A stretch of DNA of 64,000 bases, taken from Sphaerodactylus townsendi (Eukaryota). The stretch covers positions 154,380,001-154,444,000 of the forward strand of contig NC_059426.1 in the NCBI RefSeq assembly GCF_021028975.2, in the 5' to 3' direction. The position numbers and the translations under genes are program-made. Under the pieces are notes generated by a model, which worked only from the letters and a program-made list of their open reading frames with translations, was not told the origin of the DNA and did not search any database. Positions within the stretch are counted from its first letter, which is position 1. The number at the start of each line of letters is the position of its first letter. Below are positions 1-64,000 of this stretch, piece after piece.

Positions 1-240
1 GAAAAATACATTTGTCAAGAATCATAAGGTACAGCACTTAATCATAAGGTACAGCACTTAATGATTGTCATATAGGTCTAGTAAGCAATCAGGAAACAAT
101 CAGTAGTAATGAAAACATAAAATGTAAAATCATAAAATAAAATAAAATAAAATGTAATAAAATGTCAGCACAGGCTATAGTCATACAGTCATAAGTGGGA
201 GGAGATGGGTAATAGGAATGATGAAAAAAGTAGTGCAGTA

Positions 241-381
241 ATTATATAATAAGTATATAAGTATATAATAAGTATATAATAAGTATATAAGTATATAATA
301 AGTATATAATAAGTATATAAGTATATAATAAGTATATAAGTATATAATAAGTATATAATAAGTATATAATAAGTATATAAG
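241..381. repeat. AT-rich minisatellite built from TATATAAG and TATATAATAAG units
   Basis: Visible tandem units; these generate the YTYYIL ORFs. Confidence 0.95.
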
Positions 382-1451
382 TAGGTGCAGCTCATCATAT
401 TGTGGGACGATTGGCATGACTGTGGGGGTTCATTTCTGTATGCCTGCAAAGCTACACATGTGTTATAGGAATTTCTTTTAAAAGAGAGCAGCTTTGCCAT
501 GTGAAGACATGAAAGCAACCCAAATTGTTTCCACGGGCTCCAGTCGCTGCCTGAATGGGTGAAGGGCACACATCCGAATGGGAAAAAAGAAAACAGGTTC
601 CTTTAAAACTACTGCAACCTGTTATACATATGCTGTGCGGAATCCACCGGAGTCAGAGGATCATGCAGAACATCAGCATTTATTTTTTAAAAAACAAGTA
701 GCTAGCTTCATTTATTTATTTAAAATATTCATTGACTATCATTCAGAAAATCCTTCCAAGATGGTTTAGAATGGAAACCATCTATGTATCTAATTCTAAA
801 TCAAAATGTTTAAAAGTCCACACAGTGGGGCACAGACAGACGGGTGATTTTTGTATAAAACTTGGGGGAAGCATCAGGTTTACAGAAAAATCTGAAGTAA
901 AAAAACCCCCCATCATAGAAACACTGTCTGTAACTTACCAAGAACACTCCTGATATTTCATCAGGAAATGAGGTTTTTTTTTACCCCTGTGGATCTTCAC
1001 AGTTCCCCCACCTGAAAAAGTAATACTCACAGTTATGTCTAAATAATTCAAGCAGCTTAAATTCACTAAAAGGCCTAGAATGACTAATAAGATAAAATAC
1101 AATTTAGACATAAAATCAAAGAAAAAGGCAGTTTATCGGCATTTAAAGAGAAAGGCTCGCTGAAAAAAAAGTGGGGGGGGGGAGACTCTGAAAAATGGCT
1201 GCAGGAAGGGAAATATGCAATTGGGATATCATGACAGGGAAAGTCCTGTCCCAAGTAATCATTACATCTAAGGATAAGACAGGAATATGACAGTGGCTGT
1301 ATATAACTTTATTACTAATTTTTTAAAATATGTTTTGTGTTAATATTTTGCCATCAAGTCACTGCTGATTTATGATGGCCCTGTGGGTTTTTAAGGCAAG
1401 AGATATTCAGGGGTGGTTTGGTATTGCCTTCCTCTGTGTTGCAACCTAGCA

Positions 1452-1907
1452 CCGTATATACTCGCGTAAAAGCCGACCCGTGTATTAGCCGAGGCACCTA
1501 ATTTTACTACCAAAACCTGGGAAAACTTATTGACTCCCGTATAAGACGAGGGTGGGAAGCCGGGAGGCAGAGGGAGCTCCTTATTTGGGCAGTGACTCCC
1601 CCTGATGTCACTGCCCAAATAAGGAGCTCCCTCTGCCTGCCAGCTGGCTGGGCTTCCTCAAACGGAGCCAAGAGGCAGAGGGAGCTCCTTATTTGGGCAG
1701 TGACATTGGGGTTCCCCCTTCACCCTCCAGGAGGGCAGCAAGGAGTGGCTTGTGCAGCCGCAGGGAGGTCCTCCTGGGCCAGGCCTCCAGCCTCGGCAGA
1801 GGCCTGAAGAGCCGGCTGGTAAGCGGTGACTCGTGTCTAAGCCGAGGGGGCATTTTTCAGCCTTAAAACAGGGCTGAAAAACTCGGCTTATACGCGAGTA
1901 CATATGG
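1452..1907. mobile_element. Non-autonomous Tc1/mariner (Tc2-type) MITE
   Basis: TIRs ccgtatatactcgcgta...tacgcgagtacatatgg; internal repeats of ggagctccttatttgggcagtgac. Confidence 0.85.
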
Positions 1908-1962
1908 TATTCCTTGATGGTCTCTGTCCAAATACTAACTAGTGCCAACCCTGCTTAGCTTA

Positions 1963-2113
1963 GGTCCCTTCCGCATATGCAGAATAATGCACTTTCAATC
2001 CACTTTCACAATTGTTTGCAAGTGGATTTTGCTATTCCGCACAGTAAAATCCAGCTGCAAAGTGCATTGAAAGTCGATTGAAAGTGCATTATTCTGCATG
2101 TGCGGAAGGGGCC
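1963..2113. mobile_element. Palindromic PIF/Harbinger-like MITE
   Basis: TIRs ggtcccttccgca...tgcggaaggggcc with TTA on both sides; related copy at 40191. Confidence 0.8.
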
Positions 2114-2351
2114 TTAGCTTCCGAGATCTGATGAGATCTGGCCAGCCTAAGTCATCCAGGTCAGAGTTAACAAATGTTACACGCTGTTTTTCCAATGGAT
2201 ATGAATATTTTGCCAAAGGTTTATATCACCTATCCCTTCCCCATGGTCTCCATTCCTGGTCTTTTAATCCTGTTACTCACAGCTTTTAATCCTGTTACTC
2301 GCAGCTTACAAAAACAGAGATTCTGAAATCTGAACCAAACATGTTTTCCAG

Positions 2352-2582
2352 GTAAGCCTCTGCACTCCTAGTGAGAACACTCCCACAGAGAGCTTGGCCC
2401 GGCTTGTCAGCATGGTCTTTCAGTGGTTCCATTCTACAGCGTACATGATGGATGATGAAGTTGGTAGCCTGGTGGAGAAACTTAAACCCCAGTTTGTCAC
2501 CAAGTGGCTGAAGACAGTGTGTGATGTTCGGTTTGATGTCATGGTGATGTGCCTCCTTCCTAAACCAATGGAATTTGCAAGG
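2352..2582 (+). CDS. UNC79: UNC79 exon ([19 protein letters not shown]...PKPMEFAR), phase 0-0
   Basis: ttttccag acceptor, AGG|gtgaga donor, 231 nt open. Confidence 0.93.
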
Positions 2583-5500
2583 GTGAGACATGCATGTCTC
2601 TTCTGTGGCAGCAATGCCCTAATCTGGCAAAAGAAAATGTGCACATATGTACTGGATGTTTCCAGTTATGCTTGAATCTTGAAATGAGAAATGAGAGAAG
2701 GAAATGTATTGCGGGCCATTCAAGTGAGCCATCGTAATACAGGGGTGCTGTAAAAGAATGAGTAATTAATGAAGCTTTTTTCCTGGAATTGCCCTCAGGT
2801 GGGTGGATACTGGGACAAGTCCTGTAGCATGGTGACACAGTTAAAGGAAGGGCTGAATCGAATCCTGTGCTTGATTCCATATAATGTGATAAACCAACCT
2901 GTGTGGGATTGTATCATGCCAGAATGGCTAGAAGCCATCAGGACTGAAGTTCCAGATAATCAACTGAAGGAGTACAGGGAAGTCTTAAGGTAAATAAAAA
3001 TAACTGGAAACTTTTCATTTTTTTGTACTTGAGCTCCAGTAAAGAATGACAGCTTTTGTAAACTGAAGATTTTATTTTTCAAATTCACCTGGTTTCAATG
3101 TTGGGAAGTTCAAATGTGAAGCTAAATGCTTTTTCCAGAACTGGATTGGGTTCCTAGCTAACTCACTGGTTTTGGAATGTTAATTATCAAAGTTATAGAG
3201 TGATAAGTGAGGGCTCCCAACCTCATACCTTAGAGCCTAGAGTGGTCTCAGGTGTTCGCCATGGTGGCAGCACAGCCCATGAGTCACTCCCAGGGACTGC
3301 CATTGTGTCCAGACCCAGCTTCACACTCAGACTCTGCTGCCAGCTTTGCTTGGCCTGGCAGCTGACACAGCTAGGCCTGGCTCTCTGTGGTCGCTGTCAC
3401 TNNNNNNNNNNNNNNNNNNNNNNNNNNNNNNNNNNNNNNNNNNNNNNNNNNNNNNNNNNNNNNNNNNNNNNNNNNNNNNNNNNNNNNNNNNNNNNNNNNN
3501 NNNNNNNNNNNNNNNNNNNNNNNNNNNNNNNNNNNNNNNNNNNNNNNNNNNNNNNNNNNNNNNNNNNNNNNNNNNNNNNNNNNNNNNNNNNNNNNNNNNN
3601 NNNNNNNNNNNNNNNNNNNNNNNNNNNNNNNNNNNNNNNNNNNNNNNNNNNNNNNNNNNNNNNNNNNGGGGCTCTGGGTGGTGAGTGCTGTCTATGTATA
3701 TGCAGACAATGCTTTTTAAACATATATATATGGGGAATCAAATCCCCCTTTTTAATTTCCCAGATTTTTCTGTAAACTTGGAGAGTACCCCAAATATAAA
3801 GAAACTTCTGTTTAAAGAAAGTGTGCCCCCTATCTGTGGATTCAAGGGTCTACCTACCTTTTCAAGGGAAATAACCAAGTATCCCTCAGAGTGTGGAGAG
3901 GAGCAGGATTGCCACCCGGCTTCTAACATCTGCTTGTTTGGCCAAACATCGGCAGTGAGTTTTACCAGTGGAGAACCATATTATTATTTTAGTTATTATT
4001 AACAAGATTTTTACACTGCCTTGCTTCCGAGCCAGCTAATATGTAAAACATACAAATTAAAATCTTATTTTAAAAGCTATTAAAACCAACACACAAATAC
4101 ATCATTAAAACAAGATAAAAACAGAGCAAAATAAGTGCAAAAGATAAAAACAACAGTTGGAACATTGGAGAGGTGGGTAGAAAGCACTGAGGGAATGCCA
4201 AACAAAACAAAAATGTGGAAAACAGAAGGAGACAGGCAAATCTCCCTGGGAGAGAGTTTCAGAGTTTTGGTATCCTTCCTGAGAAGCCCCTGTCCTGGGT
4301 TGCCACCCACCTAATCTCAAACGGAGGGGGCCCCATGAAATAGACCTTCTGAAAACGACCACAGTGGTCAGGTGAGTTCATAAAAGAATGCATGTAGATT
4401 CTTCCATATGGTCATGTTCACAGACCTGTGAACATATGTTTGTGTGCATACCAGGCTCATTGCAGACATTTTGTTGAATGGTGGACAGTAAGCACATTCC
4501 CATTCTCCCTATGCCAAGACAATACATACAATTTTAAACATTTGCACAGGGCTCATAAAAAGTCCTGTGGTACCTCAATGACTGACAGTTTTTATGTCAT
4601 AAACTTTTTAATCTATTCACCACAGTGAATTCAAATATGACTAATACCTGCATTGTCCATTTCATATACCTAACGAACATCCTACACCATAGTTAGTGTG
4701 TTCTACAAGTGTAGTGTGTTCTACATTTAGGTTCTGCAAGATTCCTGGTTACATTTGCTACTGTCAGTTAATACACCTGCAGTCAATTAACAATAATAAG
4801 AAAAAAAGTAGAAACACCTGCAAAAGAAAAGCATCAACACCAGTTCATTAGCAAAACAAACCAAAAACAAAAAACAAAACCCTAGGCAATGCATATTCAG
4901 CTTCAATTCATACAAAAAAGCGAAGTAGTCAAAACAGATAATGGTTCTTTGACGAACTTAAAGATTTGGATGGTAGATTTATTTCATTGAAAATCAGATT
5001 GCCTGATGGCAAAACATATATCATTGGAAATGTTTATGCACCCAATAATGCTAAAGGAATTTTTTTTTAAAAAAAATTCAACTAATATTGGATTTTCAGG
5101 AGACATGATTACGGTCACAGATCCAAATAAGGACAGATCAAGGACTAAAGGAGGCAAACTTCCTAAAAAGGTGTTTTCATATATGAAATGACTAAATTTA
5201 GTGGATTTGTGGCATGTTAAAAATCTAAATGTGAGAGATTATACATTTTACTCTGATACCATTCACATTCCAGAACTGGTATGTGCTGGATTTTGAAATT
5301 TTTATTGCTTTATCTAGAAGAGACAGAAATAAAACCAAACATTTATGTAGATCATAACCCAATCGGAATAACATGACAGCCAAAGAGAAAAGAAAGGAAA
5401 TGGAGATTAGAAGATAATCTTCTACTGTAAAAAAATGTATTTAAAAATGTAAAGGAAATTTTTAGGAATTTTTAAAAAGAACCGAAGGAATGTCCAACAC

Positions 5501-8500
5501 AACCATCTGGGAAACAAGCAAAGCATTCACAAGAGGAAAATTAATAGCAATTGTTACCAAAGAGAAGAAAGACAAGATGGAACAAAAACACAACATTATA
5601 AATGGAATAAAAATCTTGGATGAACAGCATAAAAAGAAATTGGATAAAAAGACAGTGAAAGAAATAAAAATGTTATGGAATCAACTAGATCTACTTCAAA
5701 CAGAAGAAATGCAAAAGAAGACCTTAGTTTAAAGCAGCCTGGTGGGAACTACACTTCCTACTGTAGAAAAAGCAGCACTTCCCAGGAGACCTTGCGAGCC
5801 TCAACTCCTGCAGATGCCTCCCTGGGGGAGTGGGGCTTGCAAGGTCTCCTGGGAAGTGTAGTTCCCACCGGCTGCTTTAAAGTAAGGTAAGGGGGGGCAT
5901 GGGGGAAGGGGGAGGGGTCGGGAGCAATTTTCCACCCCCCCATGTGACCCAGTGGCGCGCACCCGTTACACGGCGTGGCCCCCCACCCTCTTATAGCTAC
6001 GCCTCTGGTCCCATCATTAATGGTCTTGTTCAAGTCTTGCAAATTGAAGGTGATGGCTTCCTTTATTGAGTCGGGTCTTTTTCTTTTCCTATTGCCTTCA
6101 ACATTTCCCGGCATTGTATAAAATGGAAATCCATCAGACTAATTTATGTTTGGCTTGTCTTGGTATTGACCTTAGATTATAGTACAGCACACATACTTTT
6201 TTTAAACTTTAAGAGTTCTGTCTTTCTTGAGCCTTGTGAAAAGTACTTGATGATCAAGCTTTCCTCTTTGACTATTCCAGCAAAATGTTTGACATCGAGT
6301 TGTGTCCACTTCCTTTTTCCATGGAGGAGATGTTTGGCTTTATAAGTTGTCGGTTCACAGGGTATCCTTCTTCTGTGCAAGAGCAAGCTTTACTCTGGCT
6401 TCATGTGAGTGGTCACTTTCACCTAGGGTATTGTAAGGAAGCAATTCCAGCCCTGAAGGAATGAAAGACTCTGGATGATATTGACATTGGGTGAAAACTG
6501 CTTGAAATCTGAAACCATAGATAATAACTGGCCTTGAACAGCAGCCTCCTTGGCAAGTGGAGATTAGGTGGCTTTTGTAAATCTACTGCTGTGCTTTTGT
6601 GGTGGGGTTGGGCATTATTTATTTTTGTGTATTTTTAGTCAAGCTTTACAGCCCCAGATCCATAAGCCTACATATTTGAGTCAAGAACCAAAAAAGTCTC
6701 TGTTTCAGATCATCTTACCCACAGATATCCAAAAACTGGTTCTGCGTGATTCAGACAAGGATGTTAAGCATTTCCTTGTGTCAGCCATTTGGCTCTAGTG
6801 CCTAGCTGTTTTTCTATTGGTCACCAAGGCAAAGTGTGAAGATGCTTGTTTCATATATTATGCACTGTACTGATCTAGTTTTAAATATTTCTCGGTTGGA
6901 AAGAATAGGATACACACAGCACACAAAAAACAGGAAGGAGGCTCACTGAGAAAATGCAGAACAAAACAGAAAAGTCTTCACCCACCGGCAATAAATATTC
7001 ATATGAAACTGCCTTATACCATTAGTCCATCTCTCTTTATTGTTCACTTTGACTAGCAATATTTTCCCAAAGCTTTTCTCTATCATCTTCTAAGGACCAA
7101 ATTAGATGTAGCAAATTCCTTCTGGTTGCCACAAGGATGGGGCCACCATTTTGAAGTAATTTAAAAATACTGTGAGGGCATTCTAGTGCCCCCTGCCCTG
7201 CGTTCAGGTGCCAGAACAACCACAAAGGGGTGGTGCTGCTATTTCAGCACTTGACAAGACACAGTGTATGGGGAGAAACAAGAGTACTTCAGCCCATCAC
7301 ATTGTTGCCCCAGCCAGGCTCAGACCCTCAACATTTTTAAATTACTTCCAAATGGCAGCAGCATCTTTGGGGTGGCCAGGGGGACCCTGTCACATCTAGT
7401 TTGCCCCCAAAATGCTTTAACTAGAGAGGTTAGGGATTAAACATGGGACCTCATATACTTTGTCACTGATCTATAGCCCCTCTTCATACCTAAGGCTGTA
7501 CAGTTGTGGGTATATATTACATTGGTTGGCACCACAGATCTTGAGAATCTTTCTGGCTTCTTTTTAGGTGCTATCTGAATTAGACATTGTGGTTCCTCTT
7601 CAGTTGCTGATCAGTATGTTTTCAGATGGTGTTAATTCTGTGAAAGAACTGGCAAATCAGAGGACATCTAGAGTCAGTGAACTAACTGGGAATCTTGCAG
7701 CTCGAAGGGTAATATATTATCCTTTTTTTTTAGTCGGAGAGAGAAAGCACACCCCTTACCAAAAATGATGGGCATGATCCAACTTAGTATGTTTAACTCT
7801 GTTAAAATAAACTGAATGCACAGCTAAGCATTTCACAGCCCAATCTTATAAGGGGACAGACCAATCCATCATGGAATTGGTGCAGGTTTGCACAGATGTA
7901 GGTGCCCACCTCTCTGGCATAAAGAGCAAATGCGCTGGTAGGGGGGAGTGAATATGTGGGTGGTGAGGCACTGTGTAGCTCTGCAGTGCCTGAACCTGGA
8001 AATCCGGGCTGTGACAGCATCTGTGGGGTACAAAATCTTGCACCAGCAGGAATGGGGGCAGTCTTGGGACATTCCCAATGGTGGAGCTGACTGTAGTCAG
8101 CTGGCTAAGGGCTTTCAGACCAGGAATGCCCCCCCCCACCCCAAGTATGTCGTAACTCTGTTGCTTCAATGGAGTTTCTGGGTGGCATGATTTTTTCTTT
8201 GTTTTTGCTCTTTCTGTGCTGCTTGGAACTCCTTTGGAGGCAGCGAGACTGTGCTGCTGTGGCACCATCCTTGGCTACAGCACACTCCCTTTTCCTCCTG
8301 CACTAGGCTGTAAAAGTGTAATACTAAAGATACCTCCTGAGAAGTCAGCTGTGTTGAATGCAGCAAAGTTTAATTTGAAGTAAATGTGCTCAGTGCTCAG
8401 TTCTTTTCATTTTAACATGATTTTGGTGACCTAACTTTCTTAACGTGTGTTGAAAAACTGTTCTCTTTTCAAATATTTCAGGTCTTGTAAATATCTTTAG

Positions 8501-11500
8501 AATAATGTTGCCAACTTTTAAAAATCAGTCTTTGATCTTTGGCCTTATCCCCTACTTATGACCATTCTTACCACTATGCTGTGAAGTGTTTCGTCTCTGG
8601 ATTTGTACAGGGAGATTAGGCCATGCTGCCTGTGTTTCTAATCCAAAATTCATGTGTTTATTTTATATCAGTCAGGAACGCAAGAACAAATTTTATCTGT
8701 GGATTATTTTTTGCTTTTTGTTTGAATTTAAACATATTGTTTTTACTTTTCCAGGTGAGCATTGCCTCTGATCCTGGACGCAGGGTTCAGCATAATACTC
8801 TCAGTCCATTCCCGAGTCCATTTCAGAGTCCATTCCGCAGTCCCATGCGCAGTCCTTTTCGCAGCCCGTTCAAAAACCTTGGGGCCCCAGGGGAAGGAGG
8901 AGGAGGAGGTGGAGGAGGAGGAAGAACAATTGACTTTGACTGCGATGATGAGGAGATGAATTTGAATTGTTTCATTCTGATGTTTGACCTCATCTTGAAA
9001 CAGGTGACAAATCAAAAGAAGTATTCTGGGGAGGTAGAAAAGCATATCACAGTTGTCATATTTTATGATTGGTGGATGTCAGTTTTTCTTAATGATCCCC
9101 CAAGTATACCAAGTAATTATTGATTTGTCAATCTATAATTAGCCTGATCAGCATGCTGAGGTTTAGGTGCAATTCCTTACAATCAGTTTAGATTTAGCTT
9201 TTTGTGTACTATCTAGGGTTGCCAGCCATTGGCCAGTAACCAGCAGGAGAAGGAGTGATGCAGAGATGGGGAGAATGATGTTCCACCAATCACATGACAT
9301 CACTTCCAACGAATATTTAAAAGTGACATCACATTGCCAGTGTGATGGTCTAGGATTCAGCCCAAACTCTGTGGTTCTATGGTGATACTGCTTTCAAGTT
9401 GTTTTTCTCTGTACAATGGTGGCAGAAAGAAAAGAGGGAGACCATCACTCCCTATTACCATCATGGCCATCCTATTGCTTTTTTTTACATGTTAAAAAGC
9501 AATGATTCTAACAGGGAATCATGGTCTCCCTCTTTTCTTCCTGCCACAACTAAAACTAAGCAGGATTGGCTCTGGTTAGTACTTGGATGGGAGACCACCA
9601 AGGAATACCAGTGTCGTTATATAGAGGCAGGCAATGGCAGACCACCTCTACCAATATCTTGCCTTAAAAACCCTACTAGGTTGCCTATAAATCAGTTGTG
9701 ATGGTACTTTACACATGCACACAAATAGCCATGCAGATTTGAAAGGCCTACACTTTCTGTCCATAAAAGAGACGGCAACCCTAGCAGATGGTTGTTTGTG
9801 GCTTTTATCTTGTGCTGATGATTGTTTTTGTTTATGATCCTCCTTGAAATTTGTTTTTCAGATGGAATTGCAAGATGATGGCATTACCTTGGGCTTAGAA
9901 AATAGCATCTCTAAAGACATCATTTCTATCATATGTAATGTGTTCCAAGCCCCCTGGGGTGGCTCTCACACTTGCCAGAAAGATGAAAAGGCAATTGAAT
10001 GTCATCTGTGCCAGTCGAGTATCCTGTGCTATCAGTTGGCTTGTGAACTGTTGGAGAGACTAGCGCCTAAAGCAGAAATCCGCCTAGTGGTAAGCAAGGC
10101 AATAAATGCAAGGGTATTGCCTCACTGTGCACTGGCTGTTGCTTTTGTCTACAGTAAAATCACATTGCAGATTATGTTTGTTTTATGTAAGAACATAAGA
10201 ACATAAGAACAAGCCAGCTGGATCAGACCAGAGTCCATCTCCAGCTCTTTCCTACTCGCAGTGGCCCACCAGCTGCCTTTGGGAGCTCACATGCAGGATG
10301 TGAAAGCAATGGCCTTCTGCGGCTGTTGCTCCCGAACACCTGGACTGTTAAGGCATTTGCAATCTCAGATCAAAGAGGATCAAGATTGGTAGCCATAGAT
10401 CGACATACAGCATGAAAAATACGCATATGATACCCATGTATTTGCAAGCACAAGGGAGCAGTGCTGGGTCAGAGAATAGTCCATCTAGCCCAGTGTCCTG
10501 TTTCTCACAGGGATCAGCCAAATTCCACCCAGGAGGTCATAGAGCAACGCCTCCTTCTGTTGCTGCCATATCATCTCTGGTCTCCCCTTTATCTGTTTTC
10601 TAATGTCATCATAGTGATGAGTGGGGAAAAGGGGTCAGATGACAGTGAAACATATGTGAGGGAAGAGGACACAAATTAATGTATATAACACCACATAGTC
10701 AATAATATCTGATGATCAATGGTCAATAGTTAGTGATTGGGAGGCTGGTAGAATGGTACGGGGACATTGGATGGCCTCAACCAAGAGCCTGGCAGAACAT
10801 CTCTGTCTTACAGGCCCTGCAGAATTGGGCTAAGACTACACAATTATCAAAGCAGATGGCTTGAAACCCTACAGTCCTGATCCAGCTAAACACATAAATA
10901 AATAGAAGTATTCTAGGTCGATTCCCCACCCACCATTAGATGCGCGCTCCTCACAGCAAATACCCGGGGGTCCTGCAGTACTCCCCACTACACCAGCAGT
11001 GACAATGCAGTGACAACGCAGTCACCCTGATTCTGCCGCTCCTCCCACCCCTCAGTGCGTGTCATTTTGGATCCTGGTCGGAAGTACACCTTTTTGAAAC
11101 CGCGCGCCAAACACGGAGCAGGGCTCCCCTCCACTTTCACTTTTGAAGTGGGGAAAGGGCTCTAGTGTGTCCCCTTAGTTGGATGAGGAGCCATATGCAC
11201 AAATGTTGCCTTATCCTGCTCATTGCCTTCTAAGAAAAAAGTGATAGCACCACTGTTAGGAACTGGAATCGGCACTTAGGCTGGATTTAATTTTATACAT
11301 GAAATGGATTTGTGAAGCATTTTACGTTATTGGTTCTAAAGCTACTAAGCATGAAGATGCAAAGATCAAATGAGCAGAACCCTGTTTTCACGCTGGGGTT
11401 GCCAAGAGGCCTGGACAAAAAAAAATGCGGTGTCCATTTAATAGAAGATTAATAGGATGTTATTTTATCAGATGATATTATTTACCTCCATGACATGAAA

Positions 11501-14500
11501 AGTTTCAGCTGTGCATTTCCATGCACTTAGCCTTCCTTAAAGGGTCAAGGTATTTTTCTCCATGCCTGGTGGTAACTCTAGTTCAGCCTTAAAATCTGTA
11601 GCTCGTAGAAGTTTCTTTGGCCTGGACTGTGAAAGGTGGGCTTCAAGAAATTAATTGAACCCTCTGTTTTTGTCTAAAGGAACCTACAGATAACCTTGAG
11701 GACAGTCTTTTATTCAGTAGACCTGAGTTTATTGTAGGAACTGAAGGGGAAGAGGAGAAAAAATCAGCACCAAACCATGGAGAAAACCCAGGCAACCACA
11801 TAGAGACCACAGGAAATACAGGTAGAATGGAAGTGGATGAGTGTGTGTTTCAAAACTGTTGCTTTTACAATATTAACTAATGTTTTCAGTTCTTTTGGGA
11901 CACTTTCTGTGCAAACCTAATTTAAGCAGTTTTACACCCTTCTAAGTACACTGGAATCAATGATCTTAGAAGGGCACAAATTTGCTTAAATAGCACTGGT
12001 AAGAACATAGCCCAAGAAGGTCTTTTCAGATGTACAGTCCCATTTATCCTGTGAGACTTATTTCCAGGAAACTATTGCAGCCTTTGTAACAGTGGTCCCT
12101 CATCCTCAGCTCCCTGCCCCAGGTTATGGATTCCACAAGAAAATTAACAGCAGATAACATATTTGGCTGGCATCTTCAGATCATCTGAAAATGCCAGCCA
12201 CGAATGCAGGCAAAACATTAGGAGAAAATACTACTGGAACTACTGGAACATGGCCATACAATCCGGAAAACCCACAACAACCTAGTGATTCTGGCTGTGA
12301 AAGCCTTTGATAATATAGATAACATATTTCTTTGTAGTGATACTTGGTTCATCTGACATATGGTGTTCATTTTTATATACCGTATATACTCGCATATAAG
12401 CCGAATTTTTCAGCCTTTTTTTCGGCTGAAAAATGCCCCCCTCGGCTTAAATGCGGGTCACACACCCTCACAAGTAGAGTCACAGCTGCCATTCATCGAG
12501 TCGTAGGGTTCTGTCCTCTTCTTAATCTCATGCTTTCTTTCTTGCAGGCTCTAAGTTTAAGGTGTGGTTTTAGGGAAGCTGCCGGCTTTCTTTCTTGCGG
12601 GCTCTAAGTCTACAGGGAAGCTGCTGCTTGGGGCGGCCTATTCTATGGTTTTCTTAAAAGGGCAATGCTTGCCTTTTTAAGAAAACCATAGAACAGGCTG
12701 CCCTGAGTGGCAGCTTCCCTGTAGACTTAGAGCCCGCAAGAAAGAAAGCCGGCAGCTTCCCTGAAACCACGCCTTAAACTTAAAGCCTGCAAGAAAGAAA
12801 GCATGAGTTAGAGAGGGGGACGAGGCATTCTCTGCTTCGCTTTCTCCTGCCTTCAGCCACTTTCCCTCTCCCCAGACCCATGTGCGCCCCTCTCCCCCTC
12901 CTTAAAAAGCCTCCCCAAGCCTTCTGGGGCGCTCCTTTCCTCCAGCTGTGGCTCCTTTGCCCGCTCAGCACCCTGCCTCCTGATGGATCTTTCCCACCCT
13001 CAGCTTATATGTGAGTCAATAAAATGTCCCAGTTTTTTGAGGTAAAATTGGGCGCCTCGGCTTATATGCGGGTCGGCTTATATGCGAGTATATACGGTAG
13101 TTGTATATTTAGAAGCAATGTGAAAAAAACTCTGGAAAACTTATATGGAAATTGCCCCACCCTTTGGTTATGGTATCTTGAAGATGATTCGCCATTTTGC
13201 CTGCCTAGAGCCCTGCCCTCACATCGCAGTAGTAATTCACACTTATTCTGTAATTTTACCTCAAGTGAAATTCAAAACAGATTTGTGGACCCCTTCTCAG
13301 GTGAAACAACTGGGGATGAAAACTAAAAGAATTTTGATTGGAGTACAAATATTCTGAGGGTGGACTCTGCTGCACCCTAATTTGACACTCAGCTTAATTG
13401 AAATAAAAATTCAAAGCAGTTTCAGAAAGTTTTCCTTAGGCGAAACATCTTAGCAATAACAGGGGAAAGCAATGTTTCAATAACATTAGCAAAAAACCCT
13501 CAGACCTGTGCTATAATAAGCCCTGGAAATGATGGTGAAAGATAGGCTATCTCTCCCCACCCTTGCTATCTGGAGTCAGTTTTGATGGGTGAATCCACAT
13601 TGGGAGGGAGATTGAACTGCAAAATGAAAATCATTGTCCCCTGTGGATGGCCCTAACTGGGTTGGTGCGTTGTGTGGATACTAGCATTTGAAAAAGGGAA
13701 GATCCAGGCCTGACTCTCCTGGCATCTTATCTGTTTCAAATTTGGGCCTAACTCCTATTAGATGATGCCCAGTGATTTGACTTTACAAGGCTTTACAAAA
13801 TAGTACCCAAAGGAAACTCATTTAATAACACAGGACTCTTCTGTTTACTGTATAGCTGGTATCTGTGTATATGGATAGGAAAGTAGATAAGGGAACAATT
13901 CAAGGACACAAGGGAAGATGGAATGTGAGAGCATAACTACAGGAAGTGATTCTGTGCGGGGGGGGGGGGAACCAGGAGATAGAAATAAAATTGTTTAATA
14001 TTTCCTTATTTAATATAATATATTTCCTTATTTAATATAATATATATATATTAATATATATTTAATAAAATTGTTTAATATTTCCCTAACTCTTAATTAA
14101 TTACTATCTCTTAAACACAGTGGTTTATACAGCCAGTTAATGATCCACCCATGTGGTGATAATTTCATCAATTGGATTCATTCCTTAAACTGGCAGGACC
14201 TCCCTTTCCGTGATGGAAATTCCACTATGTGAAGAGCCGAAAAGCTCCAGGTCACTAGGTTGTAACATGGTGGTTGCAGAAATCATGAGAATGATGTGGT
14301 TGCCTAAACTAATCCAGAAATTTGTAAATAAACAAAAAAGCCCAACGTTATAGAGCCTGGCTTATGGCTTTATTTAAGTGTAACAAGATTTGTGATCTTT
14401 GGTACATGATGTTTTTCCACAGCCATAAAAAATGACACTGAGAGGAAATTCTGTTATCAGCAGCTTCCGGTGACACTAAAGCTCATATATACAATATTGC

Positions 14501-17500
14501 AGGTAACGTCTACTCTTTTTTGGTTTGGGTTTATGAATTTGACTATGTGGAGGAGTAGATATGTATTGGGCTGCTCCCCTTTTGGTTTTGAGGTGGGACT
14601 TTAGGGTCATCAAGTATATGGTACTTCATGGGAGATATCTGGCTTGGTAGCAAAACACACAAAAAGGATAACGGAACTATAGACCAAAGCAGAATCAACA
14701 GTGTGATGCAGAGTCCCAAAAGGCAAATGTGATTTTAGGCTGTGTTAACCTTATATTCTAATAGCAACATCGGCAAGACATATCTTTCTACAAACCTGAA
14801 AAGGGCCCCAGGTTTGCAGAAAAATGTGAAATCTAAAAAATGAAATGAAACATTGGAGAGTCTGAAGATGCCAACCACAGATCCTCTGAAGATGCCAGCC
14901 ACAGATGCAGGTGAAACGACAGGAGACAATACTGCTAGAACATGGCCAGACAGCCCAGAAACCACACAGCACCCCAGTGATTCCGGCCGTGAAAGCCTTC
15001 GACAATACATTAAACATTGGAGAGGTTTTAAAAAATCCTCAAGGATTGTCATATGGAAGAGGGCAAGGGCTTGTTCTGTTCTGCATCAGAGAGCAATGCT
15101 AGATCCAACAGACTTCTTAAGGAAGACTGCGGCTAAATTTGGCATGGCCGAGTTGCCAAAAAAGCCAAATGACAGCATGATTTGGTGGATTCGGCTTGCA
15201 TTCGGGCTGAATGCAAGCCACCTGAATGCAAGCCAATCCAAATACAAGCTACTCTGATTAGCTTGTATTGAATCAATACAATCTGACCACCATTCTGACT
15301 GTCCAAGCCTGTGAGTTTGATGCTACTTTCCTAAGCAGCACAGCACTCAGCAAAGCTGAGAGGGGCGTGGGGGAGAGGGGGAGAGGGAGAATGCGATCGA
15401 AAAGCAAGTCTTTTGGTCCCATTTCCCCCTTCCCCCCACCCTTCTCAGCATTGGTGAGTGTTGCACTGATTAGGATAGTAGCAAGATTAAGAGTAATTTG
15501 ACTATGCATCCCTTTACCTGGGGAGGTGGAATGTTTTTTCTTGCTGGAGGTCTTCAAGCAGAGGCTGAGCATCCACCTGTCAGCTGTGCTGTAATTTGGA
15601 TTATCCACACTGAGCTTCAGCCCCTAACATTCTATGGTTGTTGTTTTTTTCCTCGCCAAGTCACAGCTGACTTACGGTGACCCCGTAGGGTTTTCGAGGC
15701 AAGAGACATCCAGAGTTGGTTTGACATTGCCTTGGAGGTCTCCCCATTGAAATATTAGCTAGTGTTCCTTGGAGCTATAGAGGAAGAAGTGGGAGCTGAA
15801 ATGACTAGAACGAGTTTGGCAGAAAACTCAATGAAGCTGCAAGGGCATCTTATACTGTACAATGTTTATGAAAGTCCACGACAGCCATTCTCAACCAGGG
15901 TTCCTTGGTACCCTGGGGTGCCGTGAGCATGTCCCAGGGGTACCTCGGCAACACTACCGCCCCCCCTCATTTTTGTGGTGTCTCCCACCGGTGCCAGCAA
16001 GGACATGGAGCTGGCCCCTGGGGCAGGGCCTGCCACAAGGTCAGCAGCCACCCCCCAGTGCTACCCTTCACCCTGGGAGGGGAAGGTGGGGTGTGTGGCA
16101 AGCAGGGGCAATGGGAGAGGAAGGTAGAGGGTGGCGGCAGGGGTACCGTGAGATATGAAGAGTGAGGCCAAGGGTACCCTGACCTCGAAAAGGTTGGGAA
16201 ACACTTGTCCACGAGATGGAAGTGAAGGCCATTAAGAAGGCATTGAATACCACCTCCATTGCATCTGCAAGCTCACACCCAGCTCAATTGTTTAAGATAA
16301 TTAGGACTTTATCTTAGGAGTCCTCAAATAGTTGGTATTTGGCTGTTAGTTGTGAGGTATTTGTGAGCTTTTTTGCAGACAAAATTTTTGCTGCTCTGCC
16401 AAGAACTTCCGGCCAGTTTCAATACAGTTAAAAAACTGGAACCACGTGGTTGTCTTCCAGTCCAATTTTGGACCAATTCTGCTGTCTCTCCCAGACTGAT
16501 GTTGACAGGACCCTGGCAGCTTTAAAGCCTAGCACATTCCCCCTGGACCTATACCCATAATGGCTGGTGAAAGCCAGTGGCGATGCCATGTGCACATCCC
16601 TGAGTTCAGTGGCAGAGCTGAAGGAGCTGAAGGACATCCACTCTTGAAAAAAAACCATAATTCTTGAAAACTCTTGAAAAAAACCCAGTTATCAGCCAGT
16701 TTTGCATTTGTCATTTCTGGGTAAGGTAATCAAGAGAGCAGTGGCAGAGTATCCTCAGGTATTCTTGGATGACTTATGGGCATTGGATCCATTTCACTCC
16801 AGCTCCCAACCTGGTTGTGGAATGGAGACAGCTCTGGTTGCTTTCATGATGATCTCTAGAGGTAGTTGGATCAAGGTGGATCAGCGCTGCTGGCTCTTCT
16901 TGATCTGACAGTGTCCTTTGACCTGGTCAACCGTGATCTTTTTACCCACTGCCTTGCTATTGATGAGTAACCTAGTGCTGCCTTGGAAAATCTGACCAGT
17001 TGTTTGAGGCTATGGTGAAATAGATGAAGCAGAGATGGCTGAAGTTAAATCCTAACAAAGATGGAGGTTCTGTGACTGGGCCGGGGTGATGCATGAATGG
17101 GGTGCCAGCCCCTGGCTCTTGACAGTGTACAGTTGACACTGGCTCACTGCTAAGCTCTGGGGTGGTGAAAAATTTAAGAGAAGTGTTTTCATACATGAAG
17201 CTTAAATCACCTCTTTCTTGTGACTTATGTTAACATCAGTCATGTTTTTGATTGACGACTTTCTGCTTTTCCTTAGAATTCATAGAATGAAGGATTATGT
17301 ATTTTGCTTGGAATGAATTTGCTTGTTTTGTTTGCTCTCACACAGGAAATGGCCCGCTTTGAAGAGCCAGATATTCTTTTTAACATGTTGAACTGCTTGA
17401 AGATACTCTGTCTTCACGGGGAGTGTTTGTACATCGCAAGAAAGGATCATCCCCTGTTCTTAGCCTACATTCAGGATCACATGCTGATTGCCAGGTATGT

Positions 17501-20500
17501 GCTGTTGGCTAGCTGCCCACTTTTATAAAGCCTGTGGGACATTTGTTTATAGCAGGGGTAGGGAACCTTTAACACTCAAAGAGCCATTTGGACCCGTTTT
17601 CCATGGGAAAAGAAAACACTTGGAGCTGCAAATAATTTTTGACATTTAAAATGAAGGTAACACTGTATATATTGGGTTTTTTTTACCTTTTACTCCGCTC
17701 ATTCTGAGAATCGCATGGATGCGTCCGCCCTGCTGCCTGCAGGGCGGGCAAGGATGGGGCCAGCGGCTCAGCCTCGCTGGCCGCCGGGAAAGCATCCGCC
17801 CCGCTCCAATGGGGCAGGCGAGAGGGGAAGCCCACGGCGTGGCCCAGCCGGCCGCAGGCAGTTGGTGCGCCCACCCTGCTGCCTGCAGGGTGGGCAAGGA
17901 TGGGGCCGGCAGCTCGGCTCGTGGAGCCGCAGTTCAAGGGCAGAAGAGCCGCATGCGGCTCTCGAGCCGCAGGTTCCCTACCCCTGGTTTATAGCAAAAC
18001 AGTTGCAGGTATACAATGGTGACATTACGGCCGGGTTTGGGGCAGAGGTCCAAGGCCCCAACTCATGGATACAGCTGGGAAGATGGGGTCAAAGCCAGGC
18101 ATTTGAAGTATACCATGTTCTTACCTGCTCCTGAGGTAAATTTCCCGCTGTAAATAGAGAAAGTAACCTAACTGGAAGCAGGAAATGGTCATTTTGTCCT
18201 GGTACAAGGACGCTTTGCTTTCCAGTGAGGTATAAGAACTCTCTGAAGTAGCAGGACCTGTAGCCTCACAGCATAGTTATGTTGCCATTTTGTACATCAT
18301 TTATGACACCATCTAGTGATGGAGGTTGCTGATTAGCTTTGGTTGGTCTATTTTCTCCAGCTTGTGGAGAGTTGTCAAGTCTGAATTCTCCCAGCTTTCT
18401 TCATTAGCGGTGCCTCTCCTTCTTCATGCCTTGTCACTTCCGCACGGGGCGGATATATTCTGGACTATAATCAATAGCAACTTCAACAGCAAAGACTGGA
18501 AGATCAGGTTTGAAGCAGGTAAGTCTTAATATTGCACAATGTTTACTTCAGTAAGAGTGCAGAGATCTGCAAAGAGCTTTCATTTGCTCAGGGTGTATTT
18601 GGCACCTGGTCACAACTCATAAATCCTGCCACTCCAGCAGAATGGTCTTCCAATGAGTATGCATGGAGGACTAGAGAGTGCACTGAAAGCATGGCACCTG
18701 TGAACTGCGATGGGTGAGAACTGCTGATGAATGTGCCATTGGTTCTAATCAGTTCTCAATAAGTGTGCCGGAGAAAGGGCCATTTTCCTCTATCCGCCCA
18801 GTCATTAACAACTGAAACCAGAGAGACATAGTACTCAAAAGCATCTCAAAAGTACTCATAGTACTCACATAGTACTCAAAAGTACTCAAAAACATCTACA
18901 CAACCATCACATCTTTCTCCAGAATTTAAAGTCAGTCTAGGATCTGGAGAAGCTTCAAAGCAGTGTGAAGCTGGGGCAGGAAAAATAGATAAATGCATCA
19001 GAGGTTATCCACTGAACTCAGATCTAAGAGGGTAATGCTTTAGTTCTAGAACCTAATTTTAGGTTCAGTTTGTGATGTCTCCAGCTACAGGATCTTAGGC
19101 AGCAGAGGTGGGGAATATCTTTCCCTGTGAATGGAAAACTGCCTGTCATTGCAAGACATTTGGCAAATTTATTTATTAATTGGCTGTTGTGCGTTTTCCG
19201 GGCTCCTAATGTTTTACCTGTATCTATGACTGGCATCTTCAGAGGCATGTCATGGTAAGATGTATTTTTCTCTGTGACACCANNNNNNNNNNNNNNNNNN
19301 NNNNNNNNNNNNNNNNNNNNNNNNNNNNNNNNNNNNNNNNNNNNNNNNNNNNNNNNNNNNNNNNNNNNNNNNNNNNNNNNNNNNNNNNNNNNNNNNNNNN
19401 NNNNNNNNNNNNNNNNNNNNNNNNNNNNNNNNNNNNNNNNNNNNNNNNNNNNNNNNNNNNNNNNNNNNNNNNNNNNNNNNNNNNNNNNNNNNNNNNNNNN
19501 NNNNNNNTCCATAATCCAGTTCTTGAATATATAAATGCACACACTGCAGCTGGCAGGAGCTCAGCAAAAGGCCAGAATGGCAACAGAAGAGTCTGCAACA
19601 AGAATGATAGCATCACATCATGAAGAGAAGCAGGAAGCCAGTGGGGAGGAGGAAGAATAGGCAGCATAGGTAGTCACTGGATGGGCCTGTGGAAAATCTC
19701 TTAGGTCCAGTTCATAGAATTTCCTCTCAGGCAGATCTCCCAGATCAGCTAATCATGGCAAACAGCCAGTCCCAGGAGAGTGTGAGGAAGGAACCAGGTA
19801 AACCCTGATCTGGCATCTAGAAAGCCAGAGATTGAGGAAGGCTGGGGAATAGGTGGTGCCAAATTTATGCCATATAAGATGGTTTCCACAGCAAGCCTGG
19901 GAGGAAGCAATGGATCCTGCTGTTGTGAGAGTAGGTATCTAGGGAGGAGAGAGGAAAGGAACCACGCAGTGTGACCCCCTCATCTTCCCACTGTGACTCA
20001 TAGGATTCTCAGAGGTTGACACCCACCCAACTGCTGAAGGACAGGCTTCAGGGCCAGTGGGTGGGAGAAGAGTCTCTTCCCCCATAAAGCATCTCCTGGT
20101 TTTATGTGTGAACACAAAGGCTTCTTTTGGTTCCAGGTCTCTAGCCTGCGAAATTGGGGACAGAAGGGACAGAAGTTAAGGGGGAAAAAACCCACTCCAG
20201 AAGTGGTGTTGTAAATGATGAATGACAATAAATCAGCAGCAAGTAGTTCACTTTGATGGAATGAAACAAGTTTTAAAAGGATAAAACAGAACAATCCCCC
20301 AACATGTTTTCATTTGGTTTCACGGGTTCATATTGTCTCTTCCTTGTGAATTAGTGCACACACACCAGGGCCATACCTTTTGATGTTCCTGGCTGTGTTA
20401 TCTCCACTTGTCATTATAAATATGAATATGAAAAATTTTATAATTAATTTTCAGCAACTTTTCGCTGGTCTTAAATCTACTTTGAACTGCAGTTCAATAG

Positions 20501-23500
20501 AACAAGCACCGATGTTCGTTATAATCCCGAACAATTTTCTGCTGTATCATTCATCCAAAGCTGGAAAAAAAGGAACAATTGCGCTTTCTAGATCCCCTTT
20601 TATAGATCTATTGCAAAGCTCGAGTGGGTGCCATTGTCTGAACTAATCCTGGGTGTTTTGTTTTGCTTTGTTTGCTACCATAGTGGAGAAAGTAGCTGTG
20701 ATGTGTAGATTCTTGGATATCCACTCGGTGACCAAAAATCACTTGCTGAAGTACTCCCTGGCGCATGCCTTTTGCTGTTTCCTGACTGCTGTGGAAGATG
20801 TCAACCCTGCAGTTGCTACCAGGGCAGGACTACTGTTAGACACCATCAAAAGACCAGCTTTGCAGGTGGGTTAATGTTGCAGTAAGACACTTGGGTATTT
20901 TCCACTACAGGGCCATTGGCCTTGAAGTGTATTTGCTAGGCTGGTATTTATGCAAAAGAAATATTATTGCAAGCAAAACCAAATATCTCCCAATCATTTT
21001 CAGTGAAGTGTACAGAAACACACTAAAAGCCTGTTCAGAAAGGCCCTTTTTTCAAAGGAAGGAAAACATCTAGATGAAAATAACAAACCTTAGCTATGTA
21101 GCAACCGGAATGACCGTGGGCTTCTTTTTCCTGGAACAGAACAATGTTAGGAAAGTTCATCTCTGCCTGTTACAGGTGTAGTTAGTTATTTTCTTAATGG
21201 CCATTCAGATTTGTTTGGGATCAACTAGTTTGCTTAATCCCTTAGTGACACTGAAAAATGCATTTTATTGGTGTCGAAATAACGTGCCATTCCTTCTTCC
21301 CCTGTCTCGTGCCTTTATTTCGACTTCCAGCCTTATACCGTAGCCAAGGCCATTTATCTTCCACAATTCTTAGTAAGCTTTTACTGCTTCATTTTATCAA
21401 GCAAGACATTCCGGCTTTGAGCTGGGAATTTTTTGTGAACCGGTTTGAGACTCTTTCACTCGAGGCACAGCTTCACCTGGATTGCAACAAAGAATTTCCC
21501 TTCCCAACAAGTAAGCTTTGTTCGGTGGCATGATATTCTTTTAAAAAGGGGGGAAAAACTAAAGTTAAATGTCTGGATGAAGATGTTATTTTATGTGCTG
21601 GTTATATCCTCCCTATAGTTGCTCTCCCCAGGCTGTACCCGGTCCGAAGGGGGGGGGGAACCGCACCGTGGGAGTGCCCATGCGCCATGCCGTGGCCGCC
21701 CAACTGCCCTCGCTAACTTACTGTTAAATGCGTCCAGCTCAGAAAAAAGCAAGGGAGGTGAAAGGCTGGGCCTGGCCTTATATAGGCCGCCCAGCCCAAC
21801 CTCTCCCGATGACGTCAGGGGAATCCTGGCGTCATCGTCCCGTGCCCTGCTGTTTGCCGCACTTGCGCAGCAGGCAGGGTAAAGCCTCGTGAGCCTTTGG
21901 AGCTTGCAAGGCAGGGAAGGAGGCAGCCACGCCAGGAGGCTGTCCCTTCCCCTCCAGCAATGGCGGCAGCCATGCACCCACGCCTGCTTCTTTTTTTAAA
22001 AAAGGGGAAAGTTCTAACGCCGCCCATCTCGACGCAAAAGGCTTTATGTGCTGGTTATATCCTGCTTTTTCTCCCCAATGGAAACCCAACACAGGTTATG
22101 TTGCTCTCTTTCCCTCCATTTTATCCTAACAACAACCCTGTGAGGTGGGTTGGGTTGAGAATGTGTGACTATCCCAAGGTCATCACTCGAGCTCTTGTGG
22201 TAGAGCAGGGGTTTGAGTCTGATTCTGAAGATCTGATTCTTCCAGATCTTAGTCCAGTACACTACACTGTCTCTCACTGCATTGTCTTTGCAGAAGGAAA
22301 AGAATTTGACCTGAATTTATATTCCAGAGGAGTTTATTAAACCCTGGCTGATTCCGCATGGCCCAAAAACAGCAGTGTGAAAACAGTGTGAAAATGGTGT
22401 AAAAGAGTTTAAAATGGTGTAAAAGGGTTTATACTCATTTCACACCGTTTTCACACTGCTGTTTTTGGCCCATGCGGAATCAGCCCCTGTCTCTGATTGT
22501 GAGAGGGCAATTCCAGTATCATATATTTAACTCCAGTCAACTTGGAGGTCCTGCTGTTGGGGAAGATGAATAAATGAAGCGATGCTTCCTGCGTCAAAGA
22601 TCTTACCCACCTACAAAAGTGAACATGAGACAGATAGGGACAATCTGTTGGTTTAAGTGGTGGGTGAGGAGGATGCCACATGAAGCATACTTCAGGATCT
22701 TTGAATATTTATGGATTAAAGGAGGGGAGCTGATCACGTGAAAGGCTTTTGGGTTCAGTCTTACAGTGCTGTAACTACCCCTTTAGCAGAGAATTGGAGA
22801 ACCCTTCTGATCAATATGGTATAGGGTGAAATTGTCCACTTCTCCCTCTTGGAAAACTTATTCTATCAGCAGAGGTGTACCAGCAATAAATGGTGCCTGG
22901 GTGCCTGTGTGCACCCTTCACAGTCCCTGCCCCCTCTACTGGTGGGGCAGGGTCGGCAGGTGGCAGTAGCTGGTACCAGGCTGGGAACCTGGCACAGGCC
23001 CATTGAGGGGCGCACAGAGGGATCCTGGCCTGGCGCCAGCTGCTACCATCCCCCACCTCCATTGGAGGCTGTGCCTGCCTTGCGCAAGGGGCTTGCTGCG
23101 ACCAGACACTGATTGCTGCCAGTAGCGGCATCCTTACCTGCCAGAGGGACATGCAGGTTCCTTGCTCTTAACCATGGTTTGATCACATGGGGGGGTGATT
23201 TTGCACCCCCCCCATGATCAAATGAGTGGCACCCAGGGACATGTTACCCTACATGTCCCTCTGGCAGGTATGCCCCTGTCTACCAAACATACTTCACCAG
23301 TGGATTGGAGGTGGGGGATTTTGCCTGGTTTATATTCTTTACTATAGCCCCTTCATGCTGTAGTGTATTTTGTTTATGAGAATGCGATAAACATCAGAAG
23401 AGGAATTTGGAGTTGCAGGAGAAGGGTTACAGGAGGAAGTAGTGAAGATCTGCCCCTGTGTCCTATTTCTGCTTGCAGTTCTATAGGATCCAACCCATTG

Positions 23501-26500
23501 TTATTCAGCTAAGTAATTTACAAATATTTGAAATAGCTTGGTGTCTAGTAGTGTCATGTTTAAATATATGAGTCTATTTTGAAAGAGATGGAGCATGCTG
23601 TGAAATGAAATCTGACTTATTGAATCATGTTTGAAAAGCAATCACCGCTGTCAGGACAAATGTTGCAAATCTGAGCGACACGGCCATGTGGAAAATCAAA
23701 AGGGCACGTTTTGCCCGGAATCGGCAGAAGAGTGTGCGCTCTTTGAGGGACAGCGTGAAGGGCCCTGTGGAATCCAAGAGAGCACTTTCTCTTCCAGAAA
23801 CCTTAACCACCAAGATCCGTTGAGTATTTCTTCACCTTTCTCTTCTCATTTAAAAATATTTCAAAATTTCTTTGTGGAGTAAAGTTATAAATTGTGCACC
23901 CCTTTATCATAGATTTTGGTTCCAGGCTGCTACAGATGTTTTCCAAACAGATATTGGGTTGGAGTCTACAGATTTGTTTTGCTCAGATGTGCTTTCTTCT
24001 GGTGGAAAAAGCCATTGCATCAAAGAAAGATTCTTTCTGCTATAGGAAAGTGTCTCTACCAGTGGAATGGATATGTTAGAATTAGTACCTTGAATTTAAC
24101 CTGGAAGCAAGCAGGCAGGCACCGCACCTGCTGAAGAATAAGGGTGATATGACCCAACCAGAGGTGTATTGCCAACGGGGCAGGGGGGGGGGGTGCGATG
24201 CCCCGAGTGTGTGCCTTGGTGGGGGTGTGGCAAGGGTGTGGCGGGGGGCATGGCTGGGTGTTTCAGGGACGTTCCGGGGTGGAGTGGGGGAAGGCAGCAC
24301 TGCAGCAGAGGCGCAGGGGGCACACGTGCCCCAGACACAGTTCTCCCTCACTCCACCCCAGACCTAACCTCTAGTTAGTAAATGAGCAGCTGCATTCTGA
24401 ATCAACTGAAGCTTCCATGCTGCCATGTGGTGCTCATGTGAGAGCAGATCATATGCACACCAGCCAGAAGGGTGGTCATGCTGAAGAGTTTGGTCAATCA
24501 GCGCATATGACTGAATGCCAGGCTCATAATGATGCTGTCATCTGATTGTACCACTGTATGGCAAGATTGATTTTCATCCTGCTAAGGGACATGTGTAGAT
24601 GAAATTATTCTCCTGTGATGTGTTGGACTACTATGTCATGTAGGCAGCTATAATGCATGTTGAACTGTTTGTCCAGGTCTGATATTTGGTCATATAAACA
24701 CATTTTCTGTGTTGCAGTAGGGTAGCTGTGGAAGAGTTACCATGGAGGGGGCTCGCCAGTGAAACTATGATGTCACTTCTGGCATGACCCAGAAGTGATG
24801 TCATTATGTTAGATTATACTGATTGTCTTCCATTTTCCACAACATTTCCCCATCTTCCAGTTGAGTGATTGTAAGCAGAACTGGTGGGGAATGAGAAGTC
24901 TTCCACTGAAACAAGAGACTTGGCTTTCTTAGTTATAGCTCTAATTTTAGCACTATATTGAGGATGGGCAGAAGTGATGTGCACCCGAGGTGCCAGATGG
25001 GAATACGGCACNNNNNNNNNNNNNNNNNNNNNNNNNNNNNNNNNNNNNNNNNNNNNNNNNNNNNNNNNNNNNNNNNNNNNNNNNNNNNNNNNNNNNNNNN
25101 NNNNNNNNNNNNNNNNNNNNNNNNNNNNNNNNNNNNNNNNNNNNNNNNNNNNNNNNNNNNNNNNNNNNNNNNNNNNNNNNNNNNNNNNNNNNNNNNNNNN
25201 NNNNNNNNNNNNNNNNNNNNNNNNNNNNNNNNNNNNNNNNNNNNNNNNNNNNNNNNNNNNNNNNNNNNNNNNNNNNNNNNNNNNNNNNNNNNNNNNNNNN
25301 NNNNNNNNNNNNNNNNNNNNNNNNNNNNNNNNNNNNAGGCACGAACAGTCTGCTCCGGCACTTGGTGGAACACCAGAAGAAGCACCAGGTAAATATTTCA
25401 TTACGAACACCTGGTTACTAGACAAGATGGGGAAAATTTTTTGCAAATATTGAATCATTAAAATGAAAGAAGCCCATTCAATTTAATCCTCATAGGAGTA
25501 ATAGCATGATTAGCATATTCAAAGTACTTTGAATTTACTTATAGTGTTGGTTTTAACTTTTGCTCATTTAAAGCATTTCTGTCCCACTTTTCAATTGAAT
25601 ATATCCCCAATTTGACTTATAGCACATTAAAATATAAATGATTGAAATTAATTAATGATGGGTAAGGACTCGCGGCTTCTATTTGGCATCAGAATACAAT
25701 TGAAGGGAATATGATTGTTTTACTGAACTTCCTGTGGAGGTTCAGTAATGTAATCCGAAATTTGAATTGGATCTGGAATCTGTAGAATGGAATCCACACG
25801 GGGTCCACTCCCCATGTCTTCCACCTGCCACCCCCCACCTCCCACTTCCATTTCAAATTGTTAGCTGGATGTGGCAATAGCAGTTGTGGCCGCATCTTCC
25901 ATTTGGAGGAATGATGGGAAATGTAGTTACTGCTGTGACTGTGCATAGCAGTAACTACATTTAGGCAACACTTGAGAACGATAACTACATTTCCCATAGT
26001 TCTCCCCCCCCCCCCTGAATGTATGTATTTATTTTAAAAAACAGGATAAAAAGAATTAGGGGGAACTTAAAATACAGAAGTGTCCTCAAAAACTTCCTTC
26101 ATTCTCCATGTATATGTAACTCAGAAGACCGAGGGTGAAGAATGGTCTACTTGTAACAGAAGAGGGATCTGAGTTTAGAGGGATGCTGAATATTCTGAGT
26201 TTTTTTGGGGGGGGTGGGAGGGCAGTGGTGATGCTATTTTAAGTGTATCATTATTGAGTACTGTTTTGGAGGCTCTAGAACTTAGGTGTCAAACTCACAG
26301 CCCTCCAGATGTTTTGGAGTTTGACACCTGGCGTCGCAGCCAAATTATCGGAATGAAACAACAATATTAGTATAGTGCAGCCAGGCCGTACCGATAACAG
26401 CAAACGTTTTTTTTAAATGTTGTGTTTGAAGTGCAGTGTTGTTGCATTTGAAGTGCAGTTGAAATGTTGTATGTTAAAATGTTGCATTTAAAGTTCCATC

Positions 26501-27796
26501 TATGGCAGTGGTGGCGAACCTTTGGCACTCCAGATGTTATGGACTACAATTCCCATGCTGGCAGGGGCTGATGGGAATTGTAGTCCATAACATCTGGAGT
26601 GCCAAAGGTTCGCCACCACGGATCTATGGCAACAGCCTCTCTGCTCTTGTTGCCTAAAGGTGCATCTGGAAGAGAGGTCATGCTGCCTTCTAAGGGCCTC
26701 CCAGACGTTATGTTGGTTTATGGATTATGGCTCTTTTCTGTGCTAACAGGGCAACCTTCACCAGAGAATGATAATACCATAAAGGACCTTCTCCCAGAGG
26801 ATGCCGGCATCGACCATCAGACAGTCCATCAACTCATTACTGTGCTGATGAAATTTATGGCAAAAGATGAGAGCAGCGCAGAGTCAGATATCAGCAGCGC
26901 AAAAGCCTTCAACACAGTCAAGCGCCATTTGTATGTCTTGCTGTCCTACGATCAACAGGAAGGCTGCTTCATGATCGCTCCTCAAAAAATGCGTGTGTCG
27001 ACTTGTTTTAATGCCTTTATTGCAGGGATTGCTCAAGTAAGTTGGCTTTATTCTCTGTGAAGAATTACACTTTGGTTTGGTTTGGTGAAAAGGGTCAGGT
27101 TGTCCAGTATCGGATGGCTTATGTTGATGGCCGTTTGTCGCGGCAGCCAACGGGCTTGGTGGCAAAACTCAAGAGGATTGAATGGTGTGTGAACCGCTCC
27201 AATTTGTGTCCCGGAATCTGATTACTTCTCATTTGGAAAATAAAATGGTTCTAACAGTATGGTGTTTGGACAGCTTCAGTACAAGACCATAGGGGATTAT
27301 CTCTATCCTTCAAATGTTTTTGTACAAAATCCATTGAAGTGACTAGAGACAGAGTAGAATCAGCTCTTATTGTAAATCATACACCTGATCTTGAGTTTTC
27401 CTACCCTTGTTATTTTGCCAGTTTTGGTGGGGGCGGAGGATCTTTTCCACATGTGCTTTCCTCCCTCTAGTGGTGGCTTTGATCTTTCATCACTGTTTCT
27501 CTGTATTTTCTATGACCACTTTCAAAGTCAAGAGCCTGGAGAAGCGGCAATGAAAGATTGAAACAACCACTAGAGGGAGCAAAACACATGAGAAAAAAAA
27601 CACTGATGCAGTACAGGCAATTAAATGACATAAATTTCTCCTGAGCAAAGCGCAAAGCTCTTTCTCTCCAATATTCTTTGGGATTATCCCTCAGAAATCT
27701 AGCCCTGCTATATACCTGGAACATCTTGTTAATTACAATTGCAGATGGATCATGACTTGAGCAAGGTGTAACTCTTTTCTGTCAGTACATCTTCAT

Positions 27797-27827
<31 letters not shown>

Positions 27828-30800
27828 TGATGAGATTTATAAGCCGCCTCACCCCCAAAGTGCTCGAGGCGGCTCACAGAATGGCTGCACATTCAACGAC
27901 AATCAACAGAACATATCAATTACAAGAGTGCAGCTTAATTCATTAAAACAAGGTCGCTTCTCTAATATCCCACAAAATGAGCGTTGCTGTCGATTCTGTC
28001 CAGAGACAACTGATTCACTTTCTCACATTCTGCTTCACTGTTCAAAATACATAAATAACAGGTGTGGACAAGTCCCTTAATTACTATACTCTGAGCATTC
28101 TAACATCCATGCGATTGGCTGTGAACAGACTTCACCTGGTTTGTTCATGACAAAAATGGACCAGGAAGTTCCCCCAACTTGCATATTCCTTTTCCCATCT
28201 TCATTTCCTTGTTCATGGCTGGGCATCTTCCTGGTTCTATTAAATTGCCATTTTCATATGCCATTTAAAATCCGAGTTAAATGCTTCTAAACCATAGTTT
28301 AATCCTATTTGACAATCTTTCTTAATAGCAAAAAGAACAAAACACTGTCTATGGTCAGATTTGGATGTCATGGAATACTCCAGTTAGATTGAACCAAGAA
28401 GTTTTTCATTTTCTAGCAATATGTGGAGAGTGGAAAGAAAGGAGTACATGAAACAAAGGACCATCTGGCTTGTTCTAGGTACAGGTTAATCAAAAATGCC
28501 AAGGGAGTTAAAAATACTTTCCGAAAGTCTGTATAAAACTGTAATGAAAATATAAACCGAATCTATAAAATGCTATTTTAATGAACAAAGCTTTCTCAAA
28601 AACAGTATGTCTCACAATAAAATCTCTAGATAAGTGCGTAGTGCAAACCATAGGGTTTTCAAGGCAAGAGATGCTCAGAAGTGGTTTGCTGTTGTCTTCC
28701 TCTGTGTCATGCTCTGGCCTATTCTTTGCTGTCTCCTAAATTCAAATACTCTGTCAGTCAAAGAGATGAGGCTGATTGTGTGCAACATGATGCAATGCTA
28801 CCCATAAGTTTCCATGGCAGAGTGGAGATTTGAGCCTGGGTTTTCCAGATCCTAGTCCAACACTGTAACCACTACACCATGTTTTCCCCTGTGCTGATCT
28901 GGAAATATCAATAAACAACCATTGTGCAAACAATCTTGACCAGGTGCTCGGGAGCAGCGGCAGCAGCAGAAGGCCATTGCTTTCACATCCTGCATGTGAG
29001 CTCCCAAAGGCATCTGGTGGGCCACTATGAGTAGCAGAGTGCTGGACAAGATGGACTCTGGTCTGATCCAGCAGGCTCTTTCTTATGTTCTTATGATGCT
29101 CCAAAAACTCACAACTTATACAATAATATCGACAAAAATAGCTGACCACGTTTTGCCACAATTATCTTCCTCAGTGGTCACTAGCCACTTTTACTCAACG
29201 TTTTGATTTATCTGATCTCCTTGCATTGGGTTTCTTTCCCCATAATTGCAATTGGCCCAGTTTGTTCTGAAAACACTGAAAAGGATAATGTTTCAGTGTT
29301 TTCAGAGTTATGGTTGATTTATTATTGAGTGCCATGGCTGACTGTTGGGCATGTTCAGAAGGTCTCAGGTTGAGTCCTGGTGCCCCTAGTTAAAGTATCT
29401 TGCTTACTAAGTGTTGGAAGAAAGTCTTCTGCCCGAGTTCTGGTTAAAATTAATAATACTGAGATAGACCAACTGTCTCCCTTGGTATAAGACAGATTCT
29501 TAAGTTCATTATTTGTTCAGAAAAACTTTTCCAGTGTTAGCACACATACTGTAGTTGAATGGTGTAGAGGAAGAGATAACTTATCTCCTTTCTATGAGAG
29601 GTCATCAGACCTCGGAGAAAAACCGCAGCCAAACCCATATGATTAGAAAATCCTTTAAAATATTTTTGAAGGGTTTATTGACTATAAAGTCCTTTTAATA
29701 AACCAAAATTACTGGCAAACAATCAGTCCACGAAGCGCCAGCAATTAAAAACCCAGACATAAAATACATCCTTGAAAAATACTGACGTTAAGTCCTTAAG
29801 CAAGCAATAAATCCTATACAAACTCTATGCATAAAAAGGACATAATTACAAAACAACTGTTGGATAGCTGAACTAACAGATAAACCGAACTCATCCTGAA
29901 GAGGCAGGAAACAAGGTAAAGATCACCCAACTCAGGAATTGGGCACCAATTAAACTGCAAAACAGGCAGTATGACTTTCATCATCTCACTGGGGTGTTTC
30001 AAACATATCCTTTGTTAGAGAACCAGGATGCAGCTGGGTCCATGATCTTCAATCAACTGTTGTTCCGTAAGGTGTTAAGTGGGAAGCTATCATCTGGTGG
30101 CGTTAAGACAAGCAATTTTCTGAGGACTTCTATGCCAAAACTCACAACCTTCATGACTTTGGCTGAGCTAATATGACAATTCCTCTACAAATGGTTAGTG
30201 GGCTCAAAGCACAGTTCAGTTATCGAGCAGCTCTGTCTTGGTACAGTGCTTGGATGGAAGGGCTCTTTGGGAATACATACTTTGAGGCTTGGTTTATGCC
30301 ATGACTGAGGGATCTCAATAGTTCTAAAGCCTTCAAGAAGTGGTGTTTGCACTACTTGATCGAATTCTGCTTCAGTGGTTTCATGCTGGAGTGTGACTTG
30401 GAAGTTTTTCTACAAGACATTCCTTTCTTCTGCGCAGCCATTGCTATCTATTTTGGAAAGGCATCTTCCAATAGCAGAAATTGTAATACTGAATGTTCTG
30501 AACATGGTTCGGAGAGTAGCCCAGCAGATGGTGGTATTTGACCGTTCTTCTGGGGAGAGACTGCCTGTGGCAGCCTCGAATCAGGATAGATTGTGTCAAG
30601 GTGTTGCAGTGTTAGATCCCATCAGGGCCTAGGTTTTTTCAAAATTGTGCCGGGTGTTCATTTGGTGGAGAGTTTTTTTTTCTGAAAAACGTTTTTTAAA
30701 AATGAAGGAGAGCAGAGGAGAGCAGAGGTAGTTAGAGATTCCCAGGGCAAAAGTCCGGGATAGGCCCTCAGAGACCATGTGCTCCTACATCAGCCTCACC

Positions 30801-33800
30801 CCAGGCCAAACAGTGGATGATTTTCGCCTCATGCAAAGTGGACAGGAGTCACCAGTACCACCAGAAGCCAGCTGTTTGAGCCCCAGACAGGCTGGGTCCA
30901 AGCAGCATTAGGAGACTGCTGGGTTTTTTTCAGAGGGTGACAAGCCATGGGTGTTGGGTAGTGTGACCAGATGTCCCGCTTTTGGTGCGACAGTCCCGCT
31001 TTTGACTAATTTGTCCCGCGTCCCATGGGTTTTTTTAAATGTCCCGATTTTTGGAAGGCTGCCGCACTGCCTTCTGGGGTGCTCCCCTGTGACAGGGCGG
31101 AAAACAGGGGTTTGGCAGTGTGGCAGCCTCCCACCCCAGTGTGGCAGCCTCCCGCCCCAGAAGGCAGTGCGCTCTTGCGGCTGTGTGCGCGCACGCGCAC
31201 CCCCCAAGGGTGTCCCACTTTAAAAAGGTGAAAATCTGGTCACCTTAGTGTTGGGGGGCCTCCAGTGAGCGCATGTTGCCCATTAGTTAAGATCACCCCT
31301 GGAGCCCAACATCGAGCTGCATTTGTGCCCACTGAAGCTGAATGTTGGCTTAATGCAACCACAGACTGCAGCCAAAGTGATTTTTATAAAACTTAGTGGA
31401 CACCTTGCTGCATGCAGGGCAATGGAGAAGGAATGAGGAAAGACCATCAAGGCAGCTATGAAATGATGCATGGGATGCATGGGCTACTGTCATTGCTCAT
31501 CTGCTATGTCAGCAGGTCCGAGCAGTATGTCATGTTCTATGCTAATTTTAAATGGTCTGCTGAGCGGAAGGTCTCAACTGGCCAATCAGAGGAAACACCT
31601 ATGGCAGCTCTGTACTTCCCTAAACTCCAGAGCCCCTATTTAGCCAAGGATGGTTGCACATTTTTTAAAAAGCAGTGGATACAGGAGTGGCTTGTACTCC
31701 TAACTTATTGCATTTCTGGTGCAAGAGTCTGGAGAGGGAACTTGAATCCTTTGCCATTAAGAAAATGTACAGATTTCCCCTGCGGTCATTACACCGCAAT
31801 AGACCTGGAAAACCGTGAACCATTCATCCACCTGCTTTATACTGCTTCTTCCAATGTGCAAAACAGCTTCTAATGACAGTGTGGGTAAGATTCCTTCCTC
31901 TGGTGATAGCAAATCATGCCACTATTCCATTCCACTCTGAGAGCCAGTGTGGTGTCGTGGTTAAGAGCAGGTGGATTCTAATCTGGAGAACTGAGTTTGA
32001 TTCCCCACTCCTCCACCTGAGTAGAAGAGGCTTATCTGGTGAACCAATGTGTTTTGCACTCCTACATTCCTGCTGGGAGATCTGGGGCTAGTCACAGTTC
32101 TTGGGAACTCTCTCAGCCCCACCTACCTCACAGGATGTCTGTTGTGGGGAGAGAAAGGGAAAGGAGCTTGTAAGCCACCTTGGGTGTCCATACAGGAGAG
32201 AAAGGTGGGGTATAAATCCAAACTCCTCATCATCATCATCTTCAAAATCTCTTTCTCAGAGCTGCTTCCTGTTTCATCCTCCTTGCTGCTTTCCTTTTCC
32301 ATTCATCTCCAGACCATAGACTGGAATAGGGACTGTCTTCACCCTTTAGATTGGCAAAGTACCACATATCCTGATGCTGTTGCACAATCCAACATATCTG
32401 CCCTGTGCTGCGCATATACAAAATGTTTGCATTGTGGACACATTATATGACTGTTGGCATATATTCTCAGTTTCAGCCCATGAAACAGTGCTTGCTGATC
32501 ACAGTAGGCATGGGTTTATATTTCCTCTTGGCAACAGGAGGTTTGGAAATTTTTGTCAGAAGCCTGAGCCCCTGGCCTTGTGTTAAAACTAACCCTATTA
32601 TTTTTATTTAATTTATTCAGTCATAATTTTTTCCGAATTTGTAACAAAAACCCGAAACTTAAAACTGACCATTGCACTACTATTGGACTGCGCCCTAGAA
32701 CTCAACATAACATTAATGCAAGCCTGAGCACCTGCCCTTGCGTTAACCCTAACACCAACTTATTAATTTTATTTAATTTATTCAGTCATAAATTGTTCCC
32801 AAAATTGTTACAAAAAATAAATTAAATAAAAATAATATGTTAGGGTTAGGGTTAAGGAAAGGGTAGAAGCTAAGGATTGCCTTAGTGTTACGTTGAGTTC
32901 TAGGGGGCAGTCCGAGAATAGGGCCATGGTCAATTTTAGGTTTTGGGTTTTTGTTACAAATTTGGGAACAATTTAAGACTGAATAAATTAAGTAAAAATA
33001 AAAAGTTAGGGTTGGGGTTCAAGCAAGGGCAAGGGTTAAGGCAAAACCTCAAAACCTGAAACTGACGATAGCCCTATTCACTGACTGCGCCCTAGAATCC
33101 TCAAACGAAACACTAAGGCAATCCTTAGTGTCTACCCTTGCCTTAGCTTCTACTCTACCCTTGCTTCTACCCTTGACTGCATACATTAAATAAAAATAAT
33201 AAGTTAGGGTTAGGGTTAAGGCAAGAGCAGGGGCTCGGGCTTTCCTTAGTGTAACGTTGAGTTCTAAGGTGCAATCTGAGAATAGGGCTATGATCAGTTT
33301 CAGGTTTTGGTTTTTTGATACAATTTTGTGAACAATTTATGTCTGAATAAATTAAATAAAAATAATAAGTTAGGGTTAAGGTTAAGGCAAGAGCAGGGGC
33401 TCGTGCTTGCATTAGTGTTACGTTGAGTTGTAGGGTTCAATTCGAGAATTTGGTCAATGGTCAGTTTCAGGTTTTGTTTTTTTTGATACAATTTTGGGAG
33501 CAATTTATGAGTGAAAAAATTAAATAAAAATAATAAGTTAGGGTTAAGGCAACAGCAGGGCCTCGGGCTTGCCTTAGTGTTATGTTGAGTTCTAGGGTGC
33601 AGTCCAAGAATAGGGCTATGGTCAGTTTTAGGTTTCAGGTTTTTGTTATAAATTTGGGAACAATTTATGACTGAATAAATAAAAAAATAAAAAAAATAGG
33701 GTTGGGGTTCAAGCAAGGGCAAGGGTTATATAAACTCCTCGGATATTTGAAATTGATTCACAGTTCTACTTCCATGGACTGCACCCTAGAACCCTTAATG

Positions 33801-36800
33801 TAACATTAGCAGTAATCCTTAGTTTCTACCCTTTGCTCTTTAACTCGTTCCTAATTTAACTTATTATTTTTATTTAATTTATTTTCTGTTACAATTTGGG
33901 GAGCAATTTATGAGTGAAAAAATTAAATAAAAATAATAGGTTAGGGTTAGGGTTAAGGCAAGCGCAGGGGCTCGGGTTTGCCTTAGGGTAACGTTGAGTT
34001 CTAGGCTGCAGTCCGAGAATAGGGCTATGGTCAATTTTAGGTTTCGGGTTTTTGTTACAATTTTGGGAACAATTTATGAATGAATAAATCAAATAAAAAT
34101 AATAAGTTAGGGTTAGGGTTAACACAAGAGCAGGGGCTCCGGCTTGCATTAGTGTTATGATGAGTCATAGGGCATAGTCCAATAATAGCGCAATGGTCAG
34201 TTTTAGGTTTTGGGTTTTTGTTACAATTTTGGGTTAGGGTTAAGGCAAGGGTTGAAGCTAAGGCTTGCCTTAGTGTTAGGTTGAGTTCTAGGGCGCAGTC
34301 CGAGACTAGGGCTATGGTCAGTTTCAGGTTTCTGGTTTTTGTAACAATTTTGGGAACAATTTATGACTGAATAAATTATATTTTTAAAAATTAGTTTTAG
34401 GGTTCAGAGAAGGGTTAAGGCAAACCCCCAAAACCTGAAACTGACCATAGCCCTATTCACGGACTGCACCTTAGAACTCAACATAACACTAGAACAAGCC
34501 TGAGCCCCTGCACTTGTTTAAACACCATTGAAAATGATGCTGTTTGGGGGTGGATTCCAGCATCACATGTTTAAACTAGGGAGGCCAGATTCTCCTTTTA
34601 AATCCACCTTAAAGGGAGAATCTGGGGTCCCCAGTTTAAATAACACTGAAAGTGATGCTGTTTCCCCCAACTGGGGGGCTGTATACAACACCATAAAATG
34701 TTTTCATAGCAGTAATAAAACATTTTGAAAGCATTTTTAAAATGTTTTCAAAAATGTTTATTTCTGCTGTGGGGCATGTCCCATTGCTGTGTTCAAATTT
34801 GTGAGTTGGGGCATGTTCTATAATGTAATAGTGACTTTGAGACGACCTGGGGTAAAAAAAAAAATCATTGTTTGGTCACAATGGGGAGGGTAGCTGCTCA
34901 TGCATGGGGCGCCGGGGTAAATCCTTAGGTTTTGCTCATTAGGCTCTAGCGTTTGCCTAAGTAGATACACCCTCTCTGCGATCATCAGTCAACATGAGTC
35001 CCTGTGAGAGCACTTCTTGTTCCAACGCTGGGCAAGCAACTAGCAAAAACAGTAGCCACCCTTTCTTGAAGTAGTCCAGATATTTATGAGAACAGAATCT
35101 TTAATTTTTGTAATTTCCTCATTAATCATTTTGCTTTTCTGGATCTTAAGCTTGTTTTTTTTAATGGTTTGTCCTCTTTCTCCCTTTTGCATTGTTAACA
35201 ACAATGGAAGCTTTCAGAATGCGACAGACAAAACCAAATGATTCCAGAAATGCTGATTGATTCACTGGTCTAAACATGTAGCTTAATACTATGCCTTTAC
35301 AATAAACCTAATGGGGTTTACCTTTCTAAAAGCTTGCAGCTCATTTCTTTATCAGCTGCCAAACATCTTATAAAGTTAATTTGGACTGTGTAGATATGCA
35401 AACCTTGATGCCTTTTGCTAAGTGTTGTACATTCCTGCTGAATATTACTTGCAGGTGATGGACTACAACATCAATCTTGGCAAGCACCTCCTTCCCTTGG
35501 TAGCTCAGGTACTGAAGTACTGCACATGTCCACAGCTGAGGCACTACTTCCAGCAGCCCCCCCGCTGCTCCCTTTGGCCCCTGAAGCCTCATATTCGGCA
35601 GATGTGGCTCAAGGCATTGCTTGTCATTCTTTACAAGGTAAGTGGGATAGGCTGTAACCAGTGGTGGGATCCAAACATTTTAATAACAGGTACCGATGGT
35701 GGTGGGATTCAAACAGTGGCGGCACCGCACTCACGCACCTCCAGTCCCTATTGGGCAGGGAGGTTGCTTTAGTAACCCCTTCTTGGCACTCAGAAAAAAT
35801 TAGTAACCACTTCTAGAGAAGTGGTGAGAACTGGTTGGATCCCACCTCTGGCTGTAACTCAGTGGAAAAGTCTTTGCTTTGTATACCAAAGGTCCCAACC
35901 TTGCTTTTCCAGCTAAAAGGAACAGGCAGTAGGCGATGTGAAATACCTTTGTTTGATATCCTTGAGAGCCTCTGCCACCCTGAGTAGACAATGGACTTTT
36001 TTGCATTCTCCTTTCCTTTCTCAAAGTTTCTTTTCTTCGTTGCTGAAGTTCTGCACATGTTGTGCTCCCTCTAGTGGTTGATTTGATTTTATACCTGTTA
36101 TTATGAAAATTAAAAAGCTGCTGCATGAATCAGCAGGGAAGTAAGCTAGATAAATCTTCAAATCGTAAAGTAAGCTAGATTAATCTTTAAATCAACCACT
36201 AGAGGGAGTCAGTGCAGAAGAACACAGAAGAAACATGAACTCTGAGATGAGGAAAAAGAGAATGCAGAGAAGCCCAATGGCGTCCTTGACAGACCAGTGG
36301 TCTGATTCAGTAGAAGGCAATTTCATGCCTATGTGTACGTGCTCGTGTGTTGCTACCAGAGCAACTGGCATTAATGCTAGGTGGTATCAAGTAAAAAACT
36401 GAATAATGAAGAACACCAGTAAGATCTGAAACATAAAACAGGAGTCCAGCAGTTCTGTAAAGATTAACAAAAGTTATTCCACTTACTTTGTGTGACACAG
36501 AAGTATTTATGCTCAGAACTACAAACAGCACAAGTGGGAGGAGATGTTACAAAGAGAAGCAAGCTTAAAAACAGTAGTCAATCTATGCCTGACTATTGGT
36601 GGATAGACAAAGTAGAACCAACATAAAAGAAGTATATGCAGTTCCAATTAGAAAAGCTGAGAGATATAGAAGAACTAGTTAACATGTGAAAAGGGTGGGA
36701 GCTGCCAAGGTATTTGACCTGTGATGAGTGACAAATGTCTGAACCGTATGAAGTCCTAGCTGAGAAATATAATTAAACTTCTTGAGGAATGCTAATTTGG

Positions 36801-39800
36801 CCAGTTTCCTGTTGGTTTCTCCAGAGGCGTAGCAAGGGGGAAAAGCGCCCAGTGCACTGGTGCGTCCTCTGCCCCGCCCCAGAATGCACCCGCCCTGCCC
36901 CAGAATGCCACCCCCACCACACCCCCAGAACGCCCTCGCCATACCCGCACAGGGGCACCGGTGCGTCATGCCCCCCCACCCCATATAGGAGAATGGTGAC
37001 ATAATCTCTGGAACATCTGATCTGTCAAAGAAAAACATAGCTTTTAAAAACTCTGCATTTGTAATTACTATCATGGGATGGTCCCTGAATGAAAGGGCTT
37101 GCGTAAAGATATCATCATATCATTGGCTTCCAGTAGAGTTCCGGATCATCTTCAAGGTGTTGGTGTTGACCTTTAAGGCCATTCGCGGCCTGGGGCCATC
37201 GTATCTTCGAGACCGCATCACCCCATACGTCCCTACACGGCCTCTCCGATCGGCAGAGGCCAATCTACTGGTGGTCCCTGGCCCCTCGGCAATGCGGCTG
37301 GCCTCCACACGGGCCAGGACCTTTACAGCCCTGGCCCCGGCCTGGTGGAACGCTCTTCCACCAGCTGTTCGGGCCCTGCGGGACCTTGGGGAGTTCCGCA
37401 GGGCCTGTAAGACGGAGCTGTTCCGCCAGGCCTTTGGAGGAACCGGCCGCTAATAGTGCCCCTTCCTTGGCCCTTAATATCTGGGCCGCTTACCACCTAA
37501 TGAGACTCGCCATGCCTCCCTTTACCGTGGGGAGGGAGGGACTTTATATTTTTGGAACGCTGGACGCCACCTTACATCTTGAATTTAAATTTAAATCTAA
37601 ACTTGAGTTTTATACTTGGTAATTATATTGGGAAATTTTATCGCTGCTTTTAAATGTTTATTTAATTATATTGTGTTTTAAATGTTGTACACCGCCCAGA
37701 GCCCTTCGGGGATAGGGCGGTATAAAAATCTAATAAAATAATAATAATAATAATCATTTCTGTTGACTGTGATGGACAGGTTAGTTCCTGCCATTCCCTA
37801 GCGATAAAAGAGAGCTAATTGATGGTCAGAGAGAGAGGGTTGGAATATAGCAGTTAAGAACAGCAGTTGTGAGCTGGCAGCTGAGAGGGGAAAGGAGGAT
37901 GTCTGACCAAGAGAAACTACAACAAAGAGCTGCTTAGAGTGGGCTGAAAACAGTACATTTGTGACCAAAAGATCACAATTGCAGGATTAGGGCTACATTT
38001 CAAAAGTTCAACGGAAGCAGAATTTTGTAACTTCTACCTTACTGTCTTCAGTGTTATGTTAATACCATAAAGAAAAATTAACTTCTTGTTTTGTTCAACC
38101 CTATGGGCCACATATCTAAAGGAAACAAACGCACACACAGTTACATAGCTCAGTCTTTCTCTATATTATAAAATATGAATAAAGGGTGGCATTATGTGGG
38201 TGGAACAGTGCTCAAGCCCTAACTCCAAACTCTGTGTGAGTGAGAACTTGCTATTAAAAAGAGCTGGGCTACCCTGTGTGTAGATGTCTCTGAGCAGTGG
38301 GAGCAGCAATGGCATAGTGGTTAAGAGCAGGTGTATTCTAATCTGGAGGAATCGGGTTTGATTTCCTGCTCTACCTCCTGAGCTGTGGAGGCTTATCTGG
38401 GGAATTCAGATTAGCCTGTACACTCCAACACAAGCCAGCTGGGTGACCCTGGGCTAGTTCTTCAGAGCTCTCTCAGCCCCACCCACTTCACAGGGTGTTT
38501 GTTGTGAGGGGGGAAGGGCAAGGAGGTTGTCAGCCCCTTTGAGTCTCCTTACAGGAGATAAAGGTGGGATATAAATCCAACTCTTCTTATTCTGTGAGTG
38601 AGAGAAAGGACCTGAGGTGTAAAATGATCATGGCTCTCTTTATATTTTAAAAGAGATAAGAAGGGTGGTGAGTATGTTGTTGTAACCTACAAGTGACCCC
38701 CAGCTTGAGAAATAAATTGAAGATTGTGGTAGACACTTTATCTGAATGAAGAAAGGGTGTTATATCTATTGATGAAAAAAAAAGTCAAAAAGTAAAAAAC
38801 CCAGTGGAATCAGGTTAGGGTTTACATGTTTGGCAATGGTAATGAATGTTTTTTTTAATGTTTTGTTGTGCAGTATCCATACAGGGACTGTGACATCAGC
38901 AAAACTGTGCTGCATCTCATCCACATAACTGTAAACACGCTTAATGCACAGTATCACAGCTGCAAGCCTCATGCCACTACGGGGCCTTTGTACAGCGACA
39001 ACAGCAACATTAGCAGATACAGTGAGAAGGAAAAAGGTACTAAATAATATTAGATACAACTGTGAATTTTCCAGATCCATGGATGGTATTGGTCAGGAAA
39101 GATGGCATTCTGGAACTGTTGATCTAGATTAGGAATGGCCATACAACGTGTATAAAAACCTAGCATTTAAACACTGAAAAATGAATTAGGCTTCCAGTCG
39201 ACAATTTGTTTTAGGAACTGAAGTTGAATCCAGCCCTGAGTTTATATGATTTTCCAAAGAGTTTTAGAAGACACAAAGTTTCCTGATTAGACTTGATCCT
39301 TCAAGCTAATCTTGTGTCACTTTTAATAATATCTAAGGAAGACTTGCCTCAGATGCTGTCCTGGGAGGCTTAAGAAGAAAAGAATTAAAAATAGATTTTT
39401 GGATGGTGTCCCATCTGTCACTGTCTGCATCAATACCTTTTCTGGTTTGGTGCACCCAACTTTATGATTGCTAGTTTGAAGCAAGAAAGAGTGTCTGCCC
39501 CCAGCTGAATTCACACATCCCCAGGCAAATCAGAGACCACTTTGGCACAAGGTTTTTTTTATAGTGTCTGAATTTAACTGGTTCTTGATCAACAGAGTGG
39601 ATACACGATTTGCTGTAGGCAGAAGAATGATGGCATCCGAGTTGGATGGAGCAGTTCTAGCCTCAGAGGACACTAAGAAGTTGGTAGAAGTTCCCCCAAT
39701 GAGGATTCTAAGTTAGTTTGATGGAGCAGGAATTTGCTTTCCATTATGAGATGGTTTGATTCTTGTGGTTCCTCATGGGCCTTTTGATACTGTCCAGTTC

Positions 39801-42800
39801 TTGAGTGGCAGCTAAGCTTGCCTTGACATTGGTGAAGGTGAAATATGGCTACCTATGGTTAGTTTTAAGGAGTTGGTGTCTGAGAGGACCTGATTGTGAG
39901 TAAAAACCACACACGTGTGAGGTAAAAGTCAGTGTGGTATAGTGACTAGTGTGTAGGACTAGGAGTGGGATTGGGAAGACCTCTGAAGACTCCTTGGTGA
40001 TTTTGGATGCCAGGCATTCTGCCTTAGTTTAATATGGAGGGGGGAACTATGTACACCACCCTGAACCTCATAGAGAAAAGATGGGATAAAAACATGCTAG
40101 ATAGATAAGTAGAATCATATTTACAGTATCTCTGTTAAATGTAACTTTGATAAGCATGGCAGGATTATTTCCTGATGTGATAGAATCCAAGGCCCCTTCC
40201 GCACACGCAAAATAATGTGTTTTCAAACCACTTTCACAACTGTTTGCAAGTGGATTTTGCCATTCCGCACAGCTTCAAACAGCACTGAAAGCAGTTTGAA
40301 AGTGCATTATTTTGCATGTGCGGAACGAGCCCAGGACTTTGCTGCTTGTAATAAGACCAAAGATCCATAAATAAGGAGTTAACTACAGCAGCTTGTGATT
40401 GATTGGCAGCTAGAGAGCCAGTTTTCAGTCAGATCTGTGAGGACTGAGGGGGATTCTGAGGCAGAGAGAGCTAAGGAACAGTTGTAGAGTGAACTGCTCC
40501 ATTCTCTTGGTGAAAAGCTTTCTCATTGCAAAGGGGCAAGTCAGGCAGATGAGAATGGTCTGTTCTGAGTTCCCAGAAATATCACAGTGATACATTAAAG
40601 CACACTGGTTGCTAAATTATGTCTGGGGGGGGGATGCACTAAAGGAGAATAAGCAAAGAAGGCTTATTGGGTAAAGTGGTATTTCACAGAGGAGAGAGTG
40701 GATTCAATTCTGTAGGGAAGCAGAAAAGAGAAATCCTACTCAAAAGCCTTAGCGTGTGACAGAAGACAAAACCAGCATAATTAGTCCGGTTTGATAGGAG
40801 GAGTGCAAGTTGATAACATCTGAATACCACTTATAAATACTGTTTGCTGCTTTGCTAAAATAATCTGCTGGGGGCAATGGCCCATATGCTGGCCTAGGAC
40901 CAAAGGAAGACCCAAATTTGAATTTCTGTTCAGCTGTAGGGCTCACTGGATAGCTTAGGTACAGTTGATCTTTCCGTCAGTATAACATACTTCACAGAGT
41001 TAGTATGAGATAAAATCAGAAAACTTATTACATGAATGAAAAGGGTGGTCTCCAATTTACTCCACCAACACAAGAGAGAATCTCCAATTTCTTATAATTT
41101 CTATTTTTATCTGTACTTCCTTGCCCCATTTCCCTTCAGTGTAATGCATGTTACCTTGAGCTCCTGGGGAGATGGTGGTTGAAAGTTCTACCAAGTCCCA
41201 GTTGATTTATGGTGACCCTGTAAAATTTTCAAGGCAAGAGATGAATAGACGTGGTTTGTCATTGCCTGCCTCTCTGCAGCAACCCTTGTCTTCCTTGGTG
41301 GTTTCCTATCCATGTACTAACCAGGGCTGACCCTGCTTAGCATCTGAAACCTGATTAAATCAAGCAAGCCTAAGCCATCCAGGTAAGGGCACCTGGAAGG
41401 TGGGAGATAGAAAAACGATAACATTTAAAACAGTAGTAACTAAAGTGAAAATGATTCATGCTGAGGATCCGCAGAGCAGATCTGCAAAGAGTTGCTCCAT
41501 CTGCATCCATTCAGATTAGTGGGTTTAGACTGGAGTAACTCCATGCAGAATTGCACTGGTGGTGTTTGCTTTGTGTAATGGTGCGGTGAGGCAGGTTTAG
41601 TAACTTACTTGAATGAATTTGGAGGATCAGTGCACATTTGCCAAAATTCTTGATGTGTTGAAAATGACACAGTGAACTTCTGAAGGGCGACACTGTTTTT
41701 TTCCCCTTCTTTTTTCAGCAGAGGAAGACAGTGTCTTTGATGAATCTGACATTCACGACACACCCACCGGAACAGGCAATAAGGAGTCTCAAACTTTCTT
41801 TGCAAGGCTGAAAAGGATTGGAGGCAGCAAAGTGGTGAAATACCAGCCAGTTGAGATGAATGCTCAGAGAAGTATGACACTTTACAATCGGATATTACAA
41901 ATATACTTTCATGCCAGATTTCCCTCCCCTGAAGACACTTAGTGTTTACGAATGTATAAATGCCACATATATTGCAAACTGTCCCAACAGAGGGGCTGTG
42001 AACATAGCTGCCGTCAGCTGCAAGTGTAGTGAAAGATGAAGAGTTCTTCATTGTTTTACTGGGCAGTGTGCAAGACCTAGTGGCCAGACAGGTGCGCAGA
42101 TGCAACCCACTCACCTGACATGTATCTCCAACGGCATCCCCAGTGCTAATCTGATCCTCACTGAATTAGCTATAATGCATTTTGTGTTGGAAATAAGGAT
42201 CTATACTTAGGGCCACAGGTTTTACTTGTGATTGGTTGCCTGTGACCGCAGTTGAACGTGGGTTGTTCCTTTCAAAAGTACACTTGCAGTTCCTAATTGT
42301 ATAAACATTGTGCTTTGAAGTTTGTTAACCTGAATGCACAACATTGACATCAGGATGGGCAGCTGTCAGGCTGATCTTGTGGCCATCTTTCAGTAAACTA
42401 AGGATGGTTTTTAGTGCTTCTGAGGCCTTGGGCAGAAGTCCAGGAAGGGTCCCAGAATCACTGGCACGCCCACTAAGGCCCTTGCTGTGCCACCCTCCCT
42501 CCCTCCCTCCCTCCCTCCTGTCAGTTTCAAGCAAGGAGCAGCTTTTTGTCTGTGTGAAGTGTGGGGAGCCTTTGCCTCCACTGAAAGCTGGCTACCCTAC
42601 CCTCAACCAGATACCCCCCTCTGTTGGAGATGATTCAGCCCCCCACCTCACACAGAGTCCAGGGCAGCTGTCCCTATTGTCCAATTGTTAAGACCAGTGT
42701 TTCTCAACCTGGGGGTCGGGACCCCTTTGGGGGTCGAACGACCCTTTCACAGGGGTCGCCTAAGACTCTCTGCATCAGTGTTCTCCATCTGTAAAATGGA

Positions 42801-45800
42801 TAGATGTTAGGGTTGGGGTCACTACAACTTGAGGACTTGTATTAAAGGGTCACGGCATTAGGAAGGTTGAGAACCACTGGTTAAGACCATCCCTAGAAGA
42901 GACAACAAATACCAACTATTTGAAATCTAAGCAGTGTGTGAATTTCAGAGCAAAAGTGTTCCTGATAAATTCTAGATTGGCATTACATTCTCAGCCCTTT
43001 TCACATGTTTGATTTTGACAATCTAACTTCGCTTAATGGAAGTGTGCATAACCCACCAGATCAGTGACCCACCAGACCAGTCACCCTCTTTTTGTTTGCT
43101 CACTAAGTCAGCACATCATGACATTGGCCTTGGGGAATCTCATGCTGGGTTAGTCTTGAGTTAGTTTTGTACCTTGGGGAACCTTCACCTTAAAGGTAAT
43201 TTTGCAATTAAAAACATGTTTTTGTGTCTAAAGCATCTGTCGTATTGAATGGTGAGATAACAATATGATGATTGTTGCAAGAAGGGGGAAACCCACTTGT
43301 GATGAAGTAGTACTAGCTTTTCCCCCCCTGTTTCATCCAGGTGAAATAGAACTGGCCGAATATAGAGAAACTGGCGTATTGCAAGACAACATTCTGCACT
43401 GTGTGAGAGAAGAAAGCATTCAGAAAAAGAAACTGCGGTCCCTTAAACAAAAATCTCTTGACATAGGAAATGCCGACTCCCTGTTGTTTACGTTAGATGA
43501 GCACCGCAGGAAGTCGTGCATAGACCGCTGTGACTTAGAGAAGCCACCAAGGCAGAATGGACGATCTCAGGAGAATTCTTCCACTAAGAACGACGATGCA
43601 GAAACAGGGGAGAATGAAACCCCCCCGGCCATCCCAGTCAAAATTCCGGCAAGGAGAAGACCCATCATTCCAGAAGTCAGGTTGAACTGCATGGAACCGT
43701 ACGAAGTGAAAGTGGATTCTCCAGTGAAAGCTTCTCCTCCAAAAGAGGACTTAGATCTAATAGACCTGTCTTCTGATTCAACATCAGGGCCTGAAAAGCA
43801 ATCCATTGTTTCTAATTCAGACAGTGACTCCTTGGTCTTTGAGCCGCTGCCTCCTCTCAGGATAGTGGAAAGCGACGAAGAAGAAGCTGATATCCTAAGT
43901 CAGCTGACTGATGGAGTCTCCAGCAAGATGGCCACTTCCACCCCTTCAAGCCCCACCAGCATCTCTGTGCTCAGCTTCAGCATAACCCCGGTGGTGCAGT
44001 TCAGCATTGAGGATTGCTCCAGAGACTTGACCCCGACCGAAGAAAGCAAGTTTGTCTCATTCGCACAAGAGGAAACGCCCTTGGTGGCTCCTGATGGCCA
44101 AAGGGATGTCGAAGAGTTACCTAAGCCAGAAGAAGCCCACAAGGTGACTTGTGGTAGCCCGCTGTTGACACTTAAGCAAAAGCGAGATTTGCTGCAGAAG
44201 TCCTCTGCTCTTCCAGAGATGTCTATTGATGACAGCTTTGACTTCTTTGTGGATGAAATTAAGCCAGGGGGATCTCTTTCCACTTCGAGTGGGAAAACTG
44301 TCCTCATCAAGGTACCGGAGGACTCTGAGAACCAAAGTGAAAGCGATGTACCCGATACCAATGTGGAATCGGATACTGAACAAAGCGTGGAGCAAAAACC
44401 AGAGGAAGCAGAAGAATCTGAGTTTAAGATTCAAATCGTGCCCAGGCAGAGGAAACAGCGGAAGATTGCAGTGAGTGCTATCCAGAGAGAATACCTTGAC
44501 ATTTCCTTCAACATCTTGGACAAATTGGGGGAGCAGAAAGATGCAGGTGAGGCAAACCTAAAGTTTATTCACCTTCCGCAATATCTGATGAAGGGAACTT
44601 TGACTTGTACCTTGAAAAATCTTCTTAGTCTCTAAGGTGCTACTGAACTTGAGTTCCCCATCCCCCACCCACCATCAGATTTTCTTACAGCTATTTATGC
44701 AGGAGACTATTATTTACATGGCTCTCTGCAGATTTTTGTCTACTCACTAGTACATAAAAGTCTAGGACCAACAAAAAACCATTCTCTTTTGGAAACCCCC
44801 AATTGTTCCTCTGTGTCCTCTATGTCCCATTCTGTGTCTGTCTCATTCAATTATCCCCAGTCTTGTGAGTTAGGTTGTGTGTTGTGACTGTACTGTACAG
44901 AAGAACATGCCAGGATTTTAATATCTGTCATTTAGTACGGTAGTTACAGATGTAATATCAACTCAAGTGTCAGGTAAAGCTGTGAGATGTGATTCCTAGG
45001 GTGCCTGTATAGAGGTTTCAGGAATCACATTTGCTTCTACTTCCTCACATACCATTCCAGACCTTGAGGCATTGTCCATTCAGCTTGGATGTCTTCCTAG
45101 GACATCTTAGTTCTTAATCAGTATGCTTTGATTTGGCCATTTTGGTATACCATGCTTTGTTTTGGTGCCAGCCCTTCTCTAATTAATGCCTGATTATTGC
45201 CTGGCTACCCATTGCATCCAACCAACTAGGGTTGCCAACCCAGCTTCAAGTTGTGGCAGGAGCATCTGGGGAGGTAGAGACTTCAATACAGCATTGTGTG
45301 ACACTGTGACATCTCCTCAGACTAGTGTTGCTGTGTTGTGTGGATGCTCATTTGTTCCAAGGCCTGGATATGACATAAATGTGACTTAGTTGGGTCTGGC
45401 CTCAGGGTGGGGGTGCCTGCCTCGGCTGATCCCAGAGTGGGTCAGCCTGCAGTGTGGGGGGTGGGGGTGGGGCTGCCTTGAGAGGACTTCTAAAGCCCAC
45501 AAGCCAAGTGGGGGAATTCCCCCCACTCCTGATTTAACCTGGTGAGCCTGGGCTTGCCAGCCCAGATCAGGAGCGATGGGGGAGGGGTTGCTTCAGCTGG
45601 CTTGCCGGCCTCATAAGCCCCCTCAAAGAGTCAGATATGGCCCCTGAGCTGCATGTTTGACGCTCCTGCTCTAGGATTTCCCTGAACTCGCAGGAAAATT
45701 CCTAGAGTGTCCCCACATTGACACTGGAATAATTTCTGGGTTCCAGTCAGAAGTGGTACAGTGTGATGCTTTCTTCCCTCCCTCCCCCACAACACTACAT

Positions 45801-48800
45801 TGTGCAATGGTGGGGAATGGGGAGTGCCAGAGGAGTTTGCCTGCTATGAGTGGGTAAATGGCAGACCTACAGACAACTGTGCTTCCTACATTAAGAAAGG
45901 CCTAATCTCCAGCATTTTTGGGGTTCTCCATTCTTTCCGTTGTACATACTTCCTGTTGCACAGGACTATGTCAAATGCTTTGCCTTTTAGCAGATTTCTG
46001 CAAAATGGTACTTGTGATTGCATCTCAATATTTTTTCCATTTCGGGAGTTCAGTTTGGGGTTAATCACATGCATATGGAAGAAAGCAGAAAGCAGAATGG
46101 ATTTGTGTTGGTTGATACGCATTACTAGCAGAGTTTAGCAGATACCAATAAAGACCCAGATACTAATGAGTTGCTTTAGTATAAAAGTTTACAAAGCTAA
46201 AAGGGTAGGGTAACATGGAGATAAAACAAATACTGTACTGTTACATATTTACAGTTGTCTCAGCACATGGCGAGAACTGAGAGTCAGAGTGTCAGAGTTT
46301 GAGTGTGAGAACAAAGAAAGCAAGTTAACTTTATAACTTCAAGTATACATGCTCATAAATGTGTAAGCAATGGCTGTCAAACTGGCCAATAGCTATTCAA
46401 TAGCTCAGCTCATTAGAATATGACCTCAACACCCTGTTTACACGCAGCATGATTGGTTGTGACAGACACTTGCAAATACCAACTATTTGAGATCTAAGCA
46501 GCGTGTGAATTTCAGAGCAAAAGTGTTCCTGATACATTCTAGGTTGGCATTAAATTCTCAACCCTTTTCACATGTTTGATTTTGACAATCTAACTGCGCT
46601 TAATGGGAGTGTGCATAACCCATGGTCCTGCTGATACACACAGTCACCATGTTCTGTGAAAAGGAGCAACATATATTTTCCATGCATGAACATTTCAGTA
46701 TAAGCAAGTGGGACTCCAGATTTTTGAAGGGATCTGTTCATGTGTACCGCATGGAAAATACAAACATTCCCTCTTTTTGCACAACATGATGATTGCTCAT
46801 ATGAGCAGGATTGCATGGTTGCTCTCTAAGTATTTGAAGGGTTGTCACTTAGAGGAGGGCAGGGGGTTGTTCCTGATGGCAGTAGAGGGTAGGACTCAAA
46901 TTAATGGGTTTAAATTATGGGTGGAAAGGTACTGGCTGGGTATTAGGAAAAACTTTTTATAGCAAGAGTGGTTCAATGGTGGAATCAGCTGTCTAGGGAG
47001 GAGGTGACTTCCCCTCACTGGTAGTTTTCAAGCAGAAGCTAGGCAATCACTGGTCAGGGATGTCCAAGGCTGCTCCTGTTTTGAGCAGGGGGCTGGACTA
47101 GATGGCTTTTATGTTGCCTTCCAACTCTATGATTCTATAAGGCATACTCCTGTAATTTGTGTTTGGCACAACAAAACTAAAATGCCTGAGTGTCTGCTGG
47201 ATGTCTTACATATACTGCAACTGAAGCTGTTAAGTTCTAGCAAAGTGCTCAGATTATGACATCTACTGCAAGTGTGAGGAGCATGTATATTGGGGGTGCA
47301 ATACAGTCCTATACAAAGAAACACACTGCTCCATCTCTTTGGATCTCTGTTAGTAGGGACACATTGTCAATAGTGAAAGGCAAGATACTCTGTTTTCAAA
47401 CACCCCTTTATTTACATGGAAGAAAATTCAGCTTGTACCCAAGGACACTATTGGGGTGGCAGTGTAACGACCCAGGTGATACCAGCCGTTGAGAATCAAG
47501 CTTGCTGCTTTATGAGTAGCCCTGTCTCTTCATTTGTGGATGTATCATACCTTGATATCCCCCATGATACTCGTGCAAAAAAAAAAGCGCTAGTGAAATG
47601 TGAGCTAGACAATGTTAGGTGGATTTGTAATTGGCTGACCAACCAAACCCAAAGGGTAATCACCAATGGTTCCTCTTCATCCTGGAGAGAAGTGACTAGT
47701 GGGGTACCTCAGGGTTCTGTTCTGGGCTCAGTGCTGTTCAATATTTTTATCAGTGACTTGGATGATGCAATAGTGGTTTGATTGTGTCTTTGTGCATGGC
47801 AAGGGGTTGGACTGGATGGTTCTTGTGGTCTCTTCCAACTCTACGGTTCTATGAAAACAACTGAGTGATGGCTACCGTGTATATGGGACTTTCCTTGCAG
47901 GGATCTAAGGTTCTCTGCGTATGTAGCTGTGTGCAGTACACGTTGACCCTGTGGAATCTCTGTGAATGGGTTCTGGAGCACCCAGGCAGAGCTGGTTCCA
48001 GAGTTCAGGGGATCCAGGAACAATGTTCTCCTGTAGACTCCCTACTGTGCATGTGTTCACACACAGATGGGGGCTTGATGTAAAGCAAGAAGGACAAGTT
48101 GGCTCAGCTCCTTCCATAGCCATCCATCCCAGTTGGAAATGCGAGATTGCCCCAGAAACTCTGTTGAAGTCACAGGAAATCAGCAGAGCACGTGTTCTTT
48201 AAAGCCCCTTTTCAATTAGAAATCAGTGCTGTAGCCTTGTGCTTCAGTAAGAGGTTGGCATTGGGTCCTTCTGTTGATCCCAGTGGCGCAGAAGTTGCTC
48301 CACACTTGTTGATCCTCGATACCAACTCTGACCCACTGACAAGAGCAGAAAACACATTCTGTCTTTTCCATAGTGATGACTCTAAATGCAGCACTTCACT
48401 TTTGCCATTAGAATGAATGGCACAAATAAAGGGGGTGAAATCCAGACACTTTTCCAGTAGACTGAGGCACAAATCTGATTGACAGATTATTTTGAATAAT
48501 GTCTTTATTCCCCGGTGATATGGAAAAATGTTTAATTTCTTCAAGACTGCCTCTTGTGGTACCAGATGGTGAAACAGCATATTGGTGAGAAAAAGTAAAA
48601 GCATTAGAGGAAAAAGAGGTCAGTGAACTGATCCCAAAAGCAAAAAGAGACTCAGAATTCAAGCCCGATTTCTCTTTTGCAGATGCTTCAGCTAAAGTAC
48701 TTTCAACTCTGGAAATGCCAAGAGAATCATCTTCTGCCCCAACCCTTGAAGCGGGCGTCCCAGAGAGAAGTAGTCACTCTTCCATATCGAGTAAGTTCTC

Positions 48801-51800
48801 CCCTGACTTTTAGGAGGGGAACTCAGTGACTGCACTTTTGCCTCTTAGTATATGTTTGCCATCTGGTGCAGTGCCTTCTTTCACTAATTTACACTCGACT
48901 GGAAGTTTATGCACGCTGTGCAATCAGATAATTGACTCCACACATACTGGCACGCTTATGCCAAGCTGTTGCAGCAGAGTTGATGGCAACGTAGCAGTAA
49001 CTTGAGAACGGGGACTTTCAAAACTGATCAGAGTGAGCTGCCTCAAGTCAGCTGTTGAATCCTGCTGAGCTGATCCAGATGGACGGTTGTCATATGTACA
49101 ATCATTGGTTATCACTCTTGGGGTCTGTTTATTGCTTATGCCAATGATAGCAGCCAGCAGTGGGAAAGGGATATTGCCATGGACTATTTCAGCAGAGTGA
49201 ACTAGCACCCAGCAGAGGCGTAGCAAGGGGGAAAAGCACCCAGTGCACCAGTGTGTCCTCCGCCCCCGTCCCACCCCGGAACACCACCACCCCAGCCTGG
49301 ACCGCCATGCGACGCCCTGGAACACCCTTGCCATACTCCCACAGGGGTGTGTGCCCGGTGCGTCGCTCACCCCCCACGTCCCCTTGGAGCTATGCCTCTG
49401 AGACCCAGGGAGAAGTAGCTACCACTCTGATCCAGTAACGTCTTCAGGATTTTTTTTCTCCCTGTGCTCTTTTCTAAGCTTCTTGGATCAGGTTGAATAC
49501 ATCCCAAGACTGGCAAGATCATATCCAGTGCTGTAAGGCCTGACTTTGGTTCACAGTTCCTAATACTGTGTGCCCAAGTGAAGAAAAACTACCTGTGTTG
49601 AAATGTTGAAAGATGCCAATCGTAAATAGCATACCTATGAAGAAAGCATTATTATTTATTTTTAAAAGCTACGGTTAGGAATGGAATGCAATCCTAAAAT
49701 AACCTTGGAAGACGTTGTTTCAACAAAGATACCAATAATGGTTCTTTGCCAGCCCACAATACTAGAGGTTCCTTTCCATAAACTCCTCTAATAAGTTAAT
49801 ATATATAATCAAAGTTGTCCTTGAGAAATCAGATAAATAAATCTCAAAACTGAAACCAGTGCTCTGATAACAAAGAATGTGCCTGAGAGAAGCTTTAATT
49901 TCCATTATAAAAGCTAACAAGGAAGTTTAAAGCAGCCAATTCCTACATTTTTGACAGTCATCTATACCCCGAGAAGTATTGTCTGCTCTGAAATTTTAAT
50001 TGCTGCCCTTTCATTGGGAAATTCTGTATCTGATAAACTAATAAGGCTTTTGTTTTGAACCAGTGCATTGGAGGAGATGAAAATCCCCCCAACTGATATG
50101 AAAATTTACTGTAGAGCTCTTAAAAAGAGAGAGACTCCTATATCAAATGGAATCAGAAACCCTTTGAGCAGCTTAGTTAGGCTAGATAATTGTGTTGTCA
50201 TTGGATCAAGCTAGAGTTTTAAAAGAATTCTGGCGTACTGAAAGAAGAGCTGAACGGAAGTGCAATGGAGGACAATGTACTGCATTGAAACCCATTTGAA
50301 GATGCTTCAATGTGACCTTCTTCAGCAGATGCAATTAAAAAGATGGAACTTGCGGGCGAGAAGCACTCATTCCCATCCAAGGGACCAAATCATTCTGAAT
50401 GCAAGCCATATTGTATACCCATCTCCTTTGGTCTGGACTTCTGGGGAGGGGAAAGAGCATGTGCTTGAAAGTGAAATTCAAATACCAGTGAAACTCTATG
50501 GTTACTGCTGTCCAGATTTCATTTCCAAACTCTCCAACTGCTAATCGAACATGTAAGGTGTGTTCTAACTAGTTGTCCCTGCCTTCTAAAGGCCATTTTA
50601 GGCATACACCTTCTTGCAGATCAGCTGGTTATTGGTTTCCACTAGCAAGCGAACTAGTTACCCAAATGATTAGCTAGCTCTTTTCTTCACCATTTAATAG
50701 CATTTCCATTACATTTTGGGAAAAGGTGATCTTCTCCATCCTGTATAACATGGAAAGTAAATAGGTGACAGCCTGATGTATGCATGTATGGAGGGTGAAG
50801 ACAGTCAGTACCCGAAAGAAGGAAGGCGTATGTATGGAGGTATCTTGGAATAGGTTTCTTCTTGCCTGACTTCTTCAGCTCTTTTCATATAGTTAAAAAT
50901 AAACCTTGTAGACCAATTCCTGCATGGTAGAACTACTTTTACGGTTTGACTATACCAGGGGTAGGGAACCATGGCCAATTGGCCATGCTGACAGAGGCTG
51001 ATGGGAATTGTAGTTCCTGAACATCTGGAGAGCCGCAGGTTCCCTACCCCTGGACTATACAGTGGTACCACATACTACATGAGACTACCTAACTAAGTAT
51101 GGGGTCCAACTAGGTGAGGCTTTTTAAGTGAGGGAAGAAAAGGTGTGTGTGTGTAATCTTCTCAGCTTATTATCACTCATTTTCCCCCTTCATTGGGCCA
51201 ATAGCTGAGAAGGGTAATGCGTTTTGATTAACGACTTTGTGTGGGGCTGGAAGGGTTAGATCTCCTTTCTCCTCCTTGCATGACCCTGAATCTAAACTGG
51301 GAGTCAGTGGCTCTGAATTTATAAAATGAACAGATTTTTGTCACATCTGGCTTGACTCACTGTCAGCCATTATTGGCAGTCTCTCTTCAGACAGAGGCTT
51401 TTCCAATCTTGCCACTGACTTCTGTCACCTGGAAACACCAGGCCAACTTGAGGACTCCAAGCATGCATTACTGAGTTATGATCCGTTCTCTTGGGAAGAA
51501 GAGATGAGTTATAGGCAAGCAGCTAGCCTTCAGCATGGGAACTGGATGAGTCTTGGACATGGCCGTTTTTAGAAGCACAAGATTTGTCTAAAGCCCCCTC
51601 TTTAATATTTGACTCGCAGCTCAGTTCCGACAAATGAAAAGGGGCTCTTTGGGAGCTTTGACGATGAACCAGTTAATGAAGAGGCAACTGGAACACCAGT
51701 GTAGCGCTCCCCATAATATCAGCACTTGGGATACTGGTAAGTGTATAGCTGTAAATATACATTTTTCTTGTTCTGTCCTGTAGCTGGTCTGTGACTAATT

Positions 51801-54800
51801 GCTGTGTATACCGGTATTGTAAAACCTTCCGCTGGAGGAAAGGAAAAAGGCTCAATACTACAATAATTCGGAAAGGGTAACCATTTTTGTTTTGAACTTC
51901 AATTGCAATTGCAAATGAACAAACAGAGCTGCAACCTTAACTCCACCTAGACCCATATTTAGGATCTTGTGGTGTTACGTCCATAGCTGAAGATGATTTG
52001 GGAATGGAAACCAAATTACACAAATTATTTCATACTGTGCCATGGAGAGAAAAACATCTTGCCATGACATGCCTCTGAAGATGCCAACCATAGATACAGA
52101 AACCATAGAACCATAGAAATGTCACTAGCTTAAATTAGCTGACAATGGCCACACAGCCCCGAAAACCCACAATGGCCAGTTGATTCCAGCCATGAAAACC
52201 TTTGACAATATGAGATAAGCATTTCTTTTATTGATGTGAGCCCCATCAAAAATAACCTGGTCAGTACAGACAGCCTTCCTCAAGAAAGATCCTAGCAGAG
52301 AATGAGAATCTAGAACTCTTTGTTGGTAAAGATGATATAACAGGAAGAGTATTACCAAAGGGAAATCCTATGACCCTCTTCACACTTGTTTTTCGAGTTA
52401 GGTTCCCAAGGAGCTTGAAGTATTTCTATACCACAAACATTAAAAGGCTTCATACAACTCCAAGGAAGGAAAGGAGATCAAGGCAAGTGTTTAACTAAGT
52501 GGAAATTTTATTGTCCTGCCCAAGATACAGACACAGAGATACAGAATAACAAATAAAAAGGGAACAACAGTTATTGAGTACAGGCCAGTTTTAAAAGTGA
52601 TACAACATAGGCAGCAATTTTAGGGACTTAATTGATAAATTACAGTAGCAGTTGACTTGTGGTAACCCAATAAAAACTTTTGTTTAGCAGAATCCTGCTG
52701 TTCACTTCCAATTATTTGTCTTCCTTACATGTGACTGGTCTGGGGGGAAAAACCCTAAAGGGTGAAAGAAAACATGTGGGCATGTCTTTGAAGTGAGTAA
52801 AAATGCAGACAGTAGATGAGTGAGGAAGGTGTGAAAAGAAAGAAGAAATCCTAGCCAAAGAGAGAGGAAAGGAGAGACTTGGGGGATCTGGAGTTATGGT
52901 GGGAGGTCAGAGCTAAAAGTAGGGGTGGGGTGGGGAGAGTAAGACATGAAGGTCAGGTTCCAAGAGGGAAGGAGGGAAAATGAATGAAATACAGCCAAAT
53001 ATGATTTAATTTGGCTGTATTGAAGAAGGGATCCTGTGGTTTTCAGATTCATTGTTGAAGATGGTCAGGGGACGGAAACCATTTCCATTGTTAGTAGAAG
53101 AAGGTTCCACAAGCAAAAACAATTCAAAATGGTGTAGCTCAGGGATTTTCTTTTCTACCTGTTTCTTTGCTTTGTGCCAGATGATTGCATCAAAGAGGTA
53201 TCTGGACCTTCCTGTACGTCCTGTCATTAGAGTCCTTGGTGAGATGACCAAAGGTTACCTGGAGATGGAAGGGATTGGTGTCTTTGTGGTGTAATCAAGC
53301 TGTCTGATGTCCAGCCAATTAAAGTTGGAGTAGTTGACTGAGTGTTTGATTAGGTTTGCAGAGAAGGCTACGTTGTGTGGAATATTTGAGAGCGGCATGG
53401 AATACCAGGTTGTTGTCCTGCAAACAATGGTTGCTTACCATGGCCTGGTGTGAGGGGTGTCAGAATTCTCCTGGGAATGAGGCAACTGCCTTGTACAGTC
53501 ATCTTAGATTGTGTGTAGCATTGTGTGTAGCATTAACAAAGGAGTTCCTTTGTACTTTTGATGCTAAGTACGCTTGGGTACATGCCTTTTGCTAGGGTGG
53601 AGCTGTCAGGTTAATAAGTATTTCTCAAATGTTAGTTCTTCACTCTCACTCCATCTGCAAGATCATATTCAATCTATTGTAAGTAATCGATTAAACTGGG
53701 TTCTTGTATTCACTTCCACACATCAGTGTCTGTTCTTACTATCTTTGAAACAGAAAGCTACACTAGAACCCAAGTAAATATACTTCAAGGACTTTATTCT
53801 TCAACAGACAACAATATTTGTTTTTCTGATACAGCGTAGGAAGAGTTTGCCTGCCTGTTTGGTCTTTTCTAATAATAGCCAGGCTTATTTTATTCCTGCT
53901 CCTGCAGATATGCACCTTTCCCGCCAGCACATTAGAAGTGTAGCTCCAAGGGGGCTGGGGGGAGGTATGCGTGACGGACCGGGCATGTGCCCCTGTGGGG
54001 GTGTGGTGAGGGTGTTTTGGGGTGGGATGGGGGCATTCCAGGGCGGGGTGGGATGGGGGCATGGTGGGGCAGAGGACGCACCAGTGCACCGGGTGCTTTC
54101 CCCCCTTGCTCCATCCCTGCAGCACATTAATGGTACCTGGGGGAAGTTTAGGTAGAACACAGAACTCAGTATATGGTAGGACAGCCCACTATCTCATGAG
54201 GAAATCATGCAAAAACATTGGGGTGGGGGTTGGGGTTGGATCCAAACTAACGGTTCTCTTCCTCTCACAAAAGCAGTCTACTCACAGAATGCTTTTCAGT
54301 CACAAAAGTGGAAAACTTGGAGAGCAGCAGACTTATACCATGACAGAGAACTTCTTGTGAAAGCAGTAGGATACTTTTGAATATAATCATATGTCTTGGC
54401 TTTGTCTCATAAAGGTGAAGTGAGAAAGGGAGATACAAGTCTTGGGGAAAAAATAAACATTGTAAGTCTCTACTGACCATATTAACCAACTATTAAACGT
54501 TTGGCTCCGTGTTTCATTTTTTCCCTCTTCAAATAAAAGCCCTCTAGTATGTTGTAAAATGCTTGTGATTCTACAGAGTAATAGATTTTGGCGCATTAGA
54601 CATACCAGATGCTTCACTGCAGTTATCCTCTGAAAATATATATTCTGGGGCTTAACGAAGCAGGGAGTACTAGGAAAGTTTCAGAAATGGCACACAACAG
54701 AAATGTTGATGCTGTCTCTTGAGCTGGTATATCTGGCTCAGAAACTGGAGTTTAACTCAGAATAATATTGGTTTTCAATTCTCTCAGCCATCCAAACCTT

Positions 54801-57800
54801 TGCAGTTGCTGCTGGGTATTATATGAATCATCCCTAGAGTTCAGGCAAACCTTGCAGGTTCCAATTTGCAAGTAATTCAAAGCAACTGCATTTTTCCCCA
54901 GATGTTTTCTGGATGTCTTTTTGGTATGTTAATCTAAAGTCACATTTTTTCCTGCTAGTTTCTGTTGCATTCTGATTGTATCACTGGCACTAGGGCATCT
55001 ACACTAGCCTCCCTATGCAGTTTATGCCCTCCCTTCCATCCCTGTCACCCTGGAAGACTTCATCAGGATTCCTGGCATCCTTAAAGCTGTAACTGATGAT
55101 CCATACAGACAACAGTGCAGTGCAAGCAAGTTGCTCTAGACCTTAGTGCACTTCTGTAATTGAATTGGAATATACAAGGGCTAGGAGCCTTGGTGTAGAT
55201 CCAGTACAGCCTGGAGAATAGGGGATAAGGGAGGATACCCCTTCGAGATCCAGAATGGGGTAAATCCTCCTGAATTCTGTGGTAGCTTTGGTCCAGGCTT
55301 CTAAAGCCATCACAAAATTCCAGAAGTTTTCAGAATGCAAAACCATCCTTATACATCTTACTTAGAGGGAAAAAAGACAAGTTCCCTTGTCTTTCGGCTA
55401 GCACTTGCTATAACTGTGTTAACTGGATTGTTCTCATCCCATTCTTTTACTCTTTTTCCCGTTTGCTCTGTCCCTCATTCAGCTTCCTTCTGATTTAACA
55501 GGGAGAATTTCTAAAATTAATTACCAACTGCACATGCGGCATTACTTTCAATTTTTCCCTGTAGTTTATCCAATTAATTTTACGGATGTGCCTCCCAACT
55601 TTTGTGTGTTAATGAAAAGCAGTATGGACAAGAATACTGATGTAGTCATGATCTGTATTGATTCATAGGGTCACCATAAGTCGGAAGCAACTTGACAGCG
55701 CTTAGCAAACGCACATTCAGATATTGACTAATCATAATTGAATGAAAAATAGCATGCTCATTAATAATAAAAATAGACAATGTTTTCACCTAGCTTGTGG
55801 CCAAGTGATTCAAACGTCACCTGCTGAGTCATTCAGACGGCGTGACAGTTAACTGAGCTGTCCAGTTAACCAAGCCGGTTAGTAAAGCTTTCATTGTATG
55901 CAACTAACCAGAGTATTTTCCAGTCAGTAGACTATAGCACCTGCTTTGCTACATATTTAAATATAGTTTAGAAAAAATTAAATTAGTTTTGGAAATTAAA
56001 ATGATCTGGAGATGGGGTGGGTGGATGTGGACTCACTCACATCATGTGATTTCCTCAAGATTTATTTTTTGCATCCTATTTTACCAGCGTACACAAGCAA
56101 TTATGTATATCAGTAATCAGGATAGGAGGAAGGACTCAGTGAATCAAGGGAACTGGAAAGCTAGAACCAGGGGGCATTCATTGAAAATGCTGGGGGGAAG
56201 AATTCGGACTAATAAAAGGAAACACTTCTTCACACAACGTGTGATTGGTGTTTGGAATATGCTGCCACAGGAGGTGGTGATGGCCACTAACCTGGATAGC
56301 TTTAAAAGGGGCTTGGACAGATTTATGGAGGAGAAGATGATCTATGGCTACCAATCTTGATCCTCCTTGATCTTAGATTGCAAATGCCTTAGCAGACCAG
56401 GTGCTCAGGAGCAGGAGCAGCAGAAGCCCATTGCTTTCACATCCTTCACGTGAGCTCCCAAAGGCACCTGGTGGGCCACTGCAAGTAGCAGAATGCTGGA
56501 CTAGATGGACTCTGGTCTGATCCAGCAGGCTAGTTCTTATGTTCTTATGGGCTAGGATCTTTTCTGTAGGGGCACCCATATTTTGGGACGGCCTTCCAGC
56601 TGATGGGAAGCATAATTCCTGCTTGTTGGCTTTTTAGTGCTGCTGTAAAACTGAACAATTAAAAAGGGTTTTTAATGTAACATTACCTTGCCACTTAAGC
56701 TGGCTTTATTTGTGGATTGTAGTCTGTTATAATTCCAGTTTGTAAGTTCTAGACTTTTTGTCTATTTTTGTCTTGTTTTATTGTGACCCACCTAGAATCC
56801 TTCGGGAGAGAGGGTGGATGGGAATGAATAAAGTAAGTAAATCTTTCAAGAGTAGTACTAAAATGACCTGAAATCTTTTTCTATTCAGATGGAACGAGAA
56901 GTTGTATTCTGTAGGAGAGAGACAGTGTGAGAGAGATAATTCAGACCACCGGATGGAGCAGTGGATTTGGATGTGGGCACTGGTGTGTGCTTAGAGAACT
57001 CAAGCATGTGTTTCCGTGGTGGCTCTGGGGAAGCTACTAAGGATCCTGTCATCATTTTCAAAATGAGAATAGTAACACAGGGATGAGGTGGAGGCAAACT
57101 TAATAAGAATTTTACAATTCTTAAGTGAAATACAAGATAGCAGTAACTTCCTTATTGTTGGAGTTGTTTTCTTGGAGATGTGTGACACTCTTGTTTTACA
57201 ATATCCTTGTGAAGCCACCATCTTGCCATTCTGGTTTACCTTCATTTACCATATTTTCCAGCTGTCTTCCTTGTGAATGAATTCCTCCATTGTGTTTAAG
57301 TGACTTAGGGGCAGCCAGATCTTTTTCTTGCCTCCAGGTCAAATGGTTTGCTCTTGAATTCTCTTTCTACAGTGCACATTCATTATGTCTTTCTCTCTGT
57401 ACGTAGATATTTGTATATCTTCTACTTTTGTGGCGAGCATCTTTTTGTGTGTGCTGTGGTATGCCTCACATTGCTTCCTTCTGAAACTCTTTTCACATTC
57501 CATTTCTTGCTAAATAATTCCTTTTCTTCCCATTCAAAATGTGATTTAAAAAATCCCTTTTCACCTTGGCTAGCCGTTGGCTGAAGCCTAAAGATCTGAG
57601 AGACAATAGAATCAAAGTAATCTCAAATCTCTTATGTTAAAGATATGTTTCAAGGAGTTCTGATCAGAAAATGGTCTCAGCTTATTGACTTCTTCCTTTT
57701 CTGTCTGTTTTGAACTAGCTGTTTGTTTTTAGCTGTTGTGCACGTGTGTGGTGTATCTGTTGTGGCCGTGAACCTGTGGTTCTGGTGGCAGGCTTTCAGA

Positions 57801-60800
57801 GGGTACTAGTGGGGACTGAAGTTCTCTGTTTATCCACAGAACAGATACAGCATGGAAAGAGGCCGTGTAATGTCTCAGTTTGCCTAAACCCTGACTTGGA
57901 GGGAGCACCACTAAGAATAAGAGGTTAGTTCAGAGTTTATACAACCTTGGTTTCCCATCCAAAGCTTTATAACCAAGGTGATCAGTTAGAACAGACTTTG
58001 ATTATAGTCCTGGCATTCTTTAAGCTTGAATGAATCCACTGGTTCATAAGGTTTATTGCTATACTCTTTTCCACTGAAGAGTGACAGTAGAATTGTATAG
58101 TAACCCTCCATTTCCTGGACCTTCTCTGTTTTAGAATGCTGTTTGGGTCCTAGTGCCTACCTACTTGTATTCCCAAGGCACTAGAACCCAAGTGGAGCAT
58201 TCTAGAACAAAGAAGGTCCCAGAGATGGCAAATTAATATACAATTCGACTGCCATCTTTCTGTGGAAAAGAATATAGCATATCTCCAAACTAGGTTTAAA
58301 TTGGAAGGTAAAGATACCTGTGATGGGTGGAAAGTACCATCAAGTCACAAGCAGCTTATGGGGACCTTGTAGGGTTTTAAAGGCAAAAGATGAACAGAGA
58401 TGGTTTGCCATTGCCGGTCTCTGCAAAGCAACGCTGGGCTTCCTTAGTGGTCTCCCACCTAAGTACTGACCACAGTTGATGCTGCTTAGCTTCTGAGATC
58501 TGATAAGATTGTGCTGAGCTGGGCCACACAGATCAGGACAAGAATCATTGTTCATCACCATAAATCCCAATTATCTTATTTTTCAGCTATCAGATTTTCT
58601 ACTTTCCGATCTCCAGGAAGAGTTTAGTAATGCTCCATGACATTTTTTGTTCTCAGGCTAATATGTATTTTAACCTCTGTAATAGATTTATAACTACTTT
58701 TGTATTTTACTGTCACAAAACAATAAAGAAAAGATAGCTCTTTACTACTGCGTAGTACCAGAAGTAACTTTTTCTGGTTATATATGAGCCATCGACTTCA
58801 TGTACCTGCCCACTTCTCTCTGTTGAGAACTCATAAAGAAATAGCTTAAGTAGGTATGAAAATAAAGACAAAGACTTACATTCTAGCTGGTTTTCATCAC
58901 TGAAGAGTTTTGAGAATCACAGACGCTTCAAACAATATTCTAAGGATTGTTGAAAATATGTTTCTTGGTCTTCATGGGAAAGAAATACTCATACCCAGTT
59001 TTAATACATTGCTGCTTGTACCAGCACAACATCATATTTTGATTCCATATTGTATGATGTGGCAGTAGATGGCTGTTATGGAAAGAGTTATTGATAATTT
59101 CTGTGATGATAGCTAGTAAAACCAAAGTGATGGAATCATTCTCAATTTGCCAAGTTTCTTGAGATAAGTTTGTTCTTTGTTGACTATTCAAATTCTCTTT
59201 AAAAAATCTAGAACTTCACTGCCACTCAGAGCTTTCCAAAAAGCCTTGCCTTTATGATGTAAGAACATAAGAACATAAGAACATAAGAACAAGCCAGCTG
59301 GATCAGACCAAAGTCCATCTAGTCCAGCTCTCTGCTACTCGCAGTGGCCCACCAGGTGCCTTTGGGAGCTCACATGTAGGATGTGAACGCAATGGCCTTC
59401 TGCGGCTGTTGCTCCTGATCACCTGGTCTGTTAAGGCATTTGCAATCTCAGATCAAGGAGAATCAAGATTGGTAGCCATAAATCGACTTCTCCTCCATAA
59501 ATCTGTCCAAGCCCCTTTTAAAGCTATCCAGGTTAGTGGCCATCACCACCTCCTGTGGCAGCGTATTCCAAACACCAATCACACGTTGCGTGAAGAAGTG
59601 TTTCCTTTTATTAGTCCTAATTCTTCCCCCCAGCATTTTCAATGAATGCCCCCTGGTTCTAGTATTGTGAGAAAGAGAGAAAAATTTCTCTCTGTCAACA
59701 TTTTCTACCCCATGCATAATTTTGTAGACTTCAATCATATCCCCAGTCAGCCGCCTCCTCTCCAAACTAAACAGCCCCAAACGCCACAGCCTCTCCTCAT
59801 AGGGAAGGTTCTCCAGTCCCTCAACCATCCTTGCTGCCCTTCTTCAAAAATTTTTCTATCTCCTCAATATCCTTTTTGAGATGCGGGCGCACTCAGAACT
59901 GGACACAGTACTCCAAGCGCGGTCGCACCAATTGCTTTTATATAAGGGTATGGCAATCTTTGCAGTTTTATTCTCAATTCCTTTCCCACTATCCTCATAT
60001 AGAGTTTTTTTTTTTTGGCAGCCATGCATTGAGTTGACATTCCCATGGAACTATCAACTAAGACGCTTAAATCCCTTTCCTGGTCTGTGACTGATAGCAC
60101 TGACCCCTGCAAAGTGTATATGGTGTTTGGATTTTTTTGCCCCTATGTGCATCACTCTTGTACATTTTGCTGCTACTGAACTGCATTTGCCATTTCTGAG
60201 CCCACTCACCTAATTTATCAAGGTCCGCCAGAGCCTTTCAGAATCCTTTTGTGGTTCTCACCACCCTACATAATTTGGTATCATCTTGCAAACTTGGCTA
60301 CCACGCTACTTCCACCCCTACTTCCAGGTCATTTATGAATAGGTTAGCGAGCACTGGTCCCAAAACGGATCCTTGGGGGACACCCACCTCGGACATCTCT
60401 CCATTGTGAGAACTTCCCATTTACAATCTTGCTAATTTTGTTTCCTGTTTCTCAACCAGTTTTTTAATCCATAGGAGGACTTCCCCTCTTATTCCTTCAT
60501 TGCTGTGAGTTTTCTCAACAGTCTCTGGTGAGGAACTCTTGTCAAAAGCCTTTTGGAACTACAAGCAGACAATGTCCACCGGTTCACCCCTGTCCACATG
60601 CCTGTTTACACCCTCAAAGAACTCTAGTAAGTTTGTAAGACAGGATTTGCCTCTGCAAAAGCCATGCTGACTCTTTCTCAGCTGGTCTTGCTTTTCTACA
60701 TGTTTTATAATTTTATCTTTAATGATAGATTCTACTAATTTACCAGGAACAGATGTCAAACTGACTGGCCTGTAATTTCCTGGGTCCCCCCTAGATCCTT

Positions 60801-62115
60801 TCTTAAAGATTGGTGTGACATTGGCCATCTTCCAGTCTTCAGGGATGGAGCCTGATTTCAGGGATAAGGAGATGTACTCCTTAACCTTCCACATAAAATT
60901 CAAGCTGACTTTTCCTGGATTTCCATGTATTTACTGTTTCTCCTCGTTACAATGTTTCTATACTTCTAAGTACTCAGCATATAGTTGAAAAGTTTACTAT
61001 CATTGGCATGTTTTGACAGATGTTAACAAAGACTGTATTCCAATCCAAAGCACTTGCCAAGTCTTGACTGAGTTTTTTCAGTTCTTGCTCTTCAGCAGAG
61101 TGACAAGTATTTGACTCTACTTTAGGTGGAAAATCTGTGATTGGAAGAAATTAGGCTTTTGGCTGCCCATGTTAGTTGCTGAAACTTGGTCCAATAATCA
61201 GACTCTGGTATGTTGCTCAGTAGTCTTTATTATGGATACGCAGCTCAGGCATACAAGTTCAAAGCCAGTTCTAAAGAACATGGCTAATTGACACACATTT
61301 ATCCCCACAGAATCCTCCCTCCCATATTCTCAGAGCAGAACATCGGGTAACCATTACTTTCAGTGGTACCTGGCACCAAGGTTATTCTACCAGTAGCAGA
61401 CAACAATATGGAGCCACCAGATTGCCAGCCCAGAAATCAGACAGCAACTCTTTCCCATGGTACCAGCATGTCACGGGAAACCTAGTTGTATAGAAGCAGC
61501 TCAGCAGCCATACGTTTAGGCCAAGACAAACTACTGAAAATATGGCTCGTACAGCAATGGTTACATATATCAAAAGCACATCAGACATGACCCTGGCAGC
61601 CCACCCCCATATTTCAACACTTACTTCCACTACTGATGGAAACGAGGGTGTCAAGAAAAAAATATTTGTTTTGTGTATTGAAATACAACTTTTAAAACTA
61701 AAAAAAAAAGTATCTCTTCATTTAATTTTTTTCCTTGATGTTCATAGAGAGCATGACAGAAGAACAGAATTTCACCGAGACTTCCTGCATGTTTCAAGCA
61801 TGGCTTTCTACCCGGAGCAAAAATTTTCTAAACAGATTTTTTTGGGAGGAACATCCCATTAGTTTATGTATACTTATATCAGCCAAAAAATGTACTAGAC
61901 TTGCTATTTAACGTTGTTTAATAGGCAAAGTTTGTACATGAGGGTTGTTTTTGGATCAAAGGCAGGTTATTCACCTGAAGCTCAAGGGCTTTCTTTCTTG
62001 GTCTCTCTCTAGGGGCAACAAAATCCAGCTTGCTTTCAGCACCAAGTATAGTCAGCATGTTTGTACCAGCACCGGAAGATTTTGCTGATGACCAGCCTAC
62101 AATGATGACAGACAA
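2352..62115 (+). CDS. UNC79: UNC79 (unc-79 homolog, NALCN channel complex subunit), internal part of a multi-exon gene; 23 exons visible
   Basis: The spliced translation runs collinearly [19 protein letters not shown]...[24 protein letters not shown]...SPFRSPFK...[30 protein letters not shown]...[22 protein letters not shown], matching vertebrate UNC79 as I recall it. GT-AG boundaries and phases are consistent except at the exon near 21304. Confidence 0.97.
2799..2989 (+). CDS. UNC79: UNC79 exon (VGGYWDKSC...EYREVL-S), phase 0-2
   Basis: ccctcag acceptor, AG|gtaaat donor. Confidence 0.95.
3402..3667. other. Assembly gap
   Basis: Run of N. Confidence 1.
4870..5730 (+). mobile_element. Degraded L1-clade LINE ORF2 endonuclease fragment
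   Basis: Broken frames give [33 protein letters not shown] and [11 protein letters not shown] motifs. Confidence 0.85.
6281..6404 (+). CDS. UNC79: UNC79 exon ([41 protein letters not shown]), phase 2-0
   Basis: ttccag acceptor, CAT|gtgagt donor; translated by hand because this frame is not in the ORF track. Confidence 0.95.
7568..7708 (+). CDS. UNC79: UNC79 exon ([14 protein letters not shown]...GNLAARR), phase 0-0
   Basis: ttttag acceptor, AGG|gtaata donor. Confidence 0.95.
8755..9003 (+). CDS. UNC79: UNC79 exon ([10 protein letters not shown]...SPF repeats...poly-Gly...FDLILKQ), phase 0-0
   Basis: ttttccag acceptor, CAG|gtgaca donor. Confidence 0.95.
9555..9700 (+). mobile_element. 5S rRNA-derived SINE
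   Basis: ctaagcagg..tggttagtacttggatgggagaccaccaaggaatacc. Confidence 0.8.
9862..10089 (+). CDS. UNC79: UNC79 exon ([11 protein letters not shown]...PKAEIRLV), phase 0-0
   Basis: tttttcag acceptor, GTG|gtaagc donor. Confidence 0.95.
10188..10402 (-). mobile_element. CR1 LINE 3' end with (TAAGAACA)n tail
   Basis: Near-identical to 59261-59480. Confidence 0.85.
11680..11821 (+). CDS. UNC79: UNC79 exon ([20 protein letters not shown]...[15 protein letters not shown]), phase 0-1
   Basis: tttttgtctaaag acceptor, ACAG|gtagaa donor; hand translation. Confidence 0.9.
12160..12320 (+). mobile_element. Penelope-like element terminal fragment with an inverted junction
   Basis: tggctggcatcttcaga-tca-tctgaaaatgccagcca hairpin; tail gtgattctggctgtgaaagcctttgataata shared with the 14861 copy. 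Confidence 0.7.
12380..13097. mobile_element. Tc2-type MITE with TA TSD and an internal ~300-bp palindrome
   Basis: ta|ccgtatatactcgcatataagccga...tcggcttatatgcgagtatatacgg|ta. Confidence 0.9.
14423..14502 (+). CDS. UNC79: UNC79 exon ([27 protein letters not shown]), phase 1-0
   Basis: ttttccacag acceptor, CAG|gtaacg donor. Confidence 0.94.
14861..15012 (+). mobile_element. Penelope-like element terminal repeat
   Basis: ctgaagatgccagccacagatgcagg..gaaac..aggag...ccggccgtgaaagccttcgacaatac; four copies in the window. Confidence 0.75.
14882..14924 (+). ncRNA. Minimal type I hammerhead ribozyme motif (Penelope-associated) with a mutated cleavage triplet
   Basis: Stem I tcct/agga, core CTGAAGA, stem II gccagc..gcaggt, GAAAC, then GAC instead of GTC. 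Confidence 0.6.
15790..17130 (+). mobile_element. Degraded L2-clade LINE reverse transcriptase region (boundaries approximate)
   Basis: [30 protein letters not shown] and WLKLNPNK remnants. Confidence 0.8.
15882..16206. mobile_element. hAT MITE nested in the L2 fragment
   Basis: 8-bp TSD gtccacga on both sides; TIRs cagccattctcaacc / ggttgggaaacactt. Confidence 0.85.
17346..17494 (+). CDS. UNC79: UNC79 exon ([15 protein letters not shown]...QDHMLIA-S), phase 0-2
   Basis: cacacag acceptor, AG|gtatgt donor. Confidence 0.95.
17553..17986. mobile_element. hAT-Charlie-like MITE
   Basis: Perfect TIRs caggggtagggaacc; perfect TSD gtttatag. Confidence 0.92.
18361..18518 (+). CDS. UNC79: UNC79 exon ([12 protein letters not shown]...DWKIRFEA), phase 2-1
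   Basis: ttctccag acceptor, G|gtaagt donor. Confidence 0.95.
19180..19250 (-). mobile_element. Penelope-like terminal fragment
   Basis: Reverse complement reads cctctgaagatgccagtcatagatacaggtaaaacattaggag. Confidence 0.65.
19283..19507. other. Assembly gap
   Basis: Run of N. Confidence 1.
20684..20865 (+). CDS. UNC79: UNC79 exon ([12 protein letters not shown]...TIKRPALQ), phase 1-0
   Basis: ccatag acceptor, CAG|gtgggt donor. Confidence 0.95.
21304..21510 (+). CDS. UNC79: UNC79 exon (...[49 protein letters not shown]); 5' ~60 nt corrupted, start approximate
   Basis: The 3' part is clean from 21363, with an A|gtaagc donor. The 5' part reads [13 protein letters not shown] in another frame and has no AG acceptor at the expected position. 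Confidence 0.8.
21611..22042 (-). mobile_element. CpG-rich 432-bp insertion of unknown family flanked by a 21-bp direct repeat
   Basis: tttatgtgctggttatatcct at 21590-21610 and 22043-22063. Confidence 0.75.
22043..22272 (-). mobile_element. tRNA-derived squamate SINE (Squam3-like)
   Basis: aacaaccctgtgaggtgggttggg..gagaatgtgtgact..cccaaggtca; tRNA-like head end actacactg. Confidence 0.7.
22346..22485. mobile_element. Palindromic Harbinger-like MITE
   Basis: ggctgattccgcatgg...catgcggaatcagcc with a 3-bp cct on both sides. Confidence 0.8.
22870..23278. mobile_element. hAT MITE (CAGRGGYGTA-type TIR)
   Basis: cagaggtgtacc...ggtatgcccctg; degenerate TSD tctatcag/tctaccaa. Confidence 0.65.
23639..23818 (+). 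CDS. UNC79: UNC79 exon ([32 protein letters not shown]...LPETLTTKI), phase 1-1
   Basis: Weak acceptor tttgaaaag; atypical donor C|gttgagtat is required by phase. Confidence 0.92.
25012..25336. other. Assembly gap hiding the 5' end of a UNC79 exon
   Basis: Run of N abutting coding sequence. Confidence 1.
25337..25388 (+). CDS. UNC79: UNC79 cassette exon, 3' part only ([18 protein letters not shown]); 5' part lies in the N gap
   Basis: Matches a recalled isoform segment ([14 protein letters not shown]); G|gtaaat donor in phase 1. Confidence 0.85.
26506..26621. mobile_element. Short palindromic hAT MITE
   Basis: cagtggtggcgaacctttggcactccagatg...catctggagtgccaaaggttcgccacc; TSD atctatgg. Confidence 0.9.
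26750..27036 (+). CDS. UNC79: UNC79 exon ([17 protein letters not shown]...FIAGIAQ), phase 1-0
   Basis: ctaacag acceptor, CAA|gtaagt donor. Confidence 0.95.
27796..27880 (-). repeat. (TTTA)n microsatellite tail plus LINE/SINE 3' end
   Basis: About eight ttta units followed by gccgcctc..gaggcggctcaca. Confidence 0.75.
28940..29093 (+). mobile_element. CR1 LINE 3' end
   Basis: Ends gatccagcaggctctttcttatgttcttatg. Confidence 0.85.
30959..31247. mobile_element. hAT-Blackjack-like MITE
   Basis: tagtgtgaccagatgtcccg...atctggtcacctta; TSD gtgttggg. Confidence 0.88.
31939..32241 (+). mobile_element. tRNA-derived SINE (Squam3-like)
   Basis: A box tggtgtcgtggttaag, B box gtttgattccc, (CAT)n tail. 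Confidence 0.85.
32562..34525. repeat. Complex array of ~165-bp monomers containing (TTAGGG)1-2, in alternating orientations
   Basis: Monomer aaataaaaataataagttagggttagggttaaggcaag...ctagggtgcagtcc.agaatagggctatggtcagttt...gggaacaatttatga occurs on both strands. Confidence 0.92.
35455..35637 (+). CDS. UNC79: UNC79 exon ([15 protein letters not shown]...LLVILYK), phase 0-0
   Basis: ttgcag acceptor, AAG|gtaagt donor. Confidence 0.95.
35659..35850. mobile_element. hAT MITE
   Basis: cagtggtgggatccaa...ttggatcccacctctg; perfect TSD gctgtaac. Confidence 0.9.
36822..36983. mobile_element. hAT MITE, CAGAGGCGTAGC family (partial)
   Basis: Homologous to the copies at 49213, 53933 and 62552. Confidence 0.8.
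37118..37753 (+). mobile_element. Young L2 LINE 3' end (ORF2 C-terminus, 3' UTR, (TAA)n tail)
   Basis: [49 protein letters not shown]; CpG-rich. Confidence 0.92.
38299..38592 (+). mobile_element. tRNA-derived SINE (Squam3-like)
   Basis: Homologous to 31939-32241. Confidence 0.85.
38874..39036 (+). CDS. UNC79: UNC79 exon ([21 protein letters not shown]...SRYSEKEK), phase 0-1
   Basis: ttgtgcag acceptor, G|gtacta donor; hand translation. Confidence 0.95.
40191..40331. mobile_element. Harbinger-like palindromic MITE
   Basis: Homologous to 1963-2113. Confidence 0.8.
41185..41385 (-). mobile_element. 5S rRNA-derived SINE
   Basis: ccatgtactaaccagggctgaccctgcttagc is the reverse complement of 5S-like sequence. 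Confidence 0.75.
41719..41871 (+). CDS. UNC79: UNC79 exon ((A)[17 protein letters not shown]...VEMNAQR), phase 1-1; tandem acceptor, exon starts at 41719 or 41722
   Basis: Long pyrimidine tract followed by CAGCAG; A|gtatga donor. Confidence 0.92.
42695..42879. mobile_element. SPIN/URR1-type non-autonomous hAT transposon
   Basis: cagtgtttctcaacctgggggtcgggacccctttgggggtcgaacgaccctttcacaggggtcgcctaagac...aggaaggttgagaaccactg; TSD gttaagac. Confidence 0.9.
42906..43055 (+). repeat. 150-bp direct repeat, copy 1
   Basis: 8 substitutions and no indels versus 46473-46622. Confidence 0.95.
43341..44546 (+). CDS. UNC79: UNC79 large 1206-nt exon ([11 protein letters not shown]...LGEQKDA), acidic/Ser-rich disordered region, phase 1-1
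   Basis: ORF 43265-44635; catccag acceptor, G|gtgagg donor. Confidence 0.97.
46473..46622 (+). repeat. 150-bp direct repeat, copy 2
   Basis: See copy 1. Confidence 0.95.
46820..47137 (+). mobile_element. CR1 LINE 3' end
   Basis: [20 protein letters not shown]; tail ccttccaactctatgattctat. Confidence 0.85.
47535..47853 (+). mobile_element. CR1 LINE RT fragment joined to a 3' end
   Basis: [35 protein letters not shown]. Confidence 0.88.
48683..48790 (+). CDS. UNC79: UNC79 exon ([36 protein letters not shown]), phase 1-1
   Basis: cttttgcag acceptor, A|gtaagt donor. Confidence 0.94.
49213..49400. mobile_element. hAT MITE, CAGAGGCGTAGC family
   Basis: TIRs cagaggcgtagc / gctatgcctctg; imperfect TSD gcacccag/agacccag. 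Confidence 0.85.
50956..51052. mobile_element. Short hAT-Charlie-like MITE
   Basis: TIR caggggtagggaacc; TSD gactatac. Confidence 0.9.
51620..51736 (+). CDS. UNC79: UNC79 exon ([39 protein letters not shown]), phase 1-1
   Basis: ctcgcag acceptor, G|gtaagt donor. Confidence 0.93.
52068..52210 (+). mobile_element. Penelope-like terminal fragment
   Basis: cctctgaagatgccaaccatagat...gattccagccatgaaaacctttgacaata. Confidence 0.65.
53933..54119. mobile_element. hAT MITE, CAGAGGCGTAGC family
   Basis: TSD cagcacat on both sides. Confidence 0.85.
56160..56548 (+). mobile_element. CR1 LINE 3' end
   Basis: [35 protein letters not shown]; ttcttatg tail. Confidence 0.92.
57840..57923 (+). CDS. UNC79: UNC79 exon ([28 protein letters not shown]), phase 1-1
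   Basis: tccacag acceptor, G|gttagt donor. Confidence 0.93.
58340..58530 (-). mobile_element. 5S rRNA-derived SINE
   Basis: ggtctcccacctaagtactgacc..ctgcttagcttctgagatctgat. Confidence 0.75.
59261..60866 (-). mobile_element. 5'-truncated CR1 LINE (~1.6 kb: RT domain, 3' UTR, (TAAGAACA)n tail)
   Basis: [51 protein letters not shown] and [25 protein letters not shown]; frameshifted middle. Confidence 0.95.
62013..62115 (+). CDS. UNC79: UNC79 exon ([35 protein letters not shown]), phase 1-2
   Basis: ctctctag acceptor, AA|gtaagt donor. Confidence 0.95.
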
Positions 62116-62551
62116 GTAAGTACTTGTCTCAAATGGCAATAACTTTGCCATTTGAGACCTACTACAGATATTTAATTTGTTCGTTTTGATGTATACCATG
62201 CCCTTTCCTAGTAAGCCAGACTCAGAGTGGCTCACAACATACAATAATCAATAAACAGATATATAAATATAAGGTTAAATATATAATTTAAAACATAAAT
62301 CCTAATATAATATAAAATGGTACCTTAAACTATATTCCTTCCTCACCTAGGGAAGAATTATCACCAACATGGTGATGGTGGACCAAAAAATGACAAGACA
62401 GAGGTGGCTAGACAAGCAGCAATCTCTGCAATCCAAGAGGAAAGCAGACAGACAGCTGAGAGAGGAGAAAAAGCAATTTGTTTGAGGGGGAAAGGGAGAG
62501 GGAAGGGAGACTAGCTAATAGTAACCTGTTGTTGTCCTCAATCATAGACCC

Positions 62552-62678
62552 CAGAGGGGCTGGGCGGTGCGAGGCGCACCGGGTGCGCACCCCTGTGGGG
62601 GTGTGGTGAGGGCGGGGCGGGGGTGGGTCGGAGGACGCACCAGTGCACTGGGCGCTTTCCCCCCTTGCTACACCTCTG
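62552..62678. mobile_element. hAT MITE, CAGAGGCGTAGC family (internally deleted)
   Basis: TSD atagaccc on both sides. Confidence 0.85.
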
Positions 62679-64000
62679 ATAGACCCAACATAACTTTTCT
62701 GCTTTTTAGACCCCACAGGACATGGGTCTCATGAGACAGAGTTCCACCAGTCTGTGGTCAAGGCCGAGAATGCTCTGGCCTTGTTTGAGACCGCTGGATG
62801 ATTGTAGGGCCAGGGATTACAAGAGAGTTGTTACCAGAAGAGCATCATGCTCTCTGGAGGTGTATTGGGAAAGGCGGTCCCATAGATACAAAGGTTCTAG
62901 ACATAAAGAGCGGACTTGAACAAGCAAGGCGAAACTGCACTTTGCAATTACAGTGAAATCAGTTATCTGTTTCAGAGGACTCCCATAGAGTTTTAAAGCA
63001 AGATTCAGTTGTGGATTAGATACAAATGCCAGTGAAAGAAAGAAAATTTTTACATGCAAGGGAGCTGAAATTTTAGTTTGCATGTTAGATCTGTGCAGTA
63101 GTTGAAAAGGATTCTGGGAAAAACTGAGCATTCATATGAAATGTGCACCATCATACTTCAGGAACAGAAAAACAGTGGAGGAACATTTCACGTTCTTATA
63201 TATTCTGTGTTTGACTTTGTGGCTTTATTACACAAAAGATTAAAAAGTGAAAGCTGACATATTTGAGAGAGTGACACACCTATGTGGGCTTCCAGTACCT
63301 ATATCTTCCATCTGCTTTATCATGCTGCTGGATTCACCCACTCGGAAAGGTGTTGTTGTCTCTGGATAAATTTTCGCCCATCTTTGGCAGGAGATGTTTT
63401 TGAATTCTGTCTGCAGTTTCTGTTAGATCTCATTTATTGGTCTCTGATCCGGCAAAGCCAAAGGGTTCATCAGTGTTTAACCAGCGGTAGCAGTGGTTGG
63501 AATGAACTGACTTGTGGTGACCCAGAAATGTGGTTGTGCTCTCCGTGCCTCATGGGGTTATACCAGCACTAGCACAAAAGCCCATTTTAAATTAAAATAA
63601 AATGGGCTCAAGAAGGGGGAGAGGGGGGCAGGGAAACCCTCCTCCTCCCTCTTCCCTCCAGGAATGCAGCCCATATTGTTTGGGGTGGTGGAGGTTCCTG
63701 GGTTGGGGGAAGGTGGGCGGGGACGGATGGAATGTTTTGAGTCCTACACATCCATTGGCTGGGGGTTCATCATCGGACATTGCATCACTTAGGCAATTAT
63801 GTATAAACATGACATGACAATAACATCACAATGAGGTTCTGGTAGCATATTTTGTGGGAAGGGCATTTTCTGTATCACACATGCTTATCCTGAGCCTCTG
63901 TAGGAGAGGCACTGCTGGAGTCAGTATGCAGTGTTGCACCACATGTGCGTGGTGGGCAGTATTTGCAACAGCCTACTTGGCATGCAGAAGGTTGCAAATT

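What the first reader, a model, noticed from the sequence alone, without database searches (positions are those of the whole stretch)
32562..34525. Intronic ~2 kb fold-back array of telomere-motif monomers with a ~690-bp higher-order period
Seen: a ~165-bp monomer containing GTTAGGGTTAGGG (monomer starts near 33186, 33351 and 33519) switches orientation six times. The blocks are reverse 32562-32817, forward to ~33040, reverse to ~33175, forward to ~33727, reverse to ~33885, forward to ~34420, and reverse to ~34525. The same forward-to-reverse junction (gggttc..aaggg..ggtta..aaac..tgaaa.tga) recurs at ~33040, ~33728 and ~34420. The amplified unit is therefore a ~690-bp inverted-repeat cassette rather than the monomer. 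Inference: this could be a fold-back or MITE-internal array, or a satellite seed made by template switching. It could form cruciforms in DNA and long dsRNA in the UNC79 pre-mRNA, and it might bind shelterin-type or other TTAGGG-binding proteins. It adjoins an unclassified repeat at ~34528-34920 that may be its carrier element. I do not recognise the family.
Basis: partly seen in the sequence, partly recalled or inferred. Interest (0 to 1): 0.7.

Follow-up and report, generated by a model that had tools for sequence, protein, structure and literature searches.

The report
Transposon-borne fold-back repeat array
This back-and-forth repeat in a gene's intron is real but not special to that gene: it is one of an estimated several hundred similar arrays in the genome that share the same two turning points, and it was likely carried here by a small DNA transposon of which only one end remains.

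Summary
The array is real: a 166-bp monomer switching orientation six times, close to the stated positions, in a UNC79 intron. It is not locus-specific. The monomer is a dispersed family (466 exact 19-mer hits). In 40 position-picked loci, 43 of 50 arrays fold back and 142 of 174 switches use two fixed junctions, J1 and J2. Block lengths between junctions step by 166 bp, so the ~690-bp higher-order unit is not supported. The right neighbour, 34516-34978, is one end of a non-autonomous hAT-type element (short TIRs, 8-bp TSDs). Eight TSD-flanked relatives carry the array as cargo. Here the other end is missing, and 78 of 98 array ends elsewhere touch no hAT sequence. The telomere motif never exceeds two units, the family avoids chromosome ends, and loops are too long for cruciforms; long dsRNA is predicted. 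One unexpected lead: MITE-array-MITE composites move as a unit and may leave the array behind when an inner MITE excises. Precedents: Xstir/Xmix, miDNA4, Tetris, TfSat01. Verdict: new variant of a known kind, modest interest.

The parts
32560..32814 (-). Reverse block 1 (about 1.5 monomers); ragged left end of the insertion at monomer position 69, no transposon end and no clear TSD beyond it
   Evidence: junction bridged by contigs
32790..32845 (.). Junction J1 (monomer 141 reverse to 7 forward), family-wide
32816..33042 (+). Forward block 1, 227 bp = 60 + 166
33010..33070 (.). Junction J2, copy 1 (monomer 60 plus a 13-bp repeat of 39-51, to 144 reverse); its exact 20-mer occurs 79 times on 15 contigs
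33044..33172 (-). Reverse block 2, ending in a private reverse-to-forward junction at 33173 (likely a deletion derivative of J1)
33174..33725 (+). Forward block 2 (3.3 monomers)
33700..33790 (.). Junction J2, copy 2, degraded (cluster of mismatches; old mutation or base-calling error)
   Evidence: sequence; parse
33748..33883 (-). Reverse block 3
33860..33915 (.). Junction J1 in the flipped orientation
33887..34423 (+). Forward block 3 (3.2 monomers, one internal deletion of about 46 bp near 34234)
34395..34450 (.). Junction J2, copy 3
34427..34516 (-). Reverse block 4, fused to the subterminal palindrome of the hAT-type element
34516..34978 (-). One end (about 460 bp: terminus plus subterminal palindrome) of a non-autonomous hAT-type element, subfamily T'; 88% identical to complete TSD-flanked copies; last ~85 bp carry probable assembly errors
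35455..35637 (+). UNC79 coding exon (residues 1249-1309 of PDB chain 7sx3_D), showing the array is intronic and that the + strand is transcribed
   Evidence: E 5e-35

Best explanation
The array is one copy of a genome-wide family of 166-bp fold-back arrays that share two fixed turning points, fused here to one end of a non-autonomous hAT-type transposon that likely carried it into the UNC79 intron and likely lost its other end afterwards. Shown: family-wide monomer and junctions; block lengths of 60+166k and 4+166k; TSD-flanked elements with the array inside; only one terminus in this window. Inferred step 1: both junctions come from one old out-and-back template switch that put an inverted copy of monomer positions 7-66 into another monomer at position 141-144; the minimal 60-bp form survives in L117. 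Inferred step 2: slippage or unequal exchange then added or removed whole monomers on either side of each junction, and recombination between inverted monomers flipped junctions (18 of 90 neighbouring pairs are discordant). Inferred step 3: hAT transposase spread the arrays as cargo, and the palindrome-rich copies often lost one or both ends by deletion or by excision of a nested MITE. No locus-specific function is needed.
For: 466 exact 19-mer hits, control 0; about 450 kb of monomer estimated. 86 of 117 switches in similarity-picked loci and 142 of 174 in 40 position-picked loci are J1 or J2, with linked variants beside J2 (alignments). 25 of 31 and 31 of 40 concordant blocks lie within 12 bp of the 166-bp ladder, against 4.7 and 6.0 expected. 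26 of 39 terminus pairs have 6 or more of 8 matching flank bases, 13 have 8 of 8 (one-base offsets allowed); 6 of those 26 contain the array, and L201 and L204 add two more. 20 of 98 array ends touch hAT sequence against 8 of 417 control flanks, p 6e-10. Window 34516-34963 is 88% identical to complete T' copies; 7 of the 14 T' loci with a called terminus (20 fetched) have a TSD of 6 or more of 8. The hAT end is at this site in contigs of three organisms.
Against: 78 of 98 array ends and 23 of 40 position-picked loci have no hAT contact, and those arrays are no more diverged (0.895 vs 0.895), so slow decay of ends does not explain them and a second dispersal route is possible. None of 20 loci of the window's own T' subfamily carries the monomer. 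No partner terminus or clear TSD exists on the left in this window. No transposase enclosed by these termini was found in 30 of 73 hAT-domain loci. The order of events is inferred from structure only.
Confidence: 0.72

Rival explanations
1. The arrays spread on their own as ragged fragments (extrachromosomal hairpins or circles, or templated patches at DNA breaks); the hAT element only captured or inserted into some of them, and the window's fusion is such a patch at the element's palindrome.
For: 23 of 40 position-picked loci have no hAT contact and ragged ends; equal divergence of free and hAT-touching arrays; the MITE clearly inserted into an array at monomer 42-49 at least once; 0 of 20 T' loci carry the monomer. 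An extrachromosomal stem-loop model for MITE repeats is reviewed in PMC12628747 section 6.
Against: About tenfold enrichment of hAT contact; 8 elements moved with the array inside, leaving TSDs; no large source array showed up in the hit density (first 100 of 466 places listed).
Confidence: 0.2
2. A ~690-bp inverted cassette was duplicated locally and is the amplified unit.
For: J2 spacing of 683 and 698 bp; a gapped self-alignment of 32816-33719 with 33514-34414 at 74%.
Against: 74% is below the monomer-to-monomer identity; position-matched monomers are not closest; inner junctions differ; spacing elsewhere is 271-2806 and follows a 166-bp ladder.
Confidence: 0.04
3. The inversions are assembly or chimeric-read artefacts.
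For: Probable base errors at 34900-34984 and a degraded J2 at ~33728; inner junctions not checked on reads.
Against: The same two junctions occur at dozens of loci, in both orientations, with linked variants, and inside TSD-flanked elements; arms are only 80-88% complementary, unlike read fold-back chimeras; the left junction is confirmed in two runs.
Confidence: 0.03
4. The array is kept for a function at UNC79, as a shelterin site, a dsRNA editing substrate or a splicing regulator.
For: Predicted helix of 213 pairs in the pre-mRNA; the TTAGGG segment is slightly more conserved than average, 0.944 vs 0.900; the insertion is shared by more than one organism label.
Against: An estimated several hundred equivalent arrays exist elsewhere; conservation of the motif is no higher than that of the A/T-rich part of the monomer; only 127 of 357 monomer hits keep the 15-bp motif intact.
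Confidence: 0.05

Closest known systems
Xstir repeats in the Xenopus MITE Xmix, and miDNA4 (Tc1/mariner MITE with an internal satellite); seen in review passages of PMC12628747 section 6 and PMC9659126; the original papers were not read
   Same: A tandem monomer found inside a MITE, as free arrays, and as composites; arrays that lose the element's ends
   Different: Carrier here is hAT-type with 8-bp TSDs; arrays switch orientation many times at two inherited junctions; ends are lost without extra divergence
Tribolium freemani TfSat01 (PMC12581902, section 5 read)
   Same: Inverted subarrays with variable monomer numbers joined at a few conserved inversion junctions shared across chromosomes
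   Different: TfSat01 is a centromeric major satellite (arrays about 12 kb, mostly one switch, 9-27-bp loops); here arrays are dispersed, median 1.3 kb, median 3 switches, loops 33 to about 80 bp, and transposon-linked
Foldback transposons Tetris (PMC4079207, abstract) and Rehavkus (passages)
   Same: Non-autonomous DNA transposon supplying tandem repeats in inverted arrangement
   Different: Their repeats form the long terminal inverted repeats; here the TIRs are about 14 bp and the inversions are internal and repeated
Non-autonomous hAT elements (8-bp TSD and 16-bp TIR for Buster-family elements seen in passages of PMC12637253; resemblance of the termini to the Tip100 group is recalled, not tested)
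   Same: Short TIRs starting CAG, 8-bp TSDs, asymmetric subterminal regions
   Different: No cognate transposase found; window copy has one end only
Interstitial telomeric sequences
   Same: TTAGGG motif away from chromosome ends
   Different: At most two units per 166 bp, part of a complex monomer, depleted near ends of C1 and C2

Membership tests
hAT superfamily (non-autonomous carrier) | 8-bp target-site duplication | tested here: met
   Family level: 26 of 39 terminus pairs match at 6 or more of 8 bases, 13 at 8 of 8; T' subfamily 7 of 14 called
hAT superfamily (non-autonomous carrier) | Short terminal inverted repeats | tested here: met
   About 14-bp TIRs beginning CAGAGGCG, rest of the two ends unlike
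hAT superfamily (non-autonomous carrier) | Cognate hAT transposase between the same termini | tested here: inconclusive
   30 of 73 PF05699 loci checked, about 1.5 kb each side; L180 has a 0.7-kb MITE beside the domain, none encloses an ORF
hAT superfamily (window copy) | Both termini and a TSD at this locus | tested here: not met
   Only the right-hand terminus; no partner end in the 64-kb window by two profiles
Foldback transposons (FB, Galileo, Tetris, Rehavkus) | Long terminal inverted repeats made of tandem repeats at both ends | tested here: not met
   Repeats are internal; one copy (L037) has 397-bp inverted ends but no TSD
Higher-order-repeat satellite | Fixed multimer period with position-matched monomers most alike | tested here: not met
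MITE-borne satellite-like arrays (Xstir, miDNA4 kind) | Same monomer inside elements, in composites and in free arrays, with variable copy number | tested here: met
Interstitial telomeric sequence | Run of several tandem TTAGGG units | tested here: not met
   No three-unit run in the window
Interstitial telomeric sequence | Binding of TRF1/TRF2 | not testable with these tools
   Needs ChIP or EMSA
Any described repeat family | Match to a Dfam or Repbase consensus | not testable with these tools
   No such library here; Rfam gave 0 matches on the window, L037 and L083

The most novel reading that the evidence does not exclude
A vertebrate hAT MITE that once inserted into the array now works as the two arms of a composite transposon: it carries fold-back arrays to new sites and then excises, leaving end-less satellite seeds. 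One 60-bp inverted self-insertion gave every array a built-in flip-flop. Composites with TSDs are seen (L035, L201, L204). The monomer-to-MITE junctions occur exactly 8 and 5 times. 3 of 7 one-ended arrays that stop at monomer 44-50 keep 6 bases of the TSD, against 0 of 20 others (noticed before the test). Among 4 new loci only L195 fitted, weakly.
Probability: 0.3. Interest if true: 0.6.

Novelty: new variant of a known kind. Interest (0 to 1): 0.36.

Why it matters
The locus itself is probably neutral. The family is a dispersed, assembled, short-array case in which the origin and shuffling of satellite inversion junctions can be read directly. Conserved inversion points in centromeric satellites such as TfSat01 have been proposed to be functional; here the same pattern appears to follow from descent alone. 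If the composite drop-off route holds, it would explain how tandem repeats get scattered without transposon ends. The estimated several hundred arrays are also potential sources of long dsRNA and of local deletions.

Tried and rejected
690-bp higher-order unit: rejected. Long-TIR foldback element, suggested by L037: rejected as the general structure; that copy has no TSD. Helitron-like carrier: a ~1-kb shared segment between paired arrays (L132, L139, L129, L114) sits at different monomer positions in the A/T-rich part and is read as a later insertion. Empty site: the 30-letter loose end of run X9 resembles the left flank no better than chance (5% of random 30-mers score as well), so it was dropped. 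A TGATCA match at 32496 to the right-hand flank was considered as a TSD, but no partner terminus follows it. Zero cover of 32266-32524 in X4 proves nothing. Pfam found nothing for two exon translations; PDB search identified UNC79. The excess of free G-strand ends at monomer 37-52 is strong in similarity-picked loci (16 of 32) but only borderline in position-picked loci (6 of 29, p 0.055); ends touching hAT, minisatellite or Helitron-like sequence were dropped before this count. Earlier findings: three look-ups, nothing. Literature: searches listed no paper that, by title or abstract start, describes this family; the library lacks most subscription papers and repeat databases, so this is no proof of novelty. 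PMC6007334 (abstract only) reports frequent inversions in inverted-repeat amplicons in yeast; used as an analogy only. No supplements were read.
Full report
Observation. Tandem Repeats Finder gives a 166-bp period at 33174-33684 and 33883-34233. The repeat finder lists 43 inverted pairs in 31500-36000, the longest 218 nt at 84%. TTAGGGTTAGGG occurs four times in the array and nowhere else in the window; no three-unit run exists. The downstream exon 35455-35637 matches UNC79 at E 5e-35, so the array is intronic. Contigs from two runs bridge the left junction without a difference. At the right end, contigs from 3 of 4 runs read a clean transposon terminus where the window has extra letters, so base quality near the array is imperfect. 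The inner junctions were not checked on reads.

The monomer is a genome-wide family. One monomer gave 1083 candidate places, of which 40 were scored. A 19-mer occurs exactly 466 times, control 0. I fetched 38 similarity-picked loci and the first 40 not-yet-held loci from the position-ordered list on C1 and C2. In the latter, arrays span 332-5976 bp (median 1.3 kb); 43 of 50 have at least one switch and 12 have six or more. The window's array is therefore typical. Scaling gives roughly 450 kb of monomer in the genome, which I estimate as several hundred loci. Only 1 of 48 loci on C1 and C2 lies within 20 Mb of an end, against 10 expected.

Two inherited junctions. J1 joins monomer position 141 (reverse) to 7 (forward). 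J2 joins position 60, plus a 13-bp repeat of 39-51, to 144 (reverse). They make up 86 of 117 switches in the first set and 142 of 174 in the second; by eye, many of the rest keep one side of J1 or J2. J2 carries linked variants at nearly all loci, which argues for one origin, and its exact 20-mer from the window occurs 79 times on 15 contigs. Blocks between J1 and J2 measure 60+166k (25 of 31) and between J2 and J1 4+166k (31 of 40). The k=0 form, a 60-bp inverted insert of positions 7-66 at 141-144, is present in L117. I infer one out-and-back template switch, followed by gain and loss of whole monomers. Of 90 neighbouring junction pairs, 71 are concordant, 18 are discordant J1-J2 pairs, which needs flipping by recombination between inverted monomers, and 1 is J2-J2. 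The window holds J1 in both orientations.

No 690-bp unit. J2 spacing in the window is 683 and 698. The ladder predicts about 730 for three monomers, and each interval has its own deletion. Position-matched monomers are 88, 85 and 84% identical, within the range of all pairs (80-92%), and the closest pair is out of register. Spacing across loci runs from 271 to 2806 in 24 intervals.

The carrier. The repeat beside the array belongs to a high-copy family (3798 and 1527 candidate places for two terminus types) with a sharp terminus beginning CAGAGGCG. A different right end shares about 14 bp of inverted repeat, and flanks are duplicated over 8 bp: 26 of 39 terminus pairs match at 6 or more bases, 13 at all 8. 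This is the signature of hAT elements (established knowledge; 8-bp TSD and 16-bp TIR also in passages of PMC12637253). Six TSD-flanked elements contain the array (L035, L068, L070, L074, L136, L140), and L201 and L204 add two. Array ends touch hAT sequence in 20 of 98 cases against 8 of 417 controls. The window holds about 460 bp of the T' subfamily, 88% identical to complete copies, fused to the array inside the subterminal palindrome. No partner end lies in the window. Against a simple picture: 0 of 20 T' loci carry the monomer, 23 of 40 position-picked loci have no hAT contact, free arrays are no older, and no transposase between these ends was found in the 30 of 73 hAT-domain loci examined.

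A lead on how ends are lost. The MITE has inserted into the monomer at positions 42-49; the two resulting junctions occur exactly 5 and 8 times and in further loci with variants. End-array-MITE composites moved whole, with TSDs (L035, L201, L204). If the inner MITE later excises, the array should stop near position 49, followed by a trimmed TSD. Of 27 one-ended arrays, 3 keep 6 TSD bases at the far end (1% of 702 shuffled pairs); all 3 are among the 7 that stop at 44-50, against 0 of 20 others. I saw these three before the test. Among four new loci only L195 fits, with 4 bases, and L199 has both outer ends but no TSD. The window's free end is at position 69, so this route does not explain this copy.

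Structure and function. The first 621 nt fold as RNA at z = -15.4, and the whole array is predicted to form a helix of 213 pairs, so intronic dsRNA is plausible but unobserved. Loops of 33 and 79 nt, 80-88% arms and no perfect stem over 9 bp with a short loop make cruciform extrusion unlikely (established knowledge of cruciform requirements, recalled). The telomere-like 15-mer is intact in 127 of 357 monomer hits and is conserved no better than the A/T-rich segment. That two tandem units could seat one TRF dimer is recalled, not tested.

Comparison with what is known. MITE-borne tandem repeats that also occur free are described for Xstir/Xmix and miDNA4 (review passages). Foldback elements feed satellites in Drosophila (Tetris, abstract) and Tribolium (Rehavkus, passages). 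Conserved inversion junctions with variable monomer numbers are described for TfSat01 (section read). What differs here is the combination: an hAT carrier, dispersed short arrays, many switches from just two junctions traceable to one small inverted insertion, and possible composite drop-off. Eight paper searches listed no description of this family, and Dfam and Repbase were not available.

Verdict. Observation confirmed; interpretation partly supported. A one-ended, probably neutral copy of a transposon-associated fold-back repeat family. New variant of a known kind; interest 0.36. The boldest open reading, composite drop-off of satellite seeds, has probability about 0.3 and would merit about 0.6.

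Noticed in passing
window 34900-34984: The assembly has extra letters relative to contigs of three runs and to the T' family; probably unpolished base errors at the transposon end.
   Followed up: yes
G000 C1 and C2 (one search lists): Arrays avoid the terminal 20 Mb: 1 of 48 loci against 10 expected (p 1.6e-4), while array-less hAT ends do occur there (for example C1 4.5 Mb, C2 6.0 Mb, C4 0.6 Mb). Fold-back arrays may be purged from distal regions.
   Followed up: partly
L137 1001-6976; also L105, L108, L122, L124, L052: A second unit type in which monomer positions 33-148 alternate with a variable 11-bp minisatellite instead of the A/T-rich segment; mixed with the 166-bp type in the same arrays; possibly the ancestral or a derived form.
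   Followed up: partly
L132 3941-4955, L139 8419-9442, L129 5582-7262: A ~1-kb element with Helitron-like ends (resemblance recalled) inserted several times into the A/T-rich part of the monomer.
   Followed up: partly
L037 3011-3290 and most complete hAT-type copies: The MITE itself is built from several palindromes, including one that resembles a Penelope-like retroelement end (recalled; no Rfam match).
   Followed up: no
L037 2605-6359: A copy with the same 397-bp end at both sides (98% identical) and no TSD, consistent with a rearrangement through the fold-back array.
   Followed up: partly
L035, L073, L138, L045, L118, L126, L131, L051, L194-L204: The 8-bp target at the MITE-monomer junction appears as GTTAACGC and its two CpG-decay products, pointing to one ancestral insertion or a strong hot spot.
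   Followed up: yes
window 31939-32228: A very high-copy SINE-like element (tens of thousands of contigs laid per run) 330 bp left of the array.
   Followed up: no
window 26707-27036 and 44217-44470: Open stretches that look like further UNC79 exons; not verified.
   Followed up: no
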